Below are positions 1 through 64,000 of a DNA stretch of 64,000 bases, piece by piece. How positions within the stretch are numbered: the first letter of the stretch is position 1; each line of letters opens with the position of its first letter. The translations under genes and the position numbers were made by a program. The stretch is from an uncultured Elusimicrobia bacterium (lineage in GTDB: Bacteria > Elusimicrobiota > Elusimicrobia > UBA1565 > UBA9628), in NCBI GenBank assembly GCA_964537395.1, contig CAZIBN010000012.1:633-64632 (forward strand), given 5' to 3'. Under the pieces are notes generated by a model. That model was not told where the DNA came from, made no database searches, and worked only from the letters and a program-made list of their open reading frames with translations.

Positions 1-660
1 GATCAGGACGCCTTTGAGTCCTTGGCCGAGCACGAAGCGAAGCCTTTCTTCGAGCTCTTCCTGCGGACCGCTCAGGTGGGGGAAATAAAGGCAGTTATGC
101 CGGGAGACGGCTTCGGCGATGCGCGAGACCCGCGATTGAAAAGCCGAAAAGGACGCGTCCACGATGTTCTGGTCGTCCTTGACGATGTCCCCGCCGCCGC
201 GCGCGAAGGCGGCGGCCGTTTCGGCGAGCTCGACCTCGGTCGAGCCCATCGGCTTGAGCGCCGTGGCGAGGAGGGGCCGGCCTTGGACGCCCAATAGAGA
301 GCGCAGGCCGGCGACGCCGAAATTCGGTCCGGAAAAAGAAGCGAGAAAGGAATCGGGGAATCGAAGATCGACCAGCCTCACGCCCGGCCAGATGGAGGCG
401 TTGCCGAAAACCAGATTCAGCAGGGCGCCGATGCGGCCGCCGGCGAGCGCGGCGGGGAAGTCGATCTCGACGCGGGAGCGGCCGCCGTCCACGGGCGTCA
501 GTGCCCCGACACGACCGACGATTTCTTCGCGGATCCTCGAGGAAAGGGGGAACTCGAAGGGGACCTCGACGGTTTCTTCAAAAGCGATGGCGCGGGCGGT
601 TTTCTCCGCTTCGGCGGACGGGCCGGGAACTTCGTAGACGGCGATCAGGCGCTCGCTCAT
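1..660 (-). CDS. RuBisCO-like protein (form IV / RLP), N-terminal 220 aa; gene runs off the left edge
   Basis: Hand translation from ATG at 660: MSERLIAVYEVPG...ARAIAFEETVE...LLNLVFGNASIW...FSGPNFGVAGLRSLLGVQGRPLLATALKPMG...FARGGGDIVKDDQN. These match RuBisCO large-subunit family motifs (GPxFG, RPL...KP, GxDxxKDD). Not in the supplied ORF track. Confidence 0.88.
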   Translation of the reverse strand, partial: MSERLIAVYEVPGPSAEAEKTARAIAFEETVEVPFEFPLSSRIREEIVGRVGALTPVDGGRSRVEIDFPAALAGGRIGALLNLVFGNASIWPGVRLVDLRFPDSFLASFSGPNFGVAGLRSLLGVQGRPLLATALKPMGSTEVELAETAAAFARGGGDIVKDDQNIVDASFSAFQSRVSRIAEAVSRHNCLYFPHLSGPQEELEERLRFVLGQGLKGVLI

Positions 661-666
661 GGGGCG

Positions 667-675
667 ATTATATCA
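667..675 (-). promoter_or_regulatory. Extended -10 promoter (TGaTATAAT) 6 nt before the RLP ATG
   Basis: Reverse complement of 667-675 is TGATATAAT; ATG at 660; no Shine-Dalgarno in between. Confidence 0.65.
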
Positions 676-1440
676 CCGTAGAGCGTCGAAGAGCACCTTG
701 GCGAAAAGCCCGGCGCAGACGAGGGCGACGACGGGGCGGATCAGGCGCGCGCCATTTTTGACGCCGAGGTGGGAGCCGACCCAATGTCCCGCGATCGAAA
801 GCAGGCTCATCGAGAGGCCGACCTTCCAATCCAGGCGGCCTGCCCACATGAACGCGGCGAGAGCGCCCATGTTCGAGACGAGGTTGAGGATCTTCGCGCG
901 CGCGGTGGCGCCGAGCAGGTCGTGCTTGCCCCAGCGGGCGAAGGCGATGGCGAAGAAGGTGCCCGTGCCCGGGCCGAAGAAGCCGTCGTAGGCGCCGATG
1001 GGGGCCGCGACGAGGATGCCGCGGCGCTGCCTTTCAGCGGCGCTCAGCCGGCCGCTGTCGTCGACGGAGCCGAAGTCTTTCTTGGACCAGACGAGCCAGG
1101 CCACGACGGGCAAAGCCGCGAGAAGCATCGGCCGGATCCAGGAGGGATCGACCAGGATGGCCGCGCGGGCGCCGAACCAGGAGCCGATCATCGAGGCCGC
1201 GATTACGGGCAGGAAATCTTTGATCGAGAACTTCAGCGCGCGGTGATAGCGCACGGTCGAGACCACGGTGCCGAGGCAGGAGGTGAGCTTATTGGTGCCC
1301 AGGATCAGGGCGGGGTTGAGGCCGACCGCGAGATAGGCGGGCAGGGTGATCAGGCCGCCGCCGCCGGCCAGGGCGTCCACGACTCCCGCGAAGAACACGC
1401 AGGCGGCCAGGAACAGCGTCGCGCCGGGGCCGAGGGGCAT
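673..1440 (-). CDS. TSUP family (TauE/SafE-like) membrane permease
   Basis: 255 aa, multiple TM segments, DALAGGGGLITLP, GTNK and YDGFFGPGTGTF motifs typical of TSUP/YfcA. Confidence 0.88.
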   Translation of the reverse strand: MPLGPGATLFLAACVFFAGVVDALAGGGGLITLPAYLAVGLNPALILGTNKLTSCLGTVVSTVRYHRALKFSIKDFLPVIAASMIGSWFGARAAILVDPSWIRPMLLAALPVVAWLVWSKKDFGSVDDSGRLSAAERQRRGILVAAPIGAYDGFFGPGTGTFFAIAFARWGKHDLLGATARAKILNLVSNMGALAAFMWAGRLDWKVGLSMSLLSIAGHWVGSHLGVKNGARLIRPVVALVCAGLFAKVLFDALR

Positions 1441-1563
1441 GATTCATTCTCGTCAAATCCGGCTCCGGGGTCAAGCGCTTCCTATTATAGAGAAAAATCG
1501 AAGAGCGCGAAAAATGGCCGATTTTATTTTAAATAGTGCATATAAATAAACATCTAATTGCTA

Positions 1564-1591
1564 TTGACAGACGCATTATTCCTGTTACACT
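1564..1591 (+). promoter_or_regulatory. Sigma70-type promoter of the giant gene
   Basis: TTGACA (1564-1569), 16-nt spacer, TG-n-TACACT (1583-1591), with an AT-rich tract upstream. ATG at 1598 lies 6 nt after the -10 box. Confidence 0.7.
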
Positions 1592-1597
1592 CCGGAG

Positions 1598-1690
1598 ATG
1601 CGGAAGCCCTCGTCCCCTCTCCGCAGGGTGCTCGCCGTTTGTCTCTCGCTGCTGATCCTTCCCTGGCAGCAACCGGCGCTTGCCCTGGCA
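1598..1690 (+). other. Sec-type signal peptide of the giant protein
   Basis: MRKPSSPLRR (basic n-region), VLAVCLSLLIL (h-region), PWQQPALALA (AxA-type c-region). Confidence 0.75.
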
Positions 1691-4600
1691 GAATCTTCAG
1701 CTTCTGGCGCCATAGTTTCCGGCGTCAAGCTCGACCATCCCCGCGAAGTCCTCGACGCGCTCGACCTGAAGCTGGCCGTGCTCCTGGCGCGGATCAAGAG
1801 CGACGATCTCATGACTCCGGCGCTGACGGCGGCCCTGCCCGAGGACCTCGCCAAGCTTAAGACCGGGTACAAGGCCGCGCAGGACAATTACATCGCGGCC
1901 GAAAAAGAGGCCCCTGACGCGGCCAAGCCCGAGCTCAAGGCGTTGTCCGCCGCGAGCACGGGCCAGCTCATCGTCGAGGCCGTCGTCGAGGCCGATCTCG
2001 GCGGGGTGCGCAAGGACCTGGCCGGCATGCTCGCCTCCGAGGTCTCGCTGAGCCGGCGTCCGGACCAGATCCCCGAGTCGGACTGGGCCGCCGTCGAGAA
2101 GGCGGCTCCGGATTTCAACGCGGGGCTTCTGCCCCTGTCCTCGAGGGTGGAGAAGGTCCGCAACCAGCCGCCGTACGCCGTCAAGGACGTCGAGGACGCC
2201 TACCGTCCGCTCGCGGACGCGCTCGACGCCTCGTTCCAGAATCTGCGCGGGCGCGCCTCCAGGATCGACATCGCCGGGCTGCTCGCAGCCAAGCCCAAGA
2301 CCGCCTCGGGCGACGCCGCCGGGGCCTTGATGGCCGAGGTCGCCCGGGCCCTTCCGGCGGATAAGGCGGCCCTGCTCAAGCCGCAGCTGGCCGCGGTCAA
2401 CACCAAGCTCGCGGGCTATCTGCACTCGGGAAATCCCGCCGACCTGACCTCGGCGCTCGCCGAGATCGACCGGCTCTACGACGCGGCCAATATCAAGAAG
2501 ATCGACCGCGCCGACATGTTCGACCGCATCGGCAATGCGGCGCAGGCGCGCGCTCAGACCTCCGTGCCGGCAGCGAGCGGCGCCGCAATCCAGTTCAGCG
2601 TGGTCCCGAAAGCTGTAGGGATCGACTCGAAGGACGTCCCGCTCCCGGCGGTCGAACCGGGAGAAAAGAAGTCTGCGCCGGCCGCGAGCAGCCTCGACGC
2701 CGACGCGCGCCTGGCCATGCAGACCGCAATGTCCGCGATGGGGCATATCATGCCCGACGGCGACCCGGCGAAGGCGGCGCTTGACGCGCTTTCGGCCGTG
2801 GGCGTGCCGGGCTCGAACAGCTTCGTCTCCGCCAAGGCTCGGGAGCTCTCTGAGATGCTGCTCGGCCGCGCGGCCGGGCTGAAGCGGGAGGACGCGGACG
2901 AGAAGGCGGCGAAGGGATTGGCAGACGCTTACGCGCTGATCGAGGCCCGGGTCACCTCCGTCGTGCTCGATGCGCCCGACCGCACCTTGGACCCGGCTCC
3001 GGCCGACGCCGAGAAGCTGGCGGCCTACAACATCAGGTGGGAGAAGAACTCCGCGGATCAGCTCAAAAAGCTCAAGGCGGTCGAGGCCGAGCTGACGTCC
3101 ACCGGCAAGACCGATCTCGGCGTCACGGGCCCCGGGGTGTGGGGCTGGAGCGAGGCGCTTCTCGCGGGGACTCCGGCGCTCGTGCCCGAGGCCGCCGCCA
3201 AGGCCCTCGCGCCCGCTCGCGCGCGGGCGAAGAAGCTCGTCGACCTGATCAGCTCCCTGCGCCATCAGCACGAGATCAGGGAGCTGGACCTGACGACCCC
3301 CAAGTGGGGCAAGGAGCTGAGGCTCACCATCCTCTATGCCGACGGGAAAGGCGCCGCGGGCGATCTCGGCGCGACGGGCAATGCCGTGGTCATCCAAACG
3401 GTCAAGGAGCGCGAGAGCCTGGAGAAGGCCGCGGGGATCCTCGCTCGATTCAAAGCGGTGACGCTCACCGGAGACCCCGCCGCCGACCGCGCGGCGCTCG
3501 ATTCGTTCTTCGACAAGGCCGAGAACAAGGCCGATAACCTGCCGCCGATGATGTCCGATTGGGTCCGGGTGCGGGACTTCGACCGGGGGAACGCCAAGCT
3601 CAAGGCCGAGGGCAAGCCGGAGCTGCCTCGCCCGCCGGGCCTGCCCGGAACGGACGAGACCTACAGGCGCTTCGTCGTCGCCGACCGGTATGAGCGGATC
3701 AAGGCGATCCCCGACCCGACCCAGCAGCAGATGGCGCAGCTGCACGAGACCTACTTTGCGATGAACCGCGCCGCCTACATCGCTCTCGGCTGCGATCCGG
3801 CCCAGCTCGCCGCGGCCGAGGGGTCCTCCGGATCCGCGGCGCAGGAGCCAGCGGCCGGCGAGGCTCAGGCCTCAGGGGGGAATCTCGATCCGAAGGAAAA
3901 GGCGGCCTTCTGCTCCGGCTTCCTCGCGAACGCGCGCCGGCCGGAGACCTATGACGTGAACGGGTTCTATGCGCAGAAGAAGCTCGCCGACCAGATCAAG
4001 CCGTTTCTCAACGACAACGAGCTGGCCAAGGCCGCGGCGAACCTGGGCACGACGACCGCGGAGATGCAGCGGAGCCTGAGAGCGATGTCTCCGGAGCTGC
4101 GCGCGAAGTTCAGCGAGAAGGGCGTGGATGTGGAGGGCATCCTCAACCAGGGCGAGCGCGGCCAGGTCCTGCGCTGGGCGGTCGTGGTCGACCAGCTCAA
4201 GACCGCGGGCGACGACGCCGGCTGGCGCGCGTACAGCGACGTGGTCATCCGCAACGTCTATGGCGACAAGACCGACTTGGCCACCAAGGCTCAATCCAAT
4301 AAGATGCGCGCGGCCGCGGCCTCGGAAGACGCGGCCGGCATGGCGGCGTCCCTCGGGGATATTCAGAATCCGGCGGTCCTGACCAACGGCTACCTCGCGG
4401 CCCTGCCCAAGATGCTCGGGTCCGAGCGCTCGCGGCGCTCGGCGCGCGATCGCGCGCTGCTGTTCATGTGGAACGGCGGCGCCAAGAAGGGCGAGGCGCC
4501 GGCGGAGAACACCTATGCGGGCCTGCTCCTGGCCGTGGCGGGTCAGTACGAGGCCGACGCCGCCAAGCCGGAGAATAAGGAGGGCGCGGCCGAGCTTAAG

Positions 4601-7600
4601 CGCCTGTCGGCGCTGATGCGCGAGGTCGCGGCGGATCCTTCCGATCCCGAGAAGTCCGCCGAGGCCCTGCGCGCCGCCGGCCGGCCCGTGTTCGACGCGC
4701 GCGCGGTGCGCGTCGGCATGGACACGACCAAGGTCCCCGCCGAGCCCGGCACCGAGGAGGAGAAGCGCGACTACCTGACGGCGCGCAGCCTGGCGGCGCT
4801 GTTCCTGTCCAAGGGCGAAAGCTTCCTCACCGCCGAAGGCGCCGCGAAGATCCGCAGCGGCCTGCTCAAGAAGATCGGAGGTGAGCTCGCCGACTCGCAG
4901 GAGCAGAACCGCCGCGACCAGCTGATCCGCTCCGCGTCGGACGAGCATCAGGACCGCATCGCGAAGCTCGGCGTCGTCTCGGGCGAGATGCTCGCCGAGG
5001 CGGGCGCGGGCGGCGGGGAGAGCGTCGTCGCCCGCCGCCGCATCGAGGGGAGCGCCTCCTATCGCGAGCTGCTGGGTGTGGCGAATTCAGTCAAGAGCTA
5101 CCAGAACGCGGACCTCGAGCTATACAACGTCACCGAGAAGCTCGCCGCCACCGCGTGGGGACGGGCGAGCATGACCTTGCCCGGCCTGCTCGCCTCCGCG
5201 CAGGCGCAGTCCTCGCTCACGCTTCGCTCCGCGGCCGGCCCCAACGGCCTGACCTTGTCCGGCTGGATGGTCGGCCTGCCCGATATCGGAGATGTCACGC
5301 GCGAGAATGGACATAAGGTGCCGTTGCCGGAAGACGAAAAACCCAGGGACCCGAAAGTCGTCGACGGGTTGATCATGGGTAATGTCCCGACGAATCTCCC
5401 GAAGGGTCCTTTGAATGGATTCACCTACAGGGATGCCAAAGGCCGTCAGATATTCACCTCGCTCAACGGCGACTATCAGGAAACGAGCATGGTCAAGACG
5501 ACCCCGCTCGACTACGACGACGGCAAGGGCGGGAAGGTCGCGGTCGAGGCCACGGTCATGCGCGGGACCAAGCTCGACAAGGAGGGCAAGCCGGCGCCGT
5601 TCGATTTCTACCGGCAGGGCAAGGGCACCTTCGTGCGCGTCGAGCGCGTGCGCAAAGGCCCCGACGGCGCCGAGCAGATCTACTATGAGCGCGTTCCGGT
5701 CACCGCCGCCGACGGCATAACGGGCGGCGCGCCGGTGAATACGACCTTCATCACGATGCGCGAGGGCAGCCGCACCGTGGTCGCGAGCGTGGACCGCGAC
5801 GGCTCCGGCGCCCTGCTGCGCTGGCGCGCGAGCTACGATAAATCCGAGGACTACATCGAGGTGGACCGCGCCGGGCGTTCCCAGACGGTGCGCGCCGGCT
5901 CGAAGGTGATGGTCTTCAGCCTGACCGAGGACGGCACGGGGCTGGCCGCCAGCCGCAACCGCCAGACCTTCGAGGTCGTCGGGGGCAACCAGGTCCTGAA
6001 GAAGGTCGAGTACTTCGACCTGGTCAAGAAGAGCCCGACCTACGGCCGGATGATGGTCGAGACGCCGCTGCAGGGCGACGTCGCCGGCGTCACGGTGATC
6101 CGCAGCTTCGGCGGTGCGACCCGGCTGGCCTCCTTGACGGCGGAGCAGCGGGACGCCATCATCCTCGGCAAGTCGAAGGAGCGATTCGTCGACGATCCCG
6201 CCGCGACGAGCTACCGCGTCCAGGCCGACCGCAACGGCATGACGCCGGAGAAGCTCGCTAAGTTCTACAGCAACGTCGCGCACTTGGTCAAAAACGATAT
6301 CGGGCTCACCGCGGGCACGGGCAAGGCTGTGGACGATGCGGTTTTGCGCGCTAAGTTCGCCTCCCAGTTCGTGGGCCTGGCGGCCTTCTTCGATGGACAG
6401 GCGATGGGACTGGGCAAGGATGCGACCCCGCAGGGAGGCCGCGCCATCAAGCCCGGCGCCTCCTCGGTCAGCTTCGACATCGGCCAGGGCGGTTCGGTGA
6501 GCGCGAGCTCCTCGGGCTTCGATCGGGGCACTTTGCGCGTCGAGCGCAGCAACTCGACGCAGTTCACCTTCGTCTCTCTGCCGGAGAACGCCCCGCACAT
6601 CGAGCACGGCAAGCCGCTGACCGGCCTGGATCCCAACGACAAGCTGGACAAGGCCATCCTCGACTCGATCTTGTCCCAGGAGCTCGCGGCCGTGCGACAG
6701 GCGCTCGGCGGTCAGGATTCCGGCTTCGTGATCTTCGACGGGGCGCCCGGCAAGCCGACGACGGTCGGAGGATTTTTCGGCAGCCACAACGGCAAGGAAG
6801 GCGTCCACTCCTTCTCGATGGTCGACACTATCACCAACCCGCACGATAAGGACAACGGCTTCGCCTATATCACCTCCTCGGACCTGGTGCGCCGCTTCCG
6901 AGTGGACAATAGGATCGCGGGCGAGGTTAAGGTCGGAGGGACGACCGCCGTCTCGAACGCAGGCGAGCACTGGGGCGCTTCCGCCAACAACAGGATCCGA
7001 TACTCGCCCTGGGGCCGTGCGAACCCGACCACGGCCGCGGTCCTGGGCGGCCTGGCCGGCGGCGTCGTCTCGGCCGTGGCCGACTGGAAGCTTCTGGCGC
7101 TGACCGTCGCGATGGGCGGCAGCAACATCATCGCCGGGGTGCTGGTGCGTACCACGAGCACCTTCCTGGTCACTACCGGAAAAATCATCCAGTACGGCGC
7201 ACGCGGCTTCGATCTCTACTTCAAGTATGAGATGGGCGTAGGCGCGTACCAGTCGGTTGGCGCGCTCAACAACTATGCGCAGACCGGCGATGTCGACAAG
7301 TTGAATGAGGGCATCATGGGCCTGACCGCCGCGGGCGTCGGCCTGTACGCGGGGCATAAGATCGGCAAGTTGACCCAGGGCCTCGGCGTGAAGCTTGAGG
7401 GCAGGGTCGAGAGCTACCTCAAAGGCAGGGGCATCGAAGTGATCCCCAAGGGCGGCGCCGCGCCGAACGCGGCGGGCGACAAGAACGAGCCGGCGAAGAA
7501 CGAGCCGGCGAAGAACGAGCCGGCCAAGAACGAGCCGGTCAAGAACGAGCCGGTCAAGAACGAGCCGGTCAAGAACGAGCCGGTCAAGAACGAGCCGGTC

Positions 7601-10600
7601 AGGAACGAACCGGTCAGGAACGAACCGGTCAGGAACGAGCCGAGCAGAACGGAGCCTGCACGCACGCCGAATGGCGAAGCCCCGAGGCCGCCCGTCGAGC
7701 GGACGCCTCCTCCGACGCCTCGCGCCCCGACGATGATGGGCCGGCTGGCGCAAAGCCTCGGCTTCAGCGGCGGCACGCTTAATTCTCCCAACTCCGCGCG
7801 GGCGACCGGAGAGGGCGCTACGCCCGGCGGCACGAAGTCCTCGGCCAACAGCGCCGTCGGCGAGGCCCCGGCCTCCGCGCCGAAGTCGGGTCCGTCCGGT
7901 GAGACGGCCGCCGCGGCGGCGCCGAAGGCCGGCCCGTCCGAGACTGTCGCCAAGGCCGGCGCGCCCGAAACCCCGGCGGCGAAGGCGCCTGCGCCCGAGT
8001 CCGCGCGCGCGGAGACCGCGAAAGGCGGCGCTGCCGAGAAGGCCGGCGGCGCCGAGAAGAATGCGGGGCCCAACGAGGTCGTCAGCTCGGAGTTCATCCG
8101 TCCCTTGGCTCCCGAGATCGCGGCCTCCCGCGGGGCGCCGGAAGGCTTACCGAGCGCCGCCGAGGGCATCATGCGTGGAGCCCGCCCGGAGGGCCCGGTG
8201 CGCGGCATGGCCAAGGAGGGGGCGGTTAAGGAGGGCGTGGAGCTTGTCGAGCCCGTGGCGCGACCCGAGGTGTCAAAGCGCGCTCGGATCGTCGAGCGCG
8301 AGCCCGCCGCCGAGCGAGCGGTCCGCGATTCGGATGCGTCTTCACGCGTGCCGGATCTGCCCGTGCGCGGCCTTGAGCCCGCGAAGGGAGCGCAGGCGGC
8401 TAAGGGCACGGAGCCGGCCAAGATCGTGGAGCCCTCCGGCAATGTCGACGCCGCGCTCGCCGCGAAGCCAGGAGCGAGCGCCACGACGGCCGACGCCGCG
8501 CCTCCGACGGGCGCGGGCCGCGCGCCCGCGGCCAAGCCGACCCGCTTCCAGCGCTTCAGTGACTTCATGAACGCGGACATCACCCTTAAGCGCATCACCG
8601 ATTTCATGGACGCGGACATCGCCCGGACGAAATCGGATTTCGCGCCGGCGCGGCAGCTCGGCCGCTGGGTGTCGGGCAAGGGCGAGGGGGCGATGGCCAA
8701 GCTTGACGGTGTCGAGATCCTGGGCTTGCGCGCGAGCGACGTGGTCCGCGCGCCCAAGCTCCTGGGGCTCGGGGTCGAGAAGATCGGCTCGGGCCTCACC
8801 GCTCTCGGGACCAAGTTCTCCTCGGGAATGTCCGGCCTGGCGCGCCTGGCGGGCTTCGAGGGCCTCGCGTCAAGGCTCGCTCCGCGCTTCAACGAGTACG
8901 GGCAGAGGATCGGCGTCGACGGCCATCCCGTGCCTCCGGGCTTCATCAGCTCCATGTTCCACGACGCGGGCGGTCTGCTCCAGGGCCGCTTCATGGCCGC
9001 GCCGCCCGGCGGTCGCCCGGCGACCATCGAGGAGCTGCGCTATCCCAAGCTCGCGGACCGGCCGTCGTTCCGGGAGGCGTTGACGGCCGAGGTCCGCTCT
9101 GCGGGCGGCGAGGTGGCCGGACGCTACGATCCGGCGACTCAGAAGGTGACCTTCGGTCCCAAGGCCTCGGGCCCGGCCGAGATCATCGTCGAGGTCCGTC
9201 CCGGCGCCGATGGCGCCGTCGAGATCACGGGCTATCGCGTCAAGGCGGCGGACCCGACGGTGGAGGCGCGCGCGCACGGCGAGGCGACGTCCTTGCTCCA
9301 GAGCACCTTCCGCATGGACCGGCATCAGGCCTCGCTGCAGGACGCCTTCGCCTCGAAGGGCGCGCGCGCGGAGCTGGCGCGCAACCTCGACGCGACGGGC
9401 GAGACCTATCTCGACCTGGCCTACGACGCCCCCGGCGGACGCTTGAGCGTCGCGGGCAAGCCCGGCGCCGGCGATGTGCGCGTGCGCCTGCGCGCAGGCG
9501 AGGACGGCGCTTTGGCCATCGGAGAGATCGTCGCTTTGAAGGAGGGAGCCAAGATCCCGAACGTACTCCGTGAGAACCTCAACGTCTTCGCCGCTCGCGA
9601 GACGGTGTCGATCGCGGAGAAGACGGGGGAGGCCGCGCGCCCGCTCACGCCTGAGGAACTGGGAGCCCGCCTGGTCGAGCGTCTGAAGGCCGAGCGGGTG
9701 CGCTACGAGCAGGAGAACGTCGAGCGCACGGCGCTGTCTGAATCCCGCGTCAAGGGAGCCAGAACGCGGCTTGATGCGGCGCAGACGGGGGCCGCCGCGC
9801 CCGGCACGCCGGAGCTCGCCACCGTACGCGGGATCGCGCGCAAAGTCGCGGAGCTGCGCATCGAGCGGGAGACGTCCGACCTGGAGACCGCGGCCGCCGA
9901 CAGGCACCTGGAGACGCTGAAGATCTCGAAGAAGGCCGTCCTTCGCGCCGAGGAGGCGCTCGGGGCGCGCGAGCGGGCCGGGCGCGAGCTCGACAAGGTG
10001 GAGACCGAGCACAGGGCAGCTCAGGCCGAGCTCAACGCGCTCGCGCAGGGCGACGTCGGGCGGCCGGCGGCGCAGGCGCGCCTGCGCGAGATCCAGGTCC
10101 GGGGGCGCGAGGTCGCGGAGCGCTTCCGCGTCGTCGATGAGAACGCCGCGCGCACCGGCGCCGAGCTGACCGAATCCGCGGTCGACGCGCTCGTCCGGCG
10201 CCAGGCGGCGAGCCAGAAGATCGCCGTGATCGAGGCGGCCGGCCGCGTCGCCATGGGTGAGCTGAGGACCGCGGTGCGCGAGGCCCGCGGCGGCAAGCAG
10301 TCCTCCGCCGAGCAGAAGGCGGCCGTTCGTGAGGCGCTCGCCAACGAGCGCCTCGCCGCGGCGGAGTTCGCGCGGGCGGAGGAGGGCGGCATCCGCGAGT
10401 ACCAGCTCAACGGCCTGCACAGCTCGGGCGGCGGCGGCGGCCGGCGCGTGGTGATGATGCGTCTGCTGGCCGAGGAGGGCGCGCTGAAGGGCGGACGCAG
10501 CAGCGTCGGCCAGGAGGCGGGCAAGAACCTCTGCGTCGTGGCCACGGCCGCCGACATGGTCGCGACCGCGCTGGGGCGGCCGGCCTCGCGAGCCCTGGCC

Positions 10601-13600
10601 GAGGCCGAGGCCGCGATCATCGCCCATCACAAGGGGGGGCCGGAGGCGGGCCGGGCTTTCCTGCGCGACGTGGCCAAGAGCGGCATGTCGCGCTCCGAGA
10701 TCCGCGAGATGATGGGCGCGGTGGCCGAGGCGTCGGGCCTTAAGCTCGTCGAGATCCCGGCCGAGTCTCTTTTCGTGAAGCTCGCCCAGGGCGGCCAGAT
10801 CGCGATCGTGATGACTCATGTCGCCGACTCGGCCGCCGGCTTCAACGGCGGGTCGCACATGGTCAACCTGTCCAATTGGCGCCAGGCGCGCAACCCCGTC
10901 ACCGGGCGCGTGGAGACCATGGTGGACGTGGCCGATCCCAACATCCGCGTCCTGTCCGGCAGGAGCCCGGGCGGCGCGCCGATCTACGAGGCGAAGACGG
11001 TGTCGATGCCGCTGTCGGAGATCGCGCCCGAGATCCGCGGCAGCCTGCGCGCGGAAAACGGCAACGCGGCCGGCTACGCCTTCGAGCCCGCCGCCGGCGC
11101 CGGCCCACGCGGGCCGCCCGCGCGCCCCGTCGCCGAGCTCGTCGCCCGCATGGGCGGCACCGTGGGCTCCGGCTCGGGCGCGGCTGTCGCGGGCGTCAAA
11201 TCCCCGGCCGGCTTCGAGAGCCGCGGTCACGGCAAGGTCATCGACCCGACCCTCTTGCCGGTCGAAATCTATTCGAAGGAGATCGTTCAGGCCTCCCGCG
11301 AGCACGGGCTGGTCTACGAGCTCGACGCCGCCTCCCTGGGCCGGATGAAGCCGGGCGTCAAACATAATTACGTGATCTCGCGCAGCCCGGACGGCATGAT
11401 CGAGATGACCGTGGGCCGCCTCGCGGAAGGCAACGTCAAGGAGGTGGGCGTCAAGCACGTCGCGCTCGGGGACGGCCGCCCGGTTCTGTTCGCCGGCGAG
11501 ATGGTGGTCGATCCCGTCACCGGCCGGCCGAGGCTCGATTTCAAGAGCGGCATGTACTCCCAGGTCGGCCTCGACGCGCGCTGGGCCCCGACGGCGGAGA
11601 ACGCCCGCGCGCTCGCCGTGCATGCCGAGGCGATCCTGGGCTCGCCCGTCGAGATCTTCAACCACGTCAGCGAGCGGTCGATCGATGTCGGCGGCGCGAC
11701 GCCGAGCGGCGTGGGCATGGCGGCCAGCGCGCCTGTGCGCTCCATCTCCCGCGGCGAGTCGCGCCGCGACTGGACGGTCAATGGCCGTCCCGCCGAGAGG
11801 CTCTCCGCCGGCGGCTTCAAGGAAGTGCTGATCCATCCGTCCGACGCGGGCCTCGTGATCAAGCTGTTCTCGTTGACGGGCGGCAAGGACGCGGCGGGCA
11901 GCCGCTCCGAGATGCGCCTGGAGATGCGCAACCTCGAGCCGCTGCTCAAGATCGAACGCACCCCCCGGGTCGTGGAGAAGGGCGAGGTCGATCTGCAGAC
12001 CGCTTCCTCGGGCAAGCGGGGTGCCAGCTACATCGTTCAGGAGCGCGTCATCGGCCGCGAGATCGGCGAGATGCTCCGCGATCCGAGCTCCGAGGTCCGC
12101 GCCCGCGCGATCAAGCAGGCCCGTGCGCTGTTCGAGGATCTGATCTCGGCGCGGGTCAAGCTCGAGGACCGCGTGAAGATGCACGAGAACATATCGGTCG
12201 GCCGCGCGGGCAAGGGCGGCTTGGAGAAGGCCTGGGTCCTCGACGCGGGCGAGGCGACGCTCGTCGCCAAGCGCGGGATGCTCGATGGCCTGCTCGGCAA
12301 GGCGGATCCCCTGCGCGTGTATTATGAGTCCGTGCTCACCGAGCTGTCGGGGCTTTCGCGCACCGTCGCGCGGGGCACGGAGAGAGGCCGGGGCGTGGGC
12401 ACGGCGACGGACGTGACTCGCTATGAGCGCTACTTCTCTCCCGTCGAGATCAAGGCGGCGCACCCGACGCCGAAGACAGGCGAGGTCTATCACAATCTCG
12501 AGCACACGCTGAAGGTCGCCGACATGGCGGGCGAGTTCGCCCGGGCGCGCGGCCTCGGCGAGGCCGACGTGAGGTTCGTCTCCGAGGTCGCCTTGCTTCA
12601 CGACTTCGACGCGGCGCGTGTGCCGGGCAAGCCCGCGCGCGTGCTCGCCACCCTCGAGTCCTTGCGCGCCGACTTCGCCGGAACGATGTCCCTCAACGGC
12701 GAGCCGGGCCGCTCGGTCCTCAAGGAGCGCTTCAAGTGGAGCGAATCCCAGCTCAAGATGGCCGAGGCGATGATCCAGCGCACCGAGTTCCCGTTCGCGG
12801 AGAAGCATCCCAACCCGGCCTACGCCGAGAAGAGCCCGCTCGCGCGCTACGACGAGATGCTCACGGCCATGTCGCCGGGCGACCGCCGCTTCGTCCTGCG
12901 CGAAGCCGCGCTGCTCTCGGAGTACGCCGACAAGTCGAGCTGGTACGCGACCGCGAAATACGAAGACGCGCATAAGGCCGTCGAGGGCCTGGTCAACGAG
13001 ATCGGCGTCCCCGCGGTCACCATCGGCACCCTGGGAACGAACGGCTTCCTGAAGGTGATCGGGGAGCCCGCGAGCTTCACGCACGACATGGCGCTGGCGA
13101 AGAAGTTCGATGTGAAGCTGACGCTGCAGAACCGCGCCGAGGCGTTCAAGCTCCTGCCCGAGCACTACGGCCGCACGTTCGAGGCCAACCTCAAGGGCTT
13201 CACCGAGTTCGACGCGGCGATGAAGGCGGGGGACCCGGCCGCCTATGAAAAGGCGCGCGCGGTCGCGGCGATCGCCGCCGAGCCGGCGGCGCGCCGGGCC
13301 GGCGTCGGGTCCTCCTTCAAGCCGGTCCCGGACTCCGCGACGGCCGTGCGCCTGCGCGGCGAGCAGAAGTTCGCGCGCACGCCGGACTATCCGAACTCGC
13401 CCGTCTTCACCGAGAACTCGGTCAAGGCCAACGACTTCTTCAACCGCTGGCTCAACGGCCAGGAGGGGACCCTTTCCCTGCGCCAGACGATGGAGTCCAT
13501 GCACAAGCTGTACGCGGGCCAGGGCGAGATCGGCAAGGGCCTCGGCGGGCAGTACATGCCCGAGGGCGCGCCCAACAACGGCCGCGCCAAGGTCACGCGC

Positions 13601-16600
13601 GACTTCGTCCGCGACTACTTCGGGCTCGAGGCGAACCCCGACGGCCATGTCTCCCTGCCGGGCATCCCCAAGGACATGAGCCCTCTCTTCCTCGGCTCAC
13701 GCTACTTCTATCCGGATTCCTCGATCCCAGGCATGCGCGAGACCTACTACAAGGCGCTCGAGACGCATCTGGCGACCTACTCCGAGCTCGTCAACCGGAT
13801 CGACGCGCTCAAGGCCCGGGACCCGAATTTCAAGACCAGCATCGAGTACCAGGCCCTGACCAAGGCGAGCCTCGACACCGTGGTGGACTTCGGGCGCACG
13901 GCCGCGGCCTTCCGCCAGTTCAAGAACGGCAACTGGGGCCTGTACGGCCCGATGATGAACTCGATGGTCAACCGGCTCGGCTTCTCGATCAAGAACCCGG
14001 GCTACCTCGACATCATCCTTCAGGGCGCCACCGAAGGGTCGATCAAGCCGTTCTTCGAGAAGGCGGTGCGCGAGGGCGTCGAGTTCTTCCCGAGCGACGG
14101 CTACGACCCGATCAAGGGCAAGGTGCGAGCGCCCGACGCGCCCCAGCCGGTGGTCCGGGCTCCGTCGGCGCCGCGCGACGTGTACGCGAACGCTCCGGCC
14201 GTCGTCAGATACGAGGGCCCGATACGCCTGCGCATCGGCGGCGAGGGGGGCAAGACGCTCGAGATCCTTTCCCGGGCCGACCTCGCCAAGAGCTTCCCAG
14301 ATGTGGCGCGCCTCATCGGCGACCCGCGCATCGAGCACGTGCTCATCGATCCGGCGAAGCCGGAGCAGATCAAGGGCCTGCGCCGGGGAGAGGTGTTCGA
14401 GCTCGGCCGCAAGGCCCCCGGCCGCTTTGAGCTGACGCCGAGCGTTTCCGGCAAGCACCTTCGCATCACCGGCGAGGGGGACGTCCTGCGCATCGAGGAC
14501 CTCGGCTCGTCGAACGGCACGCGCCTCGAGGTCCCCTCCAGGGCGGCCGGCGTCGGCAGCGGCGGCGGCCTTCTGAGCCGCGTGTTCGGCGGCCGCAGCG
14601 AGAGCATGCCCGCGGTCCCCGAGAAGATCATCTGGCCGGTCGAGGCGGGCGGGCCGGTTCCCGCGAGGCTCGACTTCACCAAGCTCAAGCTCGACGGGCC
14701 GCTTAAGAATCGCGAGGCCGTCCACACGAACGTGATCGCCGTCGAGCTCGGCGGCCGCAAGGCCGTGCTCAAGATCGACGCCAAGCCCAACGAGGCGCGC
14801 GTGCTGGCGGCGATGGCTGAGGTGCCTCTGCCGGCCAACGTGCGCGTCCCGCGCCTGCTCGGCGACGCCCCGGCGGACGCGATGGGCCTGTTCAGCGTGA
14901 CGCGCGAGGCGCCGGGAGCCGTCGACTACGCCGCGGTCAAGCGCGCGGCCGCCGAGGGGCGGCACATGCTGGCCGTGGAGCGCCTGCCCGACGATTTCGT
15001 CTCGATGATGCAGGTGACCAACGGCTCCGTCAAGCTGAAGGCGCCGATCTCGCGCGGGGACTGGCAGGGCCTGCTCGACGCGGTCAAGTCGTTCTCGCGC
15101 CGGGGCATGGGCTTCGGCGACCTCGGCAACGAGACCAATATCCGCCTGCGCCAGGTTCCCGACGGCAACGGCGGCGTGAAGACCGAGTTCGCGCTGATCG
15201 ACGCGGGCCAGGGCACGCTCAAGGGCAAGATGGAGACGCTCAACAGCGACTTCGTCCAGCTCAAGGGCGACCGCGCGCTCGAGACGCGCCTGCTCGAGAG
15301 GAATCTCCTCGAGGGGCGAGGGGCGCTGCCCGATCCCCGCCTCGCGGCGATAGCCCGCAACCAGGTGCCGCAGAGCCAGAAGTTCGCCGTCGAGCTGAAC
15401 GCGCTGATGAAAGGCGGCGGCGAGCGCCCTTCCGCCGCGCTACGGGCCGAAAGCCATCGCTTCACCGATCTGGCGCAGGCCGCCGCGTACCTTAAGGCAC
15501 CGGAAGGCATGCAGCTGCTCGAGAAGACCTCCGAGGGCCTCGCCGGAGACACGGTCAAGGTCGAGGTCGGCGGCCAGGACTGGTACCTCAAGCGCGTATC
15601 GAAAAAGCTCGGCGATTCGATCGACACGGGCCTGCGCGAGCTGACGCCGCGCGAGCGCGCCGGCAACGAGCTCGCGCTGCGCGAGGTCGTGCGCCGCTGG
15701 TTCCCCGAGACGTTCCGCGTGGCTCCCGAGGCGATCGCCATCGAGCACGGCGGCGAGATCTTCGTCCTGACGAGGGGCGCGCCCGCCGCGCCCGCGCCCG
15801 CGCGCCTGCAGACGATGACCGCCGCCGAGCACGCCGACTACGCGCTGCTGCGCCTCGTCTTCCGCGCCGAGGATCTCAATCGCGGCAACGTGCTTTTCGG
15901 CAAGGACGGCAAGCCGACCTTGATCGACTTCGAGAAGGTCATCGCCGCACCCCTCGATCCCGCGAGCGTCGCGCGCGGGGCCAATGCCGAGATATTCCTG
16001 AAGGGCTTCCCGGTGGTCTCGCTCAAGGGCAACGACCTGGCGGTGTACCGCGCCCATGCCGACAAGTTGCGCGCCCGCTTCGCCAGCCCCGAGCACGTCG
16101 CCGAGCTGACGGGCGTTCTCGAGCGCGCCGGCTGGACGCCCGAGCGGACCGCGAGCTACCTGAAGGCGATCGAGATCAACCTCCGGAACTTCGAGGTCAA
16201 CCTCGCGCCGTACATCGCCGAGGCCAACACGGTCATCGCCAAGCGCCCCCAGGGCGTCGGCGCCGCCGACAGCTTCTTCGACGGACCTCCGGACGCGGTG
16301 CGCGCGCGTCAGAGCGCGGACAAGCCCTCGCCGCTGCGCCAGATACAGGTCTCGCTCGAGGCGCGCGGCAAGGGCGACGTCTTCAAGGAAGCCGAGGCGA
16401 TCTACTATAAAGACGCCCTGACGGGCCTCAACAACCGCGCCTTCCTCATGGCGAACGCGGAGTCCCTGCTCAAGGGCATGAAGGACCCGACGGTCGCGAT
16501 GCTCGACATGAACAACTTCGGGGCGGTCAACGCGGGGCTCGCCGACGTGCACGGCCCCGTGGCCGGCCGGGAGATGGGCGACGCCATGCTCGCCGCCGCG

Positions 16601-20986: not shown

Positions 20987-22074
20987 TGCTGCGTGCTGAT
21001 CTTTCGCCGGGAGGCGGCGCGGCGCAGGGCCAGGGCGACCAAGGCCTCGACGAGCTTTTTGGTCGGCAGGCCGGACTCGCGCCACAGGCGGGGGTACATG
21101 CTGGCCGGGGTGAAGCCGGGCAAGGTGTTCGGCTCGTTGAAATACACTTTGCCGTTGGTCTTGTGCAGGAAAAAGTCCACGCGCGCGAGGCCGTACAGGT
21201 CGAGCGCCCGAAACGCGGCGAGCGCGACTTCCCGCACGCGCGCCGCGGTTTTTTCCGGGATAGGAGCCGGCACCTGGAAGGTCGCTCCATTGGGATCCAG
21301 ATATTTTGCTTTATAGTCGTAAAACTCGGCGTTCGGCACGATCTCGGCGCAGACCGAGGCCCTCAGCTCGAAGCGGTCGCCCTTCGGTGCCCACGGGTCG
21401 CCCAGCACCGCGGTCTCGATCTCTCGCACGGGGATCCCTTTCTCGACGATAGCTTTATCATCGTATCGTAACGCCTCGCGCATGGCGGCGGCGACGCCGG
21501 ACGGGCCTTTGACCTTCACGACGCCGACGGATGAGCCCATGCGCGCGGGCTTGATGAACACGGGGAATCCGAGCCGGCGCGCGGCGGCCGAAGCCTCTTG
21601 CTCGGTCCGAGCCACGGCCCAAGGCACCTGGGGCAGGCCGGCTGACTCAGCGACGCGCTTGGTCGCCTCCTTATCCATACCCGCGGCGGAGCCCAGGACG
21701 CCGCAGCCGACGTAGGCGACGTCCGTCAGCTCGAGAAGGCCCTGTATCGTGCCGTCCTCGCCCATGGGGCCGTGGAGCACGGGGAAAACGCAGTCATGCT
21801 TGTTGAGAGAGGACAGCAGCTTCCAGGGGTCGGCGCGCTGGGAGCCTTCTCGCAGGCGTGATAATGCCGCTCCCCCGAGGTGAAGGTCTTTGGGCGTCTC
21901 GGCCAGGAGCTTCGCGGGCTTGATCTCTGCCCAGCTGTTGTCGGTTCCGATGTGGATGAGCCGGACATTGAAGTGCGCGGCATCGAGATTCGACACGACG
22001 CATTGGGCCGATACGAGGGAGACCAGCCTTTCGGCGGACCTGCCGCCGCACAGGACCAGAACGGTGGGCTTCAT
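20983..22074 (-). CDS. ddl: D-alanine--D-alanine ligase
   Basis: GGRSAERLVS, FPVLHGPMGEDGTIQG, FIKPARMGSSVG, EFYDYKAKY, GLARVDFF, NEPNTLPGFT. Start ATG 22074. Confidence 0.95.
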   Translation of the reverse strand: MKPTVLVLCGGRSAERLVSLVSAQCVVSNLDAAHFNVRLIHIGTDNSWAEIKPAKLLAETPKDLHLGGAALSRLREGSQRADPWKLLSSLNKHDCVFPVLHGPMGEDGTIQGLLELTDVAYVGCGVLGSAAGMDKEATKRVAESAGLPQVPWAVARTEQEASAAARRLGFPVFIKPARMGSSVGVVKVKGPSGVAAAMREALRYDDKAIVEKGIPVREIETAVLGDPWAPKGDRFELRASVCAEIVPNAEFYDYKAKYLDPNGATFQVPAPIPEKTAARVREVALAAFRALDLYGLARVDFFLHKTNGKVYFNEPNTLPGFTPASMYPRLWRESGLPTKKLVEALVALALRRAASRRKISTQH

Positions 22075-22445
22075 CTCGCGGGAGAAGCCAGCGCCTTGGC
22101 GACCTTGCCGAGCAGGGCCGGGAAGCTCAAGGGCTTCAGGATATAGTCGTCGGCGCCGGCGGCGAAGGCTTCGTCGATCTCCTTCGTCACGCTCGAGCCC
22201 GTGCACATCAGGACCTTGAGGCCCTTCGTCTTCGGATTCTGGCGGATGAGCTGGACGATCTCGATGCCGGTCATGCCGGGCATGTTGCGGTCGACGATGG
22301 CGAGATCGATCGCTTTCTTCCTCAATATCTCGAAGGCCTCGACGCCGTTGGCGGCGAGCTCGAACTCGTGGCCCTGGGCCAGGAGCACTTCCTTGATGAG
22401 GTCCCGGATGGACTCTTCGTCGTCGACGATCAGGACGCGCGCCAT
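22071..22445 (-). CDS. Single-domain response regulator (CheY-like)
   Basis: MARVLIVDD, IVDRNMPGMTG, MCTG, YILKP. Confidence 0.92.
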   Translation of the reverse strand: MARVLIVDDEESIRDLIKEVLLAQGHEFELAANGVEAFEILRKKAIDLAIVDRNMPGMTGIEIVQLIRQNPKTKGLKVLMCTGSSVTKEIDEAFAAGADDYILKPLSFPALLGKVAKALASPAR

Positions 22446-22446
22446 C

Positions 22447-23985
22447 TCAGAGGGAGGGGACGCCGAGGAGCTGGAGCACCTTCGCGACGAAGGCCTTTTT
22501 CTCGAAGGGCTTGAGCATGACCTCGTTGGCACCGGCTTCCTTGGCGCGCGCGAGCGCGTCCGAGTAGCCGGTCAGCACCATCACCGGGGGGCGCTTCTCG
22601 GGAGGCAGGCGCTTGAGGCGCGCGAGCACCTCGAAGCCGTCCATGCCCGGCATCATGACGTCGAGGATGACGAGGCTCGGCAGCTCCTCCTCGATGCGCT
22701 CGAGCGCCTCGAAGCCGGAGTGCGCGGTCGCGATCGACAGGTTGCGGCTGACGCTCGCGAGGAAAAGCATGAGCACCTCGACGAGGTCGGGGTTGTCCTC
22801 GACGATGAGGATGCGCTTCTTGTGCACGGTCTCGGATCCGTCGACGATGGTCTCGGCGGCGTCCTTCTCGGCGACCGGAAGCTCGAGGCGGGCGGTGGTG
22901 CCGCGGCCGGAGCCCTCGCTCTCGATCCAGATGCGGCCGCCGATCGCCTCGACGATCTGCTTCGAGAGCGGGAGGCCGAGGCCGAGGCCCGGGTACTCGC
23001 GCGTCGGGCCCTGGTTCGCGGCGGAAAAAGTGTCGAAGATGTGGGGCAGGACCTCGGGCGGCACGCCCGGGCCGGCGTCGATGACGGACAGGCGCGCCTG
23101 ATCCTTCTCCACGGTGACGACGACCTTCAGCGCGCCTTCCGGCGGGCTGAACTTGCAGGCATTGGAGAGCAGGTTGTCGATCACGTCGCCGAGCTTTTCC
23201 TCGTCGGCCATCACCCAGACTTCGTTCTGCGGATAGCCCGCCGTCAGCTTGAGCTTGCGGCGGCGGATCTCGCGCCCGGCCCGCTCGAGCTGAGCCGCGA
23301 CGAGCCGGCTGAGGTCGACGGGCTTGAGCAGGAGCTGCTTGCGGCCCTCGTTGACGTCGCGGATCCGGAGGATGTTGTTGAGGGTGGTCATGAGGCCTTC
23401 GGCGCGGTCGATGATCGAGCCGAGCGCCTTCTGCTGGGCATCGGAGAGCGGCCCGAGGCTGCCGTCCTTCATCGTGTTCGCGTAGCCGATGACGACCGTC
23501 AAAGGGGTGCGCAGCTCATGCGAGACGTTCGCGATGAACTCGTTCTTCATCTGGTTGACCTGGCGCAGCTCCATGTTCTGGTTGACCAGGTCGCGGATCT
23601 CGATGACTCGTCGCAAAAGCTGCCCCAGGTCCGTTTGACGAAGATCCTTCTGGGTGATGTAGTCCATCGCGCCTTTCTTCATGGCGGAGACGGCCACCTG
23701 CTCATTTCCGGCGGCGGTCGTCATCACGACGGCGGTCTTGGGGTGGTGCTGCCGTATCTTTTCGAGGATATCGAGCCCGTTGGTGGGCGGAAGCAGATAG
23801 TCGAGAAAAACGAGGTCGAAAGGCGTGCCCTTGAGCTTATCGAGGGCTTCGTCGCCGTTGGCGGCGGTGGACACCTTAAGGCTCACCCCAGGGACCTTTT
23901 CCAGCTCGGCGCGAAGGATGGTGCGCGCGTCCGCCTCGTCGTCTACGACCAGGACGGAGAAGGTTGTCTCGGCAGTGGTTGCCAT
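22447..23985 (-). CDS. Hybrid histidine kinase (REC-HisKA-HATPase-REC)
   Basis: N- and C-terminal receivers, SHELRTPL H-box, NLLSNACKF, DAGPG, GLGLGL. Start 23985 is preferred because the ATG at 23994 overlaps a TGcTACAAT -10 box. Confidence 0.92.
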   Translation of the reverse strand: MATTAETTFSVLVVDDEADARTILRAELEKVPGVSLKVSTAANGDEALDKLKGTPFDLVFLDYLLPPTNGLDILEKIRQHHPKTAVVMTTAAGNEQVAVSAMKKGAMDYITQKDLRQTDLGQLLRRVIEIRDLVNQNMELRQVNQMKNEFIANVSHELRTPLTVVIGYANTMKDGSLGPLSDAQQKALGSIIDRAEGLMTTLNNILRIRDVNEGRKQLLLKPVDLSRLVAAQLERAGREIRRRKLKLTAGYPQNEVWVMADEEKLGDVIDNLLSNACKFSPPEGALKVVVTVEKDQARLSVIDAGPGVPPEVLPHIFDTFSAANQGPTREYPGLGLGLPLSKQIVEAIGGRIWIESEGSGRGTTARLELPVAEKDAAETIVDGSETVHKKRILIVEDNPDLVEVLMLFLASVSRNLSIATAHSGFEALERIEEELPSLVILDVMMPGMDGFEVLARLKRLPPEKRPPVMVLTGYSDALARAKEAGANEVMLKPFEKKAFVAKVLQLLGVPSL

Positions 23986-24063
23986 CGCCGGCATTGTAGC
24001 AGACGAATCCCAAGCCGTCCACCCCGCCGACTCGGCGCTGTAACGGGGTGTGAGGCTCGGGAC

Positions 24064-24195
24064 GGCCCGGCGGCGGATTCATGTCCTCCGGGGTCGGCGG
24101 GGATTGACCCCGCCTCCGGGGTCTGTCCGCGACGTATGAAGAACCCTTGTCGCGGCAGACCCAGGCCCCATCGGACATGAATCCGCCGCCGGGCC
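24064..24195 (+). other. Structured repeat element E1 (three-way junction)
   Basis: Perfect 23-bp IR (24064-24086 / 24173-24195) enclosing a 7-bp hairpin with ATTGA loop and a GGGTCTG..CAGACCC hairpin. Imperfect pairing extends to about 24011-24240. Confidence 0.75.
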
Positions 24196-24299
24196 TCGGC
24201 AACCTCACCCCATTTCAGCGCTGGCGCGGTGTCGGGCTTGTGCCCTCGTTATCGCTTGGCGCGGGGGCAGCGGGGCGATAACGGTGACGCGACGGGTTA

Positions 24300-24421
24300 G
24301 GGGCGGGGGTATGGTGTCCGGAGGGGCGTGGGTCGCGCGACCAGAAATGCTCATGCGGTCGCGCAAGACCCGAGCGCGGCTCAATGCCGCGCGTCCCCTC
24401 CGGACACCATACCCCCGCCCC
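24300..24421 (-). other. Structured repeat element E2 (same architecture as E1, opposite strand)
   Basis: Perfect 27-bp IR (24300-24326 / 24395-24421) enclosing a GGGTC..GACCC hairpin and a 7-bp hairpin with loop TCAAT (ATTGA on the minus strand). Confidence 0.75.
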
Positions 24422-24458
24422 TCCCCGCATCGGCGTTCCCCGTTGTCGTCACGCTTCC

Positions 24459-24488
24459 TTGATAAGGCGCCGACCTAAAAGGTAAAAT
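24459..24488 (+). promoter_or_regulatory. Sigma70-type promoter of the hpt-ftsH operon
   Basis: TTGATA, 18 nt, TAAAAT; ATG at 24497, 8 nt downstream. Confidence 0.6.
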
Positions 24489-24496
24489 GCACGTTC

Positions 24497-25042
24497 ATGG
24501 CCACCCAAACCGCGATGCATCCCGCTTTGAGCAGGATTTTGCTCGATGAAGCGACGCTGTCAGCCCGGATCAAGGAACTGGGGGCGCAGATCACGCGCGA
24601 TTACGCCGGCAAGCGTCTGGTGGTGGTGGGAGTTTTGAAGGGCAGCGTCATCTTTTTAGCCGATCTTCTGCGCGCGATCGGCCCTGAGGTGGACGTCGAG
24701 ACCGACTTTGTCGCCGTCTCGTCCTACGCCGGCACGGCCTCGACCGGGGCGATCCGGACCTTGCTCGACCTGCGCCAGAGCCCCGAAGGCAAGGACCTGC
24801 TCCTCATCGAGGACATCGTGGACACCGGCCTGACCTTGACCGCCCTGACCGAGACTTTGCGGGCGCACCGGCCGAAGTCGCTCGAGGTGTGCACCTTGCT
24901 CGACAAGACCGAGTGCCGGAAGGTCCCCTTTACGCCGAAATACGTGGGATTCAAGATCCCGAATGAGTTCGTCGTGGGCTTCGGCCTGGATTATGATGAA
25001 CGCTATCGGCAATTGCCTTGCGTGGGAGTGTTGAAGATCTAA
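24497..25042 (+). CDS. hpt: Hypoxanthine phosphoribosyltransferase
   Basis: VGVLKGSVIF, VSSY, LLIEDIVDTGLT, FVVGFGLDY. Confidence 0.95.
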   Translation: MATQTAMHPALSRILLDEATLSARIKELGAQITRDYAGKRLVVVGVLKGSVIFLADLLRAIGPEVDVETDFVAVSSYAGTASTGAIRTLLDLRQSPEGKDLLLIEDIVDTGLTLTALTETLRAHRPKSLEVCTLLDKTECRKVPFTPKYVGFKIPNEFVVGFGLDYDERYRQLPCVGVLKI

Positions 25043-25044
25043 CG

Positions 25045-26850
<1,806 letters not shown>

Positions 26851-26854
26851 TCGA

Positions 26855-27706
26855 GTGAATCCCGTCATGACCGCCCCGATCGTCTCCGGCGAAATCGCGA
26901 AGCGATTTCAGAAGCCGCTCATCATGGGTGTCGTGAACTGTACCCCGGATTCATTCCACGCGGAGAGCCGCGCAAGCACGAGCGCTCTTGCCGTTGAACG
27001 CGCCTTGAAGCTGGTGGAAGAGGGCGCGGATATATTGGACATCGGCGGGGAATCGACCCGTCCGGGCTCCGATCCCGTTGCCGTGGAGATCGAGCGTGTG
27101 CGCGTGATCCCCGTCATCAGGGCGTTGGCGAAGCAGGTCAAGGTCCAGATCTCGATCGACACGACGAAGGCCGCGATAGCGGCCGAGGCGTTAGATTGCG
27201 GCGCCACGATCGTTAATGATATTTCCGCGCTGCGCGACGACAAGGGCATGCTCGAGGTCGCGCTGCGCGCAGAGCGAGTGATTTTGATGCACATGTTGGG
27301 TTCTTCGCCCAAAACCATGCAGGCCAACCCGACCTACAAGGATTGTTTCTCCGAGGTCTCCTCCTTCCTGCAAGGTCGCCTCCAGTCGTTCATCGCGGCC
27401 GGAGGCCGCGCCGATCGTGTGTGGGTGGACCCGGGAATCGGTTTTGGTAAAAATTTGGCCGACAATTTATCGTTGATCCGCCGCGCCGGCGAGCTCTCCT
27501 CCATCGCCCCCGTTCTGTTAGGCGTCTCCCGCAAATCCATGTTCGGAAAGATCTTGAACGACAACGGATCGGGGGATCGTCTCGCGGCGTCCCTCGCCGT
27601 GGCCGCTTACGCGAGCCTGTCCGGCATATCCGTGCTGCGCGTCCACGACGTTCTTGAGACCCGTCGCGTCACCGAGACCCTGCGCGCCGTCATGGTGCCT
27701 GAATGA
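26855..27706 (+). CDS. folP: Dihydropteroate synthase
   Basis: IMGVVNCTPDSF, DIGGESTRPG, DPGIGFGK, GVSRKS, RVHDV. Confidence 0.96.
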   Translation: MNPVMTAPIVSGEIAKRFQKPLIMGVVNCTPDSFHAESRASTSALAVERALKLVEEGADILDIGGESTRPGSDPVAVEIERVRVIPVIRALAKQVKVQISIDTTKAAIAAEALDCGATIVNDISALRDDKGMLEVALRAERVILMHMLGSSPKTMQANPTYKDCFSEVSSFLQGRLQSFIAAGGRADRVWVDPGIGFGKNLADNLSLIRRAGELSSIAPVLLGVSRKSMFGKILNDNGSGDRLAASLAVAAYASLSGISVLRVHDVLETRRVTETLRAVMVPE

Positions 27707-29082
27707 GCGGACACCTGTTCGGCACCGACGGAGTGCGCGGCATCCCCGGCGAGGGCGCCCTCACGCCCGAAGCCGTGCGTTCCCTCGCTTATCACTCGGC
27801 CCGCGTGCTTCTCGAGCGCCAGGGCGTCAAAGTGAACGGCCACGCCCCGCTCATCGCCGTCGGCCGAGACACTCGCGGCTCCGGGCCGGCCTTGCTTCGC
27901 GCCCTGCTCTCCGGCTTCTCCGCCGCCGGCGTGCGCGTCGTGGATCTTGGCGTCATACCGACTCCGGCGGTCTCATACCTGGCGCCCCGGCTCGGCTGCT
28001 TCGCTGGCGTCGTTCTTTCGGCGAGCCATAACCCGGCGGAATACAACGGCATCAAGTTTTTCGACGGCGCCGGCTTCAAGATGGCCCCGGCGCTCGAGCT
28101 CGAGGTCGAGCGGCGCGTCAACGCCGGCGGCGTCGTGCCGCCGGCCCTGCCTCGTCCCGCGCTGCCCGCCGCCGACCGCGGCGCTCTCTATGCGGATTTT
28201 CTCAAGAGCTCCTTCCCGGCGATGCTGGATCTCGACGGCGTGCGGATCGTCGTGGACTGCGCCAACGGCGCGGCCGCGGCGTTCGCGCCGAAGCTCCTCG
28301 CCGACCTCGGCGCCGAGGTCTTCGCGATCGGCGTGAAGCCCGACGGCCGGAACATCAACGCGGGCTGCGGCGCGACCGACACCGAGGCGATGTGCCGCGA
28401 GGTGAAGCGCCGCCGCGCGCATGTGGGGCTCGCCCTCGACGGCGACGCCGACCGCGCCTTGATCTGCGACGAGCATGGCAAGCTTCTCGACGGCGACGCG
28501 TTGATCGCGGCCGCGGCCGCGCGCCTGCTTAAGCGCGGCGGGCTCAAGGGCGGCAAGGTCGCCGTCACCGTGATGTCGAATTACGGTCTTTTGTCTTATT
28601 TGCGCGGTCTTGGCGTCGAAGCAGTCACGACCCCGGTCGGCGATCGCTACGTGACGGAGGCGATCGAAAAGGAAGGCCTGAGCCTCGGTGGGGAGAACTC
28701 CGGGCACCTCGTGTTCCGCGATTTCGCGCCGACCGGCGACGGCCTTCTGACCGGCCTGCAGACCCTCGCCGCGTGGCGCGAGTCCGGCAAGCCGATGAGC
28801 GCGCTCGGCCGCCTGTATAAGTCCACGCCCCAGACCTTGAAAGCCCTCCATGTGAAGGGCAAGCCGCCGATCGCGATGATGGCGCGCACCACGGCCGAGA
28901 TCGCGGCGGCCTCCAAGCGCCTCTCGGGGCGCGGCCGCGTGTTCGTGCGCTACTCGGGCACCGAGCCGGTGCTGAGGATCTTGGTGGAAGGGCCCGTGGT
29001 CGCGGAAAACCACAAGCTCGCAGATTCGATCGCGAAGATTTATCTGACGGAGACTGGAGCCGGAGAGGAGAAACACCGATGA
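27703..29082 (+). CDS. glmM: Phosphoglucosamine mutase
   Basis: FGTDGVRG, SASHNP, DGDADR, GGENSGH, RYSGTEP. Confidence 0.96.
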   Translation: MSGHLFGTDGVRGIPGEGALTPEAVRSLAYHSARVLLERQGVKVNGHAPLIAVGRDTRGSGPALLRALLSGFSAAGVRVVDLGVIPTPAVSYLAPRLGCFAGVVLSASHNPAEYNGIKFFDGAGFKMAPALELEVERRVNAGGVVPPALPRPALPAADRGALYADFLKSSFPAMLDLDGVRIVVDCANGAAAAFAPKLLADLGAEVFAIGVKPDGRNINAGCGATDTEAMCREVKRRRAHVGLALDGDADRALICDEHGKLLDGDALIAAAAARLLKRGGLKGGKVAVTVMSNYGLLSYLRGLGVEAVTTPVGDRYVTEAIEKEGLSLGGENSGHLVFRDFAPTGDGLLTGLQTLAAWRESGKPMSALGRLYKSTPQTLKALHVKGKPPIAMMARTTAEIAAASKRLSGRGRVFVRYSGTEPVLRILVEGPVVAENHKLADSIAKIYLTETGAGEEKHR

Positions 29083-29804
29083 AGACGGATCATAAGCTGA
29101 AGCTGGGCGTGAACATCGACCACATCGCGACGCTGCGCCAGGCGCGCCTCGATATCGATCCCGACACCGTGCAGGCCGCGCAGGTCGCCCGCCAGTCCGG
29201 CGCCGATCTCATCGTCTGCCACCTCCGCCGCGACCGCCGCCACATGCAGGACGCGGACATCATGAAGCTGTGCCGCCTCAAGGGCGAGACGCACGTCGAG
29301 GTCAGCGACGACGCCAAGATGATCTCCGCGGTGCTCAAGGCCCGCCCGACCTCGGTCTGCCTTGTGCCCGAGCGCCCCGGCGAGGTCTCGACCGAAGGCG
29401 GCCTCGATCTCGTCCGCAACGGCAAGAGCCTCGCGAAGACCGTCGCCCGCCTTAAAAAGGCCGGCGTCGAGGTCAGCCTGTTCGTGGCGCCCGAGGCGCC
29501 CGCCGTCCGCGCCGCGCGCAACATCGGCGCCGACATCATCGAGCTCGACACCAGCGACTACGCGAAGGCGCACAGCAAGCCCAAGCAGAAGCTCGAGCTC
29601 GAGCGCCTCGAGCTCGCCGCGTACATGTCCTGGGAGATGGGCATCGTCGTCCACGCGGGACACGGCCTCGACTACCACAACGTCGCACCCGTCGCGCGCA
29701 TCCCGCACATGTCCGTGCTCAACATCGGCTTCTCGATCATCGCCCGCTCCGTGTTCGTGGGCCTGAAGAGCGCCGTCTCCGAGATGCGCCGGGCCATCGA
29801 CTAA
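29079..29804 (+). CDS. pdxJ: Pyridoxine 5'-phosphate synthase
   Basis: LGVNIDHIATLRQAR, HLRRDRRH, LVPERPGEVSTEGG, HAGHGL. Confidence 0.95.
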   Translation: MKTDHKLKLGVNIDHIATLRQARLDIDPDTVQAAQVARQSGADLIVCHLRRDRRHMQDADIMKLCRLKGETHVEVSDDAKMISAVLKARPTSVCLVPERPGEVSTEGGLDLVRNGKSLAKTVARLKKAGVEVSLFVAPEAPAVRAARNIGADIIELDTSDYAKAHSKPKQKLELERLELAAYMSWEMGIVVHAGHGLDYHNVAPVARIPHMSVLNIGFSIIARSVFVGLKSAVSEMRRAID

Positions 29805-29863
29805 ATGCTACTAGGATTTCCTCTACGGCATTTGTGCCGGGCCCGAAGGGTCCCGGCCTAAGT

Positions 29864-31732
29864 ATGTGCGGCATCGTCGGCTACGTCGGGCCTAAGCAAG
29901 CCGTTCCCCTGCTCATGGAGGGCCTCAAGCGCCTCGAGTACCGGGGCTACGACTCCTCGGGCCTGGCGTCCATCGTGGACGGCGTCATCGAGCGGCGCCG
30001 CGCGCAGGGCAAGCTGACGAACCTTGAGAAGGTCATCGCGGCGAGCCCTCTTGCGGGCGCGACGGCCCTTGGCCACACGCGCTGGGCGACGCACGGCAAG
30101 CCGAGCGAGGCCAACTCGCATCCGCACACCGACCCGACCGGGACCGTCGCGGTCATCCACAACGGCATCATCGAGAACTATCTCGAGCTCAAGGACCGCA
30201 TGGTCGCGGCCGGCGCCAAGTTCGAGAGCGAGACCGACACCGAGGTTCTCGCGCATCTCGTCGCCGAGAAGCTCGCGAAGCTCCAGCCGCCGGGCTCCGC
30301 GCCGAAGGGCGATTTGAACGAGCCGCTGCTGTTCGAGGCCGTGCGCCTCGCTCTCGGGGACGTGCGCGGCGCCTACGCCGTCGCCGTGCTCTGGTCCAAG
30401 GCTCCCGGCGTGATCGTCGCCGCGAAGACCGCCTCGCCGCTGATCATCGGCCTCGGCGACGGGGAGACCTTCCTCGGCTCCGACGTGCCCGCCTTTCTTG
30501 CCTATACGCGCAAGGCCGTGTTCCTCGAGGACGGCGAGATGGCGGTTCTCAAGAAGGACGGAGCGACCTTCTTCAATCTGTCCGGCAAGCGCATCGAGAA
30601 GACTCCGATCAATATCACCTGGGACCGCACGATGGCGGAGAAGTCCGGCTATCGCCACTTCATGCTCAAGGAGATCCACGACCAGCCGATGTCCTGCGAG
30701 GACACGATGCGCGGGCGCCTGTTCCCGCTCAAGGGCGTGCTCGAGCGCGACTGCGGCATGAACGCGGACATACTCAAGAATATCCGTTCCGTCCAGATGA
30801 TCGCCTGCGGCACGGCATATCACTCCTGCCTCGTCGGCCAATATTGGTTCGAGACCTTGATCGGCGTTCCGACGCGCGTCGAAACCGCTTCCGAGTTCCG
30901 CTACCGCGAGACGACGGTCGGGCCTGAAGACCTCGTCATCGCCGTCTCCCAGTCCGGCGAGACCGCCGATACCTTGGCCGCCGTTAAGATCGCGAAAGAA
31001 AGGGGCGCGAAGGTCCTCGCGATCTGCAACACGGTCGGCTCGGCGCTCACGCGCGCGGCCGATTGGACCTTGTACACGCATTGCGGCCCCGAGCTCGGCG
31101 TCGCGTCCACGAAGGCCTTCATCGGCCAGCTCACTTCGCTCGCCGTCGTGACGCTTCATGCCGCCATCGGCCGCGGCACGATGACCGAGGCACAGGGCCG
31201 CGCCTTCGTCGAAGACCTCGTCAAGGTTCCGGGCTGGATCCGCGCCGCGATCAAGCTCGACGCGCAGATACTTGCCGTTGCGAAGAAGTTCGCCAAGTCC
31301 GAGCATTTTCTTTTTATCGGCCGTTATGTGAATTACCCCATCGCCCTCGAAGCCGCGCTGAAGCTGAAAGAAATATCGTACATCCACGCCGAAGGCTACC
31401 CCGCCGGCGAGCTCAAGCACGGCCCGATCGCGCTGATCGACACCGAGATGCCCGTCGTCGTGATCGCGACCCAGTCGCGCGTGCTCGAGAAGACCATGTC
31501 GTCTCTCGAGGAAGTGAAGGCTCGCGGCGCACGGCTGATCGTGCTCGCCACCGAGGGCGTCGGGGATTTCAAGGACTGCGAGGCCGTCCTGCGCCTGCCG
31601 CCGGTCCCCGAGATCCTGTCGCCGATCGTGAACATCATCCCGCTCCAGCTGCTGGCGTACCATGTGGCGGACCTTCGAGGTTGCGATGTCGATCAACCCC
31701 GCAATCTGGCGAAAAGCGTCACGGTTGAGTAG
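29864..31732 (+). CDS. glmS: Glutamine--fructose-6-phosphate aminotransferase
   Basis: MCGIVGY start at 29864, LEYRGYDS, HTRWATHG, SQSGETAD, QPRNLAKSVTVE. Confidence 0.98.
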   Translation: MCGIVGYVGPKQAVPLLMEGLKRLEYRGYDSSGLASIVDGVIERRRAQGKLTNLEKVIAASPLAGATALGHTRWATHGKPSEANSHPHTDPTGTVAVIHNGIIENYLELKDRMVAAGAKFESETDTEVLAHLVAEKLAKLQPPGSAPKGDLNEPLLFEAVRLALGDVRGAYAVAVLWSKAPGVIVAAKTASPLIIGLGDGETFLGSDVPAFLAYTRKAVFLEDGEMAVLKKDGATFFNLSGKRIEKTPINITWDRTMAEKSGYRHFMLKEIHDQPMSCEDTMRGRLFPLKGVLERDCGMNADILKNIRSVQMIACGTAYHSCLVGQYWFETLIGVPTRVETASEFRYRETTVGPEDLVIAVSQSGETADTLAAVKIAKERGAKVLAICNTVGSALTRAADWTLYTHCGPELGVASTKAFIGQLTSLAVVTLHAAIGRGTMTEAQGRAFVEDLVKVPGWIRAAIKLDAQILAVAKKFAKSEHFLFIGRYVNYPIALEAALKLKEISYIHAEGYPAGELKHGPIALIDTEMPVVVIATQSRVLEKTMSSLEEVKARGARLIVLATEGVGDFKDCEAVLRLPPVPEILSPIVNIIPLQLLAYHVADLRGCDVDQPRNLAKSVTVE

Positions 31733-32153
31733 CCCGCGCCTGCTCTGGCGCGTGCTGCCCCGTCCGGCGAAGGCGGCCCTCGTGGGGCCCGCGTTCATCG
31801 TCTTCCTGCTCGCGGGCGCGCAGATCCCATGGGCGACGGCTTTTCAGGGCTTCCAGCAGCGCCGCGCCGAGCGCGCGAGCCTGGCGCCGCTGTTCGAGGA
31901 GGCGGAGCGTTTGGACCTCACCTTCCCGCAGGTCGTCGTCGCCCATCCGGCGTATGTCGGCAAGCCCGTGTACTGGGCGGTCCAGTCGGGCTCCACGAGC
32001 GCCCGGATCGAGGAGCATCCGGCGTGGCTGGTGGTCTGGACCAATCCGGAGCGCGTTAATGACGATCAAGTCTACGGCACCACCAAGGTCCTGGCACGCG
32101 TGGCCGCGGTCAACGGCGACGCCGTGTATCTCGACTATCTCGGGAGGCCCTGA
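31725..32153 (+). CDS. Hypothetical membrane-anchored protein
   Basis: ORF fills the gap between glmS and acpS with overlapping start and stop. One TM segment (AFIVFLLAGA). TTG start at 31725 is inferred. Confidence 0.6.
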   Translation: MSSPRLLWRVLPRPAKAALVGPAFIVFLLAGAQIPWATAFQGFQQRRAERASLAPLFEEAERLDLTFPQVVVAHPAYVGKPVYWAVQSGSTSARIEEHPAWLVVWTNPERVNDDQVYGTTKVLARVAAVNGDAVYLDYLGRP

Positions 32154-32488
32154 TGGAACTTGGAGTCGATCTCGTCGAAATCGCGCGGATCAAGTCGCTG
32201 GCGCGCCGCAATCCCAAGTTCCTTCCGCGCGTGTTCTCCAGCCAGGAGATCGCCTACTGCCGGAGCAAGAAGAACCCCTGGCCCCACTTCGCCGTGCGTT
32301 TCGCCGCCAAAGAGGCCGTCTATAAAGCTCTGGGCAAGGCCGAGGTCCCGCTGACCGCGATCTCGGTCAAGCGCGGCAAGGACGGGCGCCCCTCGGTGAA
32401 GATCAACGGCAAGCCGGTGCGCGGCCTGAAGCTCTCCCTCTCCCACGGCCGCGACCACGCCGTCGCCTTCGCCGTCCTCTCGCGTTGA
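32153..32488 (+). CDS. acpS: Holo-[acyl-carrier-protein] synthase
   Basis: LGVDLVEI, RFAAKEA, LSLSH. Confidence 0.95.
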   Translation: MELGVDLVEIARIKSLARRNPKFLPRVFSSQEIAYCRSKKNPWPHFAVRFAAKEAVYKALGKAEVPLTAISVKRGKDGRPSVKINGKPVRGLKLSLSHGRDHAVAFAVLSR

Positions 32489-33336
32489 TCGACGCGATCC
32501 GGTTCTTCAGCCCCGGGCCCGGGCCGCGGGTCCTGCTGTTGGGCGGCGTGCATGGTGAGGAAAAGCCGGGCATCCTGGCGCTCGAGCGGCTCGTCGCGGA
32601 GTTCCAGTCCGGCCGCCTGTCCGTCGCGCGCGGACAGCTGACCATCGTTCCCCGGGTGAACCGCGAGGCCGTCGAGCGCGGCCTCCATTTCGTCGACGAG
32701 AACCTCAACCGCATCGTGCGCCCTCAGCCCGCGCCGGCCAATCATGAGCAAGGGCTCGCCGGCGAGTTGGCCGCGCTGATTGCCGCCCATGACGCGGTCC
32801 TCGATCTTCATGGCACGCAGGCGCCGACGGTCCCGTTCGCCTTCCTCGACGACGAGTCCGTGCCCGTGCGCGGCTGGGCCGAGGCGCTCGGCGCCGACTT
32901 CCTGCTCACCGGTTGGCCCGCGCTTTACGCCGGTTCGGACGCGCTCACGACGACCGGATTCGCCCAGAGCCTGGGCAAGCGCGCGCTGACGGTCGAGGCG
33001 GGTCAGAACGACGATCCCCAGGCGGCGGAGTTCGCGTTCGACGCGGCGCGGCGGGCGATCGCGCACTTCGGTCTGATCATCGGCACGCCGCGCCGGCCGA
33101 AGCCTAAAGCCCTGCGCCTGACGGCGGTCGTCCGGCGCGAGCGGGAAGGTCAGTTCGCCCGGCCTTGGAAGAACTTCGATCCTGTGAAGAAGGGCGAGGT
33201 CCTCGCCCGTTACGCCGACGGCGTCGAGCTGTCGGCTTCCGAGGATGGTTTCGTCGTCATGCCTTTTGCGGGCGCCGCGACGGGCGAAGAGTGGTATTAC
33301 CTCGCGGTCCCGATCTCGCTTCCCGATAACTACTGA
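32485..33336 (+). CDS. Succinylglutamate desuccinylase/aspartoacylase family (M14-like) hydrolase
   Basis: GGVHGEE, DENLNR, LDLHG, VEAGQ zinc-carboxypeptidase-type motifs. Confidence 0.85.
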   Translation: MIDAIRFFSPGPGPRVLLLGGVHGEEKPGILALERLVAEFQSGRLSVARGQLTIVPRVNREAVERGLHFVDENLNRIVRPQPAPANHEQGLAGELAALIAAHDAVLDLHGTQAPTVPFAFLDDESVPVRGWAEALGADFLLTGWPALYAGSDALTTTGFAQSLGKRALTVEAGQNDDPQAAEFAFDAARRAIAHFGLIIGTPRRPKPKALRLTAVVRREREGQFARPWKNFDPVKKGEVLARYADGVELSASEDGFVVMPFAGAATGEEWYYLAVPISLPDNY

Positions 33337-33403
33337 TAATCACTCGTTCCGGAACTAGTTGTTGTGCCGTTAAAGGCACGCCGGCATTGGCGTTATTGCG
33401 GAT
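33334..33403 (-). repeat. Copy A of a ~70-nt duplicated intergenic element
   Basis: 33334-33368 matches 37838-37872 at 30/35 nt (19-nt identical core TGATAATCACTCGTTCCGG). 33389-33403 matches 37892-37906 at 13/15. Confidence 0.8.
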
Positions 33404-33406
33404 CGA

Positions 33407-35821
33407 TCAAGGCCAGGGATGCCGCGGATACCGCCGCTGAAGCTCCTTCTTGACCGTCGGATAGGCGTTCGCCCAGAACGAGGCGAGGTCCTTGGTCTTC
33501 TGCACCGTCCTGTGGTTGGGCGCGAGTATGTCGAATGTCACGGGCAGGCGCCCCTCGCATAACGCGAGCGTTCCCGTCATCTTGGCGAAGTCGCCGAGGC
33601 GTGCGGCCAGCTCCGGCGGGTGCGTCTCGTGATAGGTGAATCGTCCGGTCCGGCCCGACGGCAGACGCTTGGTCGCGGGCAGCGTTCGGTCGAGGAAGCC
33701 CGCCAGCGCGGGCCCCAGATAGCTCTCGATGTGCGGCAATAGATTCACGCGCTCGATGTCCTTGAGCGTGTTTCGTCCCGCGCAAGCCTCGCCGTAGATC
33801 AGGCGCCAGTCGTCGGTGGTCATCTCAGGATAGCCCATGCCGGGATAGAGGCGGCGCGCCAAAGCGATGCGCACCACGAGCTGGCGCGCGCGGTCGTCAT
33901 AGCCCGGATGCTCAAGCTCGCCCGAGGCGAACTTCTCCGCCCAGAGGTCGGCCGCGACCTTGCGGTCGTTCTTGAGAGGCGCCGCTTCGCGGCGTGAGAT
34001 GACGAGGCCTCGAAACAGAAGCCGGTCTTCTTTGATGACCCGATTTTTTCGTTCGTCGAATTCGGCGGACGGCGTCCAGACGCACTCGCCGGGAAAGGCC
34101 AGATCGATCGCCTCCGGAGTGAACGGCAAATAGAGATTGATCCCGACCTGCCGCGCCTGCCCGCCTCCGGCGCGCTCGCGGACATCCAAAGCGAGGAGAA
34201 GGGGCGGCGGGTCCTTCACGGCGGGAAGCAAGGCGCCGCGTCCGTCGCACAAACGATAGAAGGTTCCCTCGCCTTCACGCGCGGCCAAGCGGTCCATGAA
34301 TGACGCCAGCCACACGAACGACAACGCGTCGGCCGAGGAGGCGGCCACAGGGCCGTCCGCCTCCTTTCCGAGGCGTTTGAATTGGCGGAACACCTCGGAC
34401 GCCTCCCACGACACGTCCTCGCGCGAGCCGGCGAGAAGATCCGTGGCCAGCGCCGACAGATCGGCCGCCTGGCCCGGGCGCAGGTCGCTCGCGGTCTCGA
34501 AGACGGCGGCCATGGCGCAGGCGCGCTCGTACGCCTCGGGACCGAGCGCGAGCGCCTCTTCGAGAACGGCAGCCACGCGAGGCGGGGCGGGGTAGCGCAG
34601 AAGCGCGCGGCCTCTCGCCGTGACGCGCTCCTTCTCGTCCAACGCCTTGAGCGATGCGAGGGATCTCCCCGCGCCGTCCCAGGCGTCCGTCTTCGGCGGC
34701 GTGACCCAGTCCACGGCCGCGGGCAAGGACGCGGCCTGGAGCCGCAGCGAGCTGAGCTCCAGACGCAGGATCTCGGGCACGAGGCTCGGGGCCATGCCCG
34801 TCTCATCCGACCTCGACCACAGGCGCACGCACCGGCCCGGCGCCGTGCGCCCGGCGCGGCCCGCGCGCTGGGCCGCGTTGCTGCGGCTGATCCTCGTCAG
34901 ATATAAAGTGTTGATGCCGCGGGCCGCATCGTAGGCCGCCACGCGGTGCAGGCCGCTGTCGATGACCATCGTGACCTGCGGGATGGTCAGGCCTGTCTCC
35001 GCGACGTTGGTCGCGACGATGACGCGCCGGCGGGGGGACTCGTCCAGCACGCTTTGCTGCTCGGCGAGCTCCATGCTCCCATGAAGCGCGTGCAGCTCGA
35101 GGTCCTGCTCGCGGCAATAGGGCGTGAGCACGGTCATCGCGCGCCGGATCTCCCTCAAACCCGGCATGAATATCAGAACGGAACCGTCGAGGCCCTCGCG
35201 AGCCAGGTCCTTCAGGGCCGCCAAGGCGCCCTCGGCCGGGCCGCCGCGCGAATCGAGCGGGTGATGGCGTATGTCCACCGGGAACATCCGCCCCGGGACC
35301 GACACCGTCGCCGCCTCGGGCAGGTAGCGAGACAGCGCCTCGGCCTCGAGCGTCGCCGACATGACCGCGATACGCAGGTCTTGCCGTTTCCCTTTGCGCA
35401 GGGCCTTCAGCCAGGCGAGCGCGAGGTCGCACTCCAGGCTGCGTTCGTGGAATTCGTCAAGAAGCACCACGCCCACGCCCTTTAGCTCGGGATCTTTCAT
35501 CATCTGGGCGATGAAGACGCCGTAGGTCTGGAACACGATCTTGGTCTCTGCCCCGCAACGGCTATCAAAGCGGACCTGATAGCCGACCGTCGTTCCCAGC
35601 GGGGTGTGCATCTCCACGGCCACGCGTCCCGCGAGGCTGCGCGCGGACAGCCGTCTCGGCTCGAGCACCAATATCTTCCCGGGGAATTTTCCCAGAAGAT
35701 ATTGAGGGGTCTGCGTGGATTTGCCGCTGCCGGTCGGCGCCGTCAGGATCAGGCTCCCCGCGCGGCTGATCTCCGATACGATCTTATCGCGGAACGCCGC
35801 GATCGGCAGGGGCTGGCTCAC
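33407..35821 (-). CDS. hrpB: ATP-dependent RNA helicase HrpB
   Basis: TGSGKST, DEFHERS, SAT, ATNVAETGLTIP, QRAGRAGR, and a C-terminal LAPNHRTVQ.TKDL..FW...Y..VKKEL.RRYPRHPWP. Confidence 0.95.
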   Translation of the reverse strand: MSQPLPIAAFRDKIVSEISRAGSLILTAPTGSGKSTQTPQYLLGKFPGKILVLEPRRLSARSLAGRVAVEMHTPLGTTVGYQVRFDSRCGAETKIVFQTYGVFIAQMMKDPELKGVGVVLLDEFHERSLECDLALAWLKALRKGKRQDLRIAVMSATLEAEALSRYLPEAATVSVPGRMFPVDIRHHPLDSRGGPAEGALAALKDLAREGLDGSVLIFMPGLREIRRAMTVLTPYCREQDLELHALHGSMELAEQQSVLDESPRRRVIVATNVAETGLTIPQVTMVIDSGLHRVAAYDAARGINTLYLTRISRSNAAQRAGRAGRTAPGRCVRLWSRSDETGMAPSLVPEILRLELSSLRLQAASLPAAVDWVTPPKTDAWDGAGRSLASLKALDEKERVTARGRALLRYPAPPRVAAVLEEALALGPEAYERACAMAAVFETASDLRPGQAADLSALATDLLAGSREDVSWEASEVFRQFKRLGKEADGPVAASSADALSFVWLASFMDRLAAREGEGTFYRLCDGRGALLPAVKDPPPLLLALDVRERAGGGQARQVGINLYLPFTPEAIDLAFPGECVWTPSAEFDERKNRVIKEDRLLFRGLVISRREAAPLKNDRKVAADLWAEKFASGELEHPGYDDRARQLVVRIALARRLYPGMGYPEMTTDDWRLIYGEACAGRNTLKDIERVNLLPHIESYLGPALAGFLDRTLPATKRLPSGRTGRFTYHETHPPELAARLGDFAKMTGTLALCEGRLPVTFDILAPNHRTVQKTKDLASFWANAYPTVKKELQRRYPRHPWP

Positions 35822-35892
35822 CGATACAGTTTAGCTAACTGCCTGCCGTCTTCCATTTGGAAACAGCATCTTGGATATGATAAACCGAGGTC

Positions 35893-36486
35893 ATGATCAC
35901 GATCCTTCTTGCCATGCTCCTTTCGGTGCCTGCGGCCGCCTCTTTAACAGTTGAGAGCCCGGAGGTCTGGCGCCAGGCTCAGGATTTGCTGCGGCCTCTC
36001 GCCTCGACGGTCGACTTGCGCGCGCGCTACACGCCCGGCGGCTCATTCTTCAACGTGGATGATGCCGGCCTCGGGATCCATCTATCGGGCCAGCCCGCGA
36101 CCAACGGGATCGTGAGATTCAGCGGCCGGGCGGGCGCGGCGCTGTCGTTCGAGGCGCGGCCGCTCACTGATACGCGGCCGCTGTACGGCTACCGATTCGT
36201 TTCCCGGACGATCTCCGCGCGCGTCGTCCGCTTCGGCAACGGCCTTCTGATCGACGGCCAGGCCGGCGGCCGGCCGTTCAATCTGACGCTCGAGCGGGCG
36301 TTCATGCCGGACACCTACGACATCGTCGGCCGCGACGGCACACGGCTCAAGGCCTGGATCACGCCCTCTTACGCCAGCCTGAGCGGGAGCTTCGTTCCCG
36401 AGAAGATGACCCCGGAAGGGCTGTCCGTGCTGGGGGCTGGGATCGCTTTGATGTTCTCTGAAGAGCGGAGCTTCCCCGCGCGCTGA
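35893..36486 (+). CDS. Hypothetical exported beta-rich protein
   Basis: Signal peptide (MITILLAMLLSVPAAA), 197 aa, no recognised motif. Confidence 0.7.
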   Translation: MITILLAMLLSVPAAASLTVESPEVWRQAQDLLRPLASTVDLRARYTPGGSFFNVDDAGLGIHLSGQPATNGIVRFSGRAGAALSFEARPLTDTRPLYGYRFVSRTISARVVRFGNGLLIDGQAGGRPFNLTLERAFMPDTYDIVGRDGTRLKAWITPSYASLSGSFVPEKMTPEGLSVLGAGIALMFSEERSFPAR

Positions 36487-36492
36487 GCTCCG

Positions 36493-37803
36493 TTACTTCA
36501 GCTTCCATCTCCGCCGCGTTGCACCGGCAAGCGCGGCGGCGCGCGGGGAATCCAGCCGCTCCAGCAATTGCACGGCGTCGCTCACCTGATAAGGGCTCTC
36601 CAGCGCCGGGCCGAGCAAAGGTATCAGGGTCGCGCCTGTCCTGTCGAGGCGGACCAGCGCCTCGCCGGAGGCCTGCTTGAGCGCCACGTCGCTCTGCCCC
36701 AGGTAGTCGGCGAGCATCAGCGGCGCGGCCTCGGCCGGCGGCGCGCCGATCTTGACCAGCGCTCCGTACGCGGCCATGCGCAGGTGAGGATAGGACATCT
36801 TCCCTTTTATGATTTTAATCAGGCCGGGCATGGCCGCCTTCGCTTCGGGGCCGCGCCGGCCCACGGCCTCGATCGCATGAGCGACCAGCCCGATGTCCTC
36901 CGAGCCCAGGGCGCGCGTCTCGTCGGCGAGCGCTCCGGAGCCGGGCTCGATGGCGGACAGCGCCGTCATCGCGGCTTTGTAGCCGGTGGAATCATGGCGC
37001 TTCTCGAAGGCCGCAAGCAGGGCGCGTACTCGCGGCGCGGCCGAGGCGGCGGCCGGTCCGATCGCGGCGATGACGGCCAAGCTGTCGTGGCTCTCGCCGC
37101 GTCCCGGGCCAAGTTCCGCGAGCTTGAGCAGGGCCGGCAGCGCCGCGCCAGCCTTCGGCCCCATCGCCCTGAGAAAGCTCAGCACCGCATCCCTGTGCAC
37201 GCCGCGGCGCTCGTCGCCGAGGATCGCCGCCGCGGCGGGCACGGCAGCATCCGCGCCTATCGCCGTGAGGGCATTCAGGTAGGGCCCGGCCAGATCTTCA
37301 TAGCCGAGCATGTCGTGCTTCGCCTGGTCGAACATCGACCAGTAAGCCTCGTTCTCCTGCAGCGCCTTGATGAGGGCCGGGACGGCCGCCTTGGCCTGAG
37401 GGCCAAGCGTCAGCGCGCCCTGCGCGGCTAGACCCCGAAGCCCGGCCACTGGGGCGGAGAGGCCCTCGATGACTCCCGCGACCGAGGTGGGTGCCGTTGC
37501 CGCCCCCGGCCGGCAGGCGCCTCCGCTTCCGGGCTTGCTCGTGCATTTTCCTGAGAGGCAGGAGGCGGCGGACGCCGGGGCCTCGCTGCCGCGCTCGCAA
37601 TTGGCGGCCATGGCCAGGCGCCGATACTGCTCCCGTGCCGCCGTGCCGTACTTCGCGTTGACGAACACCCAGCCGCCGCACTCGCCGCGCACGCCGCAGC
37701 AGTCGCTGTCGCGGACGCAGGCCGTCAGGCGGGCGGGCAATTCTCCGAATGCGGCGGCGGAGCCCGTCCACAACAGCGGTATCATCGCGATCAAGAGTTT
37801 CAT
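36493..37803 (-). CDS. Exported HEAT/PBS-lyase-like repeat protein with Cys-rich N-terminal module
   Basis: Signal peptide; CVRDSDCCGVRGEC...C...C...C...C module; repeated LGP.AK.AVPAL / AIGP.A..A helical repeats. Confidence 0.75.
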   Translation of the reverse strand: MKLLIAMIPLLWTGSAAAFGELPARLTACVRDSDCCGVRGECGGWVFVNAKYGTAAREQYRRLAMAANCERGSEAPASAASCLSGKCTSKPGSGGACRPGAATAPTSVAGVIEGLSAPVAGLRGLAAQGALTLGPQAKAAVPALIKALQENEAYWSMFDQAKHDMLGYEDLAGPYLNALTAIGADAAVPAAAAILGDERRGVHRDAVLSFLRAMGPKAGAALPALLKLAELGPGRGESHDSLAVIAAIGPAAASAAPRVRALLAAFEKRHDSTGYKAAMTALSAIEPGSGALADETRALGSEDIGLVAHAIEAVGRRGPEAKAAMPGLIKIIKGKMSYPHLRMAAYGALVKIGAPPAEAAPLMLADYLGQSDVALKQASGEALVRLDRTGATLIPLLGPALESPYQVSDAVQLLERLDSPRAAALAGATRRRWKLK

Positions 37804-37837
37804 GTTCGTGCAGTTTCAGCCGCTGATCTATTACTGA

Positions 37838-37906
37838 TGATAATCACTCGTTCCGGTGCTAGTTCGGGTGCCTTATTCGACACATTAAACAGCCGTTACT
37901 GCGGAT
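37838..37906 (-). repeat. Copy B of the ~70-nt duplicated element, in the 5' leader of the HEAT-repeat gene
   Basis: See copy A. Its end overlaps a minus-strand TATAAT (37905-37910). Confidence 0.8.
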
Positions 37907-37995
37907 TATAGAGGGAAAATAGGGGCTTGGCTATGGGGAAAGGATCAGCCATCCCTTCATGCGATCGAGGGGGCGAATAGGTGCACGCCCGGGCG

Positions 37996-38024
37996 TTGAT
38001 TTAACGGCTTACGACTGTTACCCT
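37996..38024 (+). promoter_or_regulatory. Sigma70-type promoter of the HNH-nnrD-tsaE operon
   Basis: TTGATT, 17 nt, TG-n-TACCCT; ATG at 38033. Confidence 0.55.
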
Positions 38025-38032
38025 ATCGGGAT

Positions 38033-38611
38033 ATGGGCCGCACCCTCGTATTAAACCGAAGCTTCCGGGCCGTCGCCGTCGCCGATTGGCGGCGGGCGAT
38101 TACGCTCGTGTATATGGGGCTGGCCGAGGCGCTCGACGAGGACCTGACGCCCTACGATTTCGAGGCCTGGGTCGCGGCGTCGTCCAACTGGGTGGAGCTG
38201 CCCGGGGGCTTCGTGCAGTCGCCGACGATGCGCTTCGCTTTGCCCGAGGTGATCCGGCTCGTGCGCTACGACCGCATCCCGCACCGCGAGGTCGCGTTCA
38301 CCCGGCACAACGTTTTCGCGCGCGACCGCTACAAGTGCTCGTACTGCGGCAAGCGCAAGGCGACCGACGAGCTCGATCTTGATCATGTCATTCCACGTTC
38401 CCGAGATGGCGCCAACGAGTGGACGAACGTCGTCACCTCCTGCCGGCCGTGCAATCTGAAGAAGGCCGACCGCCTGCCGGATGAGGCGGGGATGCCGCTG
38501 AAGAAGCAGCCGGTGCGGCCGCGCTGGACCTTGCTCGGGAGCCTGGTGCCGCACCCGCGCGCGAACATCCCCGAGAGCTGGAAGAAGCTGCTCGCGCAAG
38601 ATCCCCGGTGA
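38033..38611 (+). CDS. HNH endonuclease (McrA-like family)
   Basis: LVLN...RRA, RD..KCSYCG, DLDHVIPRS, WTNVVTSCRPCNLKK. Confidence 0.92.
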   Translation: MGRTLVLNRSFRAVAVADWRRAITLVYMGLAEALDEDLTPYDFEAWVAASSNWVELPGGFVQSPTMRFALPEVIRLVRYDRIPHREVAFTRHNVFARDRYKCSYCGKRKATDELDLDHVIPRSRDGANEWTNVVTSCRPCNLKKADRLPDEAGMPLKKQPVRPRWTLLGSLVPHPRANIPESWKKLLAQDPR

Positions 38612-39528
38612 GCGTCAAGGCCCTGGGGAAGGCGGAGTTGAGAGAGGGCCTCGTCGCGCGCGAGCCCGACGACCATAAGGGCATCTTCGGGCACGTTCTC
38701 GTCGTGGCCGGGTCGCGCGGCATGGCGGGCGCGGCGATCCTGACGGCGCGCGGCGCCCTGCGTTCTGGCGCGGGCCTCGTGACGGTCGCGGTCCCGGCGG
38801 GCATCGCCGGGACGGTGGCGGGCGCGGTGCCCTCGGCGATGACCTTGGCTTTGCCGGAGAACACCGCCGGCGTCTTTCGGCCGGAAGGCGTGGACCGTCT
38901 TAAGGAGTACGCCAAGGAGCGGCGCGTCGTGACGATGGCCATCGGCCCCGGCATGACGACGCACGCGGACGCGGCGCGCTTCGTGCTGCTGGCGCTGTCG
39001 GGCGTGCCGGCCGCGGCCGTGGTGGACGCTGACGCGCTGAATAATCTGGCGCAGCAGGAGAGCGAGGGCGTCGTGCAGATGCTCAAGGCGCGCAAGCAGC
39101 CCTGCATCTTCACGCCGCACCCGGCGGAAGCTGCGCGTCTTCTGGGTATGAAGAAGAGCGAGGTGTCGGCGCAGAGGCTGAAGTGCGTGGAGAAGCTCGC
39201 GCGCAGCCTTGGAGGCGTCGCTTTGCTCAAGGGGCATAAGACCCTGATCTCCTCGGGAGCGCGGACGGTCTCTAATCCGACGGGCGGGCCAAGCCTCGGC
39301 AAGGGCGGATCCGGGGACGTGCTGACCGGTCTGATCGCCGGGCTTTGGGCGCAGATGCTCGCCTCCAGCCGGGTTTCAGGAGACCTTTCTTTCAAAGCGG
39401 CGGCCCTCGGCGCCTGGCTACATGGCGCCGCCGGCGACGCGGCGGAGAAGGACCTGACCACCTGGGCGGTGACGTCGACCGATCTCGCGGACTACCTGCC
39501 GCACGCGTTCAAAGCCCTGTGCGTTTAA
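38608..39528 (+). CDS. nnrD: ADP-dependent NAD(P)H-hydrate dehydratase (stand-alone YjeF C-terminal domain)
   Basis: HKGIFGHVLVVAGS, GAGLV, VDADAL, TPHPAEAARL, GGSGDVLTG. Confidence 0.9.
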   Translation: MSVKALGKAELREGLVAREPDDHKGIFGHVLVVAGSRGMAGAAILTARGALRSGAGLVTVAVPAGIAGTVAGAVPSAMTLALPENTAGVFRPEGVDRLKEYAKERRVVTMAIGPGMTTHADAARFVLLALSGVPAAAVVDADALNNLAQQESEGVVQMLKARKQPCIFTPHPAEAARLLGMKKSEVSAQRLKCVEKLARSLGGVALLKGHKTLISSGARTVSNPTGGPSLGKGGSGDVLTGLIAGLWAQMLASSRVSGDLSFKAAALGAWLHGAAGDAAEKDLTTWAVTSTDLADYLPHAFKALCV

Positions 39529-39968
39529 GGCTATCTTCGGAAGAAGAGACGATCGCGCTCGGCGAGCGTCTGGGCCGTAAGCTCAAGCCCGGGGCGGTCG
39601 TGCTCCTGCGCGGAGAATTGGGCGCGGGGAAGACGACGCTCGCCCGCGGCCTCGCTCGCGGCGCAGGGTATCGTGGACGCGTGTCGAGCCCGACCTTCGC
39701 GCTCGCGCATGTGTACCGGTGCAAAAAAATAACGATTCATCATCTCGATCTTTACCGGATCGCCGAAGGCGAAGACGGTGAATTGGGCCTCGAAGAGTTG
39801 CTCGCCGACCCGCGCGGAGCGGTGATCGTGGAATGGCCCGCCGCCGCCGGCGGACGCTGGCCGAAGGACCGCCTCGAGGTCTTCTTGTCGCATGTGCGCG
39901 GCGGACGGCGCGCCGCGCTGAAAGCCGCGGGCCCCGCGTCCCGAAAAATCCTAGAATCGTTCGAATGA
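39519..39968 (+). CDS. tsaE: tRNA threonylcarbamoyladenosine biosynthesis ATPase
   Basis: GELGAGKTT, VSSPTF, HLDLYR, IVEW. GTG start 39519. Confidence 0.93.
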   Translation: MRLRLSSEEETIALGERLGRKLKPGAVVLLRGELGAGKTTLARGLARGAGYRGRVSSPTFALAHVYRCKKITIHHLDLYRIAEGEDGELGLEELLADPRGAVIVEWPAAAGGRWPKDRLEVFLSHVRGGRRAALKAAGPASRKILESFE

Positions 39969-40537
39969 ACATCCTCGCCGTGGACGCCACGGGCGAAGTC
40001 CTGTCCGTCGCCCTCGGGAAGCATGAGCTCAAGCGTGCGGCCAAGAAGCATGACGAGGCGCTTCTCGCTCTCATCGAGCGGCTGCTGAAAAAAGCCAAGC
40101 TTAAGTGGTCCGATCTCGACGCAATCGCCGCCGCCTCGGGCCCGGGGCGATTCACCGGCATCCGCATCGGCATGTCGTTCGCCGCCGCCGCCGGGTTTCA
40201 GCTGAAGATCCCCGCGCTCGCGATCAGCCGGCTGGCGGCCGCGGCGGGAAGATCGAAGGCGAAGCGGGTGCTGGGCGCGCTGCCGGGCTGGAAGGACGAG
40301 GTCTACTCCCAGGAGTACCTGTCGGGAAAGGCCCGGGGCAAGGCGATCTGGACCGCGCCGCAGGACTGGCCGGCGGTGCGCGCCGCGGCCGAGAAGGACG
40401 GGCTCACGGTTTCTCATGGGGACACCTCCGCCGCCGATCTTCTTCCCGTCGCGCGGGCCATGCTCGCCGCGAAAAAGATCCCGCCGTTCAAGCCGTTCTA
40501 CCTGAAGCCGGCGAGCTATGAAAGACCACGCGGTTAG
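39965..40537 (+). CDS. tsaB: tRNA threonylcarbamoyladenosine biosynthesis protein TsaB
   Basis: MNILAVDAT, H.E.LL..I, GPGRFTGIRIG. ATG 39965 overlaps the tsaE stop. Confidence 0.9.
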   Translation: MNILAVDATGEVLSVALGKHELKRAAKKHDEALLALIERLLKKAKLKWSDLDAIAAASGPGRFTGIRIGMSFAAAAGFQLKIPALAISRLAAAAGRSKAKRVLGALPGWKDEVYSQEYLSGKARGKAIWTAPQDWPAVRAAAEKDGLTVSHGDTSAADLLPVARAMLAAKKIPPFKPFYLKPASYERPRG

Positions 40538-40958
40538 GGCCGCGGAAGCGGACGATATCGAGGCGATCGCGGCGCTCGCCCAGTCCCGGCCGTACACTGC
40601 GAAGTGGCCGGCGCGCGAGCTCGCCTACGAGCTGGCGCGCCTGGATTCCCTGTTCCTCGTCGCCGGCGACGGCGGCGCGGTGCGCGGCTACGCGCTCGCG
40701 CGCGTCGCCGAGCGTGACTGCCAATTGCTCGATCTCGCGGCGGCGTCCGACGGCGGCGGCTGCGGCCGCGCGCTGATGGCGGCGCTGATGAGCGCGGCGA
40801 AGTCGCGGACCTGCGTGAAGGTCACCCTCGAGGTGTCGGCGGCCAACGAGCGCGCGCTCGCCTTCTACGCGAAGGCCGGGGCGAGGGTTGTCGGACGAAG
40901 GCCGAAGTTCTACTATGATGGCTCGGACGCCGTGCTGATGGATCTCGACATCCCTTGA
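40518..40958 (+). CDS. rimI: RimI-like GNAT acetyltransferase
   Basis: GGGCGRALM, LEVSAANERALAFY, RPKFYYDGSDAVLM; follows tsaB. Confidence 0.75.
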   Translation: MKDHAVRAAEADDIEAIAALAQSRPYTAKWPARELAYELARLDSLFLVAGDGGAVRGYALARVAERDCQLLDLAAASDGGGCGRALMAALMSAAKSRTCVKVTLEVSAANERALAFYAKAGARVVGRRPKFYYDGSDAVLMDLDIP

Positions 40959-43072
40959 ACCTGCTCCTAGCGCTCCTCCTTGCATCGTCGGCCGCCGCCT
41001 CCTCGTCCGGGGGCTCCGGGACCGCCGCGGGCGCGCAGCAGGAATACCTGCGCGGGACCTTGCTCGAGCGGCGCGGCGCCTTCGCCGAGGCGCTGGACGC
41101 GTATGAGAAGGCTCTGGCGCTCGACCCCGGCTCGGCGTTCCTCGCCGGCGAGGCCGCGGACTTGGCGCTCGAGCTCGAGGACTGGTCCAAGGCGGAGAAG
41201 TGGGCGCGCCGGCGCCTGGAGCTCGCTCCGAAAGACGGGAAATCTCAGATGATCCTGGCGCGCGTGTTCTGGTCGCGCGGCCAGGAGGACGAGGCGATCA
41301 AGGAGTTCGAGTCGGCGCTCAAGCTCGATCCCGCGTCCATCGACTCGATCATGGCGCTGACGGAGATCATCGCCCCGAAGGACCCGAAGCGCGCGCGCGT
41401 CATGCTCGAGCGCTTCCTGTCCGGCAACCCGGAGCACGCGGCCAAGGTCCTTCATGAGCTCGCCAAGCTCGACGCGCAGGAAGCCCGCTATCCGGCCGCC
41501 GTCGAGAAGCTTCGCCGGGCGATCTCCCTCGATGAGGCCGAGTCCGACCCGGTGCGCCTGACGCTCGGCCAGGTGTTCGAGATTTCCCATGACACGTCCT
41601 CGGCGATCGACGAGTACCGCAAGGTGCTGAGCTCGATCCCCGACGATTTCGAGCTGTGGGCGCATATCGCCGAGCTCGAGGCCGCGCGCGGCGATGACGG
41701 CGCGGCCCGCGCCGAGTTCCTGCGGCTCAAGGAAAAGCGACGCGACGACGCGACGGCCGCCGGCTGGCTCGCGTCCGATGCCGAGCGCGCCGGAGATTTC
41801 CGCGCGGCTGCCGCCTACCTGAAGGATAGCTCTGCCCTCAGGGACGACCCGACCTTGCATCTGCGACTGGGCTACTATCAGCTGCAGAGCGGCGGCGTGA
41901 AGGAGGCGATGATCACCTTGGCTGAGGCGCGCAAGCGCTGGCCGAAGGATGACCGCATCGCCTACTACCTGGCCCTCGGCCACGACGACCTCGGCGAGCG
42001 CGTGTTGGCGACGGCGCTGCTGCGCGAGGTCTTGGCGCTCAAGCCTGAGGATCGCGACGCGCGGTGGCAGCTGGCGACCATACTCGAGAAGATGGACAAG
42101 ATCGCGGAGGCCGAGATCGAGTTCCGGGCGCTGCTGGCGAGCAAGCATGACGACGCGCCCGCGCTCAACTATCTCGGCTACGCCCTGGCCGACCGCGGCT
42201 TGAAGCTCGCGGAGGCCGAGGAGCTGATCCGCGGCGCGCTCGCTTTGGAGCCGGGGAACGCCGCCTACCGGGACTCGCTCGGCTGGGCGATGTTCAAGCA
42301 GGGCCGCAGCACGGAGGCCGTCGTCGAGCTCGAGGCGTCCGCCCGCGAGATCGCCGACGACGAGTCGCTGTGGGGCCACCTCGCCGCCGCCTACGAGAGC
42401 GTGGGCAATGCCGAGGCGGCCTGGCTCGCGTGGCGCCTGGCTCAGAGCCTCGGCTCCAAGACGGCCCAGGAGAAGGCGGAGCTTCTCCAAAAGGGGCTGT
42501 CCGACGAGGGGCTCGGCGAGCTGTGGCGCAGGCATCTGGCCGCCGTTCAGGGCGGCGTCAAAAAAATGAGCGGCCTCTGCGAGCTCAAGGGCCGCATCGC
42601 GGGCCGGCCGGTGTCGCGGCAGGCGCTGTTCACCTTCCGCGCGCCGCGCGAGGTCGTCTTCGAGATCCTGGGCCCGATGTTCTCGACCGCGTGGCGTGCG
42701 CGCCTCGACGCGCGCGGATTCTCGATGGACCCGTTCCCCGTGGAAGGCCTCGACCAGCCTCGCGTCGAGGAGGCCGCGCACGGCGCGTTCGCGGCGATCG
42801 CGGCCGCGCTGTCCGGGGAAGCCTTCGAGCCCGGCCCGGCGCGCATGGAGCGCGGGTGGGGGCGGACCAGCCTGATGCGCTCCGCCTGGCGCATCGACCT
42901 TGAGGACGGCATGGCGAGGTCGATCTCGCCCGCCGGCAACGGCGTCTCTGTCGCCCTGTCCGATTTTCAGCGCGCGCGCGCGCGGCAGGTGCCCCGCCTC
43001 ATGGAAACGAAGGGCCGCTTCTGGGAGCTTGCGATCTCCTGCGCCGAGCCGAAGACCGAGTTTGTACCTTGA
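40955..43072 (+). CDS. Exported TPR protein with a C-terminal beta-rich (LolB/LolA-fold-like) domain
   Basis: Signal peptide, many TPR units, ALNYLGY..AD and YRDSLGW motifs, plus an extra ~170-aa C-terminal domain. Confidence 0.8.
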   Translation: MNLLLALLLASSAAASSSGGSGTAAGAQQEYLRGTLLERRGAFAEALDAYEKALALDPGSAFLAGEAADLALELEDWSKAEKWARRRLELAPKDGKSQMILARVFWSRGQEDEAIKEFESALKLDPASIDSIMALTEIIAPKDPKRARVMLERFLSGNPEHAAKVLHELAKLDAQEARYPAAVEKLRRAISLDEAESDPVRLTLGQVFEISHDTSSAIDEYRKVLSSIPDDFELWAHIAELEAARGDDGAARAEFLRLKEKRRDDATAAGWLASDAERAGDFRAAAAYLKDSSALRDDPTLHLRLGYYQLQSGGVKEAMITLAEARKRWPKDDRIAYYLALGHDDLGERVLATALLREVLALKPEDRDARWQLATILEKMDKIAEAEIEFRALLASKHDDAPALNYLGYALADRGLKLAEAEELIRGALALEPGNAAYRDSLGWAMFKQGRSTEAVVELEASAREIADDESLWGHLAAAYESVGNAEAAWLAWRLAQSLGSKTAQEKAELLQKGLSDEGLGELWRRHLAAVQGGVKKMSGLCELKGRIAGRPVSRQALFTFRAPREVVFEILGPMFSTAWRARLDARGFSMDPFPVEGLDQPRVEEAAHGAFAAIAAALSGEAFEPGPARMERGWGRTSLMRSAWRIDLEDGMARSISPAGNGVSVALSDFQRARARQVPRLMETKGRFWELAISCAEPKTEFVP

Positions 43073-43959
43073 AACAGCAATGTCCGGCGAAGATCAACCT
43101 TTTCCTCGAGGTCACGGGCAGGCGCAAGAGCGGCTACCATACGCTCGCGACTCTTTTCGCCAAGATCAACATTTACGATGTTCTCGATATGGAGGTCGTC
43201 AACGGCAATAAGCCCACGCTCGAGATCATCGATGAGCTCGACACCATGCCCCTGTCGGCCGGCCCCGATAACCTGATTTTGCGCGCCGCCCGGGCCTTTT
43301 ACCGGGAGTTCCGGGTCGGCGTCGGGGTTAAGATCGTCTTAACCAAGAGGATCCCTATGGGCGCGGGCCTTGGCGGAGGGTCCTCGGACGCCGCGGGCAC
43401 TCTTCTTGGATTAGCCAGGCTTTTGCAGATCAATCTGACTGCGGCAAAGAAGAGAAAGCTGCACGATATCGGCGTCAGATTGGGCGCTGACGTCCCATTT
43501 TTCCTCAAAGACGCCAATTTCTGCCGGGCGACCGGCATCGGGGACCGCTTAAAACCGGTTAAAATCCAGAAATCTTTGCCGTTCATGGTCCTGGTTTGGC
43601 CGGGATTTCCTTCTCCGACGGGGCCCGTTTTCACGGCTGTTCCTCCCCGCCGGCGTTCGGAGATATTGACGCGTCTCTCCCAACTTGATAAACTCATCCG
43701 TCGTCTGAAAACAGGCCGTCCCGTCGAAGAATGGGGGGGGCTTCTTTTTAACCGTTTGGAGCAGGCGGAGTTGCCGGCTATGAAGGAAATTGCGCAGGCC
43801 AGGCGTATTCTGGAATCGGCCGGCGCAAAGGGAGTGCGCATGTCGGGTTCGGGTTCTTCGGTCTTCGGGTTTATTAATTCGCACGCCGAAGGCGTGCGAG
43901 TCGTGCGGCGGCTCCAGGCTTACCCCTGGAAGGTCTATTTGACGAGCTGTCACGGCTGA
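43069..43959 (+). CDS. ispE: 4-diphosphocytidyl-2C-methyl-D-erythritol kinase
   Basis: PAKINLFL, YHTL, KRIPMGAGLGGGSSDAA, GADVPFF, MSGSGS. Confidence 0.96.
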   Translation: MKQQCPAKINLFLEVTGRRKSGYHTLATLFAKINIYDVLDMEVVNGNKPTLEIIDELDTMPLSAGPDNLILRAARAFYREFRVGVGVKIVLTKRIPMGAGLGGGSSDAAGTLLGLARLLQINLTAAKKRKLHDIGVRLGADVPFFLKDANFCRATGIGDRLKPVKIQKSLPFMVLVWPGFPSPTGPVFTAVPPRRRSEILTRLSQLDKLIRRLKTGRPVEEWGGLLFNRLEQAELPAMKEIAQARRILESAGAKGVRMSGSGSSVFGFINSHAEGVRVVRRLQAYPWKVYLTSCHG

Positions 43960-43963
43960 TATC

Positions 43964-44257
43964 TTGGAAATCACGGAAATCCGCGTCCACCTGCGCAAAG
44001 AGGATAAGCTTAAGGCGTTTGCAACCGTCACTTTTGACCACTGCTTCGTGGTCCGCAATCTAAAGGTGATCGCGAACGAAAAAGGGCTGATTCTTTGCAT
44101 GCCGTCCCGGAAGATGCCCGACGGCAGCTTCAAGGACGTGGCGCATCCGATCACGGTTGAATTTAGAGCTCTTCTGGAGAAAAAAGTGTTCGCCTGCTAC
44201 GAGCGGGAAGTTCTCCAGGCCGCTGCAGGGAAGTGTGTCGACTCCCGGGTGGTGTAA
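43964..44257 (+). CDS. spoVG: SpoVG family nucleic-acid-binding protein
   Basis: MEITEIRV...KLKAFATVTFD..FVV..LKVI....GL...MPSRK..DG.FKDVAHPI. Confidence 0.92.
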   Translation: MEITEIRVHLRKEDKLKAFATVTFDHCFVVRNLKVIANEKGLILCMPSRKMPDGSFKDVAHPITVEFRALLEKKVFACYEREVLQAAAGKCVDSRVV

Positions 44258-44313
44258 TGGTAACACAGAGGCCTTTGAAGCCTTTATTCGTGGTTCGAGT
44301 CCACGCCCGGGAA
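44243..44313 (+). tRNA. tRNA-Gln (anticodon TTG), CCA not encoded
   Basis: Acceptor TCCCGGG/CCCGGGA, D arm GTGT-AATGGTA-ACAC, anticodon arm GAGGC-CTTTGAA-GCCTT, T arm CGTGG-TTCGAGT-CCACG. Confidence 0.95.
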
Positions 44314-44336
44314 TAGCGATTTAATAGGAAAATGAA

Positions 44337-45725
44337 ATGAGCGCGACCAAAAAGGGACAAGGCCAGCTGTGCGTGCTGATCCTCGCCGCCGGTCAGGGCA
44401 CCCGGATGGAATCCACCATCCCGAAGGTGCTCCACCATGTCGGCGGGCGCCCCATGCTTTTCTACGTCCTGCGCATCGCCAACGCGCTCAAGCCGGGCTC
44501 CATTGGCGTCGTCGTCGGCCATGAGTCCGCGCAGGTCAAGGAAGCCTCGGCGGAGATGCTGAAGTCCGTCGGCATCGCACGTCCGCTCCAGATAATCCAT
44601 CAGAAGAAGCAGATGGGCTCGGGCAACGCGGTCGTCGAGGCGCTCCCCTTCCTCAAGAAGTTCAAGACCGCCATGGTCATGTGCGGCGACACGCCCCTGC
44701 TGACGTACGAATCCATCTACAATCTTTTCCTTACCCATGAGCAGCTCAAGGGCCAGGCCACCTTGCTCACCGCGCGCCTGGCCAACCCCAAGGGCTACGG
44801 CCGCATCGTGCGCGGCGCCCTCGGCGAGGTCCAGCGCATCGTCGAGGAAAGCGTCGCGTCTCCCAAGGAGCTGGCGGTGACCGAGGTCAACTCGGGCGCG
44901 TACTGCTTCGAGGTCGCGGCCCTCATCGACGGCCTCAAGGAGATCGGCGCCAAGGGCCCGAAGAAGGAGCACTTCCTGACCGACGTGATGGAAGCCATCC
45001 GCGGCAAGGGCGGCCGTATTCACGCTTACACCTCGTCGAATTCAGAGGAAATCCAGGGCGTCAACAACCGCGCCCAGCTCTCCGCCGCCGAGCGCGTGCT
45101 GAACAAGCGCATGCTCGAGCGCCTGATGATCTCCGGCGTCACCATCCGCGATCCCCAGTCCACCCACGTCGACGCCGACGTCGAGATCGGCCAGGACACC
45201 GTGATCTATCCCGGCACCATCCTGCGCGGCCATACGAAGATCGGCCGCATGTGCCGCATCGGACCCTTCACCCATATCGAGGACACCTCGATCGGCAACG
45301 AGTGCGAGGTCCGCTTCTCCTACGTCGTCCAGGCGCGCCTGCTCGAGAAGACCTCGGTCGGGCCGTTCGCCCACATCCGGCCCGAATCGACGATCGGCCC
45401 GCGCGCGCGCATCGGCAACTTCACCGAGGTCAAGGCCTCGAAGATCGGCTTCGGCTCTAAGGTCAACCACCTCTCCTACATCGGCGACGCCGACATCGCC
45501 GAGGACGTCAACATCGGCGCCGGCACGATCACCTGCAACTACGACGGCAAGGAGAAGCATAAGACGGTGATCGGCGCGAAGGCGTTCATCGGCTCCAACG
45601 TGAACCTGATCGCCCCCGTCAAGATCGGCCGCGGCGCCAAGGTGGCCGCCGGTTCCACCGTGACCGAGGACGTCCCCGACGACGCGTTGGCCATCGCCCG
45701 CGCCCGCCAGGTGAACAAGACCTGA
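44337..45725 (+). CDS. glmU: Bifunctional UDP-GlcNAc pyrophosphorylase / GlcN-1-P acetyltransferase
   Basis: LAAGQGTRM, GYGRIVR, EVNSG, hexapeptide repeats, NYDG..KHKT. Confidence 0.96.
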   Translation: MSATKKGQGQLCVLILAAGQGTRMESTIPKVLHHVGGRPMLFYVLRIANALKPGSIGVVVGHESAQVKEASAEMLKSVGIARPLQIIHQKKQMGSGNAVVEALPFLKKFKTAMVMCGDTPLLTYESIYNLFLTHEQLKGQATLLTARLANPKGYGRIVRGALGEVQRIVEESVASPKELAVTEVNSGAYCFEVAALIDGLKEIGAKGPKKEHFLTDVMEAIRGKGGRIHAYTSSNSEEIQGVNNRAQLSAAERVLNKRMLERLMISGVTIRDPQSTHVDADVEIGQDTVIYPGTILRGHTKIGRMCRIGPFTHIEDTSIGNECEVRFSYVVQARLLEKTSVGPFAHIRPESTIGPRARIGNFTEVKASKIGFGSKVNHLSYIGDADIAEDVNIGAGTITCNYDGKEKHKTVIGAKAFIGSNVNLIAPVKIGRGAKVAAGSTVTEDVPDDALAIARARQVNKT

Positions 45726-45727
45726 TC

Positions 45728-46750
45728 ATGGCCATTAAATCACCCGAGAAGGCGGAGGCGCGCATGGCGGCCCATAAGTTCGTCGAGAAGCCTCTCCCGA
45801 TGGAGGGCTTGAAGTCCCTGCGCGGCATCAAGATCTTCTCCGGCAACGCAAATCGGCCCCTGGCCGAAGACATCGCGAAATATCTCGGCGTCACTCTCGG
45901 CAAGACCCATGTGGGCCGCTTCGCCGACGGCGAGATCAACCTGCAGATCGAGGAGAACGTCCGCGGCGCCGACTGCTACGTCATCCAGCCGACCTGCCGC
46001 CCCGTCAACGAGAACCTGATGGAGCTGCTGATCATGATCGACGCGCTGCGCCGCGCGTCGGCGGGCCGCATCACGGCGGTCATGCCCTACTACGGCTACG
46101 CTCGCGCCGACCGCAAGACCGCGCCGCGCATGCCGATCACCTCCAAGCTCGTGGCCAACCTCATCGTCGAGGCGGGTGCCAACCGCGTCATCACGATGGA
46201 CCTTCACGCCGCCCAGATCCAGGGCTTCTTCGACATCCCCGTCGACCATCTTTACGCCGCGCCGATCCTCATCGATTACGTGAAGAAGCTGGCGCTCAAG
46301 AATCTCGTCGTCGTCTCGCCCGACGTGGGCGGTGTGGAGCGCGCCCGCGCGTTCGCCAAGCGCCTGAACGCGGGCCTGTGCATCATCGACAAGCGCCGCC
46401 CGCGTCCGAACGAGGCCTCGGTCTACAATATCATCGGCGACGTTAAGGGAAAGAACTGCTTCATCCTCGACGACATGGTGGACACCGGCGGCACGCTCTG
46501 CAAGGTCGCCGACAAGATCCGCGAGAATGGCGCGCTGAAGGTCTATGCCGCCTGCGTCCACGGCGTGCTGTCCGGCGCCGCTCACGACTTGATCGCCAAG
46601 TCATCTTTAGAGGAAATGATCCTCACCGATTCGATCCCGGTCCATGCGCTGGCCGGGGGGAAACTGACGGTATTGTCGATAGCACCCCTTATGGGGGAAG
46701 CTATAGCACGTAATCATCAGGGCAAGTCCATCAGCGCTTTGTTCGTTTAA
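45728..46750 (+). CDS. prs: Ribose-phosphate pyrophosphokinase
   Basis: FADGEI, NENLMELL, YYGYARADRK, DLHAAQIQGFF, SPDVGG, DDMVDTGGT. Confidence 0.97.
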   Translation: MAIKSPEKAEARMAAHKFVEKPLPMEGLKSLRGIKIFSGNANRPLAEDIAKYLGVTLGKTHVGRFADGEINLQIEENVRGADCYVIQPTCRPVNENLMELLIMIDALRRASAGRITAVMPYYGYARADRKTAPRMPITSKLVANLIVEAGANRVITMDLHAAQIQGFFDIPVDHLYAAPILIDYVKKLALKNLVVVSPDVGGVERARAFAKRLNAGLCIIDKRRPRPNEASVYNIIGDVKGKNCFILDDMVDTGGTLCKVADKIRENGALKVYAACVHGVLSGAAHDLIAKSSLEEMILTDSIPVHALAGGKLTVLSIAPLMGEAIARNHQGKSISALFV

Positions 46751-46771
46751 GACACAGGAGAGTAATAAGTC

Positions 46772-47509
46772 ATGGAAATCACGTTGAATGTCGAAGTCCG
46801 CGCTGCGAAGGGCACGAAGAAGGTCCTGAGCACGCTCCGCGCCGCATCCACCATCCCCGCCATCGTGTACGGCGGAGAGAAGGGGCCGATCCTGCTCGCT
46901 CTGTCCGAGAAGGACCTGATGGCCGCCCGTAAGAAGGGAGGCGCCAACGCCATCCTTCGCCTGAAGCACGCGAAGGGCGAGGAGACCGTCATCGTCAAGG
47001 AGCTGCAGCGGCACCCGGTCACTGACCGGCCCGTGCACGCCGACTTCCAGCGCATCTCGCTGACCACGAAGATCGAGGCCAAGGTCCCGCTGAACATCAT
47101 CGGCGAGGCGCCCGGCGTCAAGACCTCCGGCGGCATGATGTCCATCGACATGCGCGAGCTGCGCATCAAGGCCCTGCCCACGGCCATCCCGCAGAAGATC
47201 GACGTGGATGTCTCCAAGCTCGAGCTTCATCAGAGCATCACGGTCAAGGACCTCGTGCTCGCCGAAGGCGTGGAGATCCTTGACTCCATGGACGCCGCCG
47301 TCATCCGCATCGTCCTCGCGAAGGTTGAAGTCGTGGCCGAGCCCGTGCCCGGCGCCGTCGTTGAAGGCGCTGTCGCCGCCGCCGAGCCCGAATCCGCCGC
47401 CACGAAGGGCAAGAAGGACGAGGAAGGCAAGCTCACCAAGGAAGCGGTCAAGCCGGGCGCTCCGGCCGCCGATGCCAAGAAGGACGCCAAGAAGGACGTC
47501 AAGAAGTAG
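46772..47509 (+). CDS. rplY: 50S ribosomal protein L25/general stress protein Ctc
   Basis: IPAIVYG, QRHPV....HADF, GEAPGVK.SGG, low-complexity K/A/E tail. Confidence 0.95.
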   Translation: MEITLNVEVRAAKGTKKVLSTLRAASTIPAIVYGGEKGPILLALSEKDLMAARKKGGANAILRLKHAKGEETVIVKELQRHPVTDRPVHADFQRISLTTKIEAKVPLNIIGEAPGVKTSGGMMSIDMRELRIKALPTAIPQKIDVDVSKLELHQSITVKDLVLAEGVEILDSMDAAVIRIVLAKVEVVAEPVPGAVVEGAVAAAEPESAATKGKKDEEGKLTKEAVKPGAPAADAKKDAKKDVKK

Positions 47510-47530
47510 GCGACCTAAGACTTACCCTAC

Positions 47531-48091
47531 ATGGCGCTTAAGCTCGTCGTCGGCCTCGGCAACCCGGGCCCGGAATACGAGAAGACGCGCCACAACGTGG
47601 GCTTCCGCCTCGCCGACCGCATGGTCGGCGAGGCGGATTCTTTTTCGAACTTCAAGGGCCTCGGCGTCGCGGCCAAGGTCGGAAATCTGTGGGTGGCCAA
47701 GCCGATGACCTACATGAATCTGTCCGGCGAGTTCGTGCAGAAGTTCGCTGCTTATCACAACATCGCGCTCGAGGACATACTCATCGCTTATGACGAGATG
47801 GCCTTGCCGCTCGGGAAGATCCGCATACGCAAGAACGGGTCGGCGGGCGGGCAGAAGGGGATGCTGTCGATCATTCAGCATTTCGGGACCGACAACGTAT
47901 CGAGGATCCGGATCGGGATCGGGCCTCAGCCGGAGAAGATGAGCGCGACCGACTTCGTGCTGGGGCGATTCAATAAAAGCGAAGAAAACGAGCTGGACGC
48001 CGTTTTCGACCGCGCCGTGGAAGCCATCAAGGTGGTGGTCGAAAACGGCGTCGACGCAGCCATGAATCGCTATAATCCGGCTGCGCCATGA
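47531..48091 (+). CDS. pth: Peptidyl-tRNA hydrolase
   Basis: VGLGNPG..Y..TRHNVGF, KPMTYMNLSG, GSAGGQKG, RIRIGI. Confidence 0.96.
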   Translation: MALKLVVGLGNPGPEYEKTRHNVGFRLADRMVGEADSFSNFKGLGVAAKVGNLWVAKPMTYMNLSGEFVQKFAAYHNIALEDILIAYDEMALPLGKIRIRKNGSAGGQKGMLSIIQHFGTDNVSRIRIGIGPQPEKMSATDFVLGRFNKSEENELDAVFDRAVEAIKVVVENGVDAAMNRYNPAAP

Positions 48092-48306
48092 CGCCCAACC
48101 TCAAGATCATCATCGGCCTGATCAGCGGTCTCCTCGGCCTGGGCTATCTGTACCGCCCCGACCTGATCGAGCGCATGAATGCCGTCCTGCGCGACTACCT
48201 GCTCAACGACGCCTACATCGCGTTGGAGCGCAGGAAGTGGGGGATGTTCTTCCTTCTGGTCTCCTTCCTGTTCCTGTATATGGGCTGGTCGGCGCTCCCG
48301 CGCTGA
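48088..48306 (+). CDS. Small two-TM hypothetical membrane protein
   Basis: 72 aa, start overlaps the pth stop (ATGA), two hydrophobic segments. Confidence 0.7.
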   Translation: MTPNLKIIIGLISGLLGLGYLYRPDLIERMNAVLRDYLLNDAYIALERRKWGMFFLLVSFLFLYMGWSALPR

Positions 48307-48313
48307 GGGATCC

Positions 48314-49660
48314 ATGAAGAGCCTCGAGCTTCTGGCGCGCGACGCCGTCGCCTGGATGAAGGCCCGCTCCTCCGGGACGCAGGCCGAGCTTTACCTCTCG
48401 CGAGGCGAGGAGCGTGCGGTGTCCCGGCGGGAGGGCGAACGCGACGGCGTCGAGGCCTCGGAGAGCGCGGGCGCGGGCGTGCGCGTCGTGCGCGACGGGC
48501 GCGTCGGCTTCGCCTCGGCCGGCGGCGCGGATCTCGACGCTATCAAGGACCTCTATGCTCGTGCCGTGGAGCAGCTGCCGCACGCCGAGCCCGATCCCCG
48601 GCGAGTGCTTCCCGGGCCCCAGGCCCCTGCCGGCGACGATGCTCTTGCCTCCACGCTTTGGGATGAGGCGCTTTTTACCACGCCCTGGGACAAGGTCGAG
48701 ACGCGTCTCAAGGAGGCCGAGGCCGCGGCCAAGGCCCAGCCTCGCGTGTCCAGGATTATGCGCATCGAATACGCGGAAAGCCGCGGGACCGTCGTCGTCG
48801 CCGGCACGAGCGGCCTCTTCGCCAGCGAGCGCGGAGGCTCGGCGAGCGTCTCGCTCGTCGTCGCCGCCGAGGCCGGAGCGGAGGTCCAGCTCGGTGAAGG
48901 CTATCGCGCCGAGCGCAGGGCGTCGGCCCTCGATTTCGCCGCCGCCGGCCGCGAGGCGGGCTTGCGGGCCTCCTCGCTGCTCGGCGCCCGCCGCGCCAAG
49001 GGAGGCAAGCGCTCGGTCCTCTTCGAGCCCTGGGTCGGAGTCGAATTCCTCGAGCTCCTGGCTGAGCTGCTCTCGGCGGACGAGGTCCAGGGCGGCCGTT
49101 CTCTGCTCGCCGGAAAGCTCGGGCAAAGCGTCGCCTCGCCGATCGTCACCTTGCGCGACGATCCTAGGCGCCCCGGCGGCCTCGGCTCCTGCCGCTTTGA
49201 CGACGAGGGCCTGCCGACGCGCGACAAGGCTATGATCTCAGCCGGAGTCCTGCGCGAATTCTTTCACGACTCCTTCTCGGCGGCACGGGACGGCCTGGCC
49301 TCCAACGGCTGCGCCTATCGCGGCTCGTATGCGAGCCTTCCCGGGCCCGGCGCCTCGAATTTCTTCATGATGCCCGGCATGATGACGCGAGAGGCACTGA
49401 TCTCCGACACCCGATCGGGGCTCCTGGTCGCCGAGGTCCTGGGCATGCACATGGTGGATCCGGTCTCCGGCGCCTTCTCTGTCGGCGTCTCCGGCCGATC
49501 CATCGAGAAGGGCCTCATCGCGGGCCCCGTCAAGGGCGCCATGATCTCCGGCAACCTCCTGGACCTGCTGTCCCGCGTCGACGGCGTGGCCTCCGACCTG
49601 ACCTTCCAGGGTTCGCTCGGCGTCCCGACCTTCCGCGTCTCCGCCCTCGACGTCGCTTAG
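48314..49660 (+). CDS. TldD/PmbA family metalloprotease subunit (PmbA/TldE-like)
   Basis: GAGVRVVRDGRVGFAS, DDEGLPT, GMHMVDPVSGAFS, ISGNLLDLL, P.FRV. ATG 48314 with SD. Confidence 0.88.
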   Translation: MKSLELLARDAVAWMKARSSGTQAELYLSRGEERAVSRREGERDGVEASESAGAGVRVVRDGRVGFASAGGADLDAIKDLYARAVEQLPHAEPDPRRVLPGPQAPAGDDALASTLWDEALFTTPWDKVETRLKEAEAAAKAQPRVSRIMRIEYAESRGTVVVAGTSGLFASERGGSASVSLVVAAEAGAEVQLGEGYRAERRASALDFAAAGREAGLRASSLLGARRAKGGKRSVLFEPWVGVEFLELLAELLSADEVQGGRSLLAGKLGQSVASPIVTLRDDPRRPGGLGSCRFDDEGLPTRDKAMISAGVLREFFHDSFSAARDGLASNGCAYRGSYASLPGPGASNFFMMPGMMTREALISDTRSGLLVAEVLGMHMVDPVSGAFSVGVSGRSIEKGLIAGPVKGAMISGNLLDLLSRVDGVASDLTFQGSLGVPTFRVSALDVA

Positions 49661-49680
49661 CGTCGCTTTCCGTCGCTTAA

Positions 49681-49746
49681 GGTGTCAGGCCTATAGTTAC
49701 TTTAAATTCTTTTTGGAGTAATTGAAGAAACTATAGGCCTGACACC
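49681..49746. repeat. REP-like palindrome, 18-bp perfect arms
   Basis: GGTGTCAGGCCTATAGTT (49681-49698) / AACTATAGGCCTGACACC (49729-49746), AT-rich 30-nt spacer, between convergent genes. Confidence 0.85.
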
Positions 49747-49759
49747 AATATCAGCCCAG

Positions 49760-50143
49760 TTAACCCCAGTAGGAGCCCATGAAGCCTTTGTCGTCGGGCT
49801 TCACGGTGAGGCGGATGTGGTCGAGGAGGCCGCGCAGCGATCTCTCCTGGCCGCCGGTGAGGTTGAAGGCGATGCCGTATTGGCGGGCGTCGGGATCGTT
49901 GCCGGACCGGCCGGCGTCGCGGGCCACGCGCCCGGGGAGGTCGAGCGTGCCCTCCTTCCATTTGACGCTGATACGGTAGGTCGAGCCGGTCTTGAGCATG
50001 CCCCGCACTCGCAGAAGGCAGCCGGTGAGGCTCATGTCGAGGAGCTGTCCTTCGCCGATGCGCACGCCGCCCACGGGCCCGCTGAAGACCTCGACGGAGA
50101 GGTCGCTCGGGAAGCGTGCGTGGGTGCGGTTGGACTTGTCCAT
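49760..50143 (-). CDS. Stand-alone PilZ-domain protein (c-di-GMP receptor)
   Basis: RTHARF (RxxxR) and DMSLTGC (DxSxxG). ATG 50143 is preferred. Confidence 0.85.
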   Translation of the reverse strand: MDKSNRTHARFPSDLSVEVFSGPVGGVRIGEGQLLDMSLTGCLLRVRGMLKTGSTYRISVKWKEGTLDLPGRVARDAGRSGNDPDARQYGIAFNLTGGQERSLRGLLDHIRLTVKPDDKGFMGSYWG

Positions 50144-50191
50144 CGTGATAAAAGGTAGCACTCTGCGGTTACGGCGTCATGTCAGGTGTCA

Positions 50192-50262
50192 GGGGTCAGG
50201 CTTTCCGATGTTGCAATTCGTCCGGCCAATACGAGAATTGCAACATCGGAAAGCCTGACCCC
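50192..50262. repeat. REP-like palindrome, 28-bp perfect arms
   Basis: GGGGTCAGGCTTTCCGATGTTGCAATTC (50192-50219) / exact reverse complement (50235-50262). Confidence 0.88.
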
Positions 50263-51053
50263 TAGCTGGAGCTGGAGGTGTAGCGGGCGACGGAGTTCTT
50301 CCAGAACAGCCAGGAAAGGGGGAGCGCGACGGAGGTCAGGGCCAGGGCGTAGACGACCCAGCCGGCGGACAGGCGTCCGAGCAAGGCTTTGGCGGGGAAC
50401 GTCGTCATGACCGCGATCGGGATGCCCAAGGTCAGAGCCCAGCGCACGGCGGGCGCGTACACGTCCACGGGGAACTTGCCCATGAACATCACGTCGCGGT
50501 AGATCCAGATGGCGCTTTCGAGCTCCTGGGTGCGCACGGCGAGGGCTGCGACGAGGATGTGGATCGCGTAGATCAGAGCCACGCCGTTGGCCATCAGCAG
50601 GGCATAGGCGGCGTATCGCTCCCAGCCCAGCGGCGGCAGGCGCGCGAAGACCATGCCCGTCATAACGATGACCGGCATGATGGTGATGATGTCGAGGAAG
50701 TCCACGGACGAGCAGGTCATGCGGAATAAAGGAGAGCAGGGCTGGACGAGGTAAAAGTCGAAGTCGCCCTCGCTGACGGTGCGCCGCGCCCCGTAAACGC
50801 CGCGAAAGAAGATCTGCGCGGTCATGTCCACGAGGTTGAAGGTCATGAAAAACAACGCCGTCTCGACGAGCGAATAGCCGGCGACGGTCTCGACATGCTG
50901 AAAGACGGCGGCCATGAAGGCGAAGAAGAAGAAAAGCCGGATCATCTTGCCGAGCAAAAACCCGAAAGAGCCCAGGCGGTAGGTGAGCTGGGCCTGCATC
51001 GCCATCGACGCGGTGCGAAGCCAGATGCGCCAGTATTTTTGGGCGATCTGCAT
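50262..51053 (-). CDS. ABC-2 family transporter permease
   Basis: 6 TM segments, GDFDFYLVQP..P, FMGKFP; adjacent to the ABC ATPase. Confidence 0.88.
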   Translation of the reverse strand: MQIAQKYWRIWLRTASMAMQAQLTYRLGSFGFLLGKMIRLFFFFAFMAAVFQHVETVAGYSLVETALFFMTFNLVDMTAQIFFRGVYGARRTVSEGDFDFYLVQPCSPLFRMTCSSVDFLDIITIMPVIVMTGMVFARLPPLGWERYAAYALLMANGVALIYAIHILVAALAVRTQELESAIWIYRDVMFMGKFPVDVYAPAVRWALTLGIPIAVMTTFPAKALLGRLSAGWVVYALALTSVALPLSWLFWKNSVARYTSSSS

Positions 51054-51847
51054 TAGCCGCCCTCAGCGGCGTAGGAGCGCACGCCGCGCTTCCAGACCAT
51101 CATCGCCGCGCCGAACACGGCCGCGAACCACAGGGCTTCCATCCCGAGTATGCGCAGGGCCTCGCTCAGCGAGACCTTCTCAAGGAAGATCCGGACCGGG
51201 AAATAGACCATGTAGGGGAACGGCGTCATCTCGAGCGCCCGGCGCAAGGCCGCGGGCAATACGTCGAGGGGGAAGAAGGCTCCGGCCGCGAACTGCAGGA
51301 ACAGCTCGAAGCAGAACAAGGGGCCGCCGGACTCCGAGGTCCAGAAGGCGAGCGAGCTGATCATGAATTCCAGAAAAAAGAACAGCAAAGACGAGAGCAG
51401 CACTGCGACGCCGAACAGAAGCCAGGTCGCGGGATCCTTCGGGAGAAAGAGCTCGCCTTGGACCATAACGGCAAGCAGGCTTACCTCGAACACGGACGCG
51501 GCGACGTGAACCGTTTTTTGCGCCATATCGAGGGCCAACGCGTAGCCGTAATAATGGAGCGGGCGGATGATGTAGGACGAGATCCTTCCGCTCGAGATCT
51601 CGCCGACCAGCTGCCAGCCGCGGCCGGTGAACACGAACGAGCGCAGGATGTTCAGCGCGAGCACGTAGGTCAGCATCTCGGCGCGCGTGTAGCCGAGGAA
51701 GCTCGCCTTGTCCCCGATCAGCGCGGTCCAGAACGAGTACAGGCTGACGACCACCGCGAAGCCGCCGAGGCGGTCCATGATCAAGGTCGAGCGGCGCTGG
51801 AGAGTTTCCTGGAGCGCTATCTGGTAGGCGACCCAGTATTTCTTCAT
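51053..51847 (-). CDS. ABC-2 family transporter permease
   Basis: EISSGRISSYIIRP, AGAFFPLD, PFPY..YFP. Confidence 0.88.
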   Translation of the reverse strand: MKKYWVAYQIALQETLQRRSTLIMDRLGGFAVVVSLYSFWTALIGDKASFLGYTRAEMLTYVLALNILRSFVFTGRGWQLVGEISSGRISSYIIRPLHYYGYALALDMAQKTVHVAASVFEVSLLAVMVQGELFLPKDPATWLLFGVAVLLSSLLFFFLEFMISSLAFWTSESGGPLFCFELFLQFAAGAFFPLDVLPAALRRALEMTPFPYMVYFPVRIFLEKVSLSEALRILGMEALWFAAVFGAAMMVWKRGVRSYAAEGG

Positions 51848-52821
51848 GCGTGCGTGAACAGGCGGCGCACGATGTCGTCGATGGCGACGTCCTCCACGTT
51901 CAGGTCGGCGATGGGATAGGAGCGCAGGAGCGCGGCGGCGCTGGCGGCCATATTCGCGCGAGGGACCTCGAGGGTGACGATCGAATCCTCGTACTTGACC
52001 ACGGTCCCGAGGCTCTTAAGGTCGGCGGGGTCGACTTGGGTCGTGAAGCGCGCGCGTATGATCTTGTGATCCGCGTAGCGCTCGACGAGGCGGTCGAGCG
52101 CGCCGTCGTAGAGCAGGCGGCCCTTCTCGATGACGATCACCCGCTTGCACAGCTCGACGACATCGGTCATGTTGTGGCTCGTGAGCATGATGGTGGCCCC
52201 CGAGCGCTTGTTATAGGCCTTGATGAACTCACGCACGTTCTTCTGCATCACGACGTCGAGGCCGATGGTGGGCTCATCAAGTAGAAGAAGCCGCGGACGA
52301 TGCAGGAGCGCGGCGGCCAGCTCGCAGCGCATGCGCTGGCCCAGCGAGAGCTTCTTGACCGGCACCGACAGGTGCTCGCCGAGCTCGAGCAGCTCGACGA
52401 GCTCGTCAAGATGGATGCGGAAGTCCGCATCCGACAGGCCGTAGATCGCCTGGTTGAGCTTGAAGGTCTCGAAGGCGGGAATCTCCCACCACAGCTGAGA
52501 GCGCTGGCCCATGACGAGCGAGATCGAGCGTTGGAAATCCGGCTCCCGCTTCCAGGGGACGTGTCCCAGGGCCGTCGCCGAGCCCGCGGTCGGCGTCAGC
52601 AGTCCGGAGAGCATCTTGAGCGTGGTCGTCTTGCCGGCGCCGTTGGCGCCGAGAAAGCCGACGAGCTCGCCTTCTTCAATGGAAAAAGACACATCGTCGA
52701 CGGCGCGCGTATCCTTGTATTTGCGATCGAACAACGATTTGACGCCGCCCCACAGCCCCGGCTCCTTGAGGGGGGCGCGGTAGTCCTTGGTGAGGCCCTT
52801 CGTCTCGATTGCTAAGGCCAC
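51844..52821 (-). CDS. ABC transporter ATP-binding protein
   Basis: GANGAGKTT, LSLGQR, LLLDEPT, TSH. GTG start 52821. Confidence 0.93.
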   Translation of the reverse strand: MALAIETKGLTKDYRAPLKEPGLWGGVKSLFDRKYKDTRAVDDVSFSIEEGELVGFLGANGAGKTTTLKMLSGLLTPTAGSATALGHVPWKREPDFQRSISLVMGQRSQLWWEIPAFETFKLNQAIYGLSDADFRIHLDELVELLELGEHLSVPVKKLSLGQRMRCELAAALLHRPRLLLLDEPTIGLDVVMQKNVREFIKAYNKRSGATIMLTSHNMTDVVELCKRVIVIEKGRLLYDGALDRLVERYADHKIIRARFTTQVDPADLKSLGTVVKYEDSIVTLEVPRANMAASAAALLRSYPIADLNVEDVAIDDIVRRLFTHA

Positions 52822-52823
52822 GG

Positions 52824-53366
52824 CTAGCCGCGGCGACCGATCTCGCTCATGTAGGAGAGGGTCTTGAGGCCGTCCATACGGTCGAGGTAGACGAGCCCGT
52901 TGAGATGGTCGGTCTCGTGCTGGACGACGCGGGCGGGGAAGCCCTCGTAGATCTTCTTGAAGGGCTTGCCGTCGAGGCCGTGGCCGCTGAGCTCGAGCTT
53001 GCTGTGGCGGCGCACCATGCCGCGCAGCTCGGGGACCGAGAGGCATCCCTCCCAGTCCTCCTCGAACTCGTCGCCGATCGGCTTGATGACCGGGTTGAAG
53101 ACGACGGTCAGCGCGATGCCGTCGGGGTGGCGCTTGGTGCCTTTGGGCAGGCCCATGACGAACACGGAGAGGTCCTCGCCGACCTGGTTGCCGGCGACGC
53201 CGACGCCGTCGTACTCGTCCATCGTGACGGCCATCTCCTGGACGAGGCGGCGGATTTCCTCTGAACGGATCTCATCGGGCTTTATTTTGCGCAGGATCTT
53301 GCGCAGGACGGGATGACCGAGTTGCGTGACCTTACGGACGCCGGTGCCGACGATTTGCGCGCTCAT
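52824..53366 (-). CDS. def: Peptide deformylase
   Basis: GVGVAGNQ, EGCLS, QHETDHL. Confidence 0.95.
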   Translation of the reverse strand: MSAQIVGTGVRKVTQLGHPVLRKILRKIKPDEIRSEEIRRLVQEMAVTMDEYDGVGVAGNQVGEDLSVFVMGLPKGTKRHPDGIALTVVFNPVIKPIGDEFEEDWEGCLSVPELRGMVRRHSKLELSGHGLDGKPFKKIYEGFPARVVQHETDHLNGLVYLDRMDGLKTLSYMSEIGRRG

Positions 53367-53410
53367 GGATTCATTTTGCCATATCCGGACTTATTTCGTC
53401 ATCTGAGGAC

Positions 53411-53449
53411 TTATCCCCAGCGTTTCCAACGTTGAAAGTAGGGGGATAA
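53411..53449. promoter_or_regulatory. Pair of inward-facing DnaA-box-like sites
   Basis: TTATCCCCA (53411-53419, 8/9 to TTATCCACA) and GGGGGATAA (53441-53449, 7/9). Confidence 0.45.
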
Positions 53450-53487
53450 CTTTGACGGCCCGTGATTTTGATACTCTCGATCTACTC

Positions 53488-54579
53488 ATGGGTAAGCGCA
53501 TCGTCGTCAAGGTCGGCTCGGGCGTGCTGTCGGGCGGAGGCGAGGGCCTCGACAGCGCCGTATTGAGACGGCTCGCGGGAGAGATCGCGAAGGCGCGCGC
53601 GGCCGGCGATGAGGTCGTGCTGGTGTCCTCGGGCGCCATCCTCGCGGGGCGGGAGCGGCTGAAGCTCGAGAAGCGCCCCAGCGTCCAGCTCAAGCAGGCC
53701 GCCGCCGCCGTCGGTCAAAGCCGGCTCATGCGGGCGTGGGAGGCCGCGTTCGCGCGGCCGAAGATCACGGTGGCGCAGGTCCTGCTCTCCGGCGACGACC
53801 TGCATCACCGCGAGCGTTATCTCAACGCGCGCAACACCTTGCTCACGCTCCTGCGGTTGGGAGTCGTTCCGGTCGTCAACGAGAACGACACGGTCGCCGT
53901 CGAGGAGATCAAGTTCGGCGACAACGACGGCCTGTCGGCGCTCGTCGCCGGGCTTGTGGACGCCAGCCTCCTCATCCTGCTCACCGACCAGGACGGACTT
54001 TATCTGGACGACCCGCGCGTGGATCCCGAGGCGGCCCTGATCTCCGAGGTGCTGCCCGGCGCGCAGCCCGCGCGCATAGGCAAGGCCGGGCCGTGGGGCA
54101 CGGGCGGCATGGAGTCCAAGGTGCGCGCCGCGCGGCAGGCGGCCGAGGGCGGGGTTCTCGCGGTCATCGCGAACGGCACGAAGGCGGGGATACTGTCGGC
54201 GGTGCTCGCCGGCAAGGGCGTCGGAACGCGCTTCTTGCCCGACGACAAACCGCTCGCCAAGCGACGGCAGTGGCTTGCGTTCGCCTCGCATCCGAAAGGG
54301 CGCATCGTCGTGGACGCGGGGGCGCGCGAGGCGTTGACGGCCAAGGCGAGGAGCCTGCTCGCCTCGGGCGTGAAGAGCCTGTCGAGCGCCTTCGAGCCGG
54401 GCGATGTCGTGAGCCTGGTCGAGAACGGGGTCGAGTTCGCGCGCGGGCTCACGAACTTCAGCTCGCGGGACCTTGAGAAGATCAAAGGTATGAAGACCTC
54501 TCAGATCGAGGGGATCCTCGGTCATAAGCCGGCCGACGAGGTCGTGCATCGGGACAATATGGCGGTGTTGAAAAAATGA
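53488..54579 (+). CDS. proB: Glutamate 5-kinase with PUA domain
   Basis: IVVKVGS, SSGA, NENDTV...FGDND, GTGGMESK, C-terminal PUA. ATG 53488 is preferred. Confidence 0.96.
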   Translation: MGKRIVVKVGSGVLSGGGEGLDSAVLRRLAGEIAKARAAGDEVVLVSSGAILAGRERLKLEKRPSVQLKQAAAAVGQSRLMRAWEAAFARPKITVAQVLLSGDDLHHRERYLNARNTLLTLLRLGVVPVVNENDTVAVEEIKFGDNDGLSALVAGLVDASLLILLTDQDGLYLDDPRVDPEAALISEVLPGAQPARIGKAGPWGTGGMESKVRAARQAAEGGVLAVIANGTKAGILSAVLAGKGVGTRFLPDDKPLAKRRQWLAFASHPKGRIVVDAGAREALTAKARSLLASGVKSLSSAFEPGDVVSLVENGVEFARGLTNFSSRDLEKIKGMKTSQIEGILGHKPADEVVHRDNMAVLKK

Positions 54580-54592
54580 CTCGCCTCGCCGG

Positions 54593-54652
54593 TTATCCAC
54601 AGCGTTGTGCTCAGCTGTTGTTGACAACAGTTGGAACGCCTGTTGTGGATAA
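54593..54652. promoter_or_regulatory. Two perfect DnaA boxes in inverted orientation
   Basis: TTATCCACA (54593-54601) and TGTGGATAA (54644-54652) in the 91-nt proB-proA gap. Confidence 0.7.
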
Positions 54653-54670
54653 GTTCACTTCTGAAATAAG

Positions 54671-55921
54671 ATGAATATCGAAAAAATGGCGCTTGAGGCG
54701 AAAGCGGCGTCGCGGGTGCTCGCGCGCGCATCCACGACGCTCAAGAATACGGCTTTGTTGGAAATGGCCCGGGCCCTGCGCAAGCGCTCGGGGAAGATAT
54801 TAACGGCAAATAGGCTTGAACTCGCGGCGGTGAGAAAAACGTCCCGGAGCGCCGCCTTTGTCGAGAGGATGACTTTGAACGGCGAACGGATCGAGGATAT
54901 CGCGCGGGCCCTGGAACATGTCGCCAAGCTCCCCGATCCGGTGGGACGGACAACGGAATTCGCGAAGCGGCCGAACGGATTGAGGATTCAAAAGATGAGA
55001 GTGCCGCTTGGTGTTGTGGCCATCATTTACGAATCCCGCCCCGGCGTGACCGCCGATGCCGCGGGATTGTGCATCAAGTCCGGCAACGCCGCGATCCTTC
55101 GCGGCGGCAAGGAAACCGTCAAGACGAACCATGTGATCGCCGAAGCCTTGCGCGAGGGCATGAAAAAATCAGGTCTCCCGGCAGGATCGGTCGGGTTCGT
55201 GAATGATCCCGATCGCGCGGCGGTCAAGCGGTTATTGCAGCTGGATGCCCTGATCGATCTCGTGATTCCGCGCGGAGGATCGGAGCTGACCACGGCGGTC
55301 CGGCATGAGTCGCTCATCCCCGTTTTGGCCCACGACAAGGGGCTTTGCCATACCTATGTCGATGAAAAAGCCGACCTCGCCATGGCGATGGCGATCGCGT
55401 TGAACGCCAAGGCGGAACGGCCGGGCGTGTGCAACGCGATGGAAACGCTTTTGGTGCATGCGAAAATCGCGAAGCGATTTTTGCCGGGCCTGGCCGCGAG
55501 GTTCGCGGCCGCCGGCGTCGAGCTGAGAGGCTGTCCGAAAACCCGGAAGATCCTCCCGAAGATTAAAACGGCAACGAAGCGTGACTGGGATACCGAATAC
55601 CTGGCCCTGATCCTCTCCGTTAAGATCGTCTCATCCATCGAAGAGGCCATCGGGCATATCGCGCGGCACGGCTCGGGCCTCGCAGAGGCCATCGTCACCG
55701 CCGACCGTAAACACGCGGAGCGATTCCTGCGCGAGGTCGACGCCGGGGCCGTGTATGTGAACGCGTCCACCCGCTTCACCGACGGAGGGGAGTTCGGGCT
55801 CGGCGCGGAGATGGGGATCAGCACGCAGAAATTGCACGCACGCGGACCCGTGGGGCTCGTGGGGCTGACCTGCGAGAAATTCGTCGTGCACGGGAAAGGG
55901 CAGGTCCGATGCTCGAGCTGA
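54671..55921 (+). CDS. proA: Gamma-glutamyl phosphate reductase
   Basis: VPLGVVAIIYESRP, CNAMETLLVH, NASTRFTDG.EFG.GAEMGISTQKLHARGP. Confidence 0.97.
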   Translation: MNIEKMALEAKAASRVLARASTTLKNTALLEMARALRKRSGKILTANRLELAAVRKTSRSAAFVERMTLNGERIEDIARALEHVAKLPDPVGRTTEFAKRPNGLRIQKMRVPLGVVAIIYESRPGVTADAAGLCIKSGNAAILRGGKETVKTNHVIAEALREGMKKSGLPAGSVGFVNDPDRAAVKRLLQLDALIDLVIPRGGSELTTAVRHESLIPVLAHDKGLCHTYVDEKADLAMAMAIALNAKAERPGVCNAMETLLVHAKIAKRFLPGLAARFAAAGVELRGCPKTRKILPKIKTATKRDWDTEYLALILSVKIVSSIEEAIGHIARHGSGLAEAIVTADRKHAERFLREVDAGAVYVNASTRFTDGGEFGLGAEMGISTQKLHARGPVGLVGLTCEKFVVHGKGQVRCSS

Positions 55922-56718
55922 ACGGCAAAACGGCTCTCATCACGGGCGGGGCCGGCGGATTGGGCTTTGCAACCGCGCTTGCCCTCGGGCGGGAAGGGAT
56001 GAAGGTGGCGCTGTGGGATCTCAACGGCGAACGCGTCGAGGAGAGGGCGGCGGCGCTTCGTGCCGACGGATTTACGGCAAAGGGATGGGGATTGGATGTG
56101 ACGGATCCTTCCGCGGTGCGGGAAGGAGCGCTGCAGGTGGAGCGTGAATTCGGAAACGTCGATTTGCTGGACAACAACGCCGGAGTGCATGCGCCCGGAG
56201 ACTTTTTACAATCAACCGACGAAGAAATTAAAAGGCAGATCGAAGTGAACATCAATTCGTACTTGTGGTGCACCAAGGCTTTTCTTCCCGGAATGATCGC
56301 CCGCAATTCCGGACATGTGATCATGATCGCCTCGGCGGCGGGCCTTCTCGGAGTCCCGGGGATGACCGTCTACAGTGCGACCAAGCATGCAGTCGTCGGC
56401 TTCGCCGAATCCCTCCGGATGGAGCTTCGTCGCGGCGGCGCGACCGGCGTCGGCATGACCATCGTCTGCCCGAGCTTCATCGATACCGGGATGTTTCCCA
56501 ACACGACGCCGCCTCTGTTCACGCCGTGGCTCAAGCCCGAGGCGCTCGCCGAGAAGATCGTCGCGGCCGTTCGCGCGGATCGCCTCTATGTGCGGGAGCC
56601 GTCGATGGTGAAGCTCATCCCGCTCGTCAAGGCCCTGCCCCGCGTCGTCGCCGACGCGCTGTGTTCGTTGACCGGAATGGACCGCTCGCTGCAGGGTCCG
56701 TCCGCGAAAAAACACTGA
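55909..56718 (+). CDS. Short-chain dehydrogenase/reductase
   Basis: TGGAGGLG, NNAG, S...YSATK. Confidence 0.92.
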   Translation: MLELNGKTALITGGAGGLGFATALALGREGMKVALWDLNGERVEERAAALRADGFTAKGWGLDVTDPSAVREGALQVEREFGNVDLLDNNAGVHAPGDFLQSTDEEIKRQIEVNINSYLWCTKAFLPGMIARNSGHVIMIASAAGLLGVPGMTVYSATKHAVVGFAESLRMELRRGGATGVGMTIVCPSFIDTGMFPNTTPPLFTPWLKPEALAEKIVAAVRADRLYVREPSMVKLIPLVKALPRVVADALCSLTGMDRSLQGPSAKKH

Positions 56719-56767
56719 CATTCTGGGCCTTGACGCCCTCACGAATCGGGGTTAAAGTGAGGTTAAG

Positions 56768-57820
56768 ATGGTTGAAAATCTCGAGCACCTCATACGACGC
56801 GCGTCCCTGAATCCGCGCCTGCCGCGCACGGCTTTATATAAGGAGCTCCTGCGCTCGGAAACCTATCTATTGACCGTCGATTCTCCGCTCGAAGACGGCG
56901 AGGTCAAGCGCGTCACCAAGCCCGACGCCTCGTTCCCGGTCTGGGCCGACAAGGATCCCGAGCTCGGCGGGGTGTGGGTTCCGCTGTTCCCCGCGCGTGA
57001 CCGCGTGCGCGACTTCGTCGCGGCGCGCAAGCTCAAGACGCCGAAGGGTAAGGAATTCCTGTGGATGGGGCATATGCCCGGCCAGGTGTTCAGCCTGCTC
57101 CGCGGGGTTCGTCGCTTCGCGGGCATCAAACTTTTTCTCGATCCTGACCTGTCCGTGTCGGTCCCGTGGAGCGAGGTGCGCGCTCTGTCCGAGGGCAAGA
57201 TCGCGGACGAAGGCCCGAAGCGTTATGAGTTGCCGTTCGAGCGGCTCGTGATCCCGGCCGGGGCGCGTCTTTCCTTCGGGAAGATGAAGCCGTGGGAGGG
57301 CGAGGAAAAGCCCGTTCTCATGCTCATGCCCGACGCCGGGAAGTTCGCGCCCGAGGATCTGCGGCGGTTGGTGCGTCTGCCCCTCGACTCGAAGCACGCA
57401 TGGATGCCGGTCCGTCATTTTCTCCAGATGATGCGCCGCCTGCAGACGCTCAGCGGCGAAGGCGCCCGTTATCTCGAGGATCTGTTCGCGTCGTTGCTCG
57501 CCTTCGAGATGTACGGCGAGGCTGAGGCGCTGTGCGAGTGGTTCGAGCACCGCGGGCACCAGGCCTATGCCTGGGTCGGCCTGTCGGCGATCTACGGCCG
57601 TTGCGGGCGCATGGAGGAGTGCGCGGACCTGTGCCTCCGGGCGCTGGCGAAGTATCCCGAGGAGCGCTCGTTCCACATCAACGGCATACGCGCCTTGGCG
57701 GCCCTGGGACGGCTTGAAGACGCCGCCCGTTATGCGGCGGCGGCCGTGCTCCGCTTCCCTGGCGATGCGGTTTTGGCGGCTTTACGCGCTAAGGTCGCTC
57801 CTGTTGCCGTTGCCCATTAA
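56768..57820 (+). CDS. SseB-like N-terminal domain plus C-terminal TPR protein
   Basis: LYKELLRSE.YLL ... VPLF ... FSLL pattern recalls the SseB family; TPR-like helices at the C-terminus. Confidence 0.55.
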   Translation: MVENLEHLIRRASLNPRLPRTALYKELLRSETYLLTVDSPLEDGEVKRVTKPDASFPVWADKDPELGGVWVPLFPARDRVRDFVAARKLKTPKGKEFLWMGHMPGQVFSLLRGVRRFAGIKLFLDPDLSVSVPWSEVRALSEGKIADEGPKRYELPFERLVIPAGARLSFGKMKPWEGEEKPVLMLMPDAGKFAPEDLRRLVRLPLDSKHAWMPVRHFLQMMRRLQTLSGEGARYLEDLFASLLAFEMYGEAEALCEWFEHRGHQAYAWVGLSAIYGRCGRMEECADLCLRALAKYPEERSFHINGIRALAALGRLEDAARYAAAAVLRFPGDAVLAALRAKVAPVAVAH

Positions 57821-57918
57821 AGCCGGGTAAATACAGTAAAAATAGGGTGAAATTCATCTCGTCCCTCTTGCGTGCCGGAGCCTTGGGGTCTACACTATGA
57901 GCGTCTTCGGAGGATGTC

Positions 57919-58707
57919 ATGAGCGAGCAAAACCAGTCCAATTTCCAGGCGTTCGGCGCAGGCCTTTTCGGCTTCGTCGCCGTCATGGCTATCGGTGGTG
58001 GCGCCCTGATGGTTCGCTCCTCCCAGCAGGCGAAGGCGGGGGCGAGGCCCGAAGCGGCAGCCGCCCCCATCGACCTCGGCTCCTCGATGCCGCGCCCATC
58101 GCTCTCTCCGGTTTCAGCTCAGAAGGAGCGCCGTGAGCAATCTCCCGCGCCGCTGACGGGCGAGGTGGAGGAGGCCGAGGCCTCTGAGGCTCCCGCCGTC
58201 GGATCCGCCAGCGGCGCCGCCGCGTCTCCAGAATCCGCTGCGAAAGCGCAATCGTCGGCGCCCCGGCTCGAGGTGACCCAGCATCTGGACAAGCCGGGCA
58301 ACGGCTCCTCGGCGACGGCCATCGTCAATAACACGCTTGCTCCGGAGGAGGCCCCTAGGGCCGCGGACAAGAAGGCCTTGGGCAAGAAGGCCGCGCCGAA
58401 GGTCGACCCGGCGGGCGGGGGCGCGATCGCGTCCGTGCATTATGGCGTGACCAACCGCAGCGAACTGATGGGGCGCGCGGCGGGGCCTGTCTATAACGTC
58501 AAGGGAGGCTCCGGCAAAGTCGACTCAGGAGCGACGGGCAAGATGGCTGCCGATGTCAACGCGAAGATCTCCGAGATTCAGAAACAGCTCGAGTCCGCCG
58601 GGCTTCCGGCTGAACAGCGCGCCAAGCTTCAGAAGAATCTTGAGGACGTGATCAAGGGCGTCGTCGGCCCCGCGATGACCGCTGAGCCCGCTAAGGCCGC
58701 TCAGTAA
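57919..58707 (+). CDS. Hypothetical membrane-anchored low-complexity protein
   Basis: GGAGG SD, N-terminal TM, A/P/S/E-rich linker, YGVTNRSELMGRAAGPVYN island. Confidence 0.7.
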   Translation: MSEQNQSNFQAFGAGLFGFVAVMAIGGGALMVRSSQQAKAGARPEAAAAPIDLGSSMPRPSLSPVSAQKERREQSPAPLTGEVEEAEASEAPAVGSASGAAASPESAAKAQSSAPRLEVTQHLDKPGNGSSATAIVNNTLAPEEAPRAADKKALGKKAAPKVDPAGGGAIASVHYGVTNRSELMGRAAGPVYNVKGGSGKVDSGATGKMAADVNAKISEIQKQLESAGLPAEQRAKLQKNLEDVIKGVVGPAMTAEPAKAAQ

Positions 58708-61610
58708 GGGAACAGCGTGTCGAGGGGCCTCTCCTCTAGCCCGCCGAGCGCCTTGAGCTGATCGAGGCCTACGCGGTCGCGATGGCCGAGTATCCAGACC
58801 GTCAGCGGATTCTTTTTGAAGCGCGCGGCGAATGACTGGAGCTCCGGCAGGGTGTACTTCAGCGAGCGCGCGAAGCGCTTCGGCCCCGGGTCGCCGCCCG
58901 TGAGCCCTTGGTCCTCCCAGCCGATCACGGTGGCGGGGATGGAGCGGAAGGAGACCGGGCTCGTGCGGTAGGACTCCTCGATCGATTGAGAGGTCTCCCG
59001 GAAGCGTTTGTCCGAGCCCGGGAAATCCTTGAACAGGCTTTCCATGAGCTTGACGGCCTCCGGCGTCTTGTCGGCCTGGCAGCCGAGGCGGCCCCAGAAC
59101 TGGGTGTCGTCTCCCTTTACGGCGACCCCGGAGTGGCCGCCGGATGCGGCATAGGCCAAGGCGCGGGACTCCCGCACCTCCTGGATGATCACCGAGCTCA
59201 TGTCTCCGCCCATGTACTGGGAGTAGAAATCGTAATCGACGACAAGCTCGGGGTCGAAGGTCCCGTCCGCGGAGAACAGGCCGACCTGGGCCTGGACCAT
59301 GTCGCGGTGGGTGAACAGGACGCGCGGCGAAGCCGGCCGCTGGAGCTTGTACGGCACTCGCGGCGGGACCGGGCTGAGGCGGCTGCCCGTGCCGATCAGC
59401 TTGCCGATCTCGCTGGGTGCGCGGTTTCCCACATACGCGACGCGCGCGGGGTGCAGCATGAAATCCCGGATCAGCGACTTCAGGCGCGATTCGCTCAGGG
59501 ACTTGAACTCGGCGTTGGTGAGGCGCTTGAGCACGCTGTTGTCGCGGCCCCGGGTGGCGAACTGGCCGAGGGCGTAGTGCACCGAGCCGGGGTCCTTTTT
59601 CTCATCCTCGCGCGCGCCGAGCTCGACCTCGATCATCTTCTGCAAGGTCCCGGGCTCGATGACGGTGTAGGCGAAGCGCTGGCTCATCAGCTCGAGCGAG
59701 GCCCAGAGGTTGCGGTCGAGGCCGGTGATGTGGACCGACGTGTCCTGCTCGCTGCAGGAATAGGACAGCGTCGTGCCGAGGGCGAACAGCTTCTTCTTGA
59801 ACTCGTCGGCGGACAAGGGGCCGGCGCCGGCCAAAGTGAGCAGGTCGATGGCCGCGCACAGCTCTCGCTCGGTACGCGAGCCGCGCTCATAGTAGAACGA
59901 GAGCGTGAACAGGTCGTTGTACGGGTTCTTCGCCGTGTACAGGCGTCCGCCTTCGATGGGCGTGATCTGGTAGTCGCGTCCGGAGACGAGCCAGCGCGGA
60001 TCGAGAGGAGTGGCCGGTATCGCGAGGATCTCCTTCATGAACGCCGATTCGCGGGAAGGGTCGATCTCGACCTTCGTGAAGGCGGGCTTGGCGATCTTGG
60101 GGACCTCGAACTTGGCGTCGCGGCGGTAGACGGCGATGCGGTCCGGGCCCAGGTACTTGTTGGCGACGCGAACGACGTCGTCCTTGGTGATCTTCCGGAT
60201 GCGGTCGAGGTGGCCGATCGTGCGCTCCCACGGCTCGATGGCGATGAACGAGCTCGACATCAGGCCGGCCCGCGACTCGTTCGACTCCGGACGGGCCTTT
60301 TCGCTGAGCTCGAAATTGGTGATGACGGCGGCGACGTCGTCCTCGCTGAAGTCCCCGGCCTTGAGGGCGTCGATCGACTCGAGCAGGAGGGCCTGGGCTT
60401 CCTCGGGCGTCTGGCCCTTCTTGGGGAGGGCCCAGGCTTTCCAGGAGCCGGCGTCGTTGCGCATGGACGGGTACGAGCCCGAGGCCTTCACCTTTTGCGC
60501 CTGATTGAGGCGCAGGTTGAAAAGGCCCGCGGCCGCGTTGTCGACGACCATGTCCATGACCTCGAGGGCGTCGGCGTCGGGGTGCGAGTGCGGCACGGTC
60601 AGCCACGCGAGCGAGACCTTCTGCTCGGCCTCATACCTGACCTCGTACTTCTCTTCGCCCTTGGGCTTGGGGAGCTCCCACTTCGGAAGGACGGGCAGCG
60701 GGCGCGGGGTCCAGGCGCCGAAGTTTTTCTTGATGAGCTCGAGCATCTTCGCCCGGTCGAAGTCGCCGGCCAGCGCGATCGCCATGTTGTTCGGCGCGTA
60801 CCAGCGGTCGTAGAACGCGTACATCTTGGCGAGCGACGGGTTCTTCAGGTGCTCGATGCTTCCGAGCGTCGGCTGCTGGCCGTACGGATGACGCTTGTAG
60901 AGGCGGTTCTCGATCTCGTCGGCGACGATGCTCTCGGCGTTGTCGAGCGAGCGGTTCTTCTCTTCATAGACCGTCTCGATCTCGGTCTGGAACAGGCGGA
61001 AGACGGGCTTCTTGAAGCGCTCGGACTCCATCCGGGCCCAGGCCTCGAGGCGGTTGGAGGGGATGCTCACGACATACACGGTCTGCTCGTCGGACGTGAA
61101 CGCGTTGAGGCCCTCGGCCCCGATGTTCTTGTAGAAGCGGTCGAACTCGTTGGGCACCGCCTGAGAGGACGCCGCGATGTTCGCGGCGTCGATCGCCTTG
61201 TAGATCTTGGCGCGACCGGCCTCGTCGGTGGTCTTGAAGAGGTCTTCGTAGAGGGCGCGGATGAGCTCGAGGTGCGGGCTCTCCTTTTCGTAGTCGAGCG
61301 TCCCGAGGCGCGAGGTGCCTTTGAACAGCATGTGCTCGAGATAATGGGCCATGCCGGTGCTGTCGGCGGGATCGTTCTTGGAGCCGGCGCGCACGGCGAT
61401 GCGGATCGAGACTCGGGGCTCGATCTTGCTCGGGCTCAGATAGACGGTCAGGCCGTTGGCCAGCCGGTGGATCGAAACCCCCAGCGCGTCGTCGGGGCGG
61501 GGCGTCTCCTGCACCGCGGGCACGGCCGGCGCCAGGGAGGAGGCCTTCGGTTTTGCCGCGGCCGGAACGGCGAGTGCGACGGCGAGTATCCACGGCGTGA
61601 GGGTCTTCAT
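58701..61610 (-). CDS. Exported M16 (insulinase-family, PqqL-like) zinc protease
   Basis: Signal peptide, GSKNDP, HYLEHMLFKGT (HxxEH), LNAFTS.E.T.Y. Confidence 0.93.
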   Translation of the reverse strand: MKTLTPWILAVALAVPAAAKPKASSLAPAVPAVQETPRPDDALGVSIHRLANGLTVYLSPSKIEPRVSIRIAVRAGSKNDPADSTGMAHYLEHMLFKGTSRLGTLDYEKESPHLELIRALYEDLFKTTDEAGRAKIYKAIDAANIAASSQAVPNEFDRFYKNIGAEGLNAFTSDEQTVYVVSIPSNRLEAWARMESERFKKPVFRLFQTEIETVYEEKNRSLDNAESIVADEIENRLYKRHPYGQQPTLGSIEHLKNPSLAKMYAFYDRWYAPNNMAIALAGDFDRAKMLELIKKNFGAWTPRPLPVLPKWELPKPKGEEKYEVRYEAEQKVSLAWLTVPHSHPDADALEVMDMVVDNAAAGLFNLRLNQAQKVKASGSYPSMRNDAGSWKAWALPKKGQTPEEAQALLLESIDALKAGDFSEDDVAAVITNFELSEKARPESNESRAGLMSSSFIAIEPWERTIGHLDRIRKITKDDVVRVANKYLGPDRIAVYRRDAKFEVPKIAKPAFTKVEIDPSRESAFMKEILAIPATPLDPRWLVSGRDYQITPIEGGRLYTAKNPYNDLFTLSFYYERGSRTERELCAAIDLLTLAGAGPLSADEFKKKLFALGTTLSYSCSEQDTSVHITGLDRNLWASLELMSQRFAYTVIEPGTLQKMIEVELGAREDEKKDPGSVHYALGQFATRGRDNSVLKRLTNAEFKSLSESRLKSLIRDFMLHPARVAYVGNRAPSEIGKLIGTGSRLSPVPPRVPYKLQRPASPRVLFTHRDMVQAQVGLFSADGTFDPELVVDYDFYSQYMGGDMSSVIIQEVRESRALAYAASGGHSGVAVKGDDTQFWGRLGCQADKTPEAVKLMESLFKDFPGSDKRFRETSQSIEESYRTSPVSFRSIPATVIGWEDQGLTGGDPGPKRFARSLKYTLPELQSFAARFKKNPLTVWILGHRDRVGLDQLKALGGLEERPLDTLFPY

Positions 61611-62854
61611 TGCTTCTCCTTAGGCGAATCTTCCGGCGAATCCGCTGAGGCTGGCACAATCGCCTTCGGCGAGTCCGGGGCCGCCTTGGGCGCGGGCTTG
61701 GGCTTCTTCGGCGGTTTCGGCTGATCGGGTGGCAGCTTGATGACCGGCCCGGCCTGGATGGCCGACCACGAGTAATTGTTCTGCGCGTTCCAGAGGATCC
61801 AGCCGCGGACGCCGAGCTCTTCGGCGGCGAGGATCTGCGTGCGCACGTGGGCGGGCGTGTAGCGCACGCCCATCGAGAAGTCCTGCAGGTAGGGGCGAAG
61901 CGCTTCGGGCCGGGGGCCGAGGCGTTCGAGGGCGTCCTTGATGCCGCGGCGGATCGTCTCGTACGGCGCGCTGTTGGGGTGCTTGAGGCCGTACTCGCCG
62001 CGGGCGTAGTGCGACGGGTACATCATCGGCGAGATGTAATCGACGAGGTCCGCCATCTGCTCCATGCTCTGCCCGATGCCCATGCCGTCGCCGACGCTCG
62101 TCGTGAGGCCGAAGGTGTCGATCGAGAGCTTGACGCCGAGGGGCTTGAGGCGCGCGCCGGCGAGCGTCAGCAGATCTCGCAGGGCCGCGGACGCCGTCGC
62201 GGGAGAGTGGTCCGCGCGGGAGTAGCGGCACTGCCGGGTCTTGCCGTCGGAGGGGAAGCGGATGTAGTCGAACTGGATCTCGTCGAAGCCCGCGGCCGCG
62301 GCGCGCGAGGCGATGTCGATCGCGTAGGTCCAAATTTCTTTCTTATACGGATCCACCCAGGCCGTGCCCTTGTCGTTGGTCCAGATGCGCCCGTCCGGGA
62401 AATGGACGGCCAGGTCGGGCCGGGCGCGGGCGAGGTGATCGTCCTTGAAGATCGCGATGCGCGCGACGGTGTAGATGCCGGCGTCCTTGAAGTCCTTCAC
62501 GGCGAGCGCCAGATCGGGGATCGCGTTGGTGAACGCGCCCGTCTTCATGGCGAGAGGCACGTCGCGCACGAACACGTGCCCGTCGTAGTCCTTGAGCGCG
62601 ATGACGACGGCGTTGAAGCCGCCGCCCTTCATCTCGGCCACGAAGCGGCGGCGGGCCTTGGTCGAGCCGGTCGCCCAGCCCGTGAAATGCACGCCGCGGA
62701 AGGTCGCGACCGAGGCATGAGCCGAGGCCGCTTGACCAACGGATTTTGGAAGCGGCATTTCCTCGCTTATGGCTCGGTCAGAAGTGTCGACGGGGGCCTG
62801 GGCGAAAACGGGAGGCGCGCAAAGCGCCAGCAGTAGAGCGAGGGTATTCAGCAT
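61607..62854 (-). CDS. Exported putative glycoside hydrolase (DUF4015-type TIM barrel)
   Basis: Signal peptide, NAVVIALKD..G, WVDPY, GFDEIQFDYIRFP, PMMYPSHY, RPYLQDF. Confidence 0.8.
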   Translation of the reverse strand: MLNTLALLLALCAPPVFAQAPVDTSDRAISEEMPLPKSVGQAASAHASVATFRGVHFTGWATGSTKARRRFVAEMKGGGFNAVVIALKDYDGHVFVRDVPLAMKTGAFTNAIPDLALAVKDFKDAGIYTVARIAIFKDDHLARARPDLAVHFPDGRIWTNDKGTAWVDPYKKEIWTYAIDIASRAAAAGFDEIQFDYIRFPSDGKTRQCRYSRADHSPATASAALRDLLTLAGARLKPLGVKLSIDTFGLTTSVGDGMGIGQSMEQMADLVDYISPMMYPSHYARGEYGLKHPNSAPYETIRRGIKDALERLGPRPEALRPYLQDFSMGVRYTPAHVRTQILAAEELGVRGWILWNAQNNYSWSAIQAGPVIKLPPDQPKPPKKPKPAPKAAPDSPKAIVPASADSPEDSPKEKQ

Positions 62855-62886
62855 CGGGAGAAACTACCAAATCCCGTACGGGGCCG

Positions 62887-63753
62887 TCAGCGTCGACGGG
62901 CGTCCGCCCAGAAGCTTGGGACGGCGATCAGGTCCAGCCGTACCTTTGAGCTTGAGCGCTTCCAGGCGACCTGCGCCGGGCTGAGATCGCCGTCGGAGAT
63001 CTGATCGAAGGCGGCGTGCCTTTCATCGGCGTCGCGCTCGCGGTAGGGCGGATCGATATCGAGGATCTGTCCGGGCCGGCGGTCACGGGCCTCCATGCTC
63101 ACGGTCCATCCGTCACCCTTGGGGAGATCGATCTCATAGGCGCCCGCGTCGTCCGTGGTCGCTGTCTGCGGCTCCTTCTCGTCGCGCAGGAACGTGATAT
63201 CCGCGCCCTGCACGGGCCGGAGCGTCGCCAGGTCGTAAACCATTCCCGACACCCGCCACGAGTCTTTCGCGAGGGGCTTCGGTCCGGCGGGCTTCACGGG
63301 CGGAGCTGGGGTGGGCGCCGCGGCCGGCGCCTGCTCTGGTTGATTATCGGAGCCGAACAGCTGTGAGCCCAATGCGGCTTCAGGAGCGACCGGGGCCCCC
63401 GGGGCGGCAGGGGCAGTGGGAGCGGCGGGCACCGCCACGGTCTTCGATGCGTAATTCGAGGGATCGCGCATGCCGTCGGCCCAGCGGCTGACCTTGCCGA
63501 GCGCCGAGCTGGCCGTGGCTGTTATCTTATCCCCATAGACCATGAAGAGCTTGCCGCCCGCGCCTAAAATGAGGACGGCGGCCAGGATCTGGAAGGGCAG
63601 GCGCTTCTTGCGCGCCTTCTGCTCGCGCAGCTTGGCATAGCCGCGCATGATCTCCTGCCTGGTGCGCGTGCGCATGCAGATCTGGCAGCCTGTCGCCTCG
63701 GGGGGAAGGGGCGAATGGCAGCCGGGGCAAGGCAAGCTTTCGTTTTCGGTCAT
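62887..63753 (-). CDS. Zn-ribbon + TM + carboxypeptidase-regulatory-like domain protein
   Basis: CPGC..CQIC, one TM, P/A linker, W.VSG.VYDL.TL.PV.GA.I ... TD..GAY. ATG 63753. Confidence 0.7.
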   Translation of the reverse strand: MTENESLPCPGCHSPLPPEATGCQICMRTRTRQEIMRGYAKLREQKARKKRLPFQILAAVLILGAGGKLFMVYGDKITATASSALGKVSRWADGMRDPSNYASKTVAVPAAPTAPAAPGAPVAPEAALGSQLFGSDNQPEQAPAAAPTPAPPVKPAGPKPLAKDSWRVSGMVYDLATLRPVQGADITFLRDEKEPQTATTDDAGAYEIDLPKGDGWTVSMEARDRRPGQILDIDPPYRERDADERHAAFDQISDGDLSPAQVAWKRSSSKVRLDLIAVPSFWADARRR

Positions 63754-63754
63754 A

Positions 63755-64000
63755 TTATTTCTTCGCCTGCGGAACCAAGACGAGATCGAGCTTGACGATC
63801 TGCGCGCTGCTCGGGTAGCGCAGCGGCACGGCTTCAAGATCGTTGTCGGTGGTTTCCGCGATGAGATCGGTCCGTGACTGGAGCGAGCGCTCGCGATAGG
63901 GGGGGGCCTGGTCCTCGAGCAGGCCTTTGCGGTAGCCCGGGGCTTCGATCATGACGGTGACGAGATCGGAGATGTTTTTGCTTATGCCCAATTGGTAACG
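63755..64000 (-). CDS. 3' end of a paralogue of the downstream gene (runs off the right edge)
   Basis: Open frame to the window edge; shares PPYRER, D.DL and V.LDL..VP with the C-terminus of 62887-63753. Confidence 0.7.
   Translation of the reverse strand, partial: RYQLGISKNISDLVTVMIEAPGYRKGLLEDQAPPYRERSLQSRTDLIAETTDNDLEAVPLRYPSSAQIVKLDLVLVPQAKK

Follow-up and report, generated by a model that had tools for sequence, protein, structure and literature searches.

Chromosomal locus and carrier gene

The DNA analysed here (the window) is a stretch of 64,000 nucleotides from the genome of a groundwater Elusimicrobiota bacterium. Towards its left end lies a variable effector locus, which is flanked by a permease gene and a membrane protein gene and is filled by a single open reading frame encoding a protein of 5,616 aa.

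673..1440, minus strand: TauE/TSUP permease gene (Pfam PF01925), left flank of the variable effector locus
1598..18448, plus strand: carrier gene, encoding a Sec-type signal peptide, an exported region of ~1,800 aa of unknown nature, a hydrophobic hairpin, linkers and a string of modules
18888..19694, plus strand: BrkB/YihY-family membrane protein gene (Pfam PF03631), right flank of the locus

The hydrophobic hairpin spans residues about 1810-1852, and the topology of the carrier beyond it is read from hydropathy; a third, weak hydrophobic stretch is also present. The modules include kinase, FHA, HD and GGDEF domains, all of which are also ordinary parts of bacterial signalling systems. We considered the HD module as an HD-GYP partner and rejected it, as it gives a generic HD match only and the GYP motif was not seen in its sequence. 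With four cysteines among its 5,616 aa, where the average for the proteome is 0.85%, the giant protein is 12-fold depleted of this residue, and it is this depletion across the whole protein that is meaningful. The complete absence of cysteine from the GGDEF unit described below is by itself a weak sign of export, because 11% of the genome's open reading frames of 400-600 aa are likewise free of cysteine.

The same locus in a related genome (L005) is flanked by genes that are 89% (TauE/TSUP) and 81% (BrkB) identical to those of the window, and it encodes, in place of the 5,616-aa giant, a signal-peptide protein of 798 aa that ends in the GGDEF unit, 31 nt before the next gene. In this uncultivated phylum, one and the same hypervariable effector locus can be occupied by a protein of 800 aa or by a polyprotein of 5,600 aa. 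No secretion or delivery machinery was seen beside the giant carrier gene, whether a TpsB, T1SS or T6SS partner.

A tandem pair of GGDEF domains

Residues 4886-5361 of the giant protein (window 16253-17686) comprise two GGDEF domains, D1 and D2, held between two G-V-G junctions.

16253..16261, plus strand: upstream G-V-G junction, PQGVGA (aa 4886-4888)
16325..16987, plus strand: D1, N-terminal helical hairpin and GGDEF domain with catalytic residues kept (aa 4910-5130)
16988..17056, plus strand: inter-domain linker, the sole internal low-confidence stretch of the structural model (aa 5131-5153)
17057..17656, plus strand: D2, helical hairpin and degenerate GGDEF domain (aa 5154-5353)
17678..17686, plus strand: downstream G-V-G junction, PKGVGA, followed by the C-terminal tip module (aa 5361-5363)

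A sequence-only reading of this DNA had described tandem GGDEF domains in a giant secreted protein, both within one G-V-G-bounded fragment, and we confirm that description. The carrier opens with a Sec signal, the junctions at aa 4886 (nt 16253) and aa 5361 (nt 17678) have no further G-V-G between them, and both domains exceed the Pfam GGDEF (PF00990) cut-off of 23.8 bits, D1 with 48.9 bits (E 8e-13) and D2 with 31.0 bits (E 2.6e-7). The pair also scores 70.9 bits with NCBIfam TIGR00254, again above cut-off, and the D1 profile and the D2 profile each match solved diguanylate cyclases separately. The GGDEF identity of both domains is far beyond chance. When the two profiles are aligned with each other (hhalign), they match with 96.6% probability, and the domains share an N-terminal helical hairpin and an atypical helical insertion, which in D1 is about 30 aa long and follows the GGEEI hairpin. 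These shared features indicate that D1 and D2 arose by internal duplication, after which each would have lost complementary parts.

Junctions of the form (R/K/P)-E/Q-G-V-G-(S/A) recur around the unit in its relatives: directly before it in P0004 and L003, about 20 residues upstream of it in L011/P0002, and after it, in the form of the same downstream junction, in P0002/L011, P0004, L003, L008 and L012. In four giant relatives the unit is flanked but never split by G-V-G junctions.

Distribution of the unit and architecture of its carriers

The two domains are one conserved evolutionary unit. When 1.84 billion proteins were searched exhaustively with it (phmmer), about 24 unit-carrying clusters came out at E<1e-10; every match long enough to span the unit covers both domains in one stretch, the remainder being short fragments, and below the family the scores drop abruptly to ordinary GGDEF domains at about 1e-9. 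The unit occurs in 15 genome loci, 13 of them titled Elusimicrobia or Elusimicrobiota, one 'Candidatus Endomicrobium trichonymphae' and one only 'bacterium', so that all named genomes with the unit belong to the Elusimicrobiota. The carriers come from a clade of groundwater Elusimicrobiota. Across a sample of the phylum the unit was found in 11 of 401 genomes, ten of which belong to the window's own genus; at least 13 sampled genomes of that genus lack it, and its spread is therefore patchy. Identity among family members is only about 30-40%.

Every complete carrier starts with a Sec-type signal, with n, h and c regions that were read directly from the sequence in P0001, P0006, P0007, P0009, P0010, L012, L014 and L015. 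The signal peptide of the short forms is of the cleavable type, with positively charged residues at its N terminus, and since a further membrane span is absent, their GGDEF pair must be outside. Relatives of the carrier end in EndoU or CdiA_C (CdiA-CT) toxin tips, and module order varies among P0001, P0002 and P0003. On these features the carriers look exported and polymorphic-toxin-like.

The sequence-only reading had allowed for action either in a target cell or in the producer, and the former is now the better supported, by the Sec signals, the short forms without an anchor, the cysteine depletion and the toxin tips. If nothing were delivered, the C-terminal two-thirds of the giant would stay in the producer cytoplasm as the output of a membrane-anchored sensor and feed the cell's own c-di-GMP network. 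This is improbable in our judgement, even though kinase, FHA, HD and GGDEF domains typify signalling proteins, the genome has a network for them to act on (six other GGDEF matches, four HD-GYP-type proteins and four PilZ), one group of relatives carries the unit right after a hydrophobic region as classical membrane-bound cyclases do, and the third hydrophobic stretch of the giant could flip its topology. Such a sensor is difficult to reconcile with short forms that have a signal peptide only, with EndoU or CdiA-CT tips at the ends of carriers, with a fixed locus at which relatives carry differently shuffled modules, with a giant that is so strongly depleted of cysteine, or with a patchy spread (ten same-genus genomes with the unit, at least 13 without). 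D1 also lacks an I-site and an adjoining sensor domain, unlike housekeeping cyclases.

Where the pair forms the C-terminal tip (L005, L006, L007 and L010), no immunity gene lies beside it; the next gene, 29-53 nt downstream, encodes BrkB or aspartate carbamoyltransferase. No phosphodiesterase gene was found beside the unit in the short-form loci either. The short forms may simply be periplasmic.

Catalytic residues of D1 and D2

We compared the two domains position by position across 20 family members, using PleD numbering and residue roles drawn from PMC7288161 and PMC12943098. Asp327 is a metal ligand (PMC7288161), and Lys332 has been described as stabilising the transition state (PMC12943098). 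The motifs in the window are as follows.

16505..16522, plus strand: D1 D-M-N-N-F-G (aa 4970-4975); Asp4970 corresponds to the metal ligand Asp327, and Gly4975 replaces Lys332
16655..16669, plus strand: D1 GGEEI signature loop (aa 5020-5024)
16916..16939, plus strand: D1 A-K-A-E-G-L-R-G (aa 5107-5114); equivalents of the Lys442/Arg446 triphosphate clamp
17231..17260, plus strand: D2 S-A-R-N-F-K-A-V-N-D (aa 5212-5221); Ser and Arg replace Asp327 and Asp329, with Lys332, Asn335 and Asp336 kept
17375..17389, plus strand: D2 GGKEF (aa 5260-5264); Lys replaces the metal ligand Glu370

The motifs named in the sequence-only reading are present, namely GGEEI at aa 5020 (nt 16655) with LDMNNFGAVN (aa 4969-4978) and GD (aa 4994-4995) upstream of it, and the GGKEF copy at aa 5260 (nt 17375). 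In D1, Arg5018 (PleD Arg366) sits just ahead of the signature, the guanine-binding equivalents are Asn4978 (Asn335) and Asp4995 (Asp344), and the clamp consists of Lys5108 and Arg5113, the arginine being one residue out of register. Asp327, Asp344, Arg366, the GGEE of the signature, Lys442 and Arg446 are each conserved in 20/20 members and Asn335 in 19/20, with the last signature residue varying (F in 13, I in six, L in one). Of the features of an active cyclase, D1 thus has the signature, Asp327, Asn335/Asp344 and the clamp, and lacks the Lys332 side chain, which is replaced by Gly in 19/20. The description of D1 as near-intact has to be narrowed accordingly: it holds for the metal Asp, the GGEE, the guanine Asn/Asp and the clamp, but not for position 332 or for the spacing of the guanine ligands, which are separated by an 8-residue insertion. 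D1 is apparently the catalytic half of the pair. The loss of the Lys332 side chain together with the insertion in the base region means that D1 may instead be inactive or yield another product.

D2 shows a different and equally consistent pattern. Lys332, Asn335, Asp336, His340 and Asp344 are each kept in 20/20 members, and in the window Lys5217 occupies the Lys332 position while Asn5220 and Asp5229 stand at the canonical spacing. Asp327 is replaced by Ser in 18/20 (here Ser5212), Asp329 by Arg or Lys in 20/20 and Glu370 by Lys in 19/20. The D2 signature reads GGKEF or xSK(E/D)F and so lacks the GG(D/E)EF form with both acidic residues, and no Lys442/Arg446 clamp motif was recognisable in D2. 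Judged by these residues, D2 cannot catalyse, its metal ligands being replaced and its clamp absent. Its mean column identity is 58%, compared with 61% for D1, so that D2 is as conserved as D1 and, on this measure, appears to be subject to the purifying selection that acts on its neighbour. The RxxD I-site that would lie five residues before the signature is absent from both domains, where D1 reads RKAGVQVARLGGEEI and D2 reads GYSVEEPVRVGGKEF, and the position of its Arg is Ala or Gly across the family.

The possibility that neither domain is enzymatic must be weighed here. The pair would then be a nucleotide-binding or structural adaptor (serving entry, translocation or as a chaperone-like spacer) or a guanine-nucleotide sponge in the recipient. 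The missing Lys332 in D1 and the clearly non-catalytic D2 fit such a role, as does the position of the unit in several relatives, between delivery region and toxin tip, which is the place of CdiA-type pre-toxin or entry domains. We nevertheless hold it to be improbable, because the metal, base and phosphate ligands of D1 are invariant despite the low identity of about 30-40%, which is hard to explain without catalysis, and because in the short forms the unit itself is the C-terminal tip and is followed by no toxin.

Predicted structure of the pair

D1 and D2 are predicted by AlphaFold to form a single compact body (pLDDT 85, pTM 0.78; about 90 pLDDT for D1), with pLDDT below 50 at fragment residues 255-264 in the inter-domain linker. 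The best structural matches of the model in Foldseek are GGDEF domains, those of DgcZ (3tvk, TMt 0.76), PleD, SadC and WspR. Among the 50 matches listed, no solved chain, soluble adenylyl cyclase (sAC) included, matches the two-domain arrangement. An sAC-like arrangement was rejected since sAC (4clp) aligns over 427 columns but with a TMq of 0.29 and an rmsd of 11.8, and a Cas10-like one was rejected since Cas10 is absent among the 50 matches listed. The proposal that the pair is a single-chain pseudo-dimer therefore survives in part: the conserved unit and the single predicted body support a single-chain pair, whereas a pseudo-dimer of known type finds no counterpart among the listed chains, and a canonical two-GTP pseudo-dimer could not close both bonds, because D2 has Ser for Asp327, Lys for Glu370 and no Lys442/Arg446 clamp.

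The accepted mechanism requires two catalytic GGDEF domains, each loaded with GTP (PMC7825114), and D2 cannot be one of the two, because its metal ligands and clamp are lost. An exported effector could satisfy this mechanism if D1 were active only by pairing with the D1 of another molecule, in which case D2 would be a regulatory, dimerising or guanine-sensing appendage, or an auto-inhibitory decoy until delivery. GGDEF-EAL proteins offer well-known cases of degenerate GGDEF domains with a role in GTP sensing or partner binding, and the guanine pocket of D2 is kept in 20/20 members. We regard D1:D1 pairing as a minority possibility. In the model the two domains form one confident body, so that pairing would be hindered if the active face of D1 is buried on D2, and D1 is preceded only by two 11-residue helices, with no coiled-coil stalk or other dimerisation device. 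That Lys332 is missing from D1 but retained in D2 is a reciprocal pattern, which suggests instead that the two domains complement each other in function.

Proposed mechanism

The best reading of the pair, in which we infer an enzymatic activity and its product, delivery into another cell, a role for D2 and cleavage at the G-V-G junctions, is a feedback-insensitive, GTP-using cyclase or transferase that is delivered into other cells. In its specific form, to which we would give an even chance, the pair is an exported, self-contained effector module that uses GTP and acts in the recipient cytoplasm with D2 as the built-in partner of D1. We propose that an internal duplication was followed by the retention of a complementary half of the catalytic apparatus in each GGDEF domain, so that D1 would be the catalytic half; D2 strictly keeps the guanine pocket and the Lys lost from D1. 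Within the fixed body, D2 may hold a second guanine nucleotide, donate its Lys or set the geometry of D1. The module is carried by Sec-exported, cysteine-poor, module-shuffled proteins, here inside the 5,616-aa polyprotein, and most likely it uses GTP in the recipient cytoplasm, where it would make, free of feedback control, c-di-GMP or another guanine dinucleotide related to it. For the recipient this would mean manipulation and not death, which would explain the absent immunity gene.

It is also conceivable, though we think it rather unlikely, that the pair is a single-chain nucleotidyltransferase with a single active site, in which D2 holds the acceptor guanine nucleotide or gives the Lys, and that it is injected into neighbours to reprogramme and not to kill them. 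Such an enzyme would impose c-di-GMP, linear pppGpG or another dinucleotide by contact, and sibling cells would be affected too, as there is no immunity gene. If true, it would be a direct, protein-borne device for contact-dependent signalling.

Relation to known systems

As a rule, every GGDEF domain binds a GTP of its own and shares no site with another, and diguanylate cyclases are regarded as strictly intracellular, tightly regulated signalling enzymes. The unit has the fold of PleD, WspR, DgcZ and SadC (PF00990; Foldseek TM up to 0.76 to DgcZ), and D1 shares with canonical cyclases the metal Asp, the GGEE loop, the guanine Asn/Asp and the Lys/Arg clamp. It differs from them in lacking a sensor or dimerisation domain and the RxxD, in having Gly for Lys332 and insertions of 8 aa and about 30 aa, in the fusion of D1 to a degenerate copy, and in a carrier that is exported and not cytoplasmic.

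Degenerate GGDEF domains serve as nucleotide sensors or receptors in PopA, PelD and the GTP-sensing GGDEF of GGDEF-EAL phosphodiesterases. D2 resembles these in that the signature and metal ligands are lost and the base pocket is kept. Unlike them, its partner is a GGDEF and not an EAL domain, it has no I-site, it keeps the Lys that D1 lost, and its replacements follow a specific, conserved scheme, with Ser/Arg at the Asp pair and Lys at Glu370. The logic of the pair is that of C1-C2 adenylyl cyclases, sAC and the Cas10 palms, in which a duplicate within one chain has a catalytic and a degenerate copy with complementary residue loss; the model, however, does not superpose on sAC (TM 0.29), and Cas10 is not among the 50 matches listed.

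CdiA-type and MARTX-type proteins exemplify the general scheme of polymorphic and multi-effector toxins. Like them, the carrier is a huge exported protein with a Sec signal. Its C-terminal modules are exchanged between relatives while the locus stays the same, relatives have EndoU or CdiA-CT tips, junction motifs are repeated, and a candidate releasing peptidase lies inside the protein. It is unlike them in its cyclase-type cargo without an immunity gene, and in that no TpsB, T1SS or T6SS partner is seen beside it. In the literature on exported or periplasmic GGDEF proteins and on GGDEF domains in polymorphic toxins we found no characterised case, only the 'polyvalent proteins' of phages and plasmids, which contain GGDEF domains (PMC5512222), and the giant proteins of Omnitrophota, which contain GGDEF domains and have downstream pilZ genes (bioRxiv 10.1101/2023.11.21.568195). 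In these, as in the carrier, a GGDEF domain stands beside enzymatic modules unrelated to it, and the huge protein that contains it putatively acts on another cell. The present unit is distinguished from both by its fixed pair of an apparently active and a degenerate domain, which is a family of its own, and by its chromosomal setting in Elusimicrobiota, its Sec signals and a pilZ gene that is not adjacent.

If our proposal is correct, an exported, feedback-free cyclase-type module found beside RNase toxin tips would be a new inter-cellular weapon or signal, through which a second-messenger state is imposed on another cell. The reciprocal catalytic loss would also be a natural experiment on how much GGDEF dimer catalysis needs and whether one active site can suffice, a question that can be tested with one recombinant fragment of 476 aa.

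The c-di-GMP network of the host

The stand-alone PilZ gene that the sequence-only reading had pointed to exists (about 49823-50131, minus strand), but its link to the GGDEF pair does not stand: four PilZ genes occur in the genome, this one at a distance of about 32 kb from the pair, and we rejected it as a partner. No EAL domain was found in the genome. The genome's five full-length housekeeping GGDEF domains all have the DxDxFK motif, and four of the five have RxxD.

The tandem GGDEF unit and its family

The giant protein (P0001) is encoded by a single open reading frame. It opens with the Sec-type signal peptide MRKPSSPLRRVLAVCLSLLILPWQQPALALA and has a hydrophobic hairpin at about aa 1810-1852. 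Its C-terminal third is built of modules strung between exact G-V-G tripeptides, the last two of which enclose the GGDEF pair.

673-1440, - strand: TauE permease gene, left flank of the giant
1598-18448, + strand: giant open reading frame, 5,616 aa
aa 3371, 3599, 3902, 4318, 4886 and 5361 of the giant: G-V-G tripeptides
aa 4886-5361, nt 16253-17686: the unit, between the last two G-V-G junctions
18888-19694: BrkB/YihY gene, right flank of the giant

Composition predicts 1.7 G-V-G in this third, against six observed, and at least six were reached in 18 of 2,000 shuffles of it. The unit of giant relatives is bordered, and never split, by junctions of the consensus (R/K/P)-E-G-V-G-(S/A). Some relatives replace G-V-G by a second junction-like motif, in which poly-Pro leads into (V/I)-(G/R)-(T/K)-(M/L)-(K/R)-P-T-D-(T/L)-R, found twice in the relative P0003 (aa ~2590 and ~3760) and once in P0022 (aa ~1095), which may be an alternative processing site.

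The sequence-only reading described a GGEEI domain (D1) followed by a GGKEF domain (D2) in one G-V-G-bounded fragment. The motifs lie exactly there, at aa 5020 and aa 5260, and both halves exceed the Pfam GGDEF cut-off of 23.8 bits (48.9 bits for the first, 31.0 for the second); the same assignment comes from the NCBIfam model for GGDEF and from searching solved structures by profile. The observation is therefore confirmed, and both domains belong to the GGDEF family. Each also has two traits that are atypical: a helical hairpin at its N-terminus and, behind the signature hairpin, an inserted helical stretch of ~30 aa, which limits the Pfam match to profile positions 3-93. D1 and D2 also match in profile-profile comparison (96.6% probability). 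The pair thus stems from the duplication of one GGDEF domain that already had these peculiarities.

Only 24 clusters with the unit, at E<1e-10, came out of 1.84 billion representative proteins searched exhaustively with phmmer. Every match long enough to hold the whole unit was one stretch over both domains, the remainder being short fragments, and the next matches, at ~1e-9, were ordinary GGDEF proteins. Contigs of one genome per species contain 15 loci with the unit, several from groundwater samples; 13 bear the title Elusimicrobia/Elusimicrobiota, one that of 'Candidatus Endomicrobium trichonymphae' and one simply that of 'bacterium'. Of 401 evenly sampled Elusimicrobiota genomes, 11 have the unit; 10 of these are from the window's own genus, which also has at least 13 sampled genomes without it. 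D1 and D2 thus make up one evolutionary unit and a rare family. One copy, in the same-genus genome G232 (G232:C41:52346-53704), has a single in-frame TGA, which could be a pseudogene mark, a sequencing error or recoding.

Complementary catalytic losses in D1 and D2

GGDEF residues (PleD numbering) in 20 family members with identity down to ~30%; residue roles from PMC7288161 and PMC12943098
Asp327 (metal): D1 Asp 20/20; D2 Ser 18/20
Asp329: D1 Asn 19/20; D2 Arg/Lys 20/20
Lys332 (transition state): D1 Gly 19/20; D2 Lys 20/20
Asn335 (guanine): D1 Asn 19/20; D2 Asn 20/20
Asp344 (guanine): D1 Asp 20/20; D2 Asp 20/20
Arg366: D1 Arg 20/20; D2 Arg 19/20
Glu370 (metal, in signature): D1 Glu 20/20; D2 Lys 19/20
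Lys442/Arg446 (clamp): D1 20/20, Arg shifted by one; D2 no recognisable clamp motif

D1 has every active-cyclase mark tested except Lys332, and an 8-residue insertion separates its two guanine ligands. D2 fails the catalytic marks and also keeps Asp336 and His340 (20/20 members); the two domains have thus lost complementary catalytic parts. With a mean column identity of 58%, against 61% for D1, D2 is conserved as much as its partner and is therefore maintained, not decaying. The RxxD I-site is absent from both domains. Unlike the unit, the full-length housekeeping GGDEF domains of the genome have DxDxFK (5/5) and RxxD (4/5).

The accepted cyclase mechanism requires two GGDEF domains, each with GTP (PMC7825114). 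Since D2 cannot serve as one of the catalytic halves, the single-chain pseudo-dimeric cyclase proposed earlier cannot follow the canonical, symmetric scheme. For D1, the strict conservation of all its ligands argues for catalysis of phosphoryl transfer from GTP. In D2 the guanine pocket, Lys332 and the basic metal-ligand replacements are strictly conserved, which argues that this domain would bind guanine nucleotide or contribute to the D1 site. That D1 instead pairs with D1 of another molecule, leaving D2 as a regulator or decoy, we regard as unlikely. A non-enzymatic adaptor is less probable still, the invariant catalytic residues speaking against it.

Predicted structure

The AlphaFold2 model of the unit (16-sequence alignment; mean pLDDT 85) has ten linker residues as its sole uncertain internal stretch; its pTM of 0.78 for two ~200-aa domains would imply a confidently predicted, fixed D1-D2 interface. 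The best Foldseek matches are single GGDEF domains (DgcZ, TM 0.76 on target; PleD, SadC and WspR); among the 50 matches listed, none of the solved chains fits the two domains jointly, and Cas10 does not appear. The soluble adenylyl cyclase arrangement was rejected, with 427 columns aligned but a TM of only 0.29.

Export and the variable effector locus

Every complete carrier of the unit starts with a Sec-type signal. Several are short forms of ~490-870 aa, in which the signal peptide is followed by an Ala/Pro-rich leader, sometimes one extra module, and the GGDEF pair as C-terminal end. They have no membrane span besides the signal peptide and, because their N-termini are positively charged, the rest of the chain is placed outside the cytoplasm. 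In the short forms P0005, P0006, P0007 and L002 the signal peptide is followed by a common, conserved leader (GQIE.P.SG....G.QTGA(V/I)G, later VPSL, then an Ala/Pro-rich run). This leader is distinct from the N-terminus of the giant and may be an unrecognised sorting signal.

Larger relatives carry Kdo-type kinases and EndoU (PF14436) or CdiA-CT (PF18451) tips, and module order varies among P0001, P0002 and P0003. The giant's own tip (17678-18445, after the last G-V-G) has no Pfam match at E<=1. The tips of its close relatives P0002 and P0004 differ in sequence, and P0002 has a precomputed EndoU_bacteria match (PF14436); the tip is therefore swapped between close relatives. The giant contains 4 Cys in 5,616 residues (aa 15, 732, 772 and 2979, one within the signal peptide), where the proteome mean of 0.85% predicts ~48; one is likely the nucleophile of an internal Cys-peptidase-like module (NLCVVATAAD). 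A similar module occurs in the distant carriers P0015, in two copies, and P0025 (EGNCVSHALAN.SNGRF; GSDGTCLAHGLAAC), the latter with a histidine-kinase-type ATPase-like stretch.

At the equivalent locus of another genome, L005 (8136-12227), the same two flanks (TauE 89%, BrkB/YihY 81% identity) lie on either side of a gene for a 798-aa protein that has a signal peptide and the unit as its C-terminal end; L006 and L007 resemble L005. Among genomes of one genus, the effector gene within this conserved backbone thus ranges from 798-866 aa to 5,616 aa, about sevenfold, with the GGDEF pair as the part common to small and giant genes. The TauE-BrkB locus is a hypervariable effector locus. At L005-L007 only 29-32 nt separate the stop from the start of the next gene; an immunity gene is therefore absent. 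The neighbours at L010, a further locus with the unit, are pyrimidine-biosynthesis genes.

Judged from these sequence features, unit carriers are probably exported and toxin-like. A signalling output in the producer's own cytoplasm is improbable: the short forms, the toxin tips of carriers and the Cys depletion of the giant all speak against it. The best reading, to which we give an even chance, is that the module would be exported and then act on GTP in the recipient's cytoplasm, D1 serving as a feedback-insensitive cyclase/transferase and D2 as its built-in non-catalytic partner. The absence of an immunity gene would be consistent with a manipulative rather than lethal effect.

GGDEF domains have already been noted inside polyvalent proteins of phages and plasmids (PMC5512222) and inside giant proteins of Omnitrophota, where pilZ genes follow (bioRxiv 10.1101/2023.11.21.568195). 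No member of either group is characterised, and we found no published description of a GGDEF pair, one copy active and the other degenerate, that is conserved as an exported module. The interest of the unit lies mainly in its direct testability with one recombinant fragment.

The c-di-GMP network of the genome

The stand-alone PilZ gene to which the sequence-only reading pointed is present in the window, at ~32 kb from the unit and as one of four in the genome, and was rejected as a partner of the unit. The genome's own complete network comprises six GGDEF matches other than the unit, all ordinary, four HD-GYP-type proteins (PF13487) and the four PilZ. No EAL domain occurs in the whole genome, and c-di-GMP breakdown would fall to HD-GYP enzymes alone.

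Follow-up and report, generated by a model that had tools for sequence, protein, structure and literature searches.

The window analysed here, a stretch of 64,000 nucleotides from an uncultured Elusimicrobia bacterium, carries one copy of a non-coding mosaic repeat of about 390 bp, whose A-type and B-type halves are the two folded structures E1 and E2. The element is a previously undescribed multi-copy palindromic repeat of a known kind of bacterial repeat; no earlier description of it was found in Rfam or in the papers searched and, as far as sampled, it is confined to a clade of high-GC, uncultivated Elusimicrobiota. On balance, it is probably a non-autonomous REPIN/BIME/MITE-like repeat with branched, nested-palindrome units. 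An earlier note, made from the letters of this DNA, had taken E1 and E2 for two copies of one thing; they are instead two unit types of one composite.

E1 and E2 fold as one common three-way junction that consists of a long closing stem (P1), a 7-bp hairpin with an ATTGA loop (P2) and a second, bipartite hairpin (P3; GGGTCT..GCGAC / GTCGC..GACCC). The common architecture proposed in the earlier note is borne out by folding, with z-scores of -12 to -15 and none of 200 shuffles folding equally well, and the core pattern shared by the two units occurs twice in the window against 0.00 expected occurrences. The A-type unit E1, a Y-shaped nested palindrome, lies at 24064..24195 on the plus strand (covariance model score 132.8 bits, E 2e-25). 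Its P1 is a perfect stem of 23 bp (24064-24086 / 24173-24195), exactly as first described, and leads through a 3x3 internal loop (TCC 24087-24089 / ATC 24170-24172) into an inner P1 of GGGG (24090-24093) and CCCC (24166-24169). P2 pairs 24096-24102 with 24108-24114 around the ATTGA loop at 24103-24107, and P3 pairs 24119-24125 and 24127-24133 with 24149-24155 and 24156-24162 around a loop at 24134-24148. The B-type unit E2 occupies 24299..24422 on the minus strand (100.7 bits, E 1e-18). Its P1 is a perfect stem of 28 bp (24299-24326 / 24395-24422), one pair longer than the 27 bp counted originally; P2 is formed by 24374-24380 / 24386-24392, with the ATTGA loop as the reverse complement of 24381-24385, and P3 by 24330-24342 / 24357-24371. 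In the identity matrix, E2 shows 66-72% identity to other B units and represents a divergent subfamily. The 7-bp hairpin with its ATTGA loop had been correctly recognized in both units, as had the GGGTCT hairpin, but the ATGA reported in the loop of the latter did not hold up as a family-wide feature.

The two units are separated by a spacer at 24196..24298 (plus strand) that contains the third hairpin of the earlier description, present at 24247-24283 and formed by CGTTATCGC (24247-24255) and GCGATAACG (24275-24283), as well as a B-proximal motif, GACGCGACGGGTTA. This spacer is the counterpart of that of other copies, in which partly conserved modules, among them an ATCGCC-GNAG-GGCGAT hairpin and GCCGTT hexamer repeats, are combined into a mosaic. 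On its outer side, the A unit is preceded by the 5' terminal flank GTGAGGCTCGGGAC (24050..24063, plus strand), defined from a flank alignment of 52 copies and a pair alignment; it corresponds to the family consensus AACGGC-YNNN-GAC ahead of the closing stem, and its terminus is approximate. The corresponding flank of the B unit (24423..24437, minus strand) reads AACGCCGATGCGGGG on the minus strand and matches the family consensus AACGCCGATGCGGGCC. With E1 being of type A and E2 of type B, the whole element thus runs from about 24050 to 24437. Folded as single-stranded DNA, the entire composite forms two independent Y structures plus the spacer hairpin (z = -14). A covariance model search of the window returned E1 and E2 only, and no third unit.

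The Hpt protein encoded in the window is 89% identical to that of the Elusimicrobiota metagenome-assembled genome (MAG) JBBQVX01, whose orthologous gap holds an intact E2-equivalent with another closing stem and an internally deleted E1-equivalent. A core pattern common to E1 and the JBBQVX01 copy was run on 596 Gb of species-representative genomes and gave 44 matches, 31 of which were in Elusimicrobiota MAGs, the complete genome CP096137 among them; the remaining 13, in other phyla, were rejected as chance matches, none scoring with the covariance model. That model, built from 36 pattern-found copies, detected 100 sense-strand units (98 distinct) at 66 loci of genomes and metagenomes, with scores of 69-154 bits, so that the covariance model search of related genomes suggested in the earlier note did reveal many further copies. 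Every named source of these units is an Elusimicrobiota MAG. The antisense reading of the same sites scored 28-44 bits, and the units therefore have a clear polarity. The two strands of E1 and E2 fold equally well, so that folding energy alone gives no strand; what sets the polarity is the order of the branches together with the ATTGA loop. A strict joint pattern of E1 and E2 (TGTCC..GGGG..ATTGA..GGGTCT) had no match in the genome contig collection, to which the genome of the window does not belong; viral contigs gave no pattern match, and annotated plasmids and phages gave no blastn match. At the gathering thresholds of Rfam 15, only a tRNA was detected in the window, and nothing at the element there or in 18 other loci, while a permissive scan (E <= 10) returned only microRNA/VA-type long-hairpin noise far under the gathering scores. 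The failure to match the element to known RNA classes by eye was thus confirmed at the level of gathering scores. Of the outcomes that the earlier note had named as speaking against its proposal (a known Rfam family, or neither further copies nor covariation), none was seen: the analysis found no Rfam match, many copies and very strong covariation.

Among the 98 distinct copies, 92% of the cells are paired and compensatory changes are seen in 41 of 46 pairs. Double-change cells numbered 736, compared with 224 +/- 10 in shuffles and 75-165 with slid partners. All three helices covary, P3 for instance occurring as GCGAC/GTCGC, GCGAT/ATCGC, GCGGC/GCCGC and GCAAC/GTTGC. The loop of P2 is ATTGA in 51 of 52 folded copies, and the junction and most of P3 are near-invariant, forming together with P2 a conserved core, while the sequence of P1 drifts and its complementarity holds. 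P1 accumulated about 557 double changes against 12 single-side (wobble-type) changes, and in minimum-free-energy folds it comprises 1584 Watson-Crick pairs, 29 G.T pairs and 24 A.C mismatches. If selection acted on the RNA of one strand, G.U should be tolerated and A.C purged; this strand-specific signature is absent from P1 (29 G.U versus 24 A.C). The similar numbers of G.T and A.C, with neither strand favored, speak for a palindrome in DNA and against a selected RNA. The pairing is of DNA type, which points to a palindrome kept by the folding of either strand or by arm-to-arm templated correction.

In most genomes the two units of an element are of differing type. In type A, the closing stem is GGCCCGGCGG-var-TCATGYCC, the TCC/NTC internal loop is conserved and the outer flank is AACGGC-YNNN-GAC; the unit is followed by TTATCAAGGAATCG. 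In type B, the closing stem is rich in purines and varies more (GGGGAGGAGG...), a bulged G is frequent and the outer flank is AACGCCGATGCGGGCC; this unit is followed by GATGA or GATTAA. The two types are homologous and inverted, with the termini AACGGCC..GACGGCCCGG and AACGCCGATGCGGGCCGGGG, a unit length of 125-135 nt and a conserved 5' flank, AACG(G)C-N-ATG-NNN-GGCC. All 35 pairs are convergent (A -> spacer <- B), with spacers of 1-127 nt, and most singlets are contig or locus ends or deletion remnants. Since the halves always face each other, the composite reads identically from either outer end, like transposon ends or the inverted REP doublet of a REPIN or BIME. The P3 type of E2 was found again in the A unit of another locus (L108), which shows that copies exchange modules. 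At one locus, L119, there are hints of a possible higher-order array. The spacer is non-coding, as its indels are not multiples of three, and the element has no ORF of its own. A 14-codon ORF starting in the P3 loop of E1 was rejected as not conserved (other copies have ATAA where ATGA stands), as was a 41-codon ORF across the spacers of the MAG C5_bin.68, the frame of which is broken by non-triplet indels and the ATG of which is absent from other copies. A sigma-54-like GGCACG-N4-TTGCA in a single spacer (L123) is likewise not conserved.

In the window, the element is located within a 500-bp gap that separates two divergent genes. The minus-strand neighbor encodes a hybrid histidine kinase/response regulator (Response_reg, HisKA, HATPase_c), and the plus-strand neighbor is hpt, followed by ftsH, folP and glmM. 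A promoter-like site for the kinase gene (23993..24021, minus strand; -35 TGGACG, 17 nt, -10 TACAAT) is kept in L001, and one for hpt (24459..24488, plus strand; TTGATA-18-TAAAAT, 10/12 matches) is kept in both L001 and L107. Both sites lie outside the element and point away from it, leftward and rightward, respectively. The -35 region of hpt, CTTCCTTGATAAGG, is the reverse complement of a motif, CCTTATCAAGGAA, found 3' of A units elsewhere. As the promoter-like sites of both neighbors are flush against the start codons, the transcripts of the kinase gene and of hpt are probably leaderless. The element thus takes up the whole interval from the -35 box of one outward promoter to that of the other, where it is probably untranscribed, and a transcript-level role in the window is therefore unlikely. 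No promoter or U-tract terminator belonging to the element was detected in the window copy or in the flanks of other copies. Most likely, the window copy is a passenger between outward promoters, and no role in the expression of hpt or the kinase gene need be assumed.

Across the family, the element is always intergenic and lies among housekeeping genes, with neighbors that include lgt, uvrC, type II/IV secretion ATPases, response regulators, ftsH and mraW. The strict pattern revealed at least 3-5 loci per MAG, and four loci are known in the complete genome CP096137, three of which belong to a single subfamily. Many copies start 0-12 nt past the stop codon of a gene reading into the sense unit, and several fill a convergent-gene gap exactly, while about 3 of about 16 distinct loci are divergent intergenic regions (by crude ORF calls), which is roughly the chance share. 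The site next to lgt is filled in five MAGs (loci L127, L133, L132, L129 and L130), always in the same orientation and in the states A+B, A remnant + B or A + B remnant, and is empty in four relatives (L128, L131, L137 and L134, with gaps of 0, 4, 7 and 24 nt, respectively); filled and empty sites interleave in a neighbor-joining tree of Lgt. Internal deletions shortened the A unit in L001 and L132 and the B unit in L129. Neither the lgt sites, compared filled against empty at their junctions, nor the other copies showed a target-site duplication; the termini are approximate enough for one of 1-2 bp to be missed. All presence/absence differences could be attributed to loss by deletion, and no insertion was observed. 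The hpt locus of a distant relative (L002) was rejected as an empty site, as its synteny differs.

At some orthologous loci, B cores are 90-96% identical, compared with 77-95% for the flanking coding DNA; the arms are 62-97% identical and still complementary, and at some loci the subfamily is switched. The element is vertically inherited at many sites, sometimes overwritten by another subfamily, and lost by internal deletion. Five B units of C5_bin.68 share 95-98% mutual identity, and the B unit at its hpt locus is only 69% and 77% identical to the positional orthologues in the window and in L001, respectively, with flanking DNA at about 84%. These identities indicate that copies are homogenized within one genome by concerted evolution.

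Several of these properties are shared with known bacterial repeats. REP units are imperfect palindromes of only about 20-40 nt that carry a conserved GTAG tetranucleotide at the 5' side and reach hundreds of copies per genome in classical cases, and in REPIN-RAYT systems the genome that carries the repeats has one copy of a RAYT (Y1 HUH) gene with repeats on its flanks; REP-RAYT systems were reportedly treated by Nunvar et al. in 2010. REPINs are inverted REP doublets with a spacer, for which common compensatory changes and excision have been described (PMC3116915, Bertels & Rainey 2011), and a preprint describes their vertical persistence over long times (bioRxiv 10.1101/2021.07.10.451892). 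The Elusimicrobiota element resembles these systems in being an extragenic, non-coding palindrome, mainly present as inverted doublets with a short spacer, in its compensatory hairpin changes, in singlets as decay products, in long vertical persistence, in the absence of target-site duplication and in a folded single strand as its presumed recognition form. However, its units are branched three-way junctions of about 130 nt rather than simple hairpins of 20-40 nt, their flank is AACG(G)C..ATG without a GTAG-type 5' tetranucleotide, the doublet is composed of two distinct unit types present at a handful of loci per genome, and no RAYT gene was found in 0.79 Mb of element loci. Enterobacterial BIMEs combine Y and Z REPs into mosaics by way of defined linker motifs. 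They share with the element two opposed unit types in a mosaic, partly conserved linker modules and a frequent site after gene 3' ends, but there is no sequence similarity, and the branched Elusimicrobiota units are of far greater size. T- or Y-shaped DNA hairpins are also formed by the inverted terminal repeats of parvoviruses and AAV, palindromes of about 125-145 nt. The likeness here is purely structural (a three-way junction, a long closing stem, two small arms with perfect arm complementarity, and inverted orientation at the two ends of a unit), whereas the host is a bacterial chromosome, no replicon lies between the ends and there is no Rep gene, so that the comparison is an analogy only. 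Among bacterial MITEs, Correia/NEMIS and ERIC elements have long terminal inverted repeats and adopt a long hairpin fold (PMC3184786, PMC2229807). Like these, the element is small, ORF-less and intergenic, has inverted homologous ends, shows presence/absence between relatives and would form long hairpins if transcribed. It differs in that neither a target-site duplication nor a parent IS was found, in that its outer stems vary and its interior is conserved, the reverse of typical MITEs, and in that each 'end' is itself a nested palindrome.

The earlier note had suggested either a new ncRNA family or a non-autonomous mobile ssDNA/RNA element. Of these proposals, the REP/REPIN-like version is the best supported, the retron-like and IS200/605-like versions are not supported, and a dedicated ncRNA gene is the weaker reading. 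The REP-like option is favored because the element is multi-copy, intergenic, convergent in 35 of 35 pairs and present or absent at an orthologous site, because it decays by deletion, is homogenized within genomes and has Watson-Crick-only stems with no strand bias, and because its position in the window is probably untranscribed. The most serious competitor is a structured RNA at the 3' end of the gene reading in, acting as a U-tract-less terminator, a 3' exonuclease block, an RNase III substrate or the target of an AUUGA-loop protein, with the convergent pair serving as a bidirectional terminator or insulator cassette. Transcription from either side would indeed meet a sense unit first, which fits the uniform convergence, the proximity to stop codons and the exactly filled convergent-gene gaps; the conservation of loops, junction and P3 stem along with a covarying P1, and a B core exceeding the neighboring coding DNA in conservation at some loci, are also in line with it. 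We nevertheless consider it rather unlikely, given that the element stands between divergent genes in the window and about two other loci, and in the window between two outward promoters, that it lacks a promoter or U-tract terminator of its own and an Rfam match, that wobble pairs are nearly absent with G.U not in excess of A.C, and that halves are freely deleted at orthologous loci, with relatives having no element and gaps of 0-7 nt. The lack of strand bias in strictly Watson-Crick palindromes would also suit duplex or cruciform DNA that is recognized by a host protein, such as a nucleoid-associated protein or a topoisomerase, and kept for chromosome organization at a handful of loci, much as the BIMEs of E. 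coli bind gyrase, IHF and Pol I. The low copy number, the vertical retention, the two-fold pseudo-symmetry of the composite and its invariant inverted half-sites (CCGCGAC..GTCGCGG) agree with such a site, but conserved strand-asymmetric features, namely the 3x3 internal loop of A, the bulged G of many B units and the order of P2 then P3, would be meaningless in a plain duplex. Together with the loss of the element from loci with no visible consequence and the lack of a known candidate protein, this makes a host binding site quite improbable.

Retron msr/msd, an IS200/IS605-type transposon end or guide RNA, and an integron attC site bear a superficial likeness to the element: retron ncRNA has a long closing stem with internal hairpins, IS200/605 and attC hairpins are recognized as folded single strands, and target-site duplication is absent. 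Any of these identities is very improbable. Within about 3.5 kb of the element at 28 loci, there is no recurrent gene for a reverse transcriptase, for TnpA/TnpB/IscB or for an integrase, and the co-occurrence with HUH transposase or reverse transcriptase genes that the earlier note proposed to look for was not seen, as no transposase, RT, Y1/HUH or DDE family recurs among 113 neighboring proteins. IS200/605 ends share one strand and attC arrays one orientation, whereas the units of the element are on opposite strands; the R''/R' core sites of attC (RYYYAAC / GTTRRRY) are absent from the window sequence, read directly; the neighbors are housekeeping genes with no RT directly downstream, contrary to a retron; and the retron, HEARO and IS605-orfB families of Rfam gave no match. 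A hammerhead or other small ribozyme was also rejected, the junction strands being 1-4 nt long and lacking a CUGANGA/GAAA core and an Rfam match, as was a rolling-circle nick site, CTTGATA (antisense, in the 3' flank of A), because the motif varies (TTATCA, TTATGA, TCATCA). Tblastn with IS608 TnpA and E. coli RAYT sequences as queries, a weak test, found nothing in the 0.79 Mb of element loci, and A and B ends parted by a gene, as expected of an autonomous parent, were found at none of the 66 loci, the scans of whole collections being limited to patterns.

Each nested palindrome of about 130 nt, once single-stranded, folds into a Y-shaped three-way junction, and under the preferred REPIN-like reading the folded, strand-specific core would be the recognition site of a trans-acting enzyme. 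Such an enzyme may copy or move the doublet via a single-stranded DNA stage, as RAYT and IS200/IS605 Y1 transposases do with REP hairpins, and the near-perfect Watson-Crick pairing of P1 would be due either to selection on hairpin formation or to quasi-palindrome correction templated within the strand. As no mobilizing enzyme was found, this mechanism is inferred only. Several observations weigh against the REPIN-like reading itself: there is no enzyme, no autonomous parent, no insertion event and no visible target-site duplication; the copy number is low (four known loci in CP096137); and the conservation of the B core and the proximity to stop codons would also fit a host function such as a terminator or 3'-end stabilizer. 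More speculatively, and with a rather low likelihood, the Y units may be DNA (or RNA) substrates of a clade-specific, unrecognized trans-acting enzyme or binding protein, which would constitute a second, structurally distinct partnership of the REPIN-RAYT kind. The three-way junction and the invariant ATTGA loop would then be what is recognized, and one arm would serve to regenerate or correct the closing stem, in the manner of rolling-hairpin copying. Regeneration of stems from one arm would account for stems that are hypervariable between copies and almost perfectly Watson-Crick within each.

Most of what is known of bacterial palindromic repeats (REP, BIME, REPIN and MITE) comes from Proteobacteria and a small number of other cultivated groups. 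The family described here adds an uncultivated phylum to their range and is unusual in its anatomy of branched units of about 130 nt with a near-invariant 5-nt loop, two types of which are locked in a convergent doublet. In practical terms, the element breaks metagenome assemblies, many copies being found at contig ends, inflates intergenic regions from 0-7 nt to 300-400 nt, and could be mistaken for an sRNA gene. With 98 distinct copies and about 560 double changes in one stem, it provides an unusually clean data set, suited to asking what keeps long palindromes perfect, single-strand folding selection or templated self-correction, and the element itself is a concrete bait for the protein that reads the core.

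When reverse-complemented, the hpt promoter's -35 region (CTTCCTTGATAAGG) reads CCTTATCAAGGAA, a motif normally found 3' of A units of the element. This A-unit-type motif lies upstream of hpt at 24452-24468 in the window, at ~3950-3966 in the related hpt locus L001 and upstream of position 2960 in locus L107. In the window, the sequence before it is GGTCGGCGCC, similar to the end of an A closing stem. The hpt promoter may have been built on the fossil of one more unit. The 'empty' lgt site of MAG nzgw213 (L134 ~2733-2756) retains 24 nt, CGGACCCGGGCCGGCGAGGGGCCG. Their sequence is like that at the outer ends of an A closing stem, and a deletion may have left them as its footprint.

The start regions of the two divergent genes beside the element, a kinase/response regulator gene (23985-24021) and hpt (24459-24499), each harbor a -10 box only 7-8 nt 5' of the ATG, and both genes appear leaderless. 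The probable start codon of the kinase/regulator gene is the ATG at 23985 rather than the upstream one at 23994; the latter is overlapped by a TACAAT box and is absent from L001.

The spacer beside B units contains an AACGGC/GCCGTT hexamer microsatellite with 3-5 repeats, their number differing among copies (L112, upstream of 169; L119, 6707-6829 and 6972-7079; spacers of L081 and L087), and the outer flank of A units is made of the same hexamer. At L119 (6829-7079) the spacer is present on both sides of a B unit, in inverted orientation, and is followed by the contig end. Many other copies of the element are located at contig ends as well. Two explanations fit the L119 arrangement: a higher-order array (A-spacer-B-spacer'-A'), or an artefact of assembly at a repeat. 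The element is also present in CALRXP01 (L106 and L130), a MAG labelled Candidatus Endomicrobium trichonymphae. The genome of this species is low in G+C, whereas the CALRXP01 DNA around the element has 67-69% G+C, and the species label or the binning looks doubtful.

The sole Rfam match in the window was its single tRNA gene (44243-44313, 66 bits). A second family of long perfect hairpins, unrelated to the Y-shaped element and with arms of 29-30 bp, is represented by two copies (49681-49746 and 50191-50263), one on either side of a small PilZ-domain gene on the minus strand (49760-50161). Their termini are conserved (GGKGTCAGGC...GCCTGACMCC), while their interiors are variable and AT-richer. 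The same termini are present at other Elusimicrobiota loci (L098/L133, L152 and L181), and a half-site, GGCCTGACCCC, is found upstream of hpt in the more distant relative L002. This second family appears to be a REP-like repeat of the same Elusimicrobiota clade, simpler in build than the Y-shaped element.
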